This document shows, piece after piece, positions 1-64,000 of a DNA stretch of 64,000 bases (position 1 is its first letter; every line of letters begins with the position of its first letter). The notes beneath the pieces are model-generated. The model did not search any database. It was not told the DNA's origin and saw nothing but the letters and a program-made list of their open reading frames with translations. The position numbers and the translations under genes were made by a program. This DNA comes from a virus (lineage: Duplodnaviria > Caudoviricetes): the IMG/VR virus record IMGVR_UViG_3300028048_003124. One strand, 5' to 3'.

Positions 1-1
1 T

Positions 2-607
2 GACGAACACAAGGCTTTAAAGTTAGCAGGAGATGCGACAACTGCTACTAATATTGTACTTGGTCACTCCGATTATTATATTGAGGGTGCCACTAACTGG
101 TATTCAGCTGGAAGTGATGTTGAGCTAAGTCAGTTAACAAATTTCAACGGGGTAGCACTAGTTTTTAGTGGTCATATCCATACTCCATCAGATGAGATGC
201 TATTTACTACTATAAAGAATGGAGATAGCATCGGCTTATTTTATTTAGGTTGTCCAACAAGAACTATGGAAAGATATGATGATTGTTGGTACACAAGGTT
301 TGAATATTGTGAAGCCGATGACGGTACTTGGTCTACTTCTTATGACTGCTTATTGATGGGTTTAGATCCTGCAGATGAGGTTTTCTACCCAGTAGAGAAG
401 TTTGTATCAAATGAGGAAGATTCTCCTGAAGCAGATAGGAAAGCAGAATCAGATAAGTTGACAGATATCGTCAAAGAGATTATGGATAGTCGGATTATGA
501 CTGGCGATCTGAACAGACAGATCGACATGGTACCAGGGGTATCTTCAAAGGTAAAAAAGATTGCTAAAGACTATGTAGAGAAAGCTACAAAGTCTATAAG
601 TAAATAA
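2..607 (+). CDS. Mre11/SbcD-like metallophosphoesterase nuclease, 5'-truncated by the window edge
   Basis: Frame is open from base 2: DEHKALKLAGDATTATNIVLGHSDYY...VALVFSGHIHTP...FYLGCPTR. GH, SGHIH and YxGxP motifs match SbcD/Mre11. A Rad50 C-terminal half lies downstream. Confidence 0.75.
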   Translation, partial: DEHKALKLAGDATTATNIVLGHSDYYIEGATNWYSAGSDVELSQLTNFNGVALVFSGHIHTPSDEMLFTTIKNGDSIGLFYLGCPTRTMERYDDCWYTRFEYCEADDGTWSTSYDCLLMGLDPADEVFYPVEKFVSNEEDSPEADRKAESDKLTDIVKEIMDSRIMTGDLNRQIDMVPGVSSKVKKIAKDYVEKATKSISK

Positions 608-625
608 TTAGAGAGGATAGATAAT

Positions 626-1201
626 ATGAATACTTCACAGGTAAAGGAACTCAATGAGAGAATTGAGAACATTAGAACTCAGCGTACAAAAGCTGATACA
701 AAAAGAGAGATGCTTCTTTCTACTTTAAAGAAGCAGCTCGAAGAGTATGAAAAACTCTATGGGGTAAGACTTGGAGGAAAGTCTTTCAAGTCGATAGTAT
801 CGGCTGTTGGAGCGGAGAAAGAAAAGGTAGAAAACAGCATCAGAGAAGAGTATGAACTCAAGCTAAAGGTGGTTGAGGCTATTGAATCTGGTGATATTGA
901 TATGGCAAACAGTCTGCTTGGTATTACCAGCAATACCGATGACGAAGAAGATGCCGAAGAAGAGGTAATCGAAGAAACATCTTCCAATAACGATACTGAT
1001 CTACTCCCTGAGGATGATGATCTAGACGATGATTGGAACTTAGAGGTTGAAGATGAGCCTGAGAAACCTATCTCCCCGAATGTAAGCGTGGCTTCTACTG
1101 TAGATGATATGGTGGATGAGCTTGATGGGGTTACTGTTGAGGATGATGACGACGATTTTGGTTTTGGGGATATTCTCGCAGGCTCTAAGTTCGATATCTG
1201 A
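626..1201 (+). CDS. Hypothetical protein, N-terminal coiled coil with highly acidic C-terminal tail
   Basis: 191-aa ORF with SD (GAGG); heptad-rich N-half and D/E-rich tail; sits inside the repair operon. Confidence 0.8.
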   Translation: MNTSQVKELNERIENIRTQRTKADTKREMLLSTLKKQLEEYEKLYGVRLGGKSFKSIVSAVGAEKEKVENSIREEYELKLKVVEAIESGDIDMANSLLGITSNTDDEEDAEEEVIEETSSNNDTDLLPEDDDLDDDWNLEVEDEPEKPISPNVSVASTVDDMVDELDGVTVEDDDDDFGFGDILAGSKFDI

Positions 1202-1218
1202 TGTAGGAGTTGATTGAT

Positions 1219-2373
1219 ATGAAGAAAATTACTTTAAGCTTTGAAGAGCTAAATAAGGTTTTAGGTTATATATACACAATCCTGTCAGATAAGTCTGTTG
1301 AGGATAAAAGTAAGAATGTAATCTTCCTTGTAAGAGATGATGTAGTAACCTTAGTAGGGTACAATCAGGTTACCTTTAGTAGAACTACATTAGAGGAGGC
1401 TTCTGTAGAAGATATCCCCGAAGATGGTTGGGAATTTCAGGTCAAGTCCAGTGAGCTTTCTAAGATTATGTCTGCTTACTCCAATCTTTTTAAAACAAAG
1501 GTAGAAAAGGTAGACTTTGAGGAAAATGGTGTTCGTACAAGAATTACTGTTCATGAGGTTCCTGTTGATAGTGAGAAAGACGCCAGATTAGCACAGGATA
1601 GTATCTTCGACGTTGAGAATGCTCCTATCATGAATAAAATTCTCAACGACATTAAGACTGAGTTTCCTGCTGAGAATAACTCAGTTGTTTGTACTGATTT
1701 ACTTTTATACATCAGCTCTTTGATGCCCTTGATGTCCAATGATAGTGCTAACTCTACTGCAAGTAAGCTAAACTTTGCTGAAGATTATGTGTTTACTATG
1801 AGTTCGAGTGCGAGTGCTTTCTTCCAAAACAGGTTAAATGACGAATTCAAGGGTATTACGCTTGGGTATTCAAGTGTGAGTTTCCTAAAAAAGATGTGCG
1901 AGGGTACTGATTACATTGCTGTAGCACGAAATAAGAATTACCTTTGCATCGAGTCTGGAAATACCCAGGCGTTCATGAGATACAAGCCTATTAAGATTAA
2001 CTATAAGGCGTATATTCAGAGAAGAAGTAAAGAGAAGGGTATCGTTGTAGACAGATTGTATATGAAGGACGTTTTAAGACGTATGAGCGGTATTGCCGTA
2101 GATGGCAAGATGTCTGTAGAGAGTAACGATGCTCTTGTTGTAACGAATGAAGTATTCCAGCAAGAGGTACCGCTTGAAAATTGTAAGGATGGTACAGTTG
2201 GTATACACTTCAAGATTTCTATTCCGATTTTAACATCGCTTATACTCGGAAGTGATGAGGTCTTTGCGAGTAATTTGTTTATTTACTTTGTAGAGACTAC
2301 CAGAAGTTATATCCTTTATATTCAGGATAAAACTGGAGCTTGGTTTGCAAGTACACAGGCAGCTAAGTCCTAA
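1219..2373 (+). CDS. DNA polymerase sliding clamp (DnaN/beta-clamp-like)
   Basis: ~385 aa with a three-domain alpha/beta pattern (ITLSFEELNKVLGYI...; IVVDRLYMKDVLRRMSGI...; FKISIPILTSLI) resembling DnaN. SD AGGAG precedes ATG 1219. Confidence 0.65.
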   Translation: MKKITLSFEELNKVLGYIYTILSDKSVEDKSKNVIFLVRDDVVTLVGYNQVTFSRTTLEEASVEDIPEDGWEFQVKSSELSKIMSAYSNLFKTKVEKVDFEENGVRTRITVHEVPVDSEKDARLAQDSIFDVENAPIMNKILNDIKTEFPAENNSVVCTDLLLYISSLMPLMSNDSANSTASKLNFAEDYVFTMSSSASAFFQNRLNDEFKGITLGYSSVSFLKKMCEGTDYIAVARNKNYLCIESGNTQAFMRYKPIKINYKAYIQRRSKEKGIVVDRLYMKDVLRRMSGIAVDGKMSVESNDALVVTNEVFQQEVPLENCKDGTVGIHFKISIPILTSLILGSDEVFASNLFIYFVETTRSYILYIQDKTGAWFASTQAAKS

Positions 2374-2385
2374 TAGGAGGTTTAT

Positions 2386-3162
2386 ATGGTAAGCACTAAA
2401 CCTATAGAAGATATAATTTCAGAGGGTTTTTATGCCACAAATATTGGCATGATTCAAAGAGCTCTGATAGAAAGAAACAAGTTGGAGAGTAGGGAGGCTA
2501 CTTTATCAAAAGAACTTGTTGACTCTCAGACTCTTTATGTAAATATGTTAGATGCTCAGAAGCTTTTGAGTGCAGTATCTGATGAGAATACCAACAAAAC
2601 TCTAGATTTCATCACAGGAATGGTAAATAAGGTGTTATCTGAGATGTTTGTAACTGATACACCTCATATTAACCTATCCAAGAGGCTATATGCTGGTAGT
2701 AAGCCCCACATCAATGTAGAGCTAATTGATGGTAGTGGAAATTCATTAGACATGGCTCTACAGAGTGGAGCGGGTATCTCTCAGGTTGTAAGCTTTATGT
2801 ATGCTATTTGTCTAATCGAGATCAGAAAGGGTAGACGTTTACTTATTCTTGATGAAAGATTGAATGGTTTGCATAAAGAGGCAAAACGTATCCTAAGTGA
2901 GGTAATACGTATTTTTGCTAAGGGTGGTTTCCAGTTTATCTTCGTTGAGTATGGTTTGAATGATGTTGGTAAAATCTACAATGTTGAAAAACGTGGAGAC
3001 GAATCGAGAATCGTAAGCCTTGAAGATGGTCAAACCTACACAGACGAAACTATCTTCCTCGGAGACGTTGACCTTTCTGTGTTAGAGGAAGGCAAAGATG
3101 ACAACGCTGAGGAAGTAAGCAGTGATGTTGACGATATCGATTTAGGTGACTTTTCTCTATGA
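2386..3162 (+). CDS. Rad50/SbcC-like ABC ATPase, C-terminal half only (split gene)
   Basis: Coiled coil, then signature-like LQSGAG, Walker B LLILDE and D-loop LNGLH. No Walker A in this ORF. Confidence 0.75.
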   Translation: MVSTKPIEDIISEGFYATNIGMIQRALIERNKLESREATLSKELVDSQTLYVNMLDAQKLLSAVSDENTNKTLDFITGMVNKVLSEMFVTDTPHINLSKRLYAGSKPHINVELIDGSGNSLDMALQSGAGISQVVSFMYAICLIEIRKGRRLLILDERLNGLHKEAKRILSEVIRIFAKGGFQFIFVEYGLNDVGKIYNVEKRGDESRIVSLEDGQTYTDETIFLGDVDLSVLEEGKDDNAEEVSSDVDDIDLGDFSL

Positions 3163-3198
3163 TTTATTGCTAACAACTCATATTATATATCTTCAGAA

Positions 3199-3236
3199 AG
3201 ATGACATCAGCTTTTCAAAAGTTGGTGTCATTTTTC
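3199..3236 (+). terminator. Intrinsic terminator
   Basis: AGATGACATCAGC / GTTGGTGTCATTT stem followed by a T-run, after the repair operon. Confidence 0.75.
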
Positions 3237-3265
3237 TTAATTATACAATATTTGTATAGATTATC

Positions 3266-3294
3266 TTGCAAAAACAGTAGACATATGGTATAAT
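3266..3294 (+). promoter_or_regulatory. SigA-type promoter (TTGCAA-N17-TATAAT, extended TG)
   Basis: ttgcaa 3266-3271, tataat 3289-3294, 17-bp spacer. Confidence 0.75.
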
Positions 3295-3324
3295 ATACTA
3301 AAGAATTATTAGGTGGTATCTTTT

Positions 3325-4080
3325 ATGAACAAGAGTAGCTTATCACTAATCAAGAGGGTAATTTACGCTGTAAATAAGTACGCGAAGAACTACTATCTAA
3401 CGGGTAAGGCTGTCTTGTTGCTTAACGATGAAAAATCTACAGAGTTATTAAGACATCATACATTAGAATATGTTTGTATAAGAGAACACTTTGCAGGTAT
3501 TAACCTGAAAAACGCTGTAAATGAAGAATTTTTCGGAAATGTTAGTGTTGTCTTGGTCAAAGAGTCAGATAACGTAAAACATTACCAGATAAAACGCAAA
3601 GAAGAGTGTGTCAACATCTTTGTAACTTTCTATGATAGCGAGAAAGATGTCATCTCCTCATATAACTTTGATGATATATGGAGGTATGTAGACGTCGGGG
3701 ATAAACTGATAGATTTACTATCTTATGCGGATAATCAAGATATACTTTCTCTTTTCCAGAAAGGTTGGCACAATGTAAGACCTTATAGTTCAGAAGAGAA
3801 CTATTGGGTATGCTGTATGTGCGATGCTTTTATCTTTGCTGAGAGTTATTTCAGATTTCTAGAACACAAGGGTATAGATGACTTATACTGTTTATTGACG
3901 CTATATAGTTATGTGCCAATAGGTTTAAAGTTTGATAGCAAGGGTAACTCTTTAGATTGTGCAATACGCAGAATGGGTGAGGAAGAGTTAATAAACCTAA
4001 TACATAGAAAAGCCCACCCAGATGATATAGAATACATGGTAAAGTTATTAGAGAAGACATTCTTCAACAAATTTGTGTAA
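3325..4080 (+). CDS. Degenerate AbiEii/DUF1814-like nucleotidyltransferase-fold protein (paralogue 1)
   Basis: YYLTGKAVLL resembles F/YxLxGGTAL; C-terminal DDLYCL resembles RDLYDL; catalytic DxD is absent. Confidence 0.5.
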   Translation: MNKSSLSLIKRVIYAVNKYAKNYYLTGKAVLLLNDEKSTELLRHHTLEYVCIREHFAGINLKNAVNEEFFGNVSVVLVKESDNVKHYQIKRKEECVNIFVTFYDSEKDVISSYNFDDIWRYVDVGDKLIDLLSYADNQDILSLFQKGWHNVRPYSSEENYWVCCMCDAFIFAESYFRFLEHKGIDDLYCLLTLYSYVPIGLKFDSKGNSLDCAIRRMGEEELINLIHRKAHPDDIEYMVKLLEKTFFNKFV

Positions 4081-4090
4081 GGTGATTGCA

Positions 4091-4750
4091 ATGAAAAACT
4101 ATTTAGATATTAAGGAAATGCTCGTTAAATTGATGGATACAGACAGTAGGTACTACTACCTAAATGGTAACAGTGCTTTGTATTTTGCCTATCGATCAAT
4201 ACAAGAACCAGATGGTATCGAGTACTTGGCTCGTGTTGAAGATGGTGACCAGCCCATCTATGAGAAAAATGATTTAGAGGCAACATTGTCTAGATTGAAG
4301 CGTCGATTTGACAATATGTCTTACAAGATTTATACAAAAAACAAGAATGAGGCTCTCTATCTTGTAGAGGTAGACGGGGTATTTGCTTTTTCCGCAGAGG
4401 TAAAATTCTGCCTATCAGATAAGGACATTTACCGAAAGACTGATTATGTCAATTCTTTTAGAACTGTAAAAGTAACCTCTTTATACGACAAAGCTCTTAA
4501 GGACTGTGAAGAGAAGTATAAGGCTGGTACTTTGTCTTATGCAAACCTATACAGGGTATGTTTTATACTATGTTCTTTTGAAGACATGTTAGGAAAGTTG
4601 CAAATACGAAGATCTAAAAAGCTGTTAAATTCAATAGGTGAGCAGGGTATGAGAGATTGCATTTTTAATGATAAAACAGAAACTGCAGCTAAGAAAGAGA
4701 TACTCGACTCATACGTTAACATATTGGTTTCTAGATATAATTTAAAATAA
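4091..4750 (+). CDS. Degenerate AbiEii/DUF1814-like protein (paralogue 2)
   Basis: YYLNGNSALYFAYRSIQEPDGIEY aligns to LxGGTALxLxY..RxSxDIDF; later ANLYRVCFIL. Confidence 0.55.
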   Translation: MKNYLDIKEMLVKLMDTDSRYYYLNGNSALYFAYRSIQEPDGIEYLARVEDGDQPIYEKNDLEATLSRLKRRFDNMSYKIYTKNKNEALYLVEVDGVFAFSAEVKFCLSDKDIYRKTDYVNSFRTVKVTSLYDKALKDCEEKYKAGTLSYANLYRVCFILCSFEDMLGKLQIRRSKKLLNSIGEQGMRDCIFNDKTETAAKKEILDSYVNILVSRYNLK

Positions 4751-4764
4751 AGGAGAGAAGAACC

Positions 4765-5414
4765 GTGGCTAACGATTACAATAATAAATATGCAAAGTAT
4801 AAGGCAATGTCAGAGATTTTACATATCATTACTCAAAGTTATGATAGATACTTTTTAATTGGTAACTCTGCTGTCTTTTATGCCTATGGTGGTAAGAAAG
4901 AGGTGTATGATACCTTAGAGTACGATGCCTACTATGATGATGAGAGCTTAGAAAACACTTTCAAAGCGTACATCAAGGACTATCTGGGTTGTGATCTACG
5001 AGTAGTAAGGAGAACTGAAAGCAAGGGTATTTATCACGTTTTCAGAGATGGTATCAGACTCTGCAAGATCGTAGTAAATTACTACAACTGTCTACCCGAA
5101 GTGGGTATGGGAGCCTACTATGGGTACATCAGAACTGTAAACGGAAGCAAGGTAATCAACTCTTTGATGAACAGCTGGAAGGTAAAGAAAGATGTTTTAA
5201 CACTGTATAATCTTTACTATATGTTTAGTGTTCATTCCTATACGATAAACACCCATTACTTTAAAAAGGTGCGCAATATGCTTAAAAGTACGGTCTTTCT
5301 CGTATCGAGAATTTGTTAAGAACAGATAGTACAACAAGGTTAACAGAAGATAAATATACAGAGGTGCTTACATTCTGTAAAAATGCTGTAAGCGGTTCAA
5401 TAGTAGGAAAGTAG
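4765..5414 (+). pseudogene. Degenerate AbiEii-like protein (paralogue 3) with an apparent 1-nt frameshift at the A4 run 5284-5287
   Basis: YFLIGNSAVFYAYG...DTLEYD. Adding one A gives ...MLKKYGLSRIENLLRTDSTTRLTEDKYTEVLTFCKNAVSGSIVGK* (stop 5412-5414), which matches the paralogue C-termini. Uncorrected, the ORF ends at 5319. May be a sequencing error. Confidence 0.5.
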
Positions 5415-5425
5415 GGTATTTATAA

Positions 5426-6580
5426 ATGAGTCAAAGAAAACTCAGGGGTTATTTTGGTGATACTGTTGTATCGTACCAAATTATAGATAAAGGTCATTTA
5501 ATAATGCACGGTGTTGATAGCATTGACGGCTTAAAAACTATCTTGTTAAAACTCAGTAACAAGTACAATGAGAGTTTGAAAAGCTACATAGAAAACAATG
5601 TAGTATTGCTAGGCTGTACGGATGGTAGTGATGAGAACTACACAAGATTACTAAACCTACAGGGCGTTTCTGTAAAAGAGAAGACTAGAGTAGTCTTATC
5701 AAGTGGTAGGTACTTAGAAATGCTTATCAAAGAGGGTAGTATAGCAGTTGGCGATACGTTCAAGAGGGTAATTTCTGATAGAAATAAATACAGTAACGAC
5801 ATCCTATCAAGCGTATATGATACTTCTTTCGACACTGAAGCTTGGGTATGTGGATGCTTTGCTTGCTGTGGGACGTATGGTAATTCCTTTGTAACAATAT
5901 CTTTTACAAATGATATGTTAGATGTCATGTATAGAATGAAGGATTTCTTTACAGAATTAGGATATGAAACAGTGGTAAGACATCAAAAAAGAGGTAACCT
6001 AAGAGGAGATTACTGGGATTTCAGGGTGTTAAAGCCCTACAATGTAGTTAATGCTTTCAATAGCTTTTTCAGCGGAAGTCTTATACCTGATAGAAGAATA
6101 CCTAGTAAAGTGTATTCATGGTCTAGAGGTAGGATACTGAGTTTCCTAGCAGGTATCGTGGATATGCGTGGATCAATAACGCAAAGAGTACATGGTGACA
6201 GGGTAGAGCTTGTAGGTATCAATAAGGTACTAAATTGGCAGATTGCCGACTTGTTTAGAAAAATAGGGTACAATGTAAACGTGTACTACAGGGATAATTC
6301 TAAACAGAAAGGTAGAAAAACTCAAAGTGGATATGAGAGTACCTTAAAAGATGGTAACTCAGTATACTTTATCCATACCCCTGAGCTTTCTCATTTCTGC
6401 CAGAGCTCAAAGAAACAATGTCAGAAGCAATCTCCTGACAGAAGTTTTGACAGGATTGCAAAGGATGAGAGCAAGGTAAGGAAGGTACAAAGCGTAGAAC
6501 TCAAGGATGCAGAGGTAGCCTACCTGTTAGATACCGAGTGTGGTCATTTTACGGCAAATATGGTAGAAGTTCAAACATAA
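5426..6580 (+). CDS. Free-standing intein-derived protein (Hint domain + LAGLIDADG endonuclease domain), splice motifs degenerate
   Basis: Block A-like GYFGDTVV; block B-like RVVLSSGRYLEM; LAGLIDADG helices AWVCGCFACCGT and SFLAGIVDMRGSI; block F/G-like VAYLLDTECGHFTANMVEVQT*. Confidence 0.7.
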   Translation: MSQRKLRGYFGDTVVSYQIIDKGHLIMHGVDSIDGLKTILLKLSNKYNESLKSYIENNVVLLGCTDGSDENYTRLLNLQGVSVKEKTRVVLSSGRYLEMLIKEGSIAVGDTFKRVISDRNKYSNDILSSVYDTSFDTEAWVCGCFACCGTYGNSFVTISFTNDMLDVMYRMKDFFTELGYETVVRHQKRGNLRGDYWDFRVLKPYNVVNAFNSFFSGSLIPDRRIPSKVYSWSRGRILSFLAGIVDMRGSITQRVHGDRVELVGINKVLNWQIADLFRKIGYNVNVYYRDNSKQKGRKTQSGYESTLKDGNSVYFIHTPELSHFCQSSKKQCQKQSPDRSFDRIAKDESKVRKVQSVELKDAEVAYLLDTECGHFTANMVEVQT

Positions 6581-6651
6581 CGATAACCATAAGGCTGTTA
6601 AAAGGGAGATAGTCAGGGTAATTAAGATAAGGTTGCCAGTATGGTTAAGGA

Positions 6652-7506
6652 GTGAACATTTTGTATAGTAAGCACGTAGTAAGTAAGAATATAACAAAGA
6701 AGGGTATTACCTTAAACAATAGTGTTATATCTTTAGAGATGGACGGATTTAACAGAAAAGATAGAGATGTTTTTATCTCAGTACATAATCTTTTATTTAA
6801 TAAGAAGCTGTCTTTTAACACGCCAGCAATAAGTATAGAGTATAGTTTAACAGATGATAAAAGTACTTCAAATGAAAAAGACTTTATCTGTGGAGATACC
6901 AAAGTAGATAAAGGAGAGTACAGAAAGCTGTCCATACTAAGAGATGATGTAACGGTAGGAAACGTACTCCAGGGTATTGGAAAATACAAGGGTTATTATA
7001 ACCTTGTATTATCTGGTGACTATGATAGTCTTGGTCTTGTGGTCAGAGATGCTAAATATGGCGTACAGATCGATAGCTTTGGTGAGGTATTAAAAGCATC
7101 GGTTTTCTCGGAAGATACAAATACTGTCGGAGAGACAGTAGGAGATACGGTGTCAAATACTGTAGGTAAGGTTGCTGAGATTATATTTTTACCGTTCGGA
7201 ACAAAAGAAGTGGGTAAGTACTCAGCTTATGCTTTATACTATAATAACGATTATGTATCTTGTAAGACGATGTATCTACTGGTAGCTTTATTTGAGTTAT
7301 TACTGGCAGATAATAAACTTTATGCAAGGAAAGATTACAACAAGTGCATAAACTATGATTTTGTCGTAGCCCATTACGGATCTGAAGAGAAGTATAATCT
7401 GATTAACTGGGTAGCAACGGTGCGATCAGAAATACTTTCCAAAAGATATGAATGTGCCAGTAACTTTAAGAAACTGCTGATGAGGTTAAAGATTATAAAT
7501 AGATAA
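6652..7506 (+). CDS. Hypothetical protein (paralogue of 7605-8402)
   Basis: 284-aa ORF; C-terminal YALYY...MYLLVALFE...INYDFVVAHYG resembles the neighbouring gene. Confidence 0.75.
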   Translation: MNILYSKHVVSKNITKKGITLNNSVISLEMDGFNRKDRDVFISVHNLLFNKKLSFNTPAISIEYSLTDDKSTSNEKDFICGDTKVDKGEYRKLSILRDDVTVGNVLQGIGKYKGYYNLVLSGDYDSLGLVVRDAKYGVQIDSFGEVLKASVFSEDTNTVGETVGDTVSNTVGKVAEIIFLPFGTKEVGKYSAYALYYNNDYVSCKTMYLLVALFELLLADNKLYARKDYNKCINYDFVVAHYGSEEKYNLINWVATVRSEILSKRYECASNFKKLLMRLKIINR

Positions 7507-7513
7507 TTATTTT

Positions 7514-7547
7514 AACGCCTATCTGTTTAGGAATGGTGGGCGTTTTT
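7514..7547 (+). terminator. Intrinsic terminator
   Basis: AACGCCTATC / GGTGGGCGTT stem followed by TTT. Confidence 0.6.
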
Positions 7548-7604
7548 CTATGATTAAAATAAATTTACTTAGGTTATTTTAAACTATGATTGGAGAGTTG
7601 TCAA

Positions 7605-8402
7605 ATGACTGTTATGGGTACTGGTAAATACGTTATAGAGAAAACAATAAGAAGTACTGATGATATAAAAAAGGTTACTCTTAGGTTAATGAGGTCAGGA
7701 TCTGAGTGCAGTAATCTTACTGTAACTGTAAAAGGAGAACGCTTGGTGTTCTCATGCGTTCCTTTATTCACTCCTTTATTTGGTGCTGATAAGAGCAATG
7801 ATCCGCTCATTCTTGGTACTTTTTTCAAGAACCCTAAGAGGGTGTATTTCGATGAAATCCGTCAAAATTGGGGCGGAATAGTCGGGATGGATTACTACGA
7901 AGGAAAAAGCGTAGAAGAGTGGGTATATGTAAAAAGCGATAAGTCCTTTTTTGGCAGAGTCCTAAGAGGTACAAATGAGGATTGTGGTAAGTATAGTTTA
8001 CAGATATCTAATAGAAAGTTCCTATACGCTCAATTCTTTAAGAACAGACATGTTTCTGATTGCATTCTTGTAGATGGAAATTATCAAAGATGTGCAGAAA
8101 TGTGGGGAGTAACTGATAGTGGTAGAAGGACAACATACAATGAATGGGTTGTGTACTATCCTATTGGTGGCATCTATGGGGTTACAGATATGATGTATAT
8201 CTTAGCCTTTAAAGAGGGTATGAATTTACTTAAAAAGATGTATGCATCTTCTTATATGCCAAAGGGTATTAAGGTAAGAGAGGAGTATACAACTATTGAT
8301 GATTACGCTTTTATTAAAAATCATTATGATATGAGTGATATTGATAAATTGCAGACCATACTAAAAAGTATGCTTAAATCTTACAGGGATAGCATGAGAT
8401 AA
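7605..8402 (+). CDS. Hypothetical protein (paralogue of 6652-7506)
   Basis: SD GGAG before ATG 7605; WVVYY...MMYILAFKE...IDDYAFIKNHYD. Confidence 0.75.
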   Translation: MTVMGTGKYVIEKTIRSTDDIKKVTLRLMRSGSECSNLTVTVKGERLVFSCVPLFTPLFGADKSNDPLILGTFFKNPKRVYFDEIRQNWGGIVGMDYYEGKSVEEWVYVKSDKSFFGRVLRGTNEDCGKYSLQISNRKFLYAQFFKNRHVSDCILVDGNYQRCAEMWGVTDSGRRTTYNEWVVYYPIGGIYGVTDMMYILAFKEGMNLLKKMYASSYMPKGIKVREEYTTIDDYAFIKNHYDMSDIDKLQTILKSMLKSYRDSMR

Positions 8403-8416
8403 GGAGGTAGAATACT

Positions 8417-8887
8417 ATGAATGTGATGGAGTCAGAGCGCAGGTTGGTTAAGAGCCTACGGAAGCTTGATAGTGCTTTGGTATCTTGCAGTAATAGAGGT
8501 AGTGATACCTATTTTGTAAATGCGTTTATATCTGAGAGTGTTGAACATTCAGGCGATGAGGTAGCTTGTAGGTTCTTACTAAAGGTAGGAGGAAGCAACC
8601 AATGGGTATACACTGGGTATAAGTTGGTTGGTAACAAGTTTATCTTAAACTCAATAAGTGGTTTACAGGCACTAAAAAGTGCTTTTGAAGATGTTGTCAA
8701 TGAAGCCATAAATTATGTAGATGATCTTGGGAAGAGTATAGACTTTATTGAGTTTACTCTGGTAGGGAAAGATGATTTAGTTGGTAGAGGAATAAAGATT
8801 ATACACAAGGGTATTTCCGAAAACCAGCTATCTTTCTTTATTTCGTATGGGGATGTGAAAAACAGAAACAGGGCGAGAGACTTTTAA
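8417..8887 (+). CDS. Hypothetical protein
   Basis: 156-aa ORF with strong SD AAGGAGG. Confidence 0.75.
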   Translation: MNVMESERRLVKSLRKLDSALVSCSNRGSDTYFVNAFISESVEHSGDEVACRFLLKVGGSNQWVYTGYKLVGNKFILNSISGLQALKSAFEDVVNEAINYVDDLGKSIDFIEFTLVGKDDLVGRGIKIIHKGISENQLSFFISYGDVKNRNRARDF

Positions 8888-8905
8888 GAAAGGTAAGGAA
8901 GGTAT

Positions 8906-9496
8906 ATGGATACAGTTTTAAGGTTATTAAATGAGTTTAGTCCTATGCTAAACTCATTTATTAATGATATTGAAAAAGAGCTAGTAATTCCAACAAATAG
9001 AAAGATATTTAGCATATCTGATATTGTTGTGGATGCAAAAAATAACGGTGATATTTTTATCGAGTTATATTTCAGAAGTAATGTAAAACCATATTCTGTA
9101 CAGTTAAATGCTGTGAGATTGGTGTACAAAGGTTTTGGTACTGAGAAGCCTTATATAGACGCTGGAAATATACAAGTAAAGGGTATGCTAAGCTCTGCTG
9201 ACATGGTCAACAAAATGCGTTATCTTGTAAGAGAGCGTAAAATTAGCGCAAATGGGTTAGCACAAAACTACCTAAATTATATGGGAGTTTACTTAGAAGA
9301 GTTAGGAATTCTTGCCAAAAGCATGGAGTTTGTTAACTTGTTGGTAGATATTCTTGAAAAGGTTGGAGTTTATGATATTTGCAAGTTATGGATTTCTCGA
9401 GTTAGCGGCGAAGAGAAACATATAGTTGGGTATCAAAACAAATCAATACCTTTTAAAGAGGGTATCAAGAATGCAATCGTGCTAGAAGTAAGATAA
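8906..9496 (+). CDS. Hypothetical protein
   Basis: 196-aa ORF with SD, operonic spacing. Confidence 0.75.
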   Translation: MDTVLRLLNEFSPMLNSFINDIEKELVIPTNRKIFSISDIVVDAKNNGDIFIELYFRSNVKPYSVQLNAVRLVYKGFGTEKPYIDAGNIQVKGMLSSADMVNKMRYLVRERKISANGLAQNYLNYMGVYLEELGILAKSMEFVNLLVDILEKVGVYDICKLWISRVSGEEKHIVGYQNKSIPFKEGIKNAIVLEVR

Positions 9497-9511
9497 TTCG
9501 GGGGATAGGCT

Positions 9512-10696
9512 ATGAGAGTATATCATCTATACCAATCACGTTATACATCTTCTTTGAAAAATTCATCGGGTATTGATGTGTTAAGCAAGGCAGATGTGGT
9601 AGATTGTTTAGGGGAGAAAGCATATAGTGTATTTTCAGAAATGTTAGATATAAACCATGTTGTATCTATTGGCTACAATAGTGTCATATCGACACCAATA
9701 AAAGGTGAGGGTATCACTCTAAATTGGCTAGGAAAAAGAGTTGGTGGTAATACTTTATACATAGACATGGTTAAAGATGGTTTTGAAAAAGAACTATGTA
9801 ACGATATTGAGGGCAGGCTTCTATTTTTCAGAGATGTAGATATGCTTAGTAGTATTCACGGTTTTTACTATCGTTCAGAAGCAATCAATGGTATACTTAG
9901 TGATGCAGTTGTTGGTCTAAATGGTATACCAGCTAGCAGAGGTTATAACGGCAAGATAGCCACAAAAGTGTTAAGGTCTTTATATAGAAAAGCTCCAGAT
10001 GTTGAAAACATAAGGTATTGTAGCATATATGATATGCGTCCATTAGGAACTAAAGGTAAGTGTGTTTTCTTCATGGCTTTAAGACCTGCTAGTGGTGGTC
10101 TTGAGTTTGCAATCATTGCATTTTGTGATGAGAATGAAATGAGTTGGTTTGAGCATGATGATGCCTATGTACTTGCAGTTAGAAAAGAGTATGAGAAATC
10201 TAACTATGAATGTAGTAGATGGCACGGTGGTGGCTCAGTAGGTAAGGTTAAAGATGGTATAAACCTAGACGATAAGAAGAATAGTTATATCATACAGAAA
10301 TTTGATGGTATGCCTACAAAATACTGTATAAGAATTGTTGAGGATTCTTATTGGGTAAGCCTAAGGGTTCAAGGTCAAACAGATTTTAGAATACAAAAAG
10401 CGGTAATATATGATATATGCAATAAACTTGGTGGTAAGTTATCAGAAGATATTGCATACTTTTTGTCAAAGTATGGCTCAAGAGACAATGAAGTGGATTT
10501 TTGTATTTTAGAAGATGAGTACAAGAAAGATGTACAGGCTCAAAAAGCTATAGACTTCCTATTGGGTATGCAGAACAGTCTTTTCTTCATCATGGTCAGA
10601 GAAGAGATAAGATGTGGTGAAAAAGTGAGGATTTATAGCCTTAACATGGCTGATACTTTCTTATATCCAGGTAGGAATACTGGTTCTGTGTTATAA
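9512..10696 (+). CDS. Hypothetical protein
   Basis: 394-aa ORF, operonic spacing. Confidence 0.75.
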   Translation: MRVYHLYQSRYTSSLKNSSGIDVLSKADVVDCLGEKAYSVFSEMLDINHVVSIGYNSVISTPIKGEGITLNWLGKRVGGNTLYIDMVKDGFEKELCNDIEGRLLFFRDVDMLSSIHGFYYRSEAINGILSDAVVGLNGIPASRGYNGKIATKVLRSLYRKAPDVENIRYCSIYDMRPLGTKGKCVFFMALRPASGGLEFAIIAFCDENEMSWFEHDDAYVLAVRKEYEKSNYECSRWHGGGSVGKVKDGINLDDKKNSYIIQKFDGMPTKYCIRIVEDSYWVSLRVQGQTDFRIQKAVIYDICNKLGGKLSEDIAYFLSKYGSRDNEVDFCILEDEYKKDVQAQKAIDFLLGMQNSLFFIMVREEIRCGEKVRIYSLNMADTFLYPGRNTGSVL

Positions 10697-10802
10697 TTAA
10701 ATACATCATCTAATGTTGATGCTTGCACGAACATTAGAAGTCTTGCAACCTCTGTATAGAGTACATTATTTTAAGTGTATTATTATACGGAGGTTTTTTA
10801 TT

Positions 10803-11615
10803 ATGTTAATAACAGAAGAAAATTTTGATAGGCTTTGTATCATATCCAACAATGGAGAGAAGTGGGTAATAACTAAATGGTATGGTGACGGGAGATTTAA
10901 GATAGAGCAAGGAGCAGCAACAGAAGAGAGAAAAGTGATAGATAATGTAGATGAGAAGGAGTTAGAGGTACTATTTAGAGGTAGTAGGATAGTTGAGATA
11001 GAGGGGAATGAAGAAAAAGGGAATAAGTTTATAAATAGAATAGGAGAGAGAAGTAGAAACTCGGAAGGTTTCCTAATGGAAATAACTGGGTATAGAAACG
11101 CAAATGATGTAGATGTGTTGTTTGTAGGATGTGATTTTGAGATTACTGGTACAAGATACAGTGGTTTTAAAGATGGGACACTATCCAACCCAATTTATAA
11201 GGTGGTGAGATGGACTTTAAGCCTGTTAATAGAGATGATACTAAATGAGAAGAAGGTCTGGGAAAACATTAAGGAATTAAAAGCCTATCGAGGAGAAATA
11301 GTGGCTGATTACTCTAAGAGCGATGAATATGCTGTAGACATAGATAAGATGGCAAGATTAACGAGATTGTTAGAAGAGTTTAACAGTGGTGAGGAAGGTG
11401 GTGATTGGTGTAAAATTTACCTGACTGATTTATGTGAACCAGACCTCTTGGGTATAATCAGAGATATAGAAACATATCTAAAGAAAGTCTATGGGTATTT
11501 CCATCTTGGAAGCGAAGCTGTAGTTGGTAAAGAGTTAGAAGATATAATAGAACAGACAAAGTTAAGCCTACGCAAGAAGGCTAGAAATGTAAAGAATGTC
11601 AAGGTTTATGACTAA
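10803..11615 (+). CDS. Hypothetical protein carrying one copy of the 'RxGE...I..Y....DIDVxF..G' repeat domain
   Basis: SD GGAGG before ATG 10803; NRIGERSRNSEGFLMEITGYRNANDVDVLFVG...YSGFKDGTL. Confidence 0.75.
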   Translation: MLITEENFDRLCIISNNGEKWVITKWYGDGRFKIEQGAATEERKVIDNVDEKELEVLFRGSRIVEIEGNEEKGNKFINRIGERSRNSEGFLMEITGYRNANDVDVLFVGCDFEITGTRYSGFKDGTLSNPIYKVVRWTLSLLIEMILNEKKVWENIKELKAYRGEIVADYSKSDEYAVDIDKMARLTRLLEEFNSGEEGGDWCKIYLTDLCEPDLLGIIRDIETYLKKVYGYFHLGSEAVVGKELEDIIEQTKLSLRKKARNVKNVKVYD

Positions 11616-11635
11616 TACAAAGGAGGATAGTAATA

Positions 11636-11803
11636 ATGAAAGGTGTATTTAACTGCCCAGAGTATGCATACCATAGAAATTATGTTGTAGCAAGTGTGGT
11701 AAACCATGAACTATGGTTTTATGGAGCATGGGACGATAGGCAGTCTGCATATCAGGCAGCGGCTGAAATAAACGGTGTAGTGTTACCCAATAAAAAACTG
11801 TAG
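11636..11803 (+). CDS. Small hypothetical protein, 55 aa (not in the ORF track)
   Basis: SD AAGGAGG; MKGVFNCPEYAYHRNYVVASVVNHELWFYGAWDDRQSAYQAAAEINGVVLPNKKL*. Confidence 0.7.
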   Translation: MKGVFNCPEYAYHRNYVVASVVNHELWFYGAWDDRQSAYQAAAEINGVVLPNKKL

Positions 11804-11824
11804 TATAGTAGAGGGTTGTATAAA

Positions 11825-12069
11825 ATGAGTATGTTTACAGATGTCAAAGATAAAAACTTAACTGTAGCAGAGTTGAGAGATCATGAATCATTACCAAATA
11901 CATATATTATTCTACTAATAATGTAATAACGATGTACTTTCGAAAAGGAAGTAAGAAAAAGGACTGGTCTAATGGTAAGTATCTCGGCTCCGAAGGGTCT
12001 AAGATAGGGGTAACTGGTCTTTTGTGGAAGTTTGGTGCAATGTTAAGAGCACGAGTAGGGGTAGATTAA
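11825..12069 (+). pseudogene. Frameshifted member of the small 'TVxELR...P.TxIY' family
   Basis: MSMFTDVKDKNLTVAELRDHESLPNTYI, then one missing T near 11908 restores Y-STNNVITMYFRKG...RARVGVD*. Confidence 0.45.
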
Positions 12070-12136
12070 TAGGAATTAAATATTGTTTATATGTGGCAAG
12101 GTGTTTTAGAGTAAAATGTTATTATTCTAGAATACC

Positions 12137-12165
12137 TTGCAATTTTTTTTAAAATATGTTAATAT
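12137..12165 (+). promoter_or_regulatory. Promoter of helicase module 1 (TTGCAA-N17-TAATAT)
   Basis: 17-bp spacer with extended TG; the leader is near-identical to that at 17173-17225. Confidence 0.65.
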
Positions 12166-12194
12166 ATAAGTAGTTTAAAACTTGGAGGTTATTT

Positions 12195-13856
12195 ATGTCT
12201 TTATTAGTTGATAGAAGGCGTGAGGAGACGTACGCAGAGGCTAAAAATATTGTAATGGAGAAAGGCAAGGTATTAATAATAAGACCGACTGGTTTCGGGA
12301 AGACGGGCATACTCACTCACTTTATAAGAGATTATACAAAGGGCTTGACAAAGAAAGATGGGTGTCAGGTTATGTATATCTTTCCTACTCAGGTAATAAA
12401 AGATGCTGTACTTAAATTTTATTACCAAGAGGAAGGTCACGAGGGTATTCCTAACGTGACATTCGTTTCCTATGCAGGATTGGGTACTATGACAAGAGAA
12501 AAACTAAATAAGTATTTTAAGAATGTGAAGCTCATATTAGCAGATGAAGCCCATCTACTTGCTGGAGATAAGAGAAGTATCGGTATTAAAAAGGTGTTAA
12601 ATTTTCTACCTAATGCTCATTTTGTAGGAGCGACAGCTACTCCAGATAGGCTTGATGGTAGAGACATTCTTGGCGACTATTTTGATTACAATAGGGTGAG
12701 TTACTACACTTTACACGACGCAATACAGGAAGGGGTAATTCAAAAGCCAGTATATGTCTGGGCTTCGTACACGCAAGCAGATAAAGATACAGAATTAAGC
12801 AAGGAATACTACGAAGGGTATAAACATCTTAATGTAGAAGAGCGTAAAGAGCTTGATAATTTACTAAGAAGTAAAGTAATTGAGATTTCAAGATTGCAAA
12901 GGTTGGACGTAATAATTAAAGATGTGCTTGAAAAGTACGCCAGAAATACAACGTATATAAGAGGTATATTGTTCTTCACTAGCTTCTCAGATCTACACGA
13001 TAAAGGGGATGAAGTGGTAAGTTGGTTTAAGAAGGCATACCCAAATTATAGGGTTAATGTAACAATAGTTTCATCTGAGAAAAAAGAGTACAGGGATAAT
13101 GCAAAGAAAGTAACATTTATGAAGAGACGTAAAAATGTTATAGATTTGATATTTTCTGTAAATATGATGAACTTAGGGTATCATGTACCAGATTTAACAT
13201 TTGTTGGAATGCTCAGGGGTACTGTAAGTGATATTATATATGCTCAACAGTTAGGAAGAGTATTAAACTCTGGAACAACTGTGTCAGGTATTGTTTTTGA
13301 TTTTGTGGATAATCTTTTTAGAAAATCTGCCTTTGATGTACTTCAGAAACTAAAAGATCCAACAATAAAAGCTAAAGAGAGATTAAATGAGCTGTCGGAT
13401 AAGGTAATTGAAGCAGGTGGCAGGGTGCCAAATAATATAAAAGGTTTGTCAGAAGATGAAGAGGATGAAGTAATAGCTCTGTGGCATAGATTTAATGATC
13501 ATATTGGAAAAGGACCGTATGTTTCTGTTAATCAGTTATTACCTCAAGACTTAATAGCCACTGGGTATGAGGCAACATTTAGGGAATTGGTTGCAAAGAC
13601 TGTTGGAGAACCTTTACAGCACAGGTGCCACTGGGCATGGGCAAGATGGGTAGATGCAGGTGGTAAAACTGGTGATGGTACAATAGATTACTTTTTCGGC
13701 AATGCTTTTCCGCAAAATATGCCACCGTTAGGACCTTATTGTTGGATATATGATGTTAAGATCGAGGATGTGCTAAAGGCAATATATGATCCAGATAGAG
13801 ATATACATAAAGAGGTTGAGGAGTATATTAAGGTGTGTAATGCAAATAAGAAGTAG
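12195..13856 (+). CDS. Superfamily 2 (ResIII/DEAH-type) helicase, copy 1
   Basis: Motif I PTGFGKT, II DEAH, III GATATPDR, V NMMNLGYHVPDL, VI QQLGRVL. Confidence 0.9.
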   Translation: MSLLVDRRREETYAEAKNIVMEKGKVLIIRPTGFGKTGILTHFIRDYTKGLTKKDGCQVMYIFPTQVIKDAVLKFYYQEEGHEGIPNVTFVSYAGLGTMTREKLNKYFKNVKLILADEAHLLAGDKRSIGIKKVLNFLPNAHFVGATATPDRLDGRDILGDYFDYNRVSYYTLHDAIQEGVIQKPVYVWASYTQADKDTELSKEYYEGYKHLNVEERKELDNLLRSKVIEISRLQRLDVIIKDVLEKYARNTTYIRGILFFTSFSDLHDKGDEVVSWFKKAYPNYRVNVTIVSSEKKEYRDNAKKVTFMKRRKNVIDLIFSVNMMNLGYHVPDLTFVGMLRGTVSDIIYAQQLGRVLNSGTTVSGIVFDFVDNLFRKSAFDVLQKLKDPTIKAKERLNELSDKVIEAGGRVPNNIKGLSEDEEDEVIALWHRFNDHIGKGPYVSVNQLLPQDLIATGYEATFRELVAKTVGEPLQHRCHWAWARWVDAGGKTGDGTIDYFFGNAFPQNMPPLGPYCWIYDVKIEDVLKAIYDPDRDIHKEVEEYIKVCNANKK

Positions 13857-13865
13857 GAGGCTTAA

Positions 13866-14933
13866 ATGTCTACATTAAAAAATAGAGTAGGTGAACGTCG
13901 CCAGATGAGTAATGGCGAGTGGGCAACTATAACTTGCTACAATGGTTGTAAGGATTGTACAGTGGTTTTTGATGATGGTACTGTAAGAGAGCATATGTCG
14001 TATGATAGCTTTAAAAATGGTGTAATCTCGAAAAATGGGAAGTCAGGTAATTTTATCGACAGAACTGGTGAGAGAAAGCAGATGAGTAACGGGGAGTGGG
14101 TAACTGTTATTCGTTATGGTGGATGGGGGGATTGTGATTTTCGGTTTGACAATGGTGTTGTGAAACATGGTAAAAAGTATAGGGGTTTTTCAGATGGTAC
14201 TCTGTCAAGTCTTTCTAGGGAGGGGCAAACAAGTCAAGAGTGTAAGGAAAAATACATAGGAACAAAATGGAAGCAGAAGTGTGGTAAGACGGCAGAGATT
14301 ATAGATTATTTTGATTGGAATAATTGTACAGTAAGGTTTGATGATGGAACATTAAAAACAGGTGTTAAGGTAGGAAGACTAAAAGAAGGAAAAGTAGGGT
14401 ATGGAAGTAAACGTAAATTAAGAACTAGTGATATGTTGATGGGTTCCTCGAAGAGAATGAATTGTGGACTGACTGCTCAGATAGTGGGATTCACTAAATC
14501 TAAGAGCGGGGTAAAGAAATGCGTGTTACAGTTCGAGAATGGAGAGAGGACATCTGTTACTATGCCTAGCTATGATGCTGGAACTGTGCTTCCACCAAGT
14601 ATGAAGCCGTCATCTAAAGTAGGGAAAGTTTTTGTAGCAGATAACGGGTTTAAGGTAAGGGTGGTGTCTTGGGCAGGTAATGGTAAGTATCTATTTGAAT
14701 TCCAAGATGGTAAGAGAAATACAGGAGAGCTAAAGTGTAATTTAGCTCATGTAGCCCGTCCAATAGAGGTTGGAACTTATAGATACACTTTATACAATTA
14801 CAGGTATAATAAGTATTATGCGTATGATTTGGGTGATAAGAGGTATTTTAAATGTGAAGATAAAAACGGTGTTCGAGATGTACTAACTCTTGAAGAGATG
14901 ATGGTTAAGTCAGGGATAAAGTTGCTATTTTAA
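13866..14933 (+). CDS. Tandem-repeat protein (~5 copies of the ~55-60 aa repeat) with conserved C-terminal tag
   Basis: RVGERRQMSNGEWATITCYNGCKDCTVVFDDG-type units; ends DVLTLEEMMVKSGIKLLF. Confidence 0.85.
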   Translation: MSTLKNRVGERRQMSNGEWATITCYNGCKDCTVVFDDGTVREHMSYDSFKNGVISKNGKSGNFIDRTGERKQMSNGEWVTVIRYGGWGDCDFRFDNGVVKHGKKYRGFSDGTLSSLSREGQTSQECKEKYIGTKWKQKCGKTAEIIDYFDWNNCTVRFDDGTLKTGVKVGRLKEGKVGYGSKRKLRTSDMLMGSSKRMNCGLTAQIVGFTKSKSGVKKCVLQFENGERTSVTMPSYDAGTVLPPSMKPSSKVGKVFVADNGFKVRVVSWAGNGKYLFEFQDGKRNTGELKCNLAHVARPIEVGTYRYTLYNYRYNKYYAYDLGDKRYFKCEDKNGVRDVLTLEEMMVKSGIKLLF

Positions 14934-14941
14934 AAGTAGGG

Positions 14942-15004
14942 GTGAGTGATATAATGACTCTACAAGAAATGGTAGTAGTTTCAGGCAGAAAGTTGGTGTT
15001 TTGA
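14942..15004 (+). pseudogene. Orphan C-terminal tag of a deleted repeat-protein gene
   Basis: Translates (V)SDIMTLQEMVVVSGRKLVF*; its TGA overlaps ATG 15004. Confidence 0.7.
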
Positions 15005-15681
15005 TGCCAAAGTTTGTAAATAGGACGGGCGAGACAAGATTGATGAATTGTGGACTGCGGGCTGAGATAGTAGAATATAGGTCATCATCTGATATAGATA
15101 TAGTATTTGAAACAGGAGAGAGGGTAAATAGCAGGAATTATAGTGCCTTTAAAGATGGGCACATTCTTCCAAAAACAGGACCAAACAAACACCGTTTAGG
15201 GGAAAAAAGGATGATGAGCTGTGGCTTAAGTGCGGAGATTATAAGGTATGGCGGTTGTTTTGATATTGATGTACGTTTTGAGAATGGGGTTGTTGTAGAA
15301 AATATTAGGTACAGTAAGTTTAAAACGGGAGATGTAGGTCACTCAATAGTGGTTGTTAACGGTAGGTTAGGTGAAATAAGAATGATGTATAATGGCTTAA
15401 GGGCAAAGATAGTTAAGTATAATACATCAAAAAATTATACTATTCGTTTCGAAGATGGTATTGAGGTTGTTTGTTCTGATTACAGGAATTTTTTAACAGG
15501 AAAGTGTAGGCACCCGCATTTCTCAACTGGCAATGTTTCAAGAAACTTCTACGGATATAAAGTGCGAAGGTGTTATGTATTAAGGGATAAGGTGTACTAT
15601 TTTTGTGAAAAGGGTGGGACAAGAGATATAATGACCCTACAAGAAATAGTAAAATCTATGGGTAGAGAATTGGTGTTTTAG
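15004..15681 (+). CDS. Tandem-repeat protein (3 repeats + C-terminal tag)
   Basis: RTGETRLMNCGLRAEIVEYRSSSDIDIVFETG-type units x3; ends DIMTLQEIVKSMGRELVF. Confidence 0.85.
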   Translation: MPKFVNRTGETRLMNCGLRAEIVEYRSSSDIDIVFETGERVNSRNYSAFKDGHILPKTGPNKHRLGEKRMMSCGLSAEIIRYGGCFDIDVRFENGVVVENIRYSKFKTGDVGHSIVVVNGRLGEIRMMYNGLRAKIVKYNTSKNYTIRFEDGIEVVCSDYRNFLTGKCRHPHFSTGNVSRNFYGYKVRRCYVLRDKVYYFCEKGGTRDIMTLQEIVKSMGRELVF

Positions 15682-16878
15682 ATGAGAAATAAATTTGATA
15701 GATTGGGAGAAACTAAAGTAATGCTTTGTGGTCTAAAAGCCACAATTATTCGCTATGGGGGTTATAATGATGTAGATATTCGTTTTGAGGATAACTCTAT
15801 AGTAAAAAACATTTACTATAAGCGTTTTTCAAATGGAACGGCAAAACCATTAAGATTAAGACATAAAAAGCCAGTAAATGATAGGACTGGTGAGGAAAAA
15901 GTGATGTCGTGTGGGTTAAAGGCTAAGATAATTGCTTACAGGAACTGTTGTGATATGGATGTGATATTTGAAGACGGTCAAATCAGAAAAGGAGTAAAGT
16001 ATAGTTCTTTTAGACATGGTTACATAGCTCCAGAGATTGACCCTAGGGTAGTGGTGGAGCAACAAAGTAGACTTGGTATGGAGCGTAAAATGAATTGTGG
16101 TTTGGTTGCGAAAATCATAGCCTACAGAAGTTCTGCTGATATAGATGTACAGTTTCCAGATGGAAGTATAAATAAGAATAAGCTATATTCCAGTTTTCTT
16201 AAAGGGGAGATAGCTCCCAAAAAGTGTAATCGTGTCGGAGAAAAGAGAATAATGAATTGTGGGTTAGAAGGTGAGATAATTCGTTATGGTACAGCTGAGG
16301 ATATAGATGTACGTTTTCCAAATGGCAGTGTAGCTAAAGGAAAAACATATGGTTCCTTTTCAAAAGGTAGTATAAAACCCCCAATAAACCCATATGTGGG
16401 TGAGAGACGTATGATGAATTGTGGTCTGGAGTGTGAGATAGTTCGTTATGTGGGTTGTAGAAATATAGACGTTAGATTTTCAAACGGTGTTGTAGTAAAC
16501 AGTAATCTTGCAAAGTTTAAGAATGGTAAGATAACGCCAGATTATGCAGAAATAACACATAGAGAGGGTTTAATCGTACAAACAAACTGCGGTTTAAGGG
16601 TAAAAATCGTAAGGTACAGTAGTAGTGCAGACATAGATATCTGTTTTGAGGATGGTGCAGTTATAAACAATACTAGATATGATGGAATATCCAAGGGTTC
16701 TGTGCTACATCCGAGCATGCTTGGAGGTTTATATTCAAGAGATTTCCATGGGTATAAGATTAAGTTTGCATATAAGTTAGGGGATTTAGTTTACTATTTC
16801 TGTGAAAAAAGTGGAGAAAGAAGTATAATGACCCTACAAGAGATGGTAATAGCTTCAGGTGGAAAACTTGTCTTTTAG
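15682..16878 (+). CDS. Tandem-repeat protein (6 repeats + C-terminal tag)
   Basis: RLGETKVMLCGLKATIIRYGGYNDVDIRFED-type units x6; ends SIMTLQEMVIASGGKLVF. Confidence 0.85.
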   Translation: MRNKFDRLGETKVMLCGLKATIIRYGGYNDVDIRFEDNSIVKNIYYKRFSNGTAKPLRLRHKKPVNDRTGEEKVMSCGLKAKIIAYRNCCDMDVIFEDGQIRKGVKYSSFRHGYIAPEIDPRVVVEQQSRLGMERKMNCGLVAKIIAYRSSADIDVQFPDGSINKNKLYSSFLKGEIAPKKCNRVGEKRIMNCGLEGEIIRYGTAEDIDVRFPNGSVAKGKTYGSFSKGSIKPPINPYVGERRMMNCGLECEIVRYVGCRNIDVRFSNGVVVNSNLAKFKNGKITPDYAEITHREGLIVQTNCGLRVKIVRYSSSADIDICFEDGAVINNTRYDGISKGSVLHPSMLGGLYSRDFHGYKIKFAYKLGDLVYYFCEKSGERSIMTLQEMVIASGGKLVF

Positions 16879-16942
16879 AGTGGGTTTAAAAGATGAGAAA
16901 GTGCCGAATGTAAGAGTATCTGCAATAATTACCAATGATGGT

Positions 16943-16977
16943 CTTGCACTTCTTGTCCATATATGGTAAGATATATT
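16943..16977 (+). repeat. 35-bp exact direct repeat containing a TTGCAC-N17-TAAGAT promoter (copy 1)
   Basis: cttgcacttcttgtccatatatggtaagatatatt, identical to 21930-21964. Confidence 0.85.
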
Positions 16978-16978
16978 T

Positions 16979-17086
16979 GGAAGTAAGGCTGTAGTTGGTG
17001 ATGAGTTAAAGGAGTTAGTAGAGAGTGCAAAGGAAGGTTTGAGAAAGAAGGCTAGAAACATAAAGAATATCAAGGTGTATTGTTAA
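16979..17086 (+). pseudogene. Remnant of the 3' end of a 10803-11615-like gene
   Basis: GSKAVVGDELKELVESAKEGLRKKARNIKNIKVYC* versus GSEAVVGKELEDIIEQTKLSLRKKARNVKNVKVYD*. Confidence 0.75.
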
Positions 17087-17172
17087 TATGAGCATACCTG
17101 TTTATCATTTTTGATCTCCTCTCTTAATATGTGTAAGGTCTACTTACTTAAAAAAATTTATTTCAGAATGCC

Positions 17173-17201
17173 TTGCAAAAATGAAAGAATTTTGCTAATA
17201 T
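17173..17201 (+). promoter_or_regulatory. Promoter of helicase module 2 (TTGCAA-N17-TAATAT)
   Basis: Same architecture and leader (taatatataagtagtt..aaaa.ttggaggtt) as at 12137. Confidence 0.65.
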
Positions 17202-17232
17202 ATAAGTAGTTAAAAAGTTGGAGGTTTTAATT

Positions 17233-17976
17233 ATGTCTACAGGGTTGCAAAGAGATGTATACATGGAGATATCAGAGACTGGCATGAAAGAAGCTATAGC
17301 TCTGTTTGAGTCTTTTGTAAAAAGAAACCCAGAGATGGTAAAATCTGATCTTAAGTCTTGTGAACAACCAGAGAAGTCTTTTACTGTTGTATTAACAGAT
17401 TGGTTTAAGTTAAAGGTATTAATAAAAGGTAAAGAGTATACCGTAACTGAGTATAAAGATAACGATAAGACTTTTGCGCTATCTTTTATTCCAAAGGTAG
17501 ATAGAATCGGTGATTTGTTAATTAAGATGTCCTCTTTGTCTGTATATGGAGAGAAAGAAGAGGGGTACTTAAGACACAATGTACCTGCCTTTAAGTTTTG
17601 GCTTGAGAGAGCGGCGAAGTTAGCAGTATCTGCAAGTATGCTAATAAGATATCAAAAGATACAATATGTAGAAAGAAAAAGGCAGAATTTTGCAACGGGT
17701 AATGTTGTAGACTTAACTAAACCGAGTAAAGATATAGTGATAGATTTGGAAAAGGCTATAAGGACTAAGCCAGTAAGTACTGGTAAGGGTGGCGAGCATA
17801 GTTATTGCTACTCCAGAAGTGCTTGTGATTGCTACCTTAAAAAGTATAAAAAGTGGTACAAGCGAGGTGTATCAATAGTACATCCTGAAAAACCTACGAG
17901 GGCGCAGGGAAGTAAAACTGTTAAAGGTTTGGATAAAGCTGAGTTATTAAAAGGGAAAGGTATAGCTTATGGATAG
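17233..17976 (+). CDS. Hypothetical phage-type protein with basic C-terminus
   Basis: SD GGAGG; overlaps the start of helicase 2. Confidence 0.75.
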   Translation: MSTGLQRDVYMEISETGMKEAIALFESFVKRNPEMVKSDLKSCEQPEKSFTVVLTDWFKLKVLIKGKEYTVTEYKDNDKTFALSFIPKVDRIGDLLIKMSSLSVYGEKEEGYLRHNVPAFKFWLERAAKLAVSASMLIRYQKIQYVERKRQNFATGNVVDLTKPSKDIVIDLEKAIRTKPVSTGKGGEHSYCYSRSACDCYLKKYKKWYKRGVSIVHPEKPTRAQGSKTVKGLDKAELLKGKGIAYG

Positions 17977-27652: not shown

Positions 27653-28495
27653 GTGATTTTGGTGGTATATTTCCTCAACGAGGGTAGGTTCATACCTAAG
27701 GATGATAAGGATGTTGTTATTTACGCTGTGTTGCTTAATGCCCAGAGACTTGATGCTGAAAGGGTAGTGGGCAAGACATTCATGACTACAAACAAGTTTT
27801 TAGCTTATAACTCAACACAGGGTGTAAAAGGCTCTGTAAGTAGGAAATGTAGCACCTTGTATGCAGCTAAGAAGATGTGTGATAAGCCAATACTTTTCTA
27901 TAAGACAGCCAAAGGCAATAATACCATAAAATCTGATAGCTTGCCTTTTTCTTATACAGATCATTACAGTTATGCCTATATTGATGGCTCTTTTAACGAC
28001 AGGTCAGAGGTATATGGTTGGGGAGGTTTTTTAGATAAGAACGGCATACGTCACATATTAAAGGGTAGTAGAAAAGATGACTATTCTAGATATGGTAGCG
28101 TAGCAGGAGAACTTTTTGGTGTCATCGATACTTTGAAGAAAGCCAGAGAGATTGGAGTAAGTGGTCTTATAATTTACTATGACTTTGATTGTATATATCG
28201 GTACTTGCTTGGAAGTCATGGTAGTAAAAATGATATCGCTATGTTGTATAAAGATACGGTAAAAGAAGCAATAAGTGATGGTTTGGATTTGATACTCGTC
28301 AAATTATCAAGCCATTCGGGTATTGCTGGAAATGATATAGCTGATCGCTTAGCGAGAGAAGCCGTTGGTCTAAGATCAGTAGGATGTTTACCATCAGGTT
28401 TCTTTAAGCCTAAGTGTAGATACCGTTGTTTTCCTGTAGAGTTTGCAGGAAAACGTATAACTGCTGATACTTTTATAAGTAGTGAGGTAGATTAA
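27653..28495 (+). CDS. rnhA: Ribonuclease HI with N-terminal extension
   Basis: Catalytic motifs AYIDGSF, AGEL, IYYD and SHSGIAGNDIADRLA are intact. Confidence 0.85.
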   Translation: MILVVYFLNEGRFIPKDDKDVVIYAVLLNAQRLDAERVVGKTFMTTNKFLAYNSTQGVKGSVSRKCSTLYAAKKMCDKPILFYKTAKGNNTIKSDSLPFSYTDHYSYAYIDGSFNDRSEVYGWGGFLDKNGIRHILKGSRKDDYSRYGSVAGELFGVIDTLKKAREIGVSGLIIYYDFDCIYRYLLGSHGSKNDIAMLYKDTVKEAISDGLDLILVKLSSHSGIAGNDIADRLAREAVGLRSVGCLPSGFFKPKCRYRCFPVEFAGKRITADTFISSEVD

Positions 28496-28496
28496 A

Positions 28497-28685
28497 ATGC
28501 TTGTCATAAAGTTAAGAGAAGCACATGGCTACCCAGAAACGTATGTATATGATTGTTTTGGCAATTTATTGTACTGTGTAGATGGTAGTTGTAATGTTAT
28601 ATCAGGTGATCCTAAATACGATGAGTATGAGTGGGTTGACTATAGTTACAATTCTACTATGGATACCTTGATTGTAATAGTTTAA
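28497..28685 (+). CDS. Small hypothetical protein, 'TVxELR..GxPxTxIY' family
   Basis: MLVIKLREAHGYPETYVYD. Confidence 0.65.
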   Translation: MLVIKLREAHGYPETYVYDCFGNLLYCVDGSCNVISGDPKYDEYEWVDYSYNSTMDTLIVIV

Positions 28686-28705
28686 GTACAGTTTGGAGGT
28701 GTAGT

Positions 28706-28924
28706 ATGTTTAAGGTAAGTTTCTTTGTAAAAGAGATGGTTGTTAATGGTGTTAAGAAGTACACTGACCAGGTAGTAAAGGCTTATTCTATCGAAGAGGC
28801 TATTAAAGCCCTGATAGAAGATGCGTACAACTATAGAAGAGTTTATGGTGGTGTGGCTGATTTATCCAACTGGGTAATTTTCAGAGGCAACACAGGCAAC
28901 AGGATTTATACATTTGATACATAA
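28706..28924 (+). CDS. Small hypothetical protein
   Basis: SD GGAGG; VVKAYSIEEAIK motif. Confidence 0.7.
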   Translation: MFKVSFFVKEMVVNGVKKYTDQVVKAYSIEEAIKALIEDAYNYRRVYGGVADLSNWVIFRGNTGNRIYTFDT

Positions 28925-29004
28925 GTTTCTACCAACCATTTAATGGTTGTTAGATATAAGTCCGCACTTTGTTGTTTTCATGTGGACTAAAATTCCTTTC
29001 TTTT

Positions 29005-29047
29005 AGGGCAGTCGCTGTAGTTTCGAGCTATGGCGACTGTTCTTTTT
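29005..29047 (+). terminator. Strong intrinsic terminator
   Basis: AGGGCAGTCGCTGTAGT-TTCG-AGCTATGGCGACTGTTCT followed by a T-run. Confidence 0.8.
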
Positions 29048-29389
29048 AATTGGTGAAAACTGGTGGTATGTGGATACGGTATAAGTTTAGTAAAGATTAG
29101 TGTTTATTTAGGTGTTGTAGATTGATCGGAATTTTCGTAGAATACAAAAACTGGCAAGAGATGTGTGGTCGTTAGTTATGCTAATACCATAAGAGTTTAT
29201 GATAGAAATTTCCTAAAAATTAGGAGTAATTTTCGGTTGAGTCGTTGGTGGGGCAGTGCTTTCTAAGATGGTCGATTTTCAACATTATAAAAGAAGTGTA
29301 TTTTAAGATTACAGTAGTGAGTTTTAAAGAGGTTGAGTAGAAGAGGGTATTCAAAACGTACTCTTAGATTGTTATATTTTGATATTTAA

Positions 29390-29592
29390 ATTTAGATACT
29401 AGAAGAATTTTATTAGAATTTATAAGGATAAAACCCTTTATTGATATACAATTTTAGATTCTATAAGTTTATTTTAGTCTGAGTATGTGTATTTGTTGAA
29501 TATGTTTGTACTTTTTTAGTTCTATGAAGTATAAAATTAGAAAAAAGAAAGAATTTATTAGAGTTTAGAAATATTTTATTAGAAACTATAAT
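29390..29592. repeat. Cluster A of phased TATTAGAnnnTA(G/T)AAG motifs
   Basis: Copies near 29390, 29411, 29452, 29556 and 29577. Confidence 0.6.
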
Positions 29593-29717
29593 GAGAATTG
29601 TTTGATACACTGATGGTATATTTATGTGTAAGTTGTATCGGGTGCATTGCTTTAAGTAAAATAATTATTTTTAGTGGTTTTCCAAGAAATATTTTTATGA
29701 GAGGAGAAGTTTGTAGT

Positions 29718-30971
29718 ATGAGTTATTTGTACGACAGTTTAAGAGATGCTCTTGGTGGTAAGAACTTTACTAGTGGCAAATACATATCAAATTGGTCGCC
29801 AAACGAAGTAAGGGGTATTGTCTTGATGAGAGATTTTATTCTTATTGCGGACTATATCAAATCGCCAAAAATTGTTAAGTTAGATTACAATGATGTAGCT
29901 TTCGACCTACAGAACAGAAATAGACGTGGAAATCTAAACAATTTATTAAGCAGTAGGCAGCTTTCCTGTTTGGAGGAGATTTACGTTGACGAAGGTATGA
30001 GATCGTATAGAGATGTCATAGATTTAGCAGCATACGTAAATAGCCTTGTAAGTAGCAGCAGTAGGCTAAGGTACTATGGGTATGTAAGTGGCTTCAGAGC
30101 AGATATGATTAGAGACTTATATCAAAAGGCTTTAATGAATGGCTCTATGGACTTCACACTAGCAGAGACTTTGGGTAATTTCCAATTCGCTACAACAAAT
30201 AATACAGAGTGGTACAGCAAGTATAATCTAAGACCCCAATTTTACGGGGTAGACGTAGACGGTGGTAGATTAAGCACATACTTTAAAAAGTGTGAGAGTG
30301 TTATTGGGGCAATAGAGAGGGAAAAGAGTGGCAAGATTGAAGAGCTAAACGAGTTGATAAGGATTAAAGAAGCTTTCCTGTTTGATTACAACAGTGTTGA
30401 GAGCCTCAGGTACCTGTTCTTATTTGGTAAGTTTTTGGGAAATACTGATATGGTTGGCAGACGTATAGGCAAGAATTTACTTGAAAGTCTGAGAAAGTGT
30501 ACCAGTGTTGATGGTTTAACTTATCCTAAACTTGCAGATGCTCTTAGAAAAGGTAATGTACCAAGTGACGGAAGGGTACAGTACCTCTTTAATCAGTATA
30601 AAGAGTTAGGTCTGTATGATAAGGCAGATAGCAAAAAAGAATTCAAGTTGGAGGAGACAGACAAATTAGGAAACAAACACGAGGTAAAGGGTATATACAG
30701 GCTTGGTGAAAGGCTTGATACGTTGTTAGCAGGTATGTTTAGGGCTAACAGTAACTGGAAATTGTTTTATCTAATGTCTTGTAAGCGTTGTAACAGCTTA
30801 CCTGCGGGAAAATTATCATATGAGTTAGAGAAAGATGGAGTTCTTTTCTGTGGTGTTAACGGTAGTGTGTCGAATGGAGATGGTGTACAAGAGTTAGTAA
30901 AATTCTTGTACGATTTGTCTGGATATTCAGAAGAAGGTTTCAAACGGGTATGTACCAGAGAAAGAAAGTGA
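29718..30971 (+). CDS. Hypothetical protein; N-terminal domain resembles the C-terminal domain of the downstream ATPase
   Basis: SD GAGGAG before ATG 29718; GNLNNLL..QLSCLEEIYVD versus GNIADLF..MPNLKGLEFD. Confidence 0.75.
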   Translation: MSYLYDSLRDALGGKNFTSGKYISNWSPNEVRGIVLMRDFILIADYIKSPKIVKLDYNDVAFDLQNRNRRGNLNNLLSSRQLSCLEEIYVDEGMRSYRDVIDLAAYVNSLVSSSSRLRYYGYVSGFRADMIRDLYQKALMNGSMDFTLAETLGNFQFATTNNTEWYSKYNLRPQFYGVDVDGGRLSTYFKKCESVIGAIEREKSGKIEELNELIRIKEAFLFDYNSVESLRYLFLFGKFLGNTDMVGRRIGKNLLESLRKCTSVDGLTYPKLADALRKGNVPSDGRVQYLFNQYKELGLYDKADSKKEFKLEETDKLGNKHEVKGIYRLGERLDTLLAGMFRANSNWKLFYLMSCKRCNSLPAGKLSYELEKDGVLFCGVNGSVSNGDGVQELVKFLYDLSGYSEEGFKRVCTRERK

Positions 30972-30984
30972 GGTTATTTTAAGA

Positions 30985-33900
30985 ATGGATACTAATTTAA
31001 AGGCTAACATAAGTTCAGAGTATGGTAAGCTGAGTAATTGGGAGAAATCAAGGGTAGTAAAATACCTCAGATTGCTTGGTAAGAACAACTTTGATGTAAT
31101 AACTTACTGTCAGATTGATGGCGTAGATTTGAATGGTCTAGAACACGCTTTTCAGGGAGAGGGTTCAGATGGCGAGTTAGGGTATCTACACTTACTGGTA
31201 GATGCTATAACACTATCTAAAGAGAAGAACAAAGGTCTGCCTGTCAGTATGTGCCTAAGTGATGATATTGAGGTAGCTGAGGTGCTTGGGCATAAAGGCT
31301 CAGAGTGTGTAGGTATCGATGGTGCGATAGGTGCGTGGAATATAGAGGTAGGAAAGGGTACTAAGGAAAAGTATGACGGCGCTGATGATAGTTGGGAAGA
31401 TCAGAAGAAAGAGGATGAAGAGCGCAAGAAGAGGGAAGAAGAGGATAGAAAGAGAAGAGAGGCTGAGGATAAGGCTAAGGATGAGGAGCGGAAAAAGGAA
31501 GAGGAAAAATCCAAGCACCGTGATGAGTATGACAATCTAAGAGAAGAGATACGCAAGATTTTCAATCTTTCAATAACTCAGAACGTAGAGGGTATTCTGG
31601 AAAGGTATAGACTTCTGTTAGAGTCTGGCTATGACCTAGAAAGACCTTATGGTATTGTAAGCTCATTGGGTGTTATTTACTTAGATAGTGATAACGTGTT
31701 GAAGGTTAGAGAAGATTATGAACATGATATTGATATCAACTCATCTTTAAACATGTATAACTATTTTGAGGGTAAGTTAAATTTCGAAGAGTCTGATTCT
31801 CGTTCTGCAAAGATGATAGGTGCAGATATACTCGAGGGTTACAGAATGCATAAGACTATTTACTTCCCTAATAAGCTGTTAGAGTATGCTTATGGTAGAG
31901 CAAGTAGTAGAGAGGAAAGTAAAAATTACTCTTACGCAAAGAGAAATGGTGAAGGCATAAGTACCAAATGGGGTAAGATGCGTGACATGATAAGGGAGGA
32001 TTTGAAGATTGTTATTGAAAATTCTCTTGTTGTCTATTGTGTAAACATTCTCGGTTGTGATAAGAGTGGCAAAGATGCCAGAGAGAAGATAGTCAAGAGT
32101 GGCAAGAACTCTGAAGTTGAGGGTTTTATCAAGTATATCTCTAACAGTATGAGTAACTGTGTTATCATTATGGAATATAAGAGTACTCAGAGCAAACCCT
32201 TAAAAATGAGGATTAGGGTATGTGATCCGAGTGGTAGTTGTTATCAAAACATGATTGGCGAGATTATAAATGTTGCTTTTTCTGGAAACACTGGTGGTTC
32301 TGAGGGTGTAACTTTATCAAGCAGTCTTAATGAGGTTGATAGTAACACATATAAGGTTTATGAATATGCCCATGAGTTTAATCATGTGCTTAGTAATGCT
32401 ATGCCTTTGTTTGCATATAAAGCATATGAAAAGTTAGCTGAGAAAGGCGAGAGTATTTCTTTCAAAGATCTAGTTCTTGGGCAGAGCATAGATGGAACAA
32501 TATTAAGAAATGGTACTCATGGTGTGAATTTGAGTGGCAATTTATTCCATTACATCAATGCAGGAAGCCGATCGGGTAAAGGTGTTATGACACTAAACAT
32601 GGTAGCAGGGGCATTACTAAGTGGTAAGGCTCTGTTTTACTTAGACAATAAACCAGATATGGCATCTATGTTAAGTGAGATAGGAGGAGGCAACACAGCA
32701 AGTGGACCCTCTTTCTTTGCATTGAATGGTAGTAACTACAATGATGACAAACAGGCTCAGTTTACAATGCAAGATTCTTGGATAAACCCAGAGCACATAC
32801 CAGTAGAGGTAGTCGAGCTTTTTGGAGAACCGAGTTGGAGTAAGCTTGGAGATTTGTTTTACATGAGAGCATATACTCTTGCTTTTGGTATAATTCTTGC
32901 AAGGGGTTTAGATGGAGGTCACGGCAAGGGTGATGATGAACGATTTGGAGGAAAACAGGGTATTTTCCTTATTTGTGATGAAACAAATATACTCCAAGAT
33001 AAATTCAGATTACTTATGGAAGTGGTAGCTGATAAGATACCTTTACAGAGTAAGAATTTTAAGTCTATGTCGGCAGCTTTAATTGCCAAGTATAACGAGA
33101 TGAATACAGAAGGTGCAAGAAAGGGTATTGAGGCAAAGTACGATACCATGAAACGTGATTTCGAGGAAGCCTTTAATGCGCACAAGTTTTATGCTTTAAG
33201 CTTGCTCAATATGTTTGCTGATAATATAAGTTATCTTGGTGATAAAAGTAATGCAGGTTTCTTGAGAGCTGAGTTTGAAAAGTCAGACGTAGCGGTAATT
33301 GGTCAGAACCTAGAGCAAAGACCTATAAGCAAAGAGACAATAAGAACTTCTGTTAGTAGTGCAAGATTAACAGGAGAGGCAAGTGGTGCAAAGGGATTAG
33401 GAGGAACGCAAGTAGCTAAAGACGTAAAGGGTAGTGCAAGCATACCTTTAGCGCATTTTGTGTTTAGTAGTTCTGATGCATTAATAGGTTATAACAGTAT
33501 ACATCCAGAATATCTTGCTCAAACCGAGGCTGGAAGTAATGCTTTCGGCAGACTAGATTTGAGTGCAAATAATTTCTGTTATCTTCCGAGGTTAAATCTT
33601 GTAGAGGATGAGAAACCTGCTGTACAGTTAACAAAATCAAAGGCAAATGAGCAGAGTAGTGTTTACTTTAAACCGTATCTTATACTTAATAATTCTAGTG
33701 ATGCTTATACAAGCCAGATGTTTGAAAGGGTAGCAAACGCTGGACTTCTTCCAGAAGATGTTATAAGGGAGTACCCAGATGAAAACAACAGTGGAAAAAT
33801 AAGTCCTTTTGTTGGATTCCCTGAATACATGAGTCTTATGGGAGTTACTGATATTGCTGATAGACTGAAGAAGAGTGCTGACATAGCTAATTTTGTAGTA

Positions 33901-35376
33901 GGTCAGGTATTGGGGTACCCAGATGATGGAAGTGGACGTCCTTTATGGTTACAATTAGTAACAGATTTACGTCCAGAGTGGATATTTTCCTTGAAGGATG
34001 TTGCTTGTCTTAGTGGTGGTTTAATTAGAGATGCAAATTTACCTAAAGAAAAGAACAATCCTTTAGTTAAAGAGTATTATGATTATATTAAGTTCGTCAC
34101 AGAAAATACAGATTTAGGCATTACAGACAACTCCATGAGTAGAGAAGGGGTTATGTATGTAGATGATAATGGTGATGTTAACTGGGATTTAACGGGTTAT
34201 GAGAGAGATGGTGGAACGGGTGATTTCGACGCTGATGACGAATATGATGAGAATGGTTATGTAAGTAGAATGCAGAGAGGTCTTGGCGATGATGAGGTAT
34301 ATGAAGATGACGAGGAAATAGACGATTTCTTCGGTGATGAAGATACTGACTATCATGACGGTTTTGAGACTGCTGATGTATTCGATGCCAGTAGCAATGT
34401 TGTAGGAAGCAGAGAAGGTTATGCCTATGAGATGGCTGAAAAAGATAGGCAGATAGCTGAATTACTCCAGAAGCTCAAGGAAGCAGGGTATAGTGATAAA
34501 GACCTAGAAGGGTATGGGGTATTTAGTAGCGGAAGCTCAGGTCAAGGTGTTGATTGCGGATACAGAGTACCAGAAGATAGATATGAGTTTGGCAGGACTG
34601 ATTTCGATGGTATGGGTGAAGGCTTTGCCAGTACTGATGATGAAATCAGAGCTACAACGATGGCTCATTTAATACAGAAGATAACTGACAGAGTATTGGT
34701 AGACTTTGGAGGACCTGAGCGTTTCAAGAGTATTCGAGTTATTGGCGGTGCATTGATCGTAAATGGTCTAGCCTATCGTTGCAAAGTAAGCAAGGATTGC
34801 ATAGGTCTTTTACCTCTTGACATAAGGCGTAAGGTTCACGCAGGAAACATCGCCGATCTGTTCAATTGGAGTGCTTTATATCGTATGCCAAATCTGAAGG
34901 GTTTGGAGTTTGATTCTATCAACTTTGTGAGCACTGAGGTTGCCAGTATGCTTGGCTTTGGAAGTAATATTTCTGTAGAGAGTTTCTTTGATGCTTTTCC
35001 AAGTTTGTTAGGTCTCATCCTTGGCAAGAATAGATTTACAAGACAGAATTATAAGCAGGAGATGCAGGATTGTGATCTATTCTACTATCAAAGCAGGGGT
35101 ACTGCTTACGCAGGTGCCTGTGACAGTGTATTAAGTAAGTGGACAAAAAATTCTTGGACATTCACAAAGAATATGCTTACGGATAGGAACAAAGGGGTAT
35201 TCACAAGGGTTTTAGGTGTAATGTTTGGTGGCGCAGCGTCTGCTGTAACTGGTGTAGCAGCCTTAGGAGCAAAAGGAGCTAAAGGTATAGGGCAGATGGT
35301 AGATAAGAAGAAAAACAAAGGAAGAATAGGCAAGGGTATCGATGTTGTTAAAGAGACTTTTAAGGATCTCTTTTAA
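30985..35376 (+). CDS. Large (1463 aa) FtsK/HerA/VirD4-superfamily P-loop ATPase
   Basis: Walker A AGSRSGKG followed by LFYLDNKPD (DxK strand typical of FtsK/VirD4); Walker B IFLICDE; late VIGQ. Charged coiled coil, acidic linker and C-terminal Gly/Ala hydrophobic helix. Confidence 0.7.
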   Translation: MDTNLKANISSEYGKLSNWEKSRVVKYLRLLGKNNFDVITYCQIDGVDLNGLEHAFQGEGSDGELGYLHLLVDAITLSKEKNKGLPVSMCLSDDIEVAEVLGHKGSECVGIDGAIGAWNIEVGKGTKEKYDGADDSWEDQKKEDEERKKREEEDRKRREAEDKAKDEERKKEEEKSKHRDEYDNLREEIRKIFNLSITQNVEGILERYRLLLESGYDLERPYGIVSSLGVIYLDSDNVLKVREDYEHDIDINSSLNMYNYFEGKLNFEESDSRSAKMIGADILEGYRMHKTIYFPNKLLEYAYGRASSREESKNYSYAKRNGEGISTKWGKMRDMIREDLKIVIENSLVVYCVNILGCDKSGKDAREKIVKSGKNSEVEGFIKYISNSMSNCVIIMEYKSTQSKPLKMRIRVCDPSGSCYQNMIGEIINVAFSGNTGGSEGVTLSSSLNEVDSNTYKVYEYAHEFNHVLSNAMPLFAYKAYEKLAEKGESISFKDLVLGQSIDGTILRNGTHGVNLSGNLFHYINAGSRSGKGVMTLNMVAGALLSGKALFYLDNKPDMASMLSEIGGGNTASGPSFFALNGSNYNDDKQAQFTMQDSWINPEHIPVEVVELFGEPSWSKLGDLFYMRAYTLAFGIILARGLDGGHGKGDDERFGGKQGIFLICDETNILQDKFRLLMEVVADKIPLQSKNFKSMSAALIAKYNEMNTEGARKGIEAKYDTMKRDFEEAFNAHKFYALSLLNMFADNISYLGDKSNAGFLRAEFEKSDVAVIGQNLEQRPISKETIRTSVSSARLTGEASGAKGLGGTQVAKDVKGSASIPLAHFVFSSSDALIGYNSIHPEYLAQTEAGSNAFGRLDLSANNFCYLPRLNLVEDEKPAVQLTKSKANEQSSVYFKPYLILNNSSDAYTSQMFERVANAGLLPEDVIREYPDENNSGKISPFVGFPEYMSLMGVTDIADRLKKSADIANFVVGQVLGYPDDGSGRPLWLQLVTDLRPEWIFSLKDVACLSGGLIRDANLPKEKNNPLVKEYYDYIKFVTENTDLGITDNSMSREGVMYVDDNGDVNWDLTGYERDGGTGDFDADDEYDENGYVSRMQRGLGDDEVYEDDEEIDDFFGDEDTDYHDGFETADVFDASSNVVGSREGYAYEMAEKDRQIAELLQKLKEAGYSDKDLEGYGVFSSGSSGQGVDCGYRVPEDRYEFGRTDFDGMGEGFASTDDEIRATTMAHLIQKITDRVLVDFGGPERFKSIRVIGGALIVNGLAYRCKVSKDCIGLLPLDIRRKVHAGNIADLFNWSALYRMPNLKGLEFDSINFVSTEVASMLGFGSNISVESFFDAFPSLLGLILGKNRFTRQNYKQEMQDCDLFYYQSRGTAYAGACDSVLSKWTKNSWTFTKNMLTDRNKGVFTRVLGVMFGGAASAVTGVAALGAKGAKGIGQMVDKKKNKGRIGKGIDVVKETFKDLF

Positions 35377-35393
35377 AAGTCTATTGTAGCTTA

Positions 35394-35432
35394 TTAAGAC
35401 GGTATTTCGGTTAGAGGTACCGTCTTAAATTT
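35394..35432 (+). terminator. Intrinsic terminator
   Basis: TTAAGACGGTATTTC / GAGGTACCGTCTTAA stem. Confidence 0.7.
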
Positions 35433-35496
35433 TACTCAACTTGTATGTTCTTTTTACGGACGTGTTGTCCTTAAAGGAAAGAAGGTGTTTAGCTAA

Positions 35497-35790
35497 ATGG
35501 CTGTTATTCATAACCCCTATAGAGTGCTTGGTTTAAAAGAAGGATGTAGCGAGAAAGATGTAAAAAAGGCTTTTAGGCTTCTATGCAAGGAGTATCACCC
35601 TGATATAACTGGTGCCAAGTGGGGTGACGAGTCATACAAAAAATTCCTTGAAATAAGAGATGCTTACGAGATGATTATATCAGGCAAAACATCTGTAGTA
35701 TCTAACGCTAGTAATGGAAGAAGCAGTACCGACGATGATTGGTATTGGTCTCATAAAAGTTTATTCCAAATTTTTAAAAGGAGAAAGTAA
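35497..35790 (+). CDS. Small J-domain (DnaJ-like) protein
   Basis: NPYRVLGL...VKKAFRLLCKEYHPD...KFLEIRDAYEMI; HPD motif intact. Confidence 0.9.
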   Translation: MAVIHNPYRVLGLKEGCSEKDVKKAFRLLCKEYHPDITGAKWGDESYKKFLEIRDAYEMIISGKTSVVSNASNGRSSTDDDWYWSHKSLFQIFKRRK

Positions 35791-35792
35791 CC

Positions 35793-36197
35793 ATGGTAAA
35801 ACTTATCAAAAATGGTATCGTTAAGATGCCTTGGAGAGCAGACAGATTCTTCGAGAGTAGAACAAGAGGTTTCATCGCCGCTGTTGAGGTATATGGTACG
35901 GAAGAAGCTCCGATCCCTGTTATCTTTCAGGAGGGAGTTGTTTTCTTGCTTGTAGATCCTGATACAGGAGATGTCGCATCTCTCGAAGAGATTGCAGAGG
36001 CGATCAAAGAGTGCTTCAACGATGGTATCTCTTGTGAGGATGGTTATCCCGATGCTTATGTTGAGCTAGGAAACATGGGTATCGATGATGAAGATGAAGC
36101 CAAAAACTGGGGTTTGACCGATGAGAACATCTCAGACATTGCTGAGAGATGTGTTGATCTTCATCCTTATTGGGAGGTTGAAGATGTTGAAATGTAG
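35793..36197 (+). CDS. Acidic hypothetical protein
   Basis: 134-aa ORF with SD AGGAG. Confidence 0.75.
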   Translation: MVKLIKNGIVKMPWRADRFFESRTRGFIAAVEVYGTEEAPIPVIFQEGVVFLLVDPDTGDVASLEEIAEAIKECFNDGISCEDGYPDAYVELGNMGIDDEDEAKNWGLTDENISDIAERCVDLHPYWEVEDVEM

Positions 36198-36237
36198 TTC
36201 TTATAAGGTTTTATGCTTTATTACCCAGATAATGTTT

Positions 36238-36359
36238 ATTTAGATCCAAGAAGTATTTTTATTAGATACTAGAAGTGTTTAAATAGACTATTTATGGTAT
36301 AATTTAGAAAAAGTATATACATTATTAGATCTTAGAAGTGCATAGTTAGAATTTAAAAG
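36238..36359. repeat. Cluster B of phased TATTAGAnnnTAGAAG motifs
   Basis: tttagatccaagaag 36239, tattagatactagaag 36260, tattagatcttagaag 36323, gttagaatttaaaag 36345. Confidence 0.65.
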
Positions 36360-36383
36360 ATTTGCAACAGGCTATAGAGCTTG

Positions 36384-36412
36384 TTGCAAATCTTTTTAAT
36401 TTATGTTAAAAT
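36384..36412 (+). promoter_or_regulatory. Promoter TTGCAA-N17-TAAAAT embedded in an inverted repeat
   Basis: The -35 lies in the right arm of AAAAGATTTGCAACAGGCT / AGCTTGTTGCAAATCTTTT (~36355-36396), which may also terminate upstream transcription. Confidence 0.6.
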
Positions 36413-36418
36413 AAGTAT

Positions 36419-36675
36419 ATGTCGAGAGACCTGAAAGATTTGCGGTAGTTCATTTCTTTTACTATCTCGGCATTATAAACATCAACTTAGTTATATAACT
36501 AGTGCACAAGTTGATTTGAGAAGCGCATGGCTCTTAGGTGTGTTTCGGTGAGTAAGCGTTGGAGTGTATAAGGATCTAAGAGAACTTTCAAGTAAGCCCA
36601 TAAGGTATATGGCAAAGAAAGATTTGTATACAGGTTTTGTGAATAAGTTACGCTCCAACGACGACTCATTAAAAA
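36419..36675 (+). ncRNA. Candidate ~250-nt structured RNA
   Basis: Follows a promoter. Stems GTCGAGA/TCTCGGC and ATCAACTT/AAGTTGAT; long-range GTGAGT..CGTTGGAGTGTA (36548-36568) / TACGCTCCAACG..ACTCAT (36649-36669). Confidence 0.4.
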
Positions 36676-36710
36676 AATTGCTAGAAATTTCAAAAAAATT
36701 TCAGAGTTTA

Positions 36711-36739
36711 TTGCATATTCTACGGATATGTGTTAAACT
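36711..36739 (+). promoter_or_regulatory. Promoter TTGCAT-N17-TAAACT upstream of the large ncRNA and tRNA
   Basis: 17-bp spacer, extended TG, A-tract UP-like region upstream. Confidence 0.65.
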
Positions 36740-36745
36740 ATACAT

Positions 36746-37670
36746 AGTTCGAAAGGCAAAAAACTTCTATACGGCTTGTTCGTATGAGGGAGGTTGAGTA
36801 CTTTCGGACTTTGGTGGGCAGCGCCAGCCAGTCCCTTTAAGGACAGGAAGGGGTGCGTTGCCCCAAGGAGAGTAAGTCTGCGATTAGATGGTTAGAGAAG
36901 CCGTCTAATTAGGGTTAAAACGCAGATGTATGTGCGTAACGCCGCCTGAAAGAAGAAAGCCCTGTGCCGTTGGATCTTGGCTCTGGGTGTAAGAGTTCGG
37001 ACGCCGTTGAGATGCCATACCCCTCGAGGATTTTGTCGGCGGTCGGTCTATGAGACAGCCTAGTACGCTACTAGGCAGTAAGGTTCCGATCAGGGGTTAG
37101 ATGCCGAGTATAGCGCAAAATACGTCGCCGGAAGATAATGTCTGGCGGCGAGTGGCGCTCCCCTACGATGAGTGTGAAGAGCGTAGAGATGGTTGGGGAG
37201 CCAACGCCACCAGTTCTCGCAGAACTGGTATCCCTTGACGAGATTACTGTCGCAAACCCTGAAAACGGCAGGTAGGCGAGTCAGTGTATGTCCGATGAGC
37301 GGTTTATCCCGATGAGCGGTAGCAAGACTCGCCTATGGGACTTCCGAGGTTGCTGTGAGCCTGTGCATAGGATAGGCGTTTTCCGACTTTAATCGCCCCA
37401 TGCAATCACACAGTCGTTATATAAGGATGAGCCGAGGAATAGCAGGTTGCATGATTGCGTGGAGTCTATAGATAGACGTGTGAAGCGTATGAAGTGATGG
37501 ACTTTGTCCGACTTGTTCCTTATATGATGTAACTGATCCTAAGGTCGGCAGGGGAGTTTCCTCTTTAAGTTAGTGCTTAAAGATGGCTAAAGAGTTGGTA
37601 ACAACTAGAAGCGAGGATGCGTAAGAAACTCCAGTCAGGTAGTGGGTAAGCCTGACATCCCTTCCCTTTA
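36746..37670 (+). ncRNA. Large (~920 nt) highly structured non-coding RNA (GOLLD/ROOL-like size and context; family unconfirmed)
   Basis: No long ORF; markedly GC-richer than flanks; more than 10 helices with G-U pairs, a GNRA loop and possible 5'/3' end pairing; ends 5 nt before tRNA-Leu. Confidence 0.75.
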
Positions 37671-37675
37671 AGTAT

Positions 37676-37759
37676 GCGGATATGGCGGAATAGGCAGACG
37701 CGCCAGATTTAGGATCTGGTATCTCAGATGTGCAGGTTCAAGTCCTGTTATCCGCACCA
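37676..37759 (+). tRNA. tRNA-Leu (anticodon UAG), CCA encoded
   Basis: GCGGATA / TATCCGC acceptor stem; D-loop GGCAGAC; anticodon arm CCAGA-TTTAGGA-TCTGG; long variable arm; GGTTCAAGTCC T-arm; ends ACCA. Confidence 0.95.
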
Positions 37760-37794
37760 TGGGTAATAACCATGAAAATGGTTTAAATAATGGT

Positions 37795-37830
37795 ACTCCT
37801 TTTGGTAAGGGCACTTTGCTTTTATCTTAA
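37795..37830 (+). repeat. 36-nt imperfect direct repeat/hairpin, copy 1
   Basis: actccttttggtaagggcactttgcttttatcttaa; 30/36 identical to 38103-38138. Confidence 0.75.
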
Positions 37831-37855
37831 CTAAGAATACAGGAGGGTAAATATC

Positions 37856-38101
37856 ATGTCAGATAAAAACTACTATGAGGTCATGATTGACCATTCAACC
37901 TTTTCAACAGCAAAATGGGCAGTTGTCAGCTACCCGAAGGATAAGTGTATCAAGAACGGTGAGCACATCAGTGACCATGAACTCGCTCAAAAACTGCTCG
38001 CGATCATTTCAAGAAAAACAGGTTTGTCAAATCTCGTCATCCATTCGATCACACTTCTCGGCGACGATGTCATCATAATTGATGACGAGCCCGTTGATTA
38101 A
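37856..38101 (+). CDS. Small hypothetical protein flanked by direct repeats
   Basis: 81 aa with SD AGGAGG. Confidence 0.7.
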   Translation: MSDKNYYEVMIDHSTFSTAKWAVVSYPKDKCIKNGEHISDHELAQKLLAIISRKTGLSNLVIHSITLLGDDVIIIDDEPVD

Positions 38102-38102
38102 A

Positions 38103-38138
38103 ACTCCTTTCGGCAAGGGCACTTAGCTTCTGCCTTAA
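38103..38138 (+). repeat. 36-nt imperfect direct repeat/hairpin, copy 2
   Basis: actcctttcggcaagggcacttagcttctgccttaa. Confidence 0.75.
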
Positions 38139-38421
38139 TTATATTCTTTGTTGTTTGGTAAAGATAGCTACAATTAAATATAATTTTAGTTGTAGCTATC
38201 AGATCCACTATATGTACAGCAAGAAGATTAATACATCAACGTGTATTTTGTGTATAGCCTCAAGATGCCAGCGTTAGTTTAAAGATGAGCTAACGCTGGC
38301 GGAAGGTATAATTAGCTCCCCTAAGGGTGTTGTGAGTAAGAGTATCTTCCCAGCTCTAAGTCATCAACTTAATGTAAAAGACTAAATCGCCCTAACTCAT
38401 AACTTGTCGTTTCCCTGACGG

Positions 38422-38469
38422 ATAGCGGTCATCATTGCAGAGATGTGATGATGACCGCTATTACTTTTA
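38422..38469 (+). terminator. Intrinsic terminator closing the RNA island
   Basis: ATAGCGGTCATCATT / GATGATGACCGCTAT stem with a T-rich tail. Confidence 0.65.
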
Positions 38470-38507
38470 TACGAAGAAGCATAGGGTATGTTTTAGGTGA
38501 TTGTGCT

Positions 38508-38612
38508 ATATTAGAATAGTTATATGTTTTATTAGAATCTAGAAGTATAGATATTAGTTTTTAGAGGTAGATTTATTAGAACTTAGAAAAGATTTTTTAT
38601 TAGAGATAGGTG
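38508..38612. repeat. Cluster C of phased TATTAGAnnnTAGAAG motifs
   Basis: Copies at 38530, 38552, 38574 and 38598 (spacing 22, 22, 24), at the start of a ~700-bp T-rich non-coding region. Confidence 0.7.
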
Positions 38613-39122
38613 TGGATTTAACCAGTTTTGTAACCAGGGTAGTGTTAGGAAGATTAGGTTAAGAGCTAATAATTAGTGTTTTATCGATTGTTCCTATGTG
38701 CTATAAATATATAGTTAAAACTGAGATTGTTGTAGCATCTTATCTCGTACTTTCTTAGAGTGTGCATCTTTCTTGGGATTGTTAGAGTTTCCTCAGGATT
38801 GTGTAACTAGTTGTAAGTGTTGTTAGATTACTTTGATTGTTTATTTTTTCTGAAGATTTGGTTATTATTTTTGGTTATAAAAATACTTATTTATTTTTAA
38901 CTATATTTTCAGACAAAGATTTTCGGCTTAACCACTGGCTTTTTGAGAATTTTGTGTGGGTGGTAGGGCTATTGTGCGTTTTGTTTTGTTATTTTTCTAA
39001 CTAAGATTTATACTTTTTTGTTGAGAGTTATAGAGAGTGTATAGATTGTTTTTGATTGTAATTCTTTTTTGTAGGATTTATAATTGTAGATATTTTTTCT
39101 GCCTAATTTTTGTATGAGTGTA

Positions 39123-39151
39123 TTGCTTTATTTTCCGAATTATGGTAAAAT
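39123..39151 (+). promoter_or_regulatory. Promoter TTGCTT-N17-TAAAAT, followed by motif cluster D (39189-39236)
   Basis: 17-bp spacer with extended TG; tattagaatagtgata 39189 and cattagattttagaag 39210 lie between the promoter and the HTH gene. Confidence 0.55.
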
Positions 39152-39245
39152 AATATTTGTAAGATATATTTGGTAAGCTTTTATACTTTATTAGAATAGT
39201 GATATATTTCATTAGATTTTAGAAGCTTGATTAGAGGTACAGATT

Positions 39246-39848
39246 ATGAAGAACTTTTTCTCTGTTATGATTAAGTGCAAAGATGAGATTTATGAACGGC
39301 GTGACAGGAATGCAGCTGATGTGTTTGTTAAGGTGCGTGATTTTGTTGAGTCTGGTAGGTATTCTAGTTGTAAGCGAGCTTCTGACATCGCTAAGCTGAC
39401 TTTGCGTGGTTTAAAGGATTCTGATATTGCCATTAAGTTTGACAGGTCTGTAGAAACTGTGAGGTCTGAGAAAAGGAAGATTAGTGTAGAGTTGTGGTCG
39501 ATCTTTCCTGCTGATTTCTTTGATAATCTGTTGGACTACAGGAATAAATCTTCCTATGTTGATAGTTGTATCTTTGCCTTAAACTATTGGGGAAGTGCTT
39601 CCGATGTAGTACTTCTATCAGACGTAGTCAAAGGCGTGTTGCTTAGTGGCAAAATTCAGGGTAATGACTACACTATCGAAGAGTTAAAGGATGAGATAGG
39701 TGTTTTGAGGCTATATACCAGAGATTATCTGGAAACTAATCTAAGCATGTCAGATATTGACAAGTTACGATACATAATCGCTATATTGGACGGCGTAAAG
39801 GGCGACTTGAGTATCAAATCTGAAATAATAAAAAGGCTTACGGCTTAA
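39246..39848 (+). CDS. HTH (LuxR/sigma region-4-like) DNA-binding protein
   Basis: RASDIAKLTLRGLKDSDIAIKFDRSVETVRSEKRKI matches the LuxR-type HTH pattern. Confidence 0.65.
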   Translation: MKNFFSVMIKCKDEIYERRDRNAADVFVKVRDFVESGRYSSCKRASDIAKLTLRGLKDSDIAIKFDRSVETVRSEKRKISVELWSIFPADFFDNLLDYRNKSSYVDSCIFALNYWGSASDVVLLSDVVKGVLLSGKIQGNDYTIEELKDEIGVLRLYTRDYLETNLSMSDIDKLRYIIAILDGVKGDLSIKSEIIKRLTA

Positions 39849-39853
39849 CGATA

Positions 39854-41170
39854 ATGGGGGTACATACTATGTATAATTGTGAGAAGCTTTTTGGTAAGCG
39901 TGTTATCAACGCATATTATGAGTTTAACTTCGCCATGGCACTTGCAGCTGAGTGCGGTAGACGAGGGGACTGTCTAGATATGAGGAGTATGCGTATTCCC
40001 GATAAGGAGATACTTTCCGACTCAGATATTGCTTATATGCGGTATCTTAGAGACCTTGGGTATATGTATGATGGCACCTTAGATGAACCGAGGCTGTCAA
40101 GAGGTTCAGATACAGAGTTACTTCAAAGAAGTAAGGGCGGCTTTTTTAATACAGATCTTATTGAAGATCTTGGTATTAAGGTTGTTGATTGTAAAGAAGA
40201 TATGTATTACTGGTGTTCAGAGTATGCTTACAGTTGTTATGGTAAGTACATTCAGGCTGAACTAAACAGGAAAAGGGTAAGTAATACAACTCTACATATT
40301 CTTGCGTATCTGTTCTTATCAATAGAGCTCGGTGAAATACCTAAGAAACCTATTCATTTCTTTTATAAGACATTAGAGACTTGCAACATTTATCTGTATC
40401 AAAGTCTTATGGCTTGTGAGAAAAGTATTCCAACCCTGAAGGGTAATGTTTTCATTGACTTAGATGAAGACTATATCGAGAATGTTGGAGATATGGATTT
40501 CAATCTTTTGGCAAGCATTGCTTCTCATAGCGGTAAGATGAGGAAGTGGTCTTGTTCTGAGAAGATTGCAGCTTTTGAGAGATATGGGTTAAAGAAGGGT
40601 AGTATCTGTATTCTATACGAAAGAGGCGGAGTTAGTGAGAGTAACTCAGTTGGTGTAATCTCTGGGGCTTGTGTTGTAAGGATTGATGACTATTTCGATG
40701 GGATAAGCGGAGATGTAACAGAGAGTGGAAAGTATAAAAAGAAGGGTAGAGCAGGATGGGTAGTAACGAAGTTTAGTGTAAATAAGACAAAAGAAGAAAT
40801 GCTAGACGATTACTATGGAATTGATGAAGAGTACAAGAGTACTTTCAAAGATTTGCTCAACCCGTCGTTAGGAAGTACGCAGACGTTCATGTCTTTTGAA
40901 AACGTAGGTATTGGAACTTACTTCTTAGATGAAGAGTATCTTTTAATGCCTATAGAAAGAGACTGTAAAAATAAGAAGAAGGTAACTATTGATGGCAAGA
41001 GTGCTGTTATCGACTTAGATGATGTGGAAGCGATATACTGGATTTTAAATCAGTTTGGTGTTGACTTTGATAAAGAGGAATACAAAAGGTTTTACAATAA
41101 TGGTGAAGATCTTACATACGATATGTTTGATTGCAGAACAATTGATACTCATCGTGGTATAGAGGTATGA
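39854..41170 (+). CDS. Hypothetical protein
   Basis: 438-aa ORF directly after the HTH gene. Confidence 0.8.
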   Translation: MGVHTMYNCEKLFGKRVINAYYEFNFAMALAAECGRRGDCLDMRSMRIPDKEILSDSDIAYMRYLRDLGYMYDGTLDEPRLSRGSDTELLQRSKGGFFNTDLIEDLGIKVVDCKEDMYYWCSEYAYSCYGKYIQAELNRKRVSNTTLHILAYLFLSIELGEIPKKPIHFFYKTLETCNIYLYQSLMACEKSIPTLKGNVFIDLDEDYIENVGDMDFNLLASIASHSGKMRKWSCSEKIAAFERYGLKKGSICILYERGGVSESNSVGVISGACVVRIDDYFDGISGDVTESGKYKKKGRAGWVVTKFSVNKTKEEMLDDYYGIDEEYKSTFKDLLNPSLGSTQTFMSFENVGIGTYFLDEEYLLMPIERDCKNKKKVTIDGKSAVIDLDDVEAIYWILNQFGVDFDKEEYKRFYNNGEDLTYDMFDCRTIDTHRGIEV

Positions 41171-41213
41171 CAGGAAGAGTGTACGACTATATCATTTTGG
41201 TATGAGAGGTATC

Positions 41214-41337
41214 TTTATTAGAAAAAAGAAAAGGTAATTCAGATATATAAGGTGTTTTATTAGTTCCTAGAAGAAATAATATAGTTCCGTGAAGGAATAA
41301 ATTAGAATTACAATAGTGTTTAATTAGATCTTAGAAA
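41214..41337. repeat. Cluster E of phased TATTAGAnnnTAGAAG motifs
   Basis: Copies near 41215, 41258, 41300 and 41322, upstream of the UvrD gene. Confidence 0.6.
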
Positions 41338-41367
41338 AAACAGTTGTTTATAGAGAAGGTGTTTGTG

Positions 41368-43494
41368 TTGTCTACTAATTCAGTTTTTGATGATTTGATG
41401 GACTTTTCCGCTACAAAAGAGAGTGAAAAGCGTTCAAAAATGAAGCCGAGTGATAGATTGATCGCCGACATAGAAGGGTATGGGTTCAATTTGTCTCAGC
41501 TTGAGGTTGTTTTAAAGACGTCTGGTCATCAGCTAATTGTGTCTTGTGCAGGAAGCGGTAAGACAACTAGTATTATTTTTAAGATAATATATGATCTTAA
41601 GTCTGGCAGAAGTACGGTTATGAGGCAAGTAGGTGATAAACCAATTCGTGTACCTGATACAATCTGGGTAGCAACGTTTTTAAAGTCTGGCGCAGATGAG
41701 TTAAAGAACTCTTACAGACGTTGGTGCAACCGTCTACATTGTGCAGATATGTCTCAGGTAATCCAGTTTAGTACCCTGCATGCAGAGTTTAAGCGTGTTA
41801 TAACTCAACTTGGTATGAATACAGATATTATCTCTGAATCTGAGAATAAGTCTTTACTCAAGAAAATTTTAAACAATTATGGTATAAAGAGCTCCAAAGG
41901 TGTGCAACTTAATGAAGACGAACTTAGTTCGTTGGTAGGTGCGTTAACTAGGACTAGAAACAGGCTTGATAACAAGCGTTACGAGAGTGATATCTATGAG
42001 GACCTTGGTCTCACTGGTAGTGTTATCGACTGTGTTCTCAGAGATTGGAAGGTTGCTCGTGGCGTAAAAAATATGGTAGATTTTGAAGATCTGCAAGAGA
42101 TTTTGTATGATGCTTGCTATGTCCAAAAGAGTGAGGCTATCATTAACTTCCTCGCAGATAGGTATAAGTTTATTTACCTTGATGAGTTTCAAGATACATC
42201 ACAAATCCAGTATGCGATTTTAAAGATCTATGCTTCTCAGGCTCGTCAGGTGATAGCTATTGGTGATGATGACCAGACCATCTACTCGTGGAGGGGTAGT
42301 GATAATGAGATTATTACTAAAAAATTCCTTTTAGACTTTTCTCCAGTGAAGAATGACCTGTCAGTAAATTTCAGGTGTCCTGAAAAAATCCTTAATTCCA
42401 TTAAACCCAGTATAGTGAATAATGTAAACAGATTTAATAAGGTACTGACAAGTGCGAATACAGGAGGTTTAGTGAGATATGGCAGTTACCCAGGGTACAG
42501 ACACATGGCAATGGCTCTTGGTGATTTGGTATATGATGATGTAGCTAAAGGAATGTCAGTAGCTATACTGTGCAGAACTAATAGTGACGGTCTTTTACCA
42601 GCGCTATTCTTTGACAAGATGGGTAAGTTTTCTTACAGTATATCTGGAAAAAGCATGACGCTTGATTCCTATATAGGTAGACTGGTACTTTCTATAGTTA
42701 AACTGTTTACGGATAGATATTCTAGTGATGTTAAAAGAGCCCTGAACTTGCTAACATTTGATACATACGGTGTCAAAAAGTTGATGAGTGTATGTAAGTC
42801 TAGTGGTGAAAGTATATGGACTATAAATGCTGAAGATTTGAAGTATTCATGTTTTGAGATTGCCGACAGGATTTTATCTTGGAGGGATTTTCGTAAGAAC
42901 TCAGGTGATATTACCACGCTAAAGCTTGTTTTACAAGAATACCGCTACAGCGTTTTTGTGAGGGAAAACCAGTTTAACGATATTATGAAATCGGTTCTTT
43001 TGAGTGTTGAGAGTATTCTTGATTACTATGATTATGACTCGGTAGATGATTTCTTGGTTGAGTTGCAGGATATTAACGAGAGGTTAAAGGCTAGGGAGAA
43101 AAAGGCAAACGCTCAGGTAAAAATAGCAACCGTTCATGAGTTCAAGGGTAAGGAGTCCGATTCTGTATACATCTGGAATGACTCAGAGAATGTTTTTCCT
43201 TATAAGAGGAGTACAGATACTCTTGAAGAGTTAGAAGAGGAGAGAAGGATACACTATATTGCAGGCACTCGTGCTAAAAAGGTAAGCACGATTATGTACC
43301 TAAGAGGTCACAAAGGCTCTTTTGTTGACGAGATGGACTTATCCGAAGCAGAAGAGTTAGTAGGAGAGACGTCTGGGGTACTTAAAAAGGCAATAGAAAA
43401 TAACATGGTTGAGAATAAGGGTATGCAAGAGTTTGTAAAAGAGGTAAGTGTTGATACTGGTGAGATTGACGAAGATGGTAACTTGGTAACATAA
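41368..43494 (+). CDS. UvrD/PcrA/Rep superfamily 1 DNA helicase
   Basis: AGSGKT, TLHA, LDEFQDTS, IGDDDQTIYSWRG, NFRC, TVHEFKGKE, EEERRIHYIAGTRAK. Confidence 0.92.
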   Translation: MSTNSVFDDLMDFSATKESEKRSKMKPSDRLIADIEGYGFNLSQLEVVLKTSGHQLIVSCAGSGKTTSIIFKIIYDLKSGRSTVMRQVGDKPIRVPDTIWVATFLKSGADELKNSYRRWCNRLHCADMSQVIQFSTLHAEFKRVITQLGMNTDIISESENKSLLKKILNNYGIKSSKGVQLNEDELSSLVGALTRTRNRLDNKRYESDIYEDLGLTGSVIDCVLRDWKVARGVKNMVDFEDLQEILYDACYVQKSEAIINFLADRYKFIYLDEFQDTSQIQYAILKIYASQARQVIAIGDDDQTIYSWRGSDNEIITKKFLLDFSPVKNDLSVNFRCPEKILNSIKPSIVNNVNRFNKVLTSANTGGLVRYGSYPGYRHMAMALGDLVYDDVAKGMSVAILCRTNSDGLLPALFFDKMGKFSYSISGKSMTLDSYIGRLVLSIVKLFTDRYSSDVKRALNLLTFDTYGVKKLMSVCKSSGESIWTINAEDLKYSCFEIADRILSWRDFRKNSGDITTLKLVLQEYRYSVFVRENQFNDIMKSVLLSVESILDYYDYDSVDDFLVELQDINERLKAREKKANAQVKIATVHEFKGKESDSVYIWNDSENVFPYKRSTDTLEELEEERRIHYIAGTRAKKVSTIMYLRGHKGSFVDEMDLSEAEELVGETSGVLKKAIENNMVENKGMQEFVKEVSVDTGEIDEDGNLVT

Positions 43495-43551
43495 ATAAGT
43501 ACTTTGGGAAATACAGGTTATAATTTTAAGAGTAAAAGGAGTTTTGTTTCC

Positions 43552-44043
43552 ATGAAGTTATTTGATGTAACTTGCCCGAAATGTGGAGGCAGTATAAGCG
43601 TTCAAGAAGGTGTAAAATTCGGGGATAAGTTGAAGTGTAGTTATTGTGATTGTAACTTCATATTTGACGACGGTGTGAAACGTGTAGAGCACAAAGTTGT
43701 CGGAGGGAGAGAAGCAGGCTATGACTTTGAAATGGGAAGGATGCAAGCCCAGCGAGATGCTGAGCTTCGCAAAGAGGAGTATGAAGCCAACTTAGAGGCA
43801 GCAATGGCTCAGCAAGACGAGGTTCAAAAGCAGTGGGAAAGGGAAAGACAGGCTAAGTATGACGAGGCTGAAAAGCATAGGAAAAGAGGTAGAATTATTT
43901 TATGGATTTTATTCTTTCCTATAATGCTTTTAGCAACGGTATTAAAGTCAAGTAAGATTAGCTTTGAAGCAAAGCTGTTTATAGTCGTAATCGCAATAGG
44001 TGGTATAATTTACATATGTACAGGAGGTAGACTCTGGTCATGA
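43552..44043 (+). CDS. Zinc-ribbon membrane protein
   Basis: CPKC...CSYC, coiled coil, two C-terminal TM segments; SD AAGGAG. Confidence 0.75.
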   Translation: MKLFDVTCPKCGGSISVQEGVKFGDKLKCSYCDCNFIFDDGVKRVEHKVVGGREAGYDFEMGRMQAQRDAELRKEEYEANLEAAMAQQDEVQKQWERERQAKYDEAEKHRKRGRIILWILFFPIMLLATVLKSSKISFEAKLFIVVIAIGGIIYICTGGRLWS

Positions 44044-44945
44044 TGGTTGTACACGATGAGATAGAATTAACTCTGGAAAACTTTCGAGATATACTAAAAT
44101 CAGAAGGATATAATTTGGACGTCCAAGATGTTATAAGGAGCGCCATTATTGATGGTGTTGATTTAATGCCTTTTTTAGAGGAGTGTAAGAACAATCCTTA
44201 CAGATTGGACCAAATACGACTTGGTAAGAAAGAGGGTATTGACGAGGTTTTCTTTAGCGTACATTCAGGAGAGGGTATTTACAAAATAAGACAGCTACAA
44301 AAGAAAGGCGTAAATCTGAGTACCCTCGAGGCGCATATAAGGCGTGGAAAGTTGAATGAATATGCCTTAGACAAGCTGATATTCTGGACAGGAGAAGGGT
44401 ATAATCTGACTGGATTAAATCTGGCAATCATTCCGAAATCTCTATTTGACGTATTCGAGCAGGGGTTGGAGAAAGGTTTTAATATGAAGCCTTTTAACGA
44501 TGGTCGTCAATACTCTGCTGATTATATAAGATATTGTTTGATTATTATGTCAAACAGAAAGCCAGTAGATGATTTGGTAGGTAAAACAGTATGGTCAGAG
44601 GAGAGTATAAGGGTGTTGGCAAAGAACTCCCGAGTTCTTTCCGATTCCAAATGGTCTGTTTTACTGCATACCATTAATAATAACATAACGCCAGAAAAAC
44701 TGTCTGTTCTTATTCTTTGCCTTAAGAACGATATTGATATAGGCTATTTTGTAGAACCAAAGGAGCATGGTGATTGTTTTTGGAGTGTGGATAGTTTGTC
44801 GCTTGTCGTAAAGGCTTACGAGTCAGGTCTAAGCTGGAGGAAGTTGGTGAAGGTCGGACCTGATGAGGACAGTGTTCAGGGTTTATACAACGAGCTAAAA
44901 TTAGCAAAATCTAAAAAGGTTGGTGGTAGACTTCTTAAGGGGTAA
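44040..44945 (+). CDS. Hypothetical helical-repeat protein
   Basis: Recurring short units of the type LDQIRLGKKEGID / FEQGLEKGFNM / VKAYESGLS. Confidence 0.75.
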   Translation: MMVVHDEIELTLENFRDILKSEGYNLDVQDVIRSAIIDGVDLMPFLEECKNNPYRLDQIRLGKKEGIDEVFFSVHSGEGIYKIRQLQKKGVNLSTLEAHIRRGKLNEYALDKLIFWTGEGYNLTGLNLAIIPKSLFDVFEQGLEKGFNMKPFNDGRQYSADYIRYCLIIMSNRKPVDDLVGKTVWSEESIRVLAKNSRVLSDSKWSVLLHTINNNITPEKLSVLILCLKNDIDIGYFVEPKEHGDCFWSVDSLSLVVKAYESGLSWRKLVKVGPDEDSVQGLYNELKLAKSKKVGGRLLKG

Positions 44946-45003
44946 AGGTAGCGAGAGTGTAGGAAAGTTTTTTAAGAAAGTGTAAAAAACTTTCACGAAG
45001 GGA

Positions 45004-45032
45004 TTGCAAAATTTTAAGAAATATGCTATAAT
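45004..45032 (+). promoter_or_regulatory. Promoter TTGCAA-N17-TATAAT
   Basis: Consensus -10 with extended TG; 17-bp spacer. Confidence 0.75.
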
Positions 45033-45116
45033 ATACATGTAAAATAAAAAAAGGCGGTCACGGTGCTGTGTGGTGGGAAGCCACTACCGTGAGAGCCGAG
45101 AAAGGGGACGCAATTT

Positions 45117-46034
45117 ATGTATTTTAGTAATTTATTACCCAGTGTACCTGAGGGTGAGATTGTTCGTGAGGACGGGTTGTCCTTACCGATTATCTTCAAC
45201 CCCGAGGATGCGGAGGACTTGGTAAACCACACTGTACGTCATATAGGCGACAGGATCGTGGTTACTGGTGAGACTTCGGAAGGTATCAACATCTTCTCTA
45301 CTGAAGGCAGAGAGATCGATATGGAGTCGAAGTTAACTCCGTTCCGCAAAGTACCTCATTTGACATGGTCGGAAGTTTCCGATACAGAGGAGAACCCGAT
45401 CGTGGTTGTTCTAACTAAGGGTGTTCGATTCTACAGCGATATTCCCACATATATCGAAGTGTTATACATTAACAACGATATGATGCTGATCTCTTTGGTG
45501 TACGGTGCGTGTGCTTTTGAGATGGCTGATGGAGATTACATACCGCTACAGCGTTGTAGTAGGGCAAATATAGATGCAGAAACGCACAGAGTATTTTCCA
45601 CTATGGATTGTAGAGAGCTTAAGGCTCACACGTTATGTGCCACCAAGGGTGGTTATGACAAGTCTTACAATCAGACATGCCCCCTGTTAATTACAGGAAG
45701 TGTTGATAAGGGGCTTGGCGTAAGGTGCCTGAGCAACAAAGGGTATGTATTCAATCCCGAAAGGGTTGAAAAAGTTGTTTCCGCTGAGAAGGCTGAGCTT
45801 GAGGCTAAGCGTACAGCAGTCGAGGCGAAACGGGCTGAGAATATCGAGAGGACCAAGGTGGCTCTTAGAGCTGCTGAGGAACGCAAGGCAGAGGAGTTGG
45901 CTCGTAAGGAGGCATCTAAAAAGTCAAAAGCGAGACGAACCCCTAAGGGTACTTCGGGTAGTGCGGAGAGGTCAGATCCCACGAAAAGAAATATGGGTGC
46001 AGCGAATTTCCTGTCGATACTCAGTCAAAAATAG
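45117..46034 (+). CDS. Hypothetical protein with C-terminal charged coiled coil
   Basis: 305 aa; SD AAAGGGG; structured 5' leader. Confidence 0.8.
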   Translation: MYFSNLLPSVPEGEIVREDGLSLPIIFNPEDAEDLVNHTVRHIGDRIVVTGETSEGINIFSTEGREIDMESKLTPFRKVPHLTWSEVSDTEENPIVVVLTKGVRFYSDIPTYIEVLYINNDMMLISLVYGACAFEMADGDYIPLQRCSRANIDAETHRVFSTMDCRELKAHTLCATKGGYDKSYNQTCPLLITGSVDKGLGVRCLSNKGYVFNPERVEKVVSAEKAELEAKRTAVEAKRAENIERTKVALRAAEERKAEELARKEASKKSKARRTPKGTSGSAERSDPTKRNMGAANFLSILSQK

Positions 46035-46089
46035 TAGGCAATACACAAAACACAAGGTTGTAATTAGTTTTAAGAAAGGTTGGTACTTT

Positions 46090-49000
46090 ATGAAAACTAA
46101 GTTGTTTAAGGTTGTAGCCGTGGTAATGGCGGTTATGGTTTTGGTAAGCACGATGGTCTTTACGGCTGGAGCCGCAGAGGTTATCGAAATGAGCACCGAG
46201 GGTGGCGTTCTCGCCATGGTTTTCGCTGATCGCAAAATTAAGACTCCCACAAGAGAGTATATGTATGGCGATGCTGACAGTGACTGGTGTGTAAGCATTA
46301 TGGATACAAGTCGCATCCAGAAGTTTCTCGTAGATGCTACAAAAACGATGGACACTGTAGCAGCTGATATTGACGACGATGGTGAGATCACTATCTGTGA
46401 TGCAACGGGTATTCAGAGATGGTTGGTAAACGAGAAGTTTTTCAACAATTATAAGATCGGTGACTATTTCGTATCTGATTTAGATGCCGATGGAAATGCT
46501 CTTGTTTCGGATTCCGAGTTCGTAGAGGGTGCTGAACCTGTTCACGTAGAGTCTGCGGAAGGCGATACGCTGCAGGGCGAGGGTGTAGATGTTACAGAAC
46601 CTACAGTTGCAGAGAGCCATCCTACTGTTGGGGATATCGTAGAGGATGCTGATGGTGTAGAGGTTACCTCTGACTCCGAGGCTGAACCTAAGCTTGAAAT
46701 CCTGACTATGGATGCTAAGAAGCCTTTAGCTTCTTACAATGGAACTTCGGTAACTGCTAACAATGTTAGTAACGACTCTATCCCTCGAATTACTGGTTTC
46801 GATAGCAAGGACGAGGGTGTCAAGATTTCTTATTCTAAGGTATCTGGCGTAAACCGTTATGCAGTATATTATAAGAATAGAAACGGTAACTGGGTACGCA
46901 TGGGTACTTCCACTAACGGGGTATTTATTGATACAGATGTTAGTAGCGGTAGTCGTTATCTCTACACTGTAAGAGGTCTGAGCGATGATGCTAAGAGTTT
47001 CAGAACTGACTTCTACAGAGACGGTTGGTATTACACTTATAATATGGAGTCCCCTGAGGTTACTGATATTAGCAGTGTAAAGGACGGAGTTAAGATCTAT
47101 TGGAAGGAAGTTCCTAACGCAGAGCGCTACAGAGTTTACTACAGAGGTAGTAAGGGTTGGACTTGCATGGGTTCAACTACAGGTACTAGCTTCGTTGATA
47201 CAGATGTAAGATACGGTAGCACCTACACTTATACTGTAAGATGCGTTAACTACAAAAACAATCGCTTCACAAGTAGTTTTAACGGAAGCGGTTGGAAGCA
47301 CACCTATTATCTCAACACTCCTGTTGGTTTTGATTACGATTGCTATAACGGCGGCATTAATCTTACTTGGTCTAAGGTAGACGGCGCAGCTAAGTACCGT
47401 GTATTCTACTACGGCAGAAATGGTTGGACCCGTATGGCTGATGTTACTGGCACATCTTATACTGACTGGGATGTTAGAGAGGGAGGCTCCTACACTTACG
47501 TTGTAAGATGTATCAGTGCTGATGGATCTCGCTACACCAGTGATTTTAAGTCTGGTGGTTGGAGGGCTACCCTGCTGAATACTCCGAGTGGAGTTTCCAT
47601 TAAGAGTACCGAGGACGGCAACGAGATTACTTGGAAGCCTGTTGACGGGGCTAATGCCTACAGGGTATTCTACAAAAATGGAGATTCTTGGAAGGGTATT
47701 ACGAATGTAACTGGTACTAAGTTCGTGGATACGGATGTAGAGTATGGTAAGTCTAAGACTTATACAGTAAGATGTGTAACCCCTAGCGGTATGTACTGGA
47801 GAAGTGGTTACAACACAAGCGGTTGGTCTAAGGTACACGATTATACTGCTCCCCTTACTCCTAAGCCTACAGATGTAGATCTTGCAGATATTGGTGAAAA
47901 TGAAACTGAGGCTCCGACAGTGGTAGCTACGGAGGCTCCGACAGTTGCTCCCACAGTTGCTCCTACAGTTGCGCCGACAGTTGCTCCGACTGAGGCACCT
48001 ACAGAGAAGCCGACAGAGGTAGTTGTAGATGCTCCTAAGAGTGTATCAGTAACTGAGGGTTCAAGTGGTAAAAAGGAGTATGCAGAGGTAGTTAAGTACG
48101 GTTACTGTACTAACCTTATGAATTCTGGAGCATGGATTAATGCAGGGGATACGCCAACTTCTTTCTGGAAGTCCCAGGTGGAGAACGACCAATGGGTAAG
48201 CACTCGTCTTGAGCAGCTCGGTAATGGCAAGGTAAGATTTTACTTTGATCCTGTTGCAAAGGACAAGGTTACAAGTATTATTACTGTAGTAAGATGGGGT
48301 GAAGGCGACAAAGATTTCTCCAGAGTAGATGCTACAGGTGATGCCCTCAAGTTAGGTTACTGTGACCACCAGCTTCCTGTTGTTTCTACCACAAACCCCT
48401 CTATCAAGGTATCTTGGGGCAAGTCCTCTAATGCTGATGGTTACGAAGTAAGAGCTCTTGATGTTAAGGGCAATGCAGTATCTTCCGTAGTTCGTACAGG
48501 CAGCACCTCTGCGACTGTTACCTTAAATACTGCTGATGCAGGCTCTTACAGTGTAGAGGTCAAGGCGGTAAAGGGTAACAAGTCGGCAACGGCAAAGGGT
48601 ACGTTCTCGCTCAACACGGAGTTTATCACCGAAACCGAGGGTTCGACTATCAAGGTTCCTGTTATCTTCCGCAATACCAGATTCGTATGCAACAAGTGTG
48701 GTCGTGAGGTAGGTGCCAAGGTAAAGGATCACATTAGTCCGATCGACAGTACAGAGCTTAGAGAGAAATATGCAGACAGCCTGTACACTTACAAGTACAA
48801 GCCGACCGCAGGTAGGGACAATGCTTGGGTAGCGGCTTGGGCAGGCACTCCTGATGTTACGCTGACTGCTGGATACTTTGATCTTGGAGACTATTATTAT
48901 CACCCCCTCTCTTCCAGTGATCCCGATTATACTATTAATTACGTTGCAGATGATAGTCTCGAGAGACCTGCATCTATGGCGACTAAGTTTAGTTTAGCAG

Positions 49001-49206
49001 AATTTGAGGAAAAAATCAATAATTGCGGTAACCAAACTTATATCAATCTTGGAACAGATTTTTGGTTAAATGATACAATGTCAACTTTCCACAGGGATAT
49101 TGAGGGCTGTTCCTCAGCCTATCATTCCGAGGACTGTATTTCAATCTCTGGCTTACAGGAAATCGTGATCCCTGCAACTGGCTACACGAAGGTATCAGTA
49201 GGCTAA
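46090..49206 (+). CDS. Secreted dockerin + fibronectin type III repeat surface protein with PT-rich linker
   Basis: Signal peptide MKTKLFKVVAVV...; duplicated Ca-binding dockerin GDADSDWCVSIMDTSRIQ / ADIDDDGEITICDATGIQ; four FN3-like repeats (GVKIxW..V.GA..YRVYY...W); APTV repeats. Confidence 0.85.
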   Translation: MKTKLFKVVAVVMAVMVLVSTMVFTAGAAEVIEMSTEGGVLAMVFADRKIKTPTREYMYGDADSDWCVSIMDTSRIQKFLVDATKTMDTVAADIDDDGEITICDATGIQRWLVNEKFFNNYKIGDYFVSDLDADGNALVSDSEFVEGAEPVHVESAEGDTLQGEGVDVTEPTVAESHPTVGDIVEDADGVEVTSDSEAEPKLEILTMDAKKPLASYNGTSVTANNVSNDSIPRITGFDSKDEGVKISYSKVSGVNRYAVYYKNRNGNWVRMGTSTNGVFIDTDVSSGSRYLYTVRGLSDDAKSFRTDFYRDGWYYTYNMESPEVTDISSVKDGVKIYWKEVPNAERYRVYYRGSKGWTCMGSTTGTSFVDTDVRYGSTYTYTVRCVNYKNNRFTSSFNGSGWKHTYYLNTPVGFDYDCYNGGINLTWSKVDGAAKYRVFYYGRNGWTRMADVTGTSYTDWDVREGGSYTYVVRCISADGSRYTSDFKSGGWRATLLNTPSGVSIKSTEDGNEITWKPVDGANAYRVFYKNGDSWKGITNVTGTKFVDTDVEYGKSKTYTVRCVTPSGMYWRSGYNTSGWSKVHDYTAPLTPKPTDVDLADIGENETEAPTVVATEAPTVAPTVAPTVAPTVAPTEAPTEKPTEVVVDAPKSVSVTEGSSGKKEYAEVVKYGYCTNLMNSGAWINAGDTPTSFWKSQVENDQWVSTRLEQLGNGKVRFYFDPVAKDKVTSIITVVRWGEGDKDFSRVDATGDALKLGYCDHQLPVVSTTNPSIKVSWGKSSNADGYEVRALDVKGNAVSSVVRTGSTSATVTLNTADAGSYSVEVKAVKGNKSATAKGTFSLNTEFITETEGSTIKVPVIFRNTRFVCNKCGREVGAKVKDHISPIDSTELREKYADSLYTYKYKPTAGRDNAWVAAWAGTPDVTLTAGYFDLGDYYYHPLSSSDPDYTINYVADDSLERPASMATKFSLAEFEEKINNCGNQTYINLGTDFWLNDTMSTFHRDIEGCSSAYHSEDCISISGLQEIVIPATGYTKVSVG
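47911..48020 (+). repeat. 12-bp coding tandem repeat (APTV/APTE linker)
   Basis: gctccgacagtt-type units. Confidence 0.8.
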
Positions 49207-49234
49207 CGGTAAAACTGTATAAAGCAAATATTCA

Positions 49235-49270
49235 GATGGGTAGTTCCGATATGGGGCTACCCATTTCTTT
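49235..49270 (+). terminator. Intrinsic terminator
   Basis: GATGGGTAGTTCC / GGGGCTACCCATT stem followed by TTTCTTT. Confidence 0.75.
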
Positions 49271-49696
49271 CGTTTAATTTCAGATTTATAAGAAAAGTAT
49301 TCACAGATAGGTTAGAAACTGTTACAGAGTATACGTCATACTTCGCCAAATTTTCGTTCTGCTGTATGATATTTTCAGACGTATTGCAGTATTAATTTTT
49401 GTTTAACGTGCAATAGGTGGTTAATATATGTTAATATAGTAGGTTTCTGCGTATATTCGTATATCTTCGTTATGTTATTTTATGTATGTTAAGTCAGAGC
49501 GGAGAACTACAATGTTGTTAAGTTATATAGATTTGTTAGTATGGCGTTAGTAAATATGGATAGAGTACTGATTATCTATAAGGATTGTAAATATATCTAT
49601 ATGTATATTTTTTAATAGGTTTTATGATTGCACTAATCGATATGCTAATCTTGCTATAAGATTGCGGAGTATAAATATTATTTATAGAAAGGTAGG

Positions 49697-51817
49697 ATGT
49701 TTATGTCAATTAAACAAACAAACCCTCACGAGGGTAATAAGAGGTCAGGTTTTGTAAGGTTAGTAGGTATCATACTAACTATCGCAATGCTGATAGGAAT
49801 AATCAGTTCTGTAGGAGTAATAACGGGTATTGCAGCTACGACTGAGACTTTTACCGATGAGAATGGTATCTCTTGGACTGTAACAGAGTGTTATCCAGGG
49901 TGGGCTATAAAACCGAAAAACAATTCTGGACTAAGTGGGTCTATAGATATTCCTACATCGTATAAAGGAAAAGTTATTTTAGTAATAGATTCTTCAGCTT
50001 TTTATAGCAATAAAAATATAACTTCAGTTAATATTCCCAACTCCATTGTGTCTGTTGGCTCATCTGCTTTCGAGCGTTGTTCGAATTTGCAAAGTGTTCA
50101 TTTGCCAGACAACCTGAATCATCTAGGTTCATGGTGTTTTTCAGAATGTTCACGTTTGTCAGATATTAATTTTAATGATTTTAAAGGAAATCGTATTAGC
50201 ACTGCAGTTTTTTATGGTTGTTCTTCTTTGGCAAGCATTGAGATTCCACCTTCCGTTGAAGAATTAAATTCTATATGTTTTCAACGAAGCGGAATTATAG
50301 AAATAGACATACCAGCAACTGTAAAGGTATTAGGTGGAGGGGCATTTCAAGAATGTTCAAAATTAGAAAGAGTGACTATGCATGAGGGTTTAGAGAGAGT
50401 TGAAAATGGACCTTTTACTGCGTGTCCTAAGTTGAAATCACTTGATTATCCATCTTCTGCGACTGTGGTATCTTACGCAACAGAGAGCCCTATGACAACA
50501 TGGGAGATAACAGAGAACGGAATAACATGGGTACTTTCTTTATATAATAATAAATTAGGGATTAAACCAAAAGATAAATCTCAAGTAAAAGGTGATGTAA
50601 TAATGCCTTGGATTTATCCAGCTGTTTATATAGACTATATAGAACCAAGTGCCTTTGAGGGGTGTTCAGAGTTGAGGTCTATTAGACTGCCGTCTTTTTG
50701 TAAACATATTGGAAGTAGGGCATTTGCTAACACATCTCTAGAAGAGGTGTATATACCAGATACTGTATCTCAAATAGATGATTCTGCTTTTTGTTGGAAT
50801 AGTAATTTAAAAAGTATTACTTTACCAAGCAGTTTAGAAAAAACGCCAGGTGGTATGTGTACAAATTGCAGTTCTTTAGAGACAATCGAGTTCAATGATA
50901 ATTTAAAAGAAATTGGATTTAATTCTTTTGCTTATTGTAGAAATCTTAATAATGTAGAGTTTCCATCAAGTCTAGTTAAGATAGGAGAAAATGCTTTCGA
51001 AAGCTGTTATTCATATAAGGATATTACGATACCTAATTCTGTAAAATGTGTCAATCAATATGCTTTTTCTAATATAGGAGAAATTAACAGTTTATCTGTA
51101 GATGTTGATAGTTTGTCTTATATAAATGGCTTTGCTTTTTACAAAGATACTATAGATAAGCTTGTCTTAGGCGATAATGTAAAAAATATAGACACCCCTC
51201 TTTTTTCTGGAAATAGTGATTTAGAGTATCTAACCTTAGGGAAAGATGTAGGCATTAATAATGATTTTGCATTTCTTGGTGATACAAAACTGACAATAAA
51301 GACTTATAAAGAAAATCTTAGTGTTAGAGGTTATACTGCAGATAATAGAATACCTGTTGTATTATTAAACAAGCATGTTGCAACTTTTTCAGGTGATAGT
51401 GCTGAGTCGGAGGTTATTTTAGACACAGACACCCCCAACTTAAGAGTAATTGTACCCTCGGTACTCCCCATATCCGTAGACTCTGATAACAATGTAACAG
51501 TTGCGGATAATGCTCAAATCAATAATATGTGTAGAGGTCAGATAGACATTACGTCAGCTGAGTTAAACACATCTACTTGGTCACTAGTTGATTTCAATAC
51601 AGATTTTAAAACTGTGCCCGTAGATACCAAGCAGTATGGTTTTAAACTGTACAACGACGACGCATCAGATGGTATTGATGCTAATATCTTTAGTACTATA
51701 AACGGTGGAGAGAGCTTACTGCTGTCGTATGATGGTAATGTTGCCATACAATCAGAGGCAAAAACAGCTGAAGAGATAGGCAACATTGTGTTTACCGTTG
51801 CTTGGCACAAAGGGTAA
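49697..51817 (+). CDS. Secreted BspA-type leucine-rich-repeat (LRR_5) protein with C-terminal WxL-like domain
   Basis: Signal/TM helix; xIxxxAFxxCxxLxxIxLP repeats; C-terminal ~140-aa domain shared with 62478 and 63125. Confidence 0.85.
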   Translation: MFMSIKQTNPHEGNKRSGFVRLVGIILTIAMLIGIISSVGVITGIAATTETFTDENGISWTVTECYPGWAIKPKNNSGLSGSIDIPTSYKGKVILVIDSSAFYSNKNITSVNIPNSIVSVGSSAFERCSNLQSVHLPDNLNHLGSWCFSECSRLSDINFNDFKGNRISTAVFYGCSSLASIEIPPSVEELNSICFQRSGIIEIDIPATVKVLGGGAFQECSKLERVTMHEGLERVENGPFTACPKLKSLDYPSSATVVSYATESPMTTWEITENGITWVLSLYNNKLGIKPKDKSQVKGDVIMPWIYPAVYIDYIEPSAFEGCSELRSIRLPSFCKHIGSRAFANTSLEEVYIPDTVSQIDDSAFCWNSNLKSITLPSSLEKTPGGMCTNCSSLETIEFNDNLKEIGFNSFAYCRNLNNVEFPSSLVKIGENAFESCYSYKDITIPNSVKCVNQYAFSNIGEINSLSVDVDSLSYINGFAFYKDTIDKLVLGDNVKNIDTPLFSGNSDLEYLTLGKDVGINNDFAFLGDTKLTIKTYKENLSVRGYTADNRIPVVLLNKHVATFSGDSAESEVILDTDTPNLRVIVPSVLPISVDSDNNVTVADNAQINNMCRGQIDITSAELNTSTWSLVDFNTDFKTVPVDTKQYGFKLYNDDASDGIDANIFSTINGGESLLLSYDGNVAIQSEAKTAEEIGNIVFTVAWHKG

Positions 51818-51947
51818 TATAATAAGGTATCTGTATATTTATAAAATAGGTTAGTTATCTTTTATATAAGTAGGTTGTTAACTACCCCTTAAATACTTCT
51901 CACAGTGGGTATTTAATTATAAATATCTTTATAAGGAGAAAGCTTTT

Positions 51948-52466
51948 ATGAAACGATTAGTAAGCATTTTATTAGCAATTGTTGTAATTGCAGGGTGTAT
52001 ATCTTTGGTAGCTTGCGGTAAGGCTAATAAAGATGTTGAAACGCAGGCTCCAACAGAGAAGGAGACTATTGCTTTAGAGCCCAGTACAGAGGTAGTAGTT
52101 TCCCAGACTGAAGCAAAGTCACTTGCTGGTAAGAAGTTCAAAGATGTAGAGGAGTATTTAGCTGATCCAACTGTTAAAGAGCAGCTTGATAAGACAGTTT
52201 CGTCCCTTTCATCTTCTAACATTGACGCAGAGGTTTATGCTGAAGACTCTGATACGTTGGTGTTTAAGTACACATATAAAAACTCATATACTGAAGAACA
52301 GTTAGCTAAGGTAAAAGATGCAGTATCTTCTTCAATGGGTACTTTAGACTCATTGATGAAGATGTCGAAAGACGAGTTAATCACATATACTGATGTCAAG
52401 GATCCTAAAGTCAAGGTTGAATTTTACACAAACGATGGTAAGCTTATCTTAGACCAGACTTGGTAA
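51948..52466 (+). CDS. Lipoprotein (DUF4854-like)
   Basis: Lipobox SLVAC; C-terminal VKVEFYTNDGKLI. Confidence 0.75.
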   Translation: MKRLVSILLAIVVIAGCISLVACGKANKDVETQAPTEKETIALEPSTEVVVSQTEAKSLAGKKFKDVEEYLADPTVKEQLDKTVSSLSSSNIDAEVYAEDSDTLVFKYTYKNSYTEEQLAKVKDAVSSSMGTLDSLMKMSKDELITYTDVKDPKVKVEFYTNDGKLILDQTW

Positions 52467-52674
52467 AATCCTTGGTAATAAGTTTATTTTACTGTGGTAT
52501 TACATATTACAAGTTTATGAATGAGTGTTGGTTTATTCTATAATTAAACGCTTTAAAATACTTGTAGATAGCTTTATCCAACAAACCAATTTTTCAATAA
52601 TTTTGATGAAATTTTTGTAGTTGGCTTGTAGATTAAGTTGTTGTAGTTGAAAAGCAAAAAAACGGGGTATCTGT

Positions 52675-52905
52675 ATGGGCAAGAGTACTAATAAGAAGAA
52701 CAAATCTCAAAAGGCTAAAAACAATTGGGTAGATATGACAAAATCTGGCTCTAGGAAGCCTACTTGTGGTAAGTCTTTGGAGGTGCGCTTATATAACGGG
52801 GTTATATTGCATGCTAAATACTGGAAAACAGTAGGGTATGTAATGACAAGTCCAGAAATAAGGCGCATATCTTGGTGGGATGTTTCTGCTTGGAGGTATT
52901 GTTAA
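52675..52905 (+). CDS. Small basic hypothetical protein
   Basis: 76 aa; SD GGGG. Confidence 0.55.
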   Translation: MGKSTNKKNKSQKAKNNWVDMTKSGSRKPTCGKSLEVRLYNGVILHAKYWKTVGYVMTSPEIRRISWWDVSAWRYC

Positions 52906-53034
52906 TAGGTGAAGAATTTTAAAAGAGTTATTAAAACCAGTAAGTATTTCAAAGGTTTAATTTGTAATATATTGGTTTCTATACTACTAACTACAATATT
53001 TGTATTATTGTTTATACTGATATCAAGGTAATAA

Positions 53035-53078
53035 AAGAGTGGTGTTTTAGTTGCAATAGTTAAAACACCATTCTTTTA
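53035..53078 (+). terminator. Intrinsic terminator
   Basis: AAGAGTGGTGTTTTAGTT / AGTTAAAACACCATTCTT stem followed by TT. Confidence 0.6.
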
Positions 53079-53287
53079 ATATGTGTATTTTTGTTAAATT
53101 TATACAATATATACTTAATTGTAATCTATTTTTGTGACTTGTATGCAAATATTTATGATTGATATAAATACTCGTAGGTTTAGCTCTTTACGGAGTTAAT
53201 CATTATAGGCTGTTAAGTGTGTTTGTGGTTTGGTGGAGTACTATTAAACATTCTTAACTACATTCTTTGTTAGAAAGGAAGTAGATT

Positions 53288-56200
53288 ATGACAAAGATTT
53301 TTAATCGGTCAGTAGCCATAGTCTTATCTCTGCTTGTGTTAATTAGTCTGTTTGCGGTAGCCATTCCCGTACTGGCAGGCTCTGTTAATGATCCTGTGGA
53401 TGATTGCATTGACTACTCTAGTTCTGGAAGAGTTTCTATTACTGCTAATCAGGATACTATATGGTTTGGTCAGCATGGTGATGGTTCTTGGATGTGGTTT
53501 CTTAACGGAAATCCAGGTGCTTGTATGTCGCCTGATAAAAAATCTCGTATAACAACTGGAACTTTTACAAAGTATTATCTAAAGAATGATTCAAATTTAG
53601 CAAAGGCTTTCTTCTATTTACTACCACCTCTTGATGCTGATGGCGATGAGATTGGATATGATGCCGCTAAGGCTAAGTCAACTTCTGGTTTTTATCTACC
53701 TGTGGAAGATAGACAGATAATGAACAACGCCCATTTCACTCATTATAACTTAGAGACTGCTAGTACATGGTGGGACGCTTATGAAGGTGGTGGCAGACCT
53801 TCTTATTGGAGAATTCTTGGTGCGGCTTCTGAGAGAATCGGTGGCGATGGTGAAGACTCTCACGAGTTGTATGCTCTTGCTCACTTCCTGCTTGGTAGAA
53901 TAGCATCTGGAGAGACTTTGGGAAAGACCTATACGGAGACAGATTATGTACTAGAGGACCTTATTGAGGTTGTTGATATGCTACCAGATGTGCCAGAGTA
54001 CGCAAAGGTATTCTACATTGATGGAAACCAGGGCACTGGCGAATCAGGGTGGTACCAGAGCTTTATGAGTGCTGAGCCGAGATATTATTTTACGGTACAG
54101 AAATCATCTGCAATACCAGAAGTATCAAAAGGCAATAAGGCGTACAGCACAAAGGGTATTCGTTATTCTGTATCAACAAGCAAATCAGATTTTGACCCTG
54201 ATGGTAACAATTACATTGGTTACATTGAGCTAGATAAGAATGGCTTTGGTCATTCAATTGAGGGTAGTAGACCTACTTTAAGTAAGAACTTATCACCTGG
54301 TACTTATTACTTAAAAGAGTCTGTAATACCAGAAGATTGTAATTATGAGATGAGCGATACTGTTTATACTGTGAAGCTAAACAGTAGTCATACTTATAAT
54401 CAACCGTTAGAGATTTCAGTTACTGATGAACCCAAGCTCTGTTATTTTGATATTCAGAAGGAATCTGCAAATCCTGAAATCTCAGATGCAGATAAAGATA
54501 AGTATTCAATGGAAGGTATTGAGTACTATGTTTCTAAATCAAACACAGACTTTGATCCAAACGGTACTAACTATATTGGTATGATCAAGCTAGATAAGAA
54601 TGGCTATGGTCATTCCAAAAAGGGTAGTCGTACTTTGAACGAGTTGGGCGCAGGAACATATTATGTACAAGAAGGTTATATCCCGCCGTCAAGAGCTCTA
54701 TATTGGGAGAGGAGCACAGAAGTATATACAATAACTGTAAATACCTCTAATACGGTAAACCAGCCGTTACATCTTAATGTAACTGAGGTACCAAAGGTAC
54801 GTTCCGCAAGCCTACAGATTATCAAGAAGTCTGACAACGAGACATTTACAACGGATAATGCTTGCTATTCGTTAAAGGGTGCTGAGTTTAAGGTTTACGA
54901 GGTCAAGACTGATGATTTTGGTAAAGAAATACCAAATTATGAAAAGCAGGTAGGAACAACTTATGTAACCAATGATAGTGGTTCGATAGAGATTCCTAGT
55001 GGTGTTCTTGAGGTAGGTAAAAAGTACGCTATTGAGGAGAAAAAAGCTCCTAAGGGTTTTGATTTGTACACGGATAAAAACGGTAATCATTATATTATCA
55101 GTGACACTCTTACGACAGAAGGTTGCACTGTAACTTTCGAAGAGCCATGCAAGGGAGACCCTGCTACTGTTAAGGTAATTAAGAAGGGTTCAAATAATAA
55201 AGAAATTCCAGGTGTTATCTTTACTGTAACCCACTTCTCTGATCCTACAATTACTACAAAAGAGCAGGCTGAAGCAGCTAAGAACACAATTACTCGTTCT
55301 TGGGATTTCGTAACCAAAGGTAACGGATCTTTTTCTTATTCAGAAGAATACTTATACGAAGGGTATACAAGTAAATACCCCGATTACATTCAGGGTAATG
55401 ATTCAGAGCATGGTTTGTACTATATGACACAAATCGTTGACGGGGTAGAGAAAACGTCAACAGCCTTTCCTCTCGGTACAGTAATGATTCAGGAAAAGTG
55501 GGCACCTGAACGTTATGATCTTGACTTTGAACCTAAGTTCATTAACATCACTGAAGATTATGTTGAAGGTGAACCAGTACCATTTGAGGTAACTGTTGTA
55601 GACCCAGAAAACAAAAAGACCGTTGTTGAAGCCAGAAAGATTTGGAGCGACGACGGTGATCGTGAGGGTGTAAGACCGAATAAACTTACTGTTACTCTGT
55701 ATAGAGATGGTGAGATTTATGAGGATGTCCCAGGTGGCGCAGTCCAGGAGTTGAACGATGGAAACAATTGGACGTACTCTTGGGGAGAACTTTACGAAGA
55801 AGAAAATATCTACGATGAGAATAAGGTATATCTCCGCAAGGAGACTCACAAATACGAAGTAGTTGAGGAAGAGGTAGAAGGCTACTATCTAACTAGAACT
55901 GCGAAGCGCCAGATAGAAGGCGGTCATAGGTGGGTATTCTACAACAAGCACGATATTGCCTACAAGCCTTTAGTAATAAACAAGGTTTGGGATAACAACA
56001 ATGATGCTTCTGGCTTACAGCCTGATGAGGTAAAGGTCAAGGTATTCCGTATTAGCGATTCTGGTGAAGAGCTTTTAACTAAGGATGATAAGCATAATGC
56101 AGTTGGCGACAACGGTATTATCACTCTATCCAAGAATACTGAAACACCTTATCAGTTTGTCATCAAAGATCTTTACAAGTACTACGGTGGCGGTAAGGAG

Positions 56201-56833
56201 TATTCTTACAGAGTAGAAGAGGTTGACGTACCTGACTACTTTGATGTTAATATCTCTTACGGAACTGTTCCTGTGAAGGTCGCTGATGGCGTAGGTGGTA
56301 TGCCTGATACTTATGCTGATGCTGTAAAGACTACCATTAAAAACACAGAGAAAACTGGTGCAGCTACCTTGCTAAAGGTTAATTCCTCAGATGAGCCTCT
56401 ACCGCAGGTTGGCTTCAAACTATACAGAGTTGAAGGTAATACTGCAAAGTCGGTATCTATTGTAAAGAACGACACAATTGGTAAGTTTGAGTTTACTGGT
56501 TTTGGTGCGTATGATAGTGCTGAGGAAGTATTCACTGGCGATGACGGTAAGGTTTCATTCGATAAACTTCCCTTTGGCGATTACTTCTTACTAGAAACGA
56601 CTACAGCAAACGGGTACATTCCTTTTGAAGATAGAATTGAGTTCTCTATCTCCCCAGATGATCCCGATTTCGAGAACGTTTCTGTTGGTATAGTAAACTC
56701 TAAGTCTATTCTACCAGAGACTGGTGGCATGGGCAACTACATTTTCTATGGTATCGGTGCATTAGCTCTTATTGGAGTTATTGTGTTAGTAATTGTATAT
56801 ATCAAGAAAAAGAATTTCAGAAAGGAGAAATAA
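53288..56833 (+). CDS. LPxTG-anchored SpaA/CnaB-domain adhesin (pilus tip/ancillary pilin)
   Basis: Signal peptide; prealbumin-like/CnaB repeats (GTYYLKE, KIWSDDGDREGVRP, KVWDNNNDASGLQP); LPETG + TM + basic tail. Confidence 0.88.
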   Translation: MTKIFNRSVAIVLSLLVLISLFAVAIPVLAGSVNDPVDDCIDYSSSGRVSITANQDTIWFGQHGDGSWMWFLNGNPGACMSPDKKSRITTGTFTKYYLKNDSNLAKAFFYLLPPLDADGDEIGYDAAKAKSTSGFYLPVEDRQIMNNAHFTHYNLETASTWWDAYEGGGRPSYWRILGAASERIGGDGEDSHELYALAHFLLGRIASGETLGKTYTETDYVLEDLIEVVDMLPDVPEYAKVFYIDGNQGTGESGWYQSFMSAEPRYYFTVQKSSAIPEVSKGNKAYSTKGIRYSVSTSKSDFDPDGNNYIGYIELDKNGFGHSIEGSRPTLSKNLSPGTYYLKESVIPEDCNYEMSDTVYTVKLNSSHTYNQPLEISVTDEPKLCYFDIQKESANPEISDADKDKYSMEGIEYYVSKSNTDFDPNGTNYIGMIKLDKNGYGHSKKGSRTLNELGAGTYYVQEGYIPPSRALYWERSTEVYTITVNTSNTVNQPLHLNVTEVPKVRSASLQIIKKSDNETFTTDNACYSLKGAEFKVYEVKTDDFGKEIPNYEKQVGTTYVTNDSGSIEIPSGVLEVGKKYAIEEKKAPKGFDLYTDKNGNHYIISDTLTTEGCTVTFEEPCKGDPATVKVIKKGSNNKEIPGVIFTVTHFSDPTITTKEQAEAAKNTITRSWDFVTKGNGSFSYSEEYLYEGYTSKYPDYIQGNDSEHGLYYMTQIVDGVEKTSTAFPLGTVMIQEKWAPERYDLDFEPKFINITEDYVEGEPVPFEVTVVDPENKKTVVEARKIWSDDGDREGVRPNKLTVTLYRDGEIYEDVPGGAVQELNDGNNWTYSWGELYEEENIYDENKVYLRKETHKYEVVEEEVEGYYLTRTAKRQIEGGHRWVFYNKHDIAYKPLVINKVWDNNNDASGLQPDEVKVKVFRISDSGEELLTKDDKHNAVGDNGIITLSKNTETPYQFVIKDLYKYYGGGKEYSYRVEEVDVPDYFDVNISYGTVPVKVADGVGGMPDTYADAVKTTIKNTEKTGAATLLKVNSSDEPLPQVGFKLYRVEGNTAKSVSIVKNDTIGKFEFTGFGAYDSAEEVFTGDDGKVSFDKLPFGDYFLLETTTANGYIPFEDRIEFSISPDDPDFENVSVGIVNSKSILPETGGMGNYIFYGIGALALIGVIVLVIVYIKKKNFRKEK

Positions 56834-56839
56834 GTCTTT

Positions 56840-58414
56840 ATGAAGAAGATTTTTGTTTCGCTGATGGCTATTCTTATGGTAGCCATGATGATGTTTTCCG
56901 CTGTAAGTGTCAGCGCAGGTACTGAGACCGCTAAGCTTGACACCAACACCAAGGTGGGTTTTGTAGGCAACTGTGACAAAGAGGGGTACACTTTCAATGT
57001 GTACAAGATTGCTGATCTGAACAAGTTTAATTATGGTATCAAGTTTGATAGCAAAATTAACGATGCTGATGTAAAGGCAGCTATTGCAGCAGGTTCTGAC
57101 TATGACAAGTGGCACAATGGTGCAACTAATACTGCTGAAGTCCTGACTAACAATCAGGCTACTCAGGATCTTCTTGATGCCCTTGATGCTCTCCCCGAGA
57201 GCTCGCTCGGCGGTATTGTAGATACTTTTACTTCTACTGATACTGTTAAGTCTAAGGAGTTTAAGAACCTTACTCAGGGTATCTACTATGTTCGTGCAGT
57301 AAACTTCCCTGCTGGCGTTAAGGCTGTCACCAACTCCGTATTTGCTCTGCCTTACTACACTGAGGAGACTGGTTGGGTGTACACCATTCCTGCTATTCCG
57401 CTTGCAGCTAAGGTACTTGATGAAGTTCCCGAGAACCACAAGATTATCACTAATTCTACTCGCAACAGCGAAGAGTATTCCGATAACTCCCTCGGTGATG
57501 TCATCAATTATCAGGTAACTACCGATGTTGTTGGTACTGTAAATCCTGTTGAGTCTCACAACTTCAAGCTCAACAGCTATGTACTTACCGATATCATGTC
57601 TAAGGGTCTTACCTTTGATAAGAACTCTGTAGGCATTAAGATTACCAAGGAAGACGGTACTGTCGTAGAGACTCTTAAGAATTCCGACTTTACTGTTGAG
57701 GCTACTGGAGCTGCAGGTCAGGCTACTAACATCAAGATTTCTCTGACCAAGGATTATCTCCAGAAGAACAGCTTCTACGGTGGAGATAAGGTAGTTTATA
57801 CCTATACTGGTACTCTGAATGAGTATGCCGTTCTTGGCAAAGAGGGTAACCCCAACGAAGATGTTAAGCTCGAGTACTCCAATAAGAATGACGTAAAGGG
57901 CGAAGTTCCAGGTAATACCGTATGGGTATACACTTGGGGTATTGAGCTTGAGAAGTATGATGAGACAGGTACCAACGTACTTGGTGGCGCAGACTTCTCT
58001 CTGTATGCGACTAAGGCTGATGCCCAGAACAATACCAACGTTCTCGGCACTGGTACTTCTACCGCAGCAGGTAAGGTAACCTTTAGAAATGCAGAAGGCA
58101 AGGAAGTTAAGCTCGAAAGTGGTACTTACTACGCAATCGAGACTAAGGCTCCCACTGGTTACAACCGTTATACTGATCCGATCGAGATCAAGATTGACGT
58201 AACTTATGACAGCCAGTTCAACGCAACCGCTAAGACTTGGGTAAAGAATGCTCCTGAGATCGGTAAGGCTGTTGTTGGAGTAAACAACTCTAAGTCTATT
58301 CTTCCCCAGACTGGTGGTATGGGTGATATGCCCATGTACATCATCGGTGTTGTTGCACTGATGTTTGCGGGAGTTGCGATTCTGTTCTATAAGAAGAGAA
58401 AGGCGCAGAACTAA
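56840..58414 (+). CDS. LPxTG-anchored major (backbone) pilin, SpaH/EbpC type
   Basis: Signal peptide; isopeptide D2-domain pattern (GDVINYQV...TDIMSKGLTF); E-box YYAIETKAPTGY; LPQTG + TM + basic tail. Confidence 0.88.
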   Translation: MKKIFVSLMAILMVAMMMFSAVSVSAGTETAKLDTNTKVGFVGNCDKEGYTFNVYKIADLNKFNYGIKFDSKINDADVKAAIAAGSDYDKWHNGATNTAEVLTNNQATQDLLDALDALPESSLGGIVDTFTSTDTVKSKEFKNLTQGIYYVRAVNFPAGVKAVTNSVFALPYYTEETGWVYTIPAIPLAAKVLDEVPENHKIITNSTRNSEEYSDNSLGDVINYQVTTDVVGTVNPVESHNFKLNSYVLTDIMSKGLTFDKNSVGIKITKEDGTVVETLKNSDFTVEATGAAGQATNIKISLTKDYLQKNSFYGGDKVVYTYTGTLNEYAVLGKEGNPNEDVKLEYSNKNDVKGEVPGNTVWVYTWGIELEKYDETGTNVLGGADFSLYATKADAQNNTNVLGTGTSTAAGKVTFRNAEGKEVKLESGTYYAIETKAPTGYNRYTDPIEIKIDVTYDSQFNATAKTWVKNAPEIGKAVVGVNNSKSILPQTGGMGDMPMYIIGVVALMFAGVAILFYKKRKAQN

Positions 58415-58505
58415 TAAAATATAATCTAATGCTACAGTTTCCCTAGTTTTGCCGATACAATAGGGTAAACTGATATGTGTGGGTTATAATATACTTCCTA
58501 TTTGA

Positions 58506-58541
58506 GTGACAGGGTTGTAGTAATACAGCCCTGTCATTTTT
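58506..58541 (+). terminator. Intrinsic terminator
   Basis: GTGACAGGGTTGTA / TACAGCCCTGTCAT stem followed by TTTT. Confidence 0.8.
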
Positions 58542-58803
58542 GATAGGTTTAATGGTAGTTTATAGTAAAAAAAATATAATACTTTTAATCTTTATGTTGA
58601 TTATATAATTTTTGTTTTAGGTGATGAAAGATAGTCATTAAATAATTATAGATTGAGTATTCAATTAAAGTAAATGTTTTAAATTTTTGGTATATTTTCT
58701 TTAGTTGAGTATTTAATCTTGTGTAAAATGTTTAAGGTTGCTTATGTTGGTGTTGTTGCAAAGATGAGTTACATAGACACTCGTATAAATACCAGAAAGG
58801 ATA

Positions 58804-61200
58804 ATGTTTATGAGGAGATTTTTAAGTATTTTAATGGCTGTGGTGCTGTGTATTTCAGTATTGTCTGTTGGAGTTGTATCAGTTTCAGCAGCAAATGAGG
58901 GTACAGCAGCATCAACGAATAAGTATGCAAAACCAACAGGTTTTGATTGGTCTATCGAGTCGGGTATTGCTTGGGCAACGGTAGACACAAAGGTATATAA
59001 AAAGGCTTCAACAAGTAGTGATGTATCATTTACTCTTTCAAAAGAGAAGCCAGTAATAATTAAGTCAGCCGTCAATAATAATTGGTGGTATATTGATTAT
59101 TATGGCAGCGAAGGGTATGTACAGAACGTATATTTCCTTGTAGATTTGTGGGATTGCTTTATTCCAGCGGGTAGGACTGCAGACCATCATGGTGTGTATG
59201 CAGATATTACAAATAACTATAAGAATATATACACATATAGGTTTAAAAATAATACTCACAAGTATTTATATGGTTCCTCTAGAGGAAGACTGTATGATTG
59301 GGATCAGCAGTTTATACCAGTAAATTATCATACTGCTGTAATGATTGGTAAGGCGAAGGCAGCATTACCAAGCAAGCTGAGACTAAAGATTTATGATATG
59401 TACAGACCATATAGTGTATCTAAAAAGGTAGCAGCTTAGTTTGATAAGATTATAAATTCTGGAGATTACAATCTTAATGGTGCAAACAAGGGTGACTTAC
59501 TATCTCAGTTACTATCTTTCCACAATACTGGTTCTGCTCTTGACGTAACATTAACAGATGTTAATGGAAACGAGTGGGGTTATAGTATAAATGGTAAAGA
59601 AGCCACTAAGAGTAGAATACACGAGTTATCGGGTAATGCTAGTGTTTCTCAGAATTTAAATTTAAGTAAAAAGATTTACGATGGCGAGACTCTATCCTAT
59701 TGGTTAAATTATGCTTTTATGAAGAAAGCAGGTATGCAGGGACTACGTTCTGAGTGGTGGCATTTCCAGGATAGTGTGTCGAGAGATGCTATAGCAAAAG
59801 CGGCTGGAGTGTACTATGGTTACTATACAAGCGGTGGATACTGGTCTGGAACTGGTAGTTTAGCCAATTGGAGTTCTTCTAAAGCATTGAAGAATATTGC
59901 TCAGACTATTGAACCTTATTATAATACTCCAAAAGTTTCAGCTGTTGTAAACAATGGAAACGTAAAGGTAAGTTGGAGTAACGTTGGTGCACCTTACTAT
60001 CGTTTGTATAAAAAGGTAAACGGCTCTTGGAAGGGTATCTTAGATACAAAGAGCACATCTTATGTTGATAAGGATATTAAACCAGATACCACAGAGCAGT
60101 ATACTGTAAGAGCTCTGTATTCCGATAAGGAGTGGGCATCTGAGTTTAAACCTCTTACTGTAATCATTTATGAAGATCCAGTAATGAGTGGAATTTCCTC
60201 TACATCAGAAGGCTTAAAGCTTACATGGAAGCCAATCTCTGGTCTAACAATAAGAGCTTTTTATAAAAATAAGAGCGGTTCATGGGTGAGACTGGGCGAT
60301 AGTACCAATGGTGTTATAAACGATATTGGTGTAGCTATTGGTGAAAGCAGAACATACACATTAAGATGGGTTGGATCTGACGGAAATTATGTATCTGGTC
60401 ATAGTGTACAGGGATGGAGCGCAACAAGATCTTTTATTGCTCCTAAGTTAAGCAGCGAGTATGTATATAGAAGTAAGATAAAAGATGGAGATGGTGGATA
60501 CTATGATCTGAGTAAATACATCGCCTTAGAAGGTATAACTGGTGCAGAGGGTGAGACAGTTTATGTAAGGAAAAACAAGACTGGATCCTTTGTGAAGTTA
60601 GATAGTTCTTTATACCAGTACTTTGCAAAATATAAGGTAGATGGTGCAGATGAAGACTATCGTCCATGTATCGTAATACCTGAGAGCGGTTTAAATGATG
60701 CATTTGGTGTAGATAAGAATGGCGATACAATTTTCCAGTTTAGAACAGGGTATGTTATAAACGGTAAAAGCTACTATTCTAAAGCTACAACTGTAACATT
60801 AAAGCATGATTATGTAGAGTCTGCTAAGTTTGTATATGACTATCATGGTAGTTATGTGGTGATGGAGTGTGGCGATAGGCGGAGCGATATAAGTACTGCT
60901 ATAGCTAAAAGGGATTTAATTGTTGTTTCAAATCCTTACAGAGGTGATAAAGAGGCTCCAAATCCATATTTAACAACTTGTAAGTATGTAGCCTATATAC
61001 CCGTAGATAGTATAAACCAATACTGTAAAGTGTACAATCTGTGTCTACCGTTGGTAGGAGATACTTTAGAAAGTCTGTCTTTTGCTGAGGATGGAGAGAC
61101 AGTGTATAAGCAGATACAGGGTATAGATGAGAGAGTTACGCTAAATATTGACTTAGGTCACTACATAAACCCACCCAGTGGTTACGAGTTAAACAAGTAA
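58804..61200 (+). pseudogene. Secreted SH3b + M15 (VanX-like D-Ala-D-Ala peptidase) + FN3 protein interrupted by a single in-frame TAG at 59437-59439
   Basis: Signal peptide; SH3b (WWYIDYYGSEGYV); LKIYDMYRP. After the TAG the same frame continues FDKII...SFHNTGSALDVTL...EWWHF and joins ORF 59719-61200 (93 codons later, in frame). Confidence 0.8.
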
Positions 61201-61211
61201 TTTGTGAAGAG

Positions 61212-61248
61212 ATGTCCGTAGGCTATAATAAGTCTACGGACATTTTTT
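61212..61248 (+). terminator. Intrinsic terminator
   Basis: ATGTCCGTAGGCT / AGTCTACGGACAT stem followed by TTTTT. Confidence 0.8.
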
Positions 61249-61488
61249 ATGATTTAATATAAGGTAAGAGCACGCTTAAACCCATGTAGATGTGGTAGTT
61301 TAAGCTGTGTTTTATTTTTTGATTATTGATGGCGTTAGTGAGATGTTAGTATTATATACATATTTTTTCTAGATGCTTCTTTTTATTATTAGTTATTCTT
61401 ATACCGTTAAGTGTGTGAGTATAGCAAATAAAAAAGGTTGTAGTGTGGCTATTTTGTGAGCCTACACAAACAGGAAAGAGGTTTTAAT

Positions 61489-61734
61489 ATGGATAATGAC
61501 TACAATAAGCGTGAAAACAAGGATGTAGAAAAGGAGAAGTCTGCTAGAAAGAAAAGACTTTGGTGTTACAGGGTAATCGCTCTTTTAGGGCTTATTGCGA
61601 TTATTCTTATTCTTATTTTTAAGCCTGTTCATTGTGATTGCGATTGCGATGAAAAGGTATCTAAGTATATTTCTTCTCAGGTATCTTCTCAGCAGAGCGT
61701 AGAGCCTACTGCTCCTCTTGGGACAGAAGGTTAA
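61489..61734 (+). CDS. Small single-pass membrane protein with CxCxC motif
   Basis: YRVIALLGLIAIILILIFKPVHCDCDC. Confidence 0.7.
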   Translation: MDNDYNKRENKDVEKEKSARKKRLWCYRVIALLGLIAIILILIFKPVHCDCDCDEKVSKYISSQVSSQQSVEPTAPLGTEG

Positions 61735-61771
61735 GCCAACTAACTAATAGGCTTAGTTAGGAGGCTAAGAT

Positions 61772-62383
61772 ATGGAAAAAGATAAGAAGAGATACTATGA
61801 TCAGTATGATAACGAGATCTCAAAGAAAGAATGGGTAATCACCATTCTATATCGAGTGCTTGTGTTGGTACTGATTATTGTAGCAATTTTGTTGGCATGG
61901 TTCAGAACCTGTCACTGTAATTGTACATTTATTGACGAAAAAACTGGTCTACCTTGGGATGATGATATCTCTTGGGGTGATGATAGTAAAACAGCTGACC
62001 AGCAAGCCTTGAACGATAAAGTAGCAGAGGGTATGATTACAGTATCTGTAAATGCTGATCCTGTTTTTGAAAACAAGAAAAGCAAGGGTAGTTTCAATTT
62101 TGAGAATTATGCAGGAAACAACGATCATGCTGGAAATATTCGTCCGATTATGATAGAAGTATATCTGAAGAGTGATATCGACAAGGGCGATAAATCCAAT
62201 CCGCTGTATAAGTCTGGAAAAATTCCTGTTGGTGCGAAAATTGAGGCAGCAGCATTAAATGGTGATACTTCAAAGATTGGTAAGGGTGACTATGCCTGTG
62301 TAGCCTATTTTAATTCGTTGAATGAAAACGACGAAGTAGTGGGTACAGCAGGAGCAGAGTGTACCTTACATATTAAGAATTAG
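61772..62383 (+). CDS. Membrane-anchored Ig-like (chaperone/anchor-like) protein
   Basis: N-terminal TM followed by CHCNC; beta-rich domain ITVSVNADPVF...LYKSGKIPVG...GDYACVAYF. Confidence 0.7.
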   Translation: MEKDKKRYYDQYDNEISKKEWVITILYRVLVLVLIIVAILLAWFRTCHCNCTFIDEKTGLPWDDDISWGDDSKTADQQALNDKVAEGMITVSVNADPVFENKKSKGSFNFENYAGNNDHAGNIRPIMIEVYLKSDIDKGDKSNPLYKSGKIPVGAKIEAAALNGDTSKIGKGDYACVAYFNSLNENDEVVGTAGAECTLHIKN

Positions 62384-62477
62384 TTTGGTTTTCGTTACAG
62401 CCAGTTTGCGTAAGATCAATGGTATGTTCCTTGTAACGAAGAAAATATAATATTTTAAAAGGAGAGTGCATAGCACT

Positions 62478-63041
62478 ATGAAAAAGGTAATTTCTATTTT
62501 GCTTGCGGTAATGATGGTACTTGCTGTTACAGCTGTTTCGGCTAGTGCTGAGATTACCACCTCTGGCGGATCTGACACAACTCGTGTTGAGCTTACATAC
62601 GGTACTGATACCGATGGAGACGATGTTGTCGACCACGGTGCTAATTTCCGTGTAACTGTTCCGACTGTTATCCCCTATACCGTTGATTCTGATGGCAATG
62701 TAACCACTGCTAATAATCTGAAGATTCAGAACCTTTGCAATGGTCAGGTTGATGTTACTGCTGTTCATGCAGATACCGTGAATGGTTGGCAGCTTGTTGC
62801 CAACGGTACTGATTTCAAGACCGTTCCTGTTGATTCTAAGCAGTTCACAATGACTCTGAATGGTGACAATTTCGGCGCAGGTACTTCGGTTGATCTGGCT
62901 CTTGGTTCTGCGTGGACTACTATTAACGGTCAGAGTGAGCTTCCGCTGACTTACAGTGGTGATTTTGCTGTTCAGTCCGAGGCTATTACGAGCGGTCATA
63001 TTGCTAACGTAATCTTTACTTGTGCTTGGCATACTGCGTAA
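62478..63041 (+). CDS. Secreted single-domain WxL-like surface protein
   Basis: Signal peptide (AVSASA); FRVTVPTVIPYTVDSDGNV...TDFKTVPVDSKQF...YSGDFAVQSEA...VIFTCAW. Confidence 0.75.
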   Translation: MKKVISILLAVMMVLAVTAVSASAEITTSGGSDTTRVELTYGTDTDGDDVVDHGANFRVTVPTVIPYTVDSDGNVTTANNLKIQNLCNGQVDVTAVHADTVNGWQLVANGTDFKTVPVDSKQFTMTLNGDNFGAGTSVDLALGSAWTTINGQSELPLTYSGDFAVQSEAITSGHIANVIFTCAWHTA

Positions 63042-63052
63042 AGTAATGTAAT

Positions 63053-63100
63053 TAAAGCCTACTACTGATGGTTTAGGAACGCCATAGTGGTAGGCTTTAT
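63053..63100 (+). terminator. Intrinsic terminator / intergenic stem
   Basis: TAAAGCCTACTACT / AGTGGTAGGCTTTA stem. Confidence 0.65.
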
Positions 63101-63124
63101 TATTAAAATAATAAGGAGTGAATT

Positions 63125-64000
63125 ATGTTTAAACGGATTTTATGTTTAAGTATTGCAGTTGTGATGGTTTTGTCATTAGCGGTAGTCAATACTTATGCAG
63201 AGGGTAATGACATTAATAATTCTGGCAATAGTGGAACATCTGTTGTAACTTTAGATACTTCTAGCAAGTCTTTCAGAGTTACTGTTCCGTCTGTATTGCC
63301 TATTATTGTAGATAGCGATAATAATGTTACAGTTAGTAACAATTCTGTAATTAAGAATTTAAGCGATGGACCAGTAGAAGTAACAAATGTGTCAGTAGAG
63401 GGTATGAATGGGTGGAGTTTAGTACCTTTTAACACTGATTTTACTAAGGTTCCAGTAGACACCAAGCAGTACGGTATGATTATGCAGGGTGTTGATGTAA
63501 CAGAGGGTGTACCTGCAACAGCTTTTGATATTATCCCAGGTAGTGGTAATTTAAAAGTTACCTACAATGGTAATGTTGCAATTCAGAGCGAGGCATATAA
63601 TCAGTTAGATATCGGTCATGTAGTATTTACTGTTGCTTGGAACAATGGACAAAGATTAGATCCTAATGACATTACATATGCTGTTGAGAATGAATATGTT
63701 GCAGCATATATGAGCGCACCAGCATATAATAAAAATGATTATTCGTATTCATACATGACCGAATATATTAACGCAACAGGTGGCGCATTTGGCAGACCAG
63801 CATCAGGAACGTTATCAGCACCAGAAGGAGCAACAAAGATTACAGTAACCAGTCAAACAGACGGTAAATCATTTACTAAGTCGATAAGCGGAGACTCTGT
63901 AACTGTTGACTCTCTGATTCCAGGTGTCGAATACAATTACCAGATGTTCGACTCTTCAAACGAAGTGGTGAAGTCAGGTAGAATTGTTCCTACGGGAAAA
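63125..64000 (+). CDS. Secreted protein with N-terminal WxL-like domain, 3'-truncated by the window edge (not in the ORF track)
   Basis: SD AAGGAG; MFKRILCLSIAVVMV...FRVTVPSVLPIIVDSDNNV...TDFTKVPVDTKQYG...YNGNVAIQSEA...VVFTVAW; frame is open to the window end. Confidence 0.85.
   Translation, partial: MFKRILCLSIAVVMVLSLAVVNTYAEGNDINNSGNSGTSVVTLDTSSKSFRVTVPSVLPIIVDSDNNVTVSNNSVIKNLSDGPVEVTNVSVEGMNGWSLVPFNTDFTKVPVDTKQYGMIMQGVDVTEGVPATAFDIIPGSGNLKVTYNGNVAIQSEAYNQLDIGHVVFTVAWNNGQRLDPNDITYAVENEYVAAYMSAPAYNKNDYSYSYMTEYINATGGAFGRPASGTLSAPEGATKITVTSQTDGKSFTKSISGDSVTVDSLIPGVEYNYQMFDSSNEVVKSGRIVPTGK

Follow-up and report, generated by a model that had tools for sequence, protein, structure and literature searches.

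A large structured non-coding RNA adjoining tRNA-Leu in a rumen-type mobile element occurs as two alleles on one conserved core

The DNA directly upstream of a tRNA-Leu gene in the window (the whole stretch of 64,000 nucleotides analysed here) carries a + strand non-coding RNA that is conserved, has covarying helices, occurs as two alleles built on one core and matches no Rfam family. We consider it probable that this locus is an uncatalogued large structured RNA gene, whose product would be made as a precursor together with tRNA-Leu, released by RNase P, composed of a core with exchangeable domains, and active in trans. The preliminary description of the window, made from its letters, had proposed a large structured non-coding RNA at this place and had left it undecided between a divergent GOLLD or ROOL and a new class. 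The presence of the RNA in relatives and the covariation of its helices support the proposal, and on the second point the tests favour a new class. To our knowledge, only a handful of bacterial or mobile-element RNAs exceed 500 nt and adopt complex conserved folds, namely rRNAs, group II introns, GOLLD, ROOL and OLE. Such large complex RNAs are each structurally remarkable, GOLLD and ROOL being RNA-only cages. GOLLD reportedly goes back to Weinberg et al. in 2009. The coordinates of the features discussed below are collected in Table 1.

The element that harbours the RNA had been taken for a phage. This assignment was not supported, since among the 20 larger ORFs screened against PHROGs no phage structural gene was found beyond a partial tail-domain match. 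The genes recognized in the window encode SpaA/Cna-B Gram-positive pilins, a dockerin protein, a BspA-type LRR protein, DEAD/ResIII helicases, a UvrD helicase and a DnaJ-domain protein, and most of the other screened ORFs had no family match. The host is a large mobile element, and we do not assume it to be a phage. The surface-protein genes form a cluster at 45745-58414, which encodes a protein of 1153 aa that combines dockerin, PT repeat and GH85_C-like parts, a BspA-type LRR protein of 706 aa and two proteins (1181 and 524 aa) that resemble SpaA/Cna-B Gram-positive pilins.

Relatives of the locus were reached via the upstream 134-aa protein and fell into three clusters in ENA/Logan metagenome assemblies, whose sample names suggest cattle-rumen studies. 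Contigs of ~223.8 kb were found in several independent assemblies, so that the element is probably a complete replicon of ~224 kb. In group A (L016-L020) the flanks are 96-97% identical to the window, and a different RNA of ~635 nt, which shares a single 29-nt BLAST match with the window RNA, lies between the same promoter and the same tRNA. In group B (L004-L011) the flanks are 70-80% identical, yet the window's ~930-nt RNA is present at 98.4-99.7% identity and is more conserved than the promoter, the tRNA (Table 1) and the upstream gene (80%). In group C (L012-L015; 44% protein identity) and in L034, a lineage found via the 200-aa downstream protein, the locus has no copy of the RNA or of the tRNA, and the lack of the RNA at the locus in these more distant relatives implies that it is dispensable for this type of element. 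In L034, ARAGORN calls a tRNA with a two-base 'aa' anticodon at 16964-17036, adjoining a tRNA-Leu(TAA).

Alignment of the long allele (window, L004, L008) with the short one (L016, L017, L018) revealed invariant blocks of 6-25 nt that occur in the same order in both and are separated by diverged sequence. These blocks are AAAGAAGAA, GTGTAAG, GAGATGC, TTTGTCGGCGGT, GGGGTTAGATGCCGAGTATAGCGCA, CGCTCCCC, AGAGCG, CGCCACC, CTGTCG, CGGCAGGTAGG and CCTATGGGACT; the longest one, GGGGTTAGATGCCGAGTATAGCGCA, comprises a conserved bulge or pseudoknot strand, the 3' strand of P5 and a junction. Outside the common core, the 5' domain of the long allele includes a hairpin TCTGCG..CGCAGA (36878-36926), the 3' domain is confined to the long allele, and the core of the short allele reaches to within 7 nt of the tRNA. 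The last few nucleotides before the tRNA are again common to both alleles. No internal duplication was found between the core and the peripheral domains.

Table 1. Features of the RNA locus in window coordinates, with the identity of the larger segments to the L004 lineage and the base-pair swaps seen in the core helices.
Feature	Position	Strand	Identity, window vs L004	Remarks
Intrinsic terminator, 19-bp stem then T run	36355-36396	+		Ends the upstream DnaJ / 134-aa operon
Upstream DNA			74%	
Putative sigma-A promoter	36711-36739	+	88%	TTGCAT (36711-16), 17-nt spacer, extended -10 TGtTAAACT (36731-39)
5' peripheral domain, long allele	36746-36929	+	98.4%	First 14 nt shared with short allele, rest allele-specific
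Core common to both alleles, ~410 nt	36930-37345	+	98.6%	Corresponds to L016 7173-7581
P2	36930-35/37014-18	+		
P3	36938-50/36996-37008	+		Inner part: 3 swaps
P4 hairpin	36958-86	+		
PK1, candidate pseudoknot	37019-24/37092-97	+		One U-A to A-U swap
P5	37036-40/37103-07	+		
P6	37041-46/37086-91	+		2 swaps
25-nt string GGGGTTAGATGCCGAGTATAGCGCA	37093-37117	+		Longest invariant block, identical in both alleles
Ha	37123-32/37141-50	+		3 swaps
Hb2	37181-84/37204-07	+		1 swap
Hc	37209-17/37221-29	+		2 swaps
P7	37247-52/37266-71	+		
P8	37272-82/37326-36	+		3 swaps
3' peripheral domain, 330 nt, long allele only	37346-37675	+	99.7%	
tRNA-Leu, anticodon TAG (UAG)	37676-37759	+	89%	ARAGORN and Rfam; directly 3' of the RNA
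81-aa ORF with ribosome-binding site	37856-38101	+		Possibly on the same transcript
Strong terminator-like hairpin, 19-bp stem	38421-38462	+		Likely end of transcription unit, after the 81-aa ORF
Downstream DNA			65%	

As already described, the RNA is GC-rich on an AT-rich background, with a GC content of 0.52-0.55 over 36750-37350, of 0.33-0.40 in the flanks and of 0.375 as the window mean, and no other GC-rich island (stretch above 50% GC) in the window is as large as 36746-37675. The absence of a long ORF was also verified. No ORF starting inside the RNA exceeds 45 aa, no open frame spans the RNA (at most 53-80 codons in the standard code), and reassignment of any single stop codon (TGA, TAG or TAA) leaves no frame open throughout, the longest covering 121 of 310 codons. 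Frame-preserving conservation was not seen between the long and the short allele, whose sequences are offset by many indels of lengths not divisible by three. The whole long allele folds on the + strand with a minimum free energy of -336.8 kcal/mol, as compared with -302.2 +/- 7.7 kcal/mol for shuffles (z -4.5), and on the - strand with only -268.8 kcal/mol, so that the + strand is better by 68 kcal/mol. No exceptional stability was seen for the short allele (z -1.3) or for the 3' domain by itself (z -1.4).

Since the terminator at 36355-36396 closes the upstream operon, the RNA needs a promoter of its own. The promoter that had been proposed is supported in part: it reads as a plausible extended -10 promoter and is kept in all three lineages (97% identity in the L016 lineage and 88% in the L004 lineage, in which the DNA further upstream falls to 74%), but it was absent from the list produced by a consensus scan, because only 3 of the 6 bases of its -35 element agree with the consensus. 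The transcript is predicted to start near 36746. No terminator was found between the RNA and tRNA-Leu. The 81-aa ORF further downstream is missing in the L004 lineage and is thus not tied to the RNA. It is 85% identical to a gene at 6001-6243 of L001, a 251-kb IMG/VR element (IMGVR_UViG_3300021431_004083) with direct terminal repeats, in which the gene stands in a different context with no tRNA; a copy of the RNA was not found in this related element. The 81-aa ORF thus looks like a small mobile gene common to giant rumen elements.

The arrangement of RNA and tRNA could be explained by a cis-acting leader, in other words by a long structured 5' extension that controls tRNA-Leu and/or the 81-aa gene through processing, stability or transcription. 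The RNA is indeed contiguous with the tRNA, with no intervening terminator, and the sequences shared by both alleles outside the core are the first 14 nt and the last few nucleotides before the tRNA. However, a 410-nt core with at least 12 helices and invariant strings of 25 nt far exceeds the needs of known tRNA leaders, the L004 lineage has kept the RNA without the 81-aa gene, and tRNA-Leu genes occur without the RNA in distant relatives, which makes a leader function improbable in our opinion. We favour a separate RNA gene, for which transcription would proceed on the + strand from the promoter at 36711-36739 and run on into tRNA-Leu(UAG), and an RNase P cut at the 5' end of the tRNA (37675/37676) would then free the RNA with a defined 3' end near 37675. 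Release of tRNA-punctuated non-coding RNAs by RNase P is known from MALAT1/mascRNA in eukaryotes and from tRNA-linked transcripts in bacteria. The window RNA likewise runs directly up to a canonical tRNA, from whose 5' end it is separated by no terminator, and RNase P would be expected to make the 3' end of the RNA. The functional unit would be the ~410-nt core, which would bear an exchangeable periphery consisting of a 5' domain in both alleles and the 330-nt 3' domain in the window allele.

Comparison of flank and RNA identities leads to the conclusion that the window has an L016-like backbone and an L004-like RNA. The break points of the swap lie at ~36759 and 37673, which corresponds to the predicted transcript start and to the 5' end of the tRNA. 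The RNA is exchanged as a discrete module, and this exchange marks the boundaries of the RNA independently. It also suggests that the choice of allele matters to the element. That the window and L004 are so nearly identical here may be due to recent transfer and not to selection. The tRNA-Leu(UAG) copies of the three lineages (window 37676-37759, L016 7589-7672, L004 7947-8031) have 6-9 differing positions, and in the acceptor, D and anticodon stems both partners of a pair have changed together (for example CCAGA/TCTGG versus CAAGA/TCTTG). The tRNA therefore evolves faster than the adjoining RNA cassette.

A precise cassette swap between otherwise near-identical genomes would also fit an RNA that serves replication, incompatibility or immunity in a plasmid-like element (of a primer or regulator type, for instance) and whose alleles would set specificity. 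A UvrD helicase gene located 3.7 kb downstream and surface genes that are plasmid- or conjugation-like, and not clear phage genes, fit such a role. Nevertheless, no replication initiator was identified adjoining the RNA and known replication RNAs are not linked to tRNAs, and we regard this explanation as unlikely.

The core contains at least 12 helices common to both alleles and one candidate pseudoknot, all of them seen in two lineages. RNAalifold on a plain MAFFT alignment gave 74 pairs, 18 of them with compensatory double changes. As MAFFT misaligns the middle of the core, the alignment was rebuilt from anchors and the helices were defined in both alleles. The resulting hand-built consensus, which was scored on the same sequences from which it was derived, comprises 65 pairs. 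Of these, 47 do not vary, 14 have changed on both sides with pairing retained, 2 have a change on one side that still allows pairing, and 2 are broken. In controls with the 3' partner slid by 1-3 nt, 0-1 double changes were obtained and 1-6 pairs were kept among 27-40 changed ones. The covariation of the helices represents essentially one deep comparison of two diverged lineages plus minor variants. On a tool-made alignment (A3), 100% of the cells of P7/P8 were paired, versus 26-50% in slid controls. The 3' domain, being nearly identical in the window and L004, holds no variation that is informative for structure.

Minor variants within each lineage likewise keep their pairs. In the long-allele lineage, 37061/37073 changes from U-A to C-G, 36947 from U-G to C-G, 37129 from C-G to U-G and 37130 from G-U to A-U, and in the short-allele lineage 7252 changes from U-G to U-A and 7346 from G-U to A-U (positions of the L016 lineage). 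Several G-U pairs are conserved, in P6, Ha, P7 and P8, and they assign the RNA to the + strand. Several of the helices that had been drawn by eye in the preliminary description were supported. Compensatory changes were seen in relatives for GGTCGG/CCGATC, CGTCGCCGGA/TCTGGCGGCG, ACCAGTTCT/AGAACTGGT and TAGGCGAGTC/GACTCGCCTA, and GCCTAGTA/TACTAGGC has changed from U-A to C-G in L004. The helix ACCCCT/AGGGGT, with its U-A to A-U change, crosses P5 and is for that reason a candidate pseudoknot; it takes in the invariant GGGGU and lies around the invariant GGGGUUAGAU element. Two proposed pairings are not supported: the short allele offers no equivalent of GTGGCG..CTCCCC/GGGGAG..CGCCAC, and in L004 and L008 an uncompensated change of G36850 to T removes one internal pair from the end-to-end pairing GGAAGGGG/TCCCTTCC.

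The comparison with known families that had been suggested was carried out with Infernal cmscan against all 4227 families of Rfam 15. At gathering thresholds, tRNA was the only match in the window, L016, L004 and L012. At E<=10 with permissive filters on inputs of 1.6 kb and 0.66 kb, both alleles gave, besides tRNA, only chance-level matches of 11-19 bits (Plastid-ycf2 on the antisense strand of the tRNA, BsrF, IS009 and c-di-GMP-II). At this threshold neither allele matched GOLLD, ROOL, OLE, HEARO or raiA, nor RNase P, tmRNA, group I or II introns or rRNAs, and ARAGORN found no tmRNA either. The positive control for this search was ROOL only (RF03087, gathering score 99.1 bits), a genuine copy of which, present in 1 of 81 sampled Lachnospiraceae genomes, was recovered with 358.4 bits over model positions 1-574 (L028, 1501-2067, - strand). 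None of the invariant blocks of the window RNA occurs in this genuine ROOL, the sole 11-nt match falling outside it.

ROOL RNAs have a mean length of 581 nt, are multi-junction and non-coding, were first found in cow-rumen metagenomes and occur in mobile elements, often adjoining tRNAs with which they are possibly co-transcribed (Weinberg et al. 2017, PMC5737381). The window RNA resembles them in being large, non-coding, tRNA-adjacent and located in a mobile element from rumen-type samples; unlike ROOL, which has few highly conserved nucleotides, it contains invariant blocks of 6-25 nt, and it is so far found in one element lineage only. GOLLD RNAs are often longer than 800 nt, are associated with tRNAs in phages and prophages, and consist of a conserved part and a variable 5' part (bioRxiv 10.1101/2024.12.08.627333 / PMC12286853). 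The window RNA is likewise large and tRNA-linked, with a conserved and a variable part, but the conserved region of GOLLD is at the 3' end, whereas the core of the window allele sits in the middle of the RNA. The habit of both families is shared, as tRNA-Leu begins directly after the RNA within a ~224-kb element of several metagenome assemblies. A highly divergent member of GOLLD or ROOL would therefore agree with the occurrence beside a tRNA in a mobile element of rumen-type samples, which were the first source of ROOL (PMC5737381), with the similar size range of 635-930 nt and with the GOLLD-like division into a conserved part and a variable 5' part (bioRxiv 10.1101/2024.12.08.627333). It is nonetheless quite unlikely in view of the failure of both families to match either allele at E<=10, as opposed to the 358 bits of a genuine ROOL, which moreover is devoid of the invariant blocks.

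Under the interpretation as a new RNA gene, the product would be a stable folded RNA that acts in trans, possibly as a scaffold, as a self-assembling particle or within an RNA-protein complex. The scaffold or self-assembly role is proposed solely by analogy with the tRNA-linked GOLLD and ROOL, which are unrelated RNAs. Going one step further along this analogy, we tentatively raise the rather speculative possibility of a third class of giant tRNA-linked ornate RNAs, the core of which might fold into a defined particle, perhaps a self-assembling one, with exchangeable domains that tune binding or enclosure. If true, this would be the third unrelated RNA of the same habit, which would imply that the niche selects repeatedly for large ornate tRNA-fused RNAs, and it would offer a new comparison for working out the role of GOLLD and ROOL. 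The two natural alleles, with one core and different periphery, represent a ready-made domain-swap experiment and define a minimal construct of ~400 nt for structure work.

The distribution of the RNA was followed in several collections. BLASTN of the RNA against the INPHARED phages yielded matches to the tRNA part only, and no match was obtained in the PLSDB plasmids. Exact or degenerate patterns were derived from the invariant bulge/junction, from the P7/P8 blocks and from the P3/P2 blocks. Three patterns had no match in IMG/VR, where the P3/P2 pattern gave three chance matches, all at one terminator/RBS site. The JGI metagenomes gave 0 matches at first and 5 chance matches in a further scan, with no other core blocks near them and no R2 match; the one that was checked sits at the start of a 199-aa ORF. 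Among the 185,579 species genomes of GTDB there were 4 matches, none of them near a tRNA, and the sole one in Firmicutes looks like coding sequence. The covariance models R1 (P5/P6 and bulge) and R2 (P7/P8) gave matches of 87-119 bits, all of them at the known loci. R2 was found in none of 151 Lachnospiraceae genomes, and an R1 match of 28 bits in L030, at the beginning of a 199-aa ORF, came from the pre-selection by pattern. Judged by these searches, the RNA family is known from one element lineage in ENA/Logan assemblies only, and distant members could have been missed, because the searches need near-exact blocks or sample few genomes.

This narrow distribution, together with a short allele and a 3' domain that fold no better than shuffles, might be taken as a sign of a non-functional sequence (a decayed gene, an intron remnant or a captured GC-rich fragment), but such an origin is very hard to reconcile with the 14-18 double changes that preserve pairing and with the blocks that have stayed invariant although the rest of the two alleles is saturated with change, with the lack of an open frame under any code and of any intron, rRNA or other Rfam match, and with a conserved promoter.

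Small repeats were observed within the long allele. In the 5' domain of L004 and L008, the hairpin region GTCC-TTTAAGGAC is present as a tandem duplication of 27 nt (L004 ~7075-7101, an insertion after window position 36829). The P8 insert carried by the long allele (window 37294-37323) contains two copies of CCGATGAGCGGT, 18 nt apart, which would give two look-alike mini-hairpins; at the equivalent place the short allele has two unrelated hairpins.
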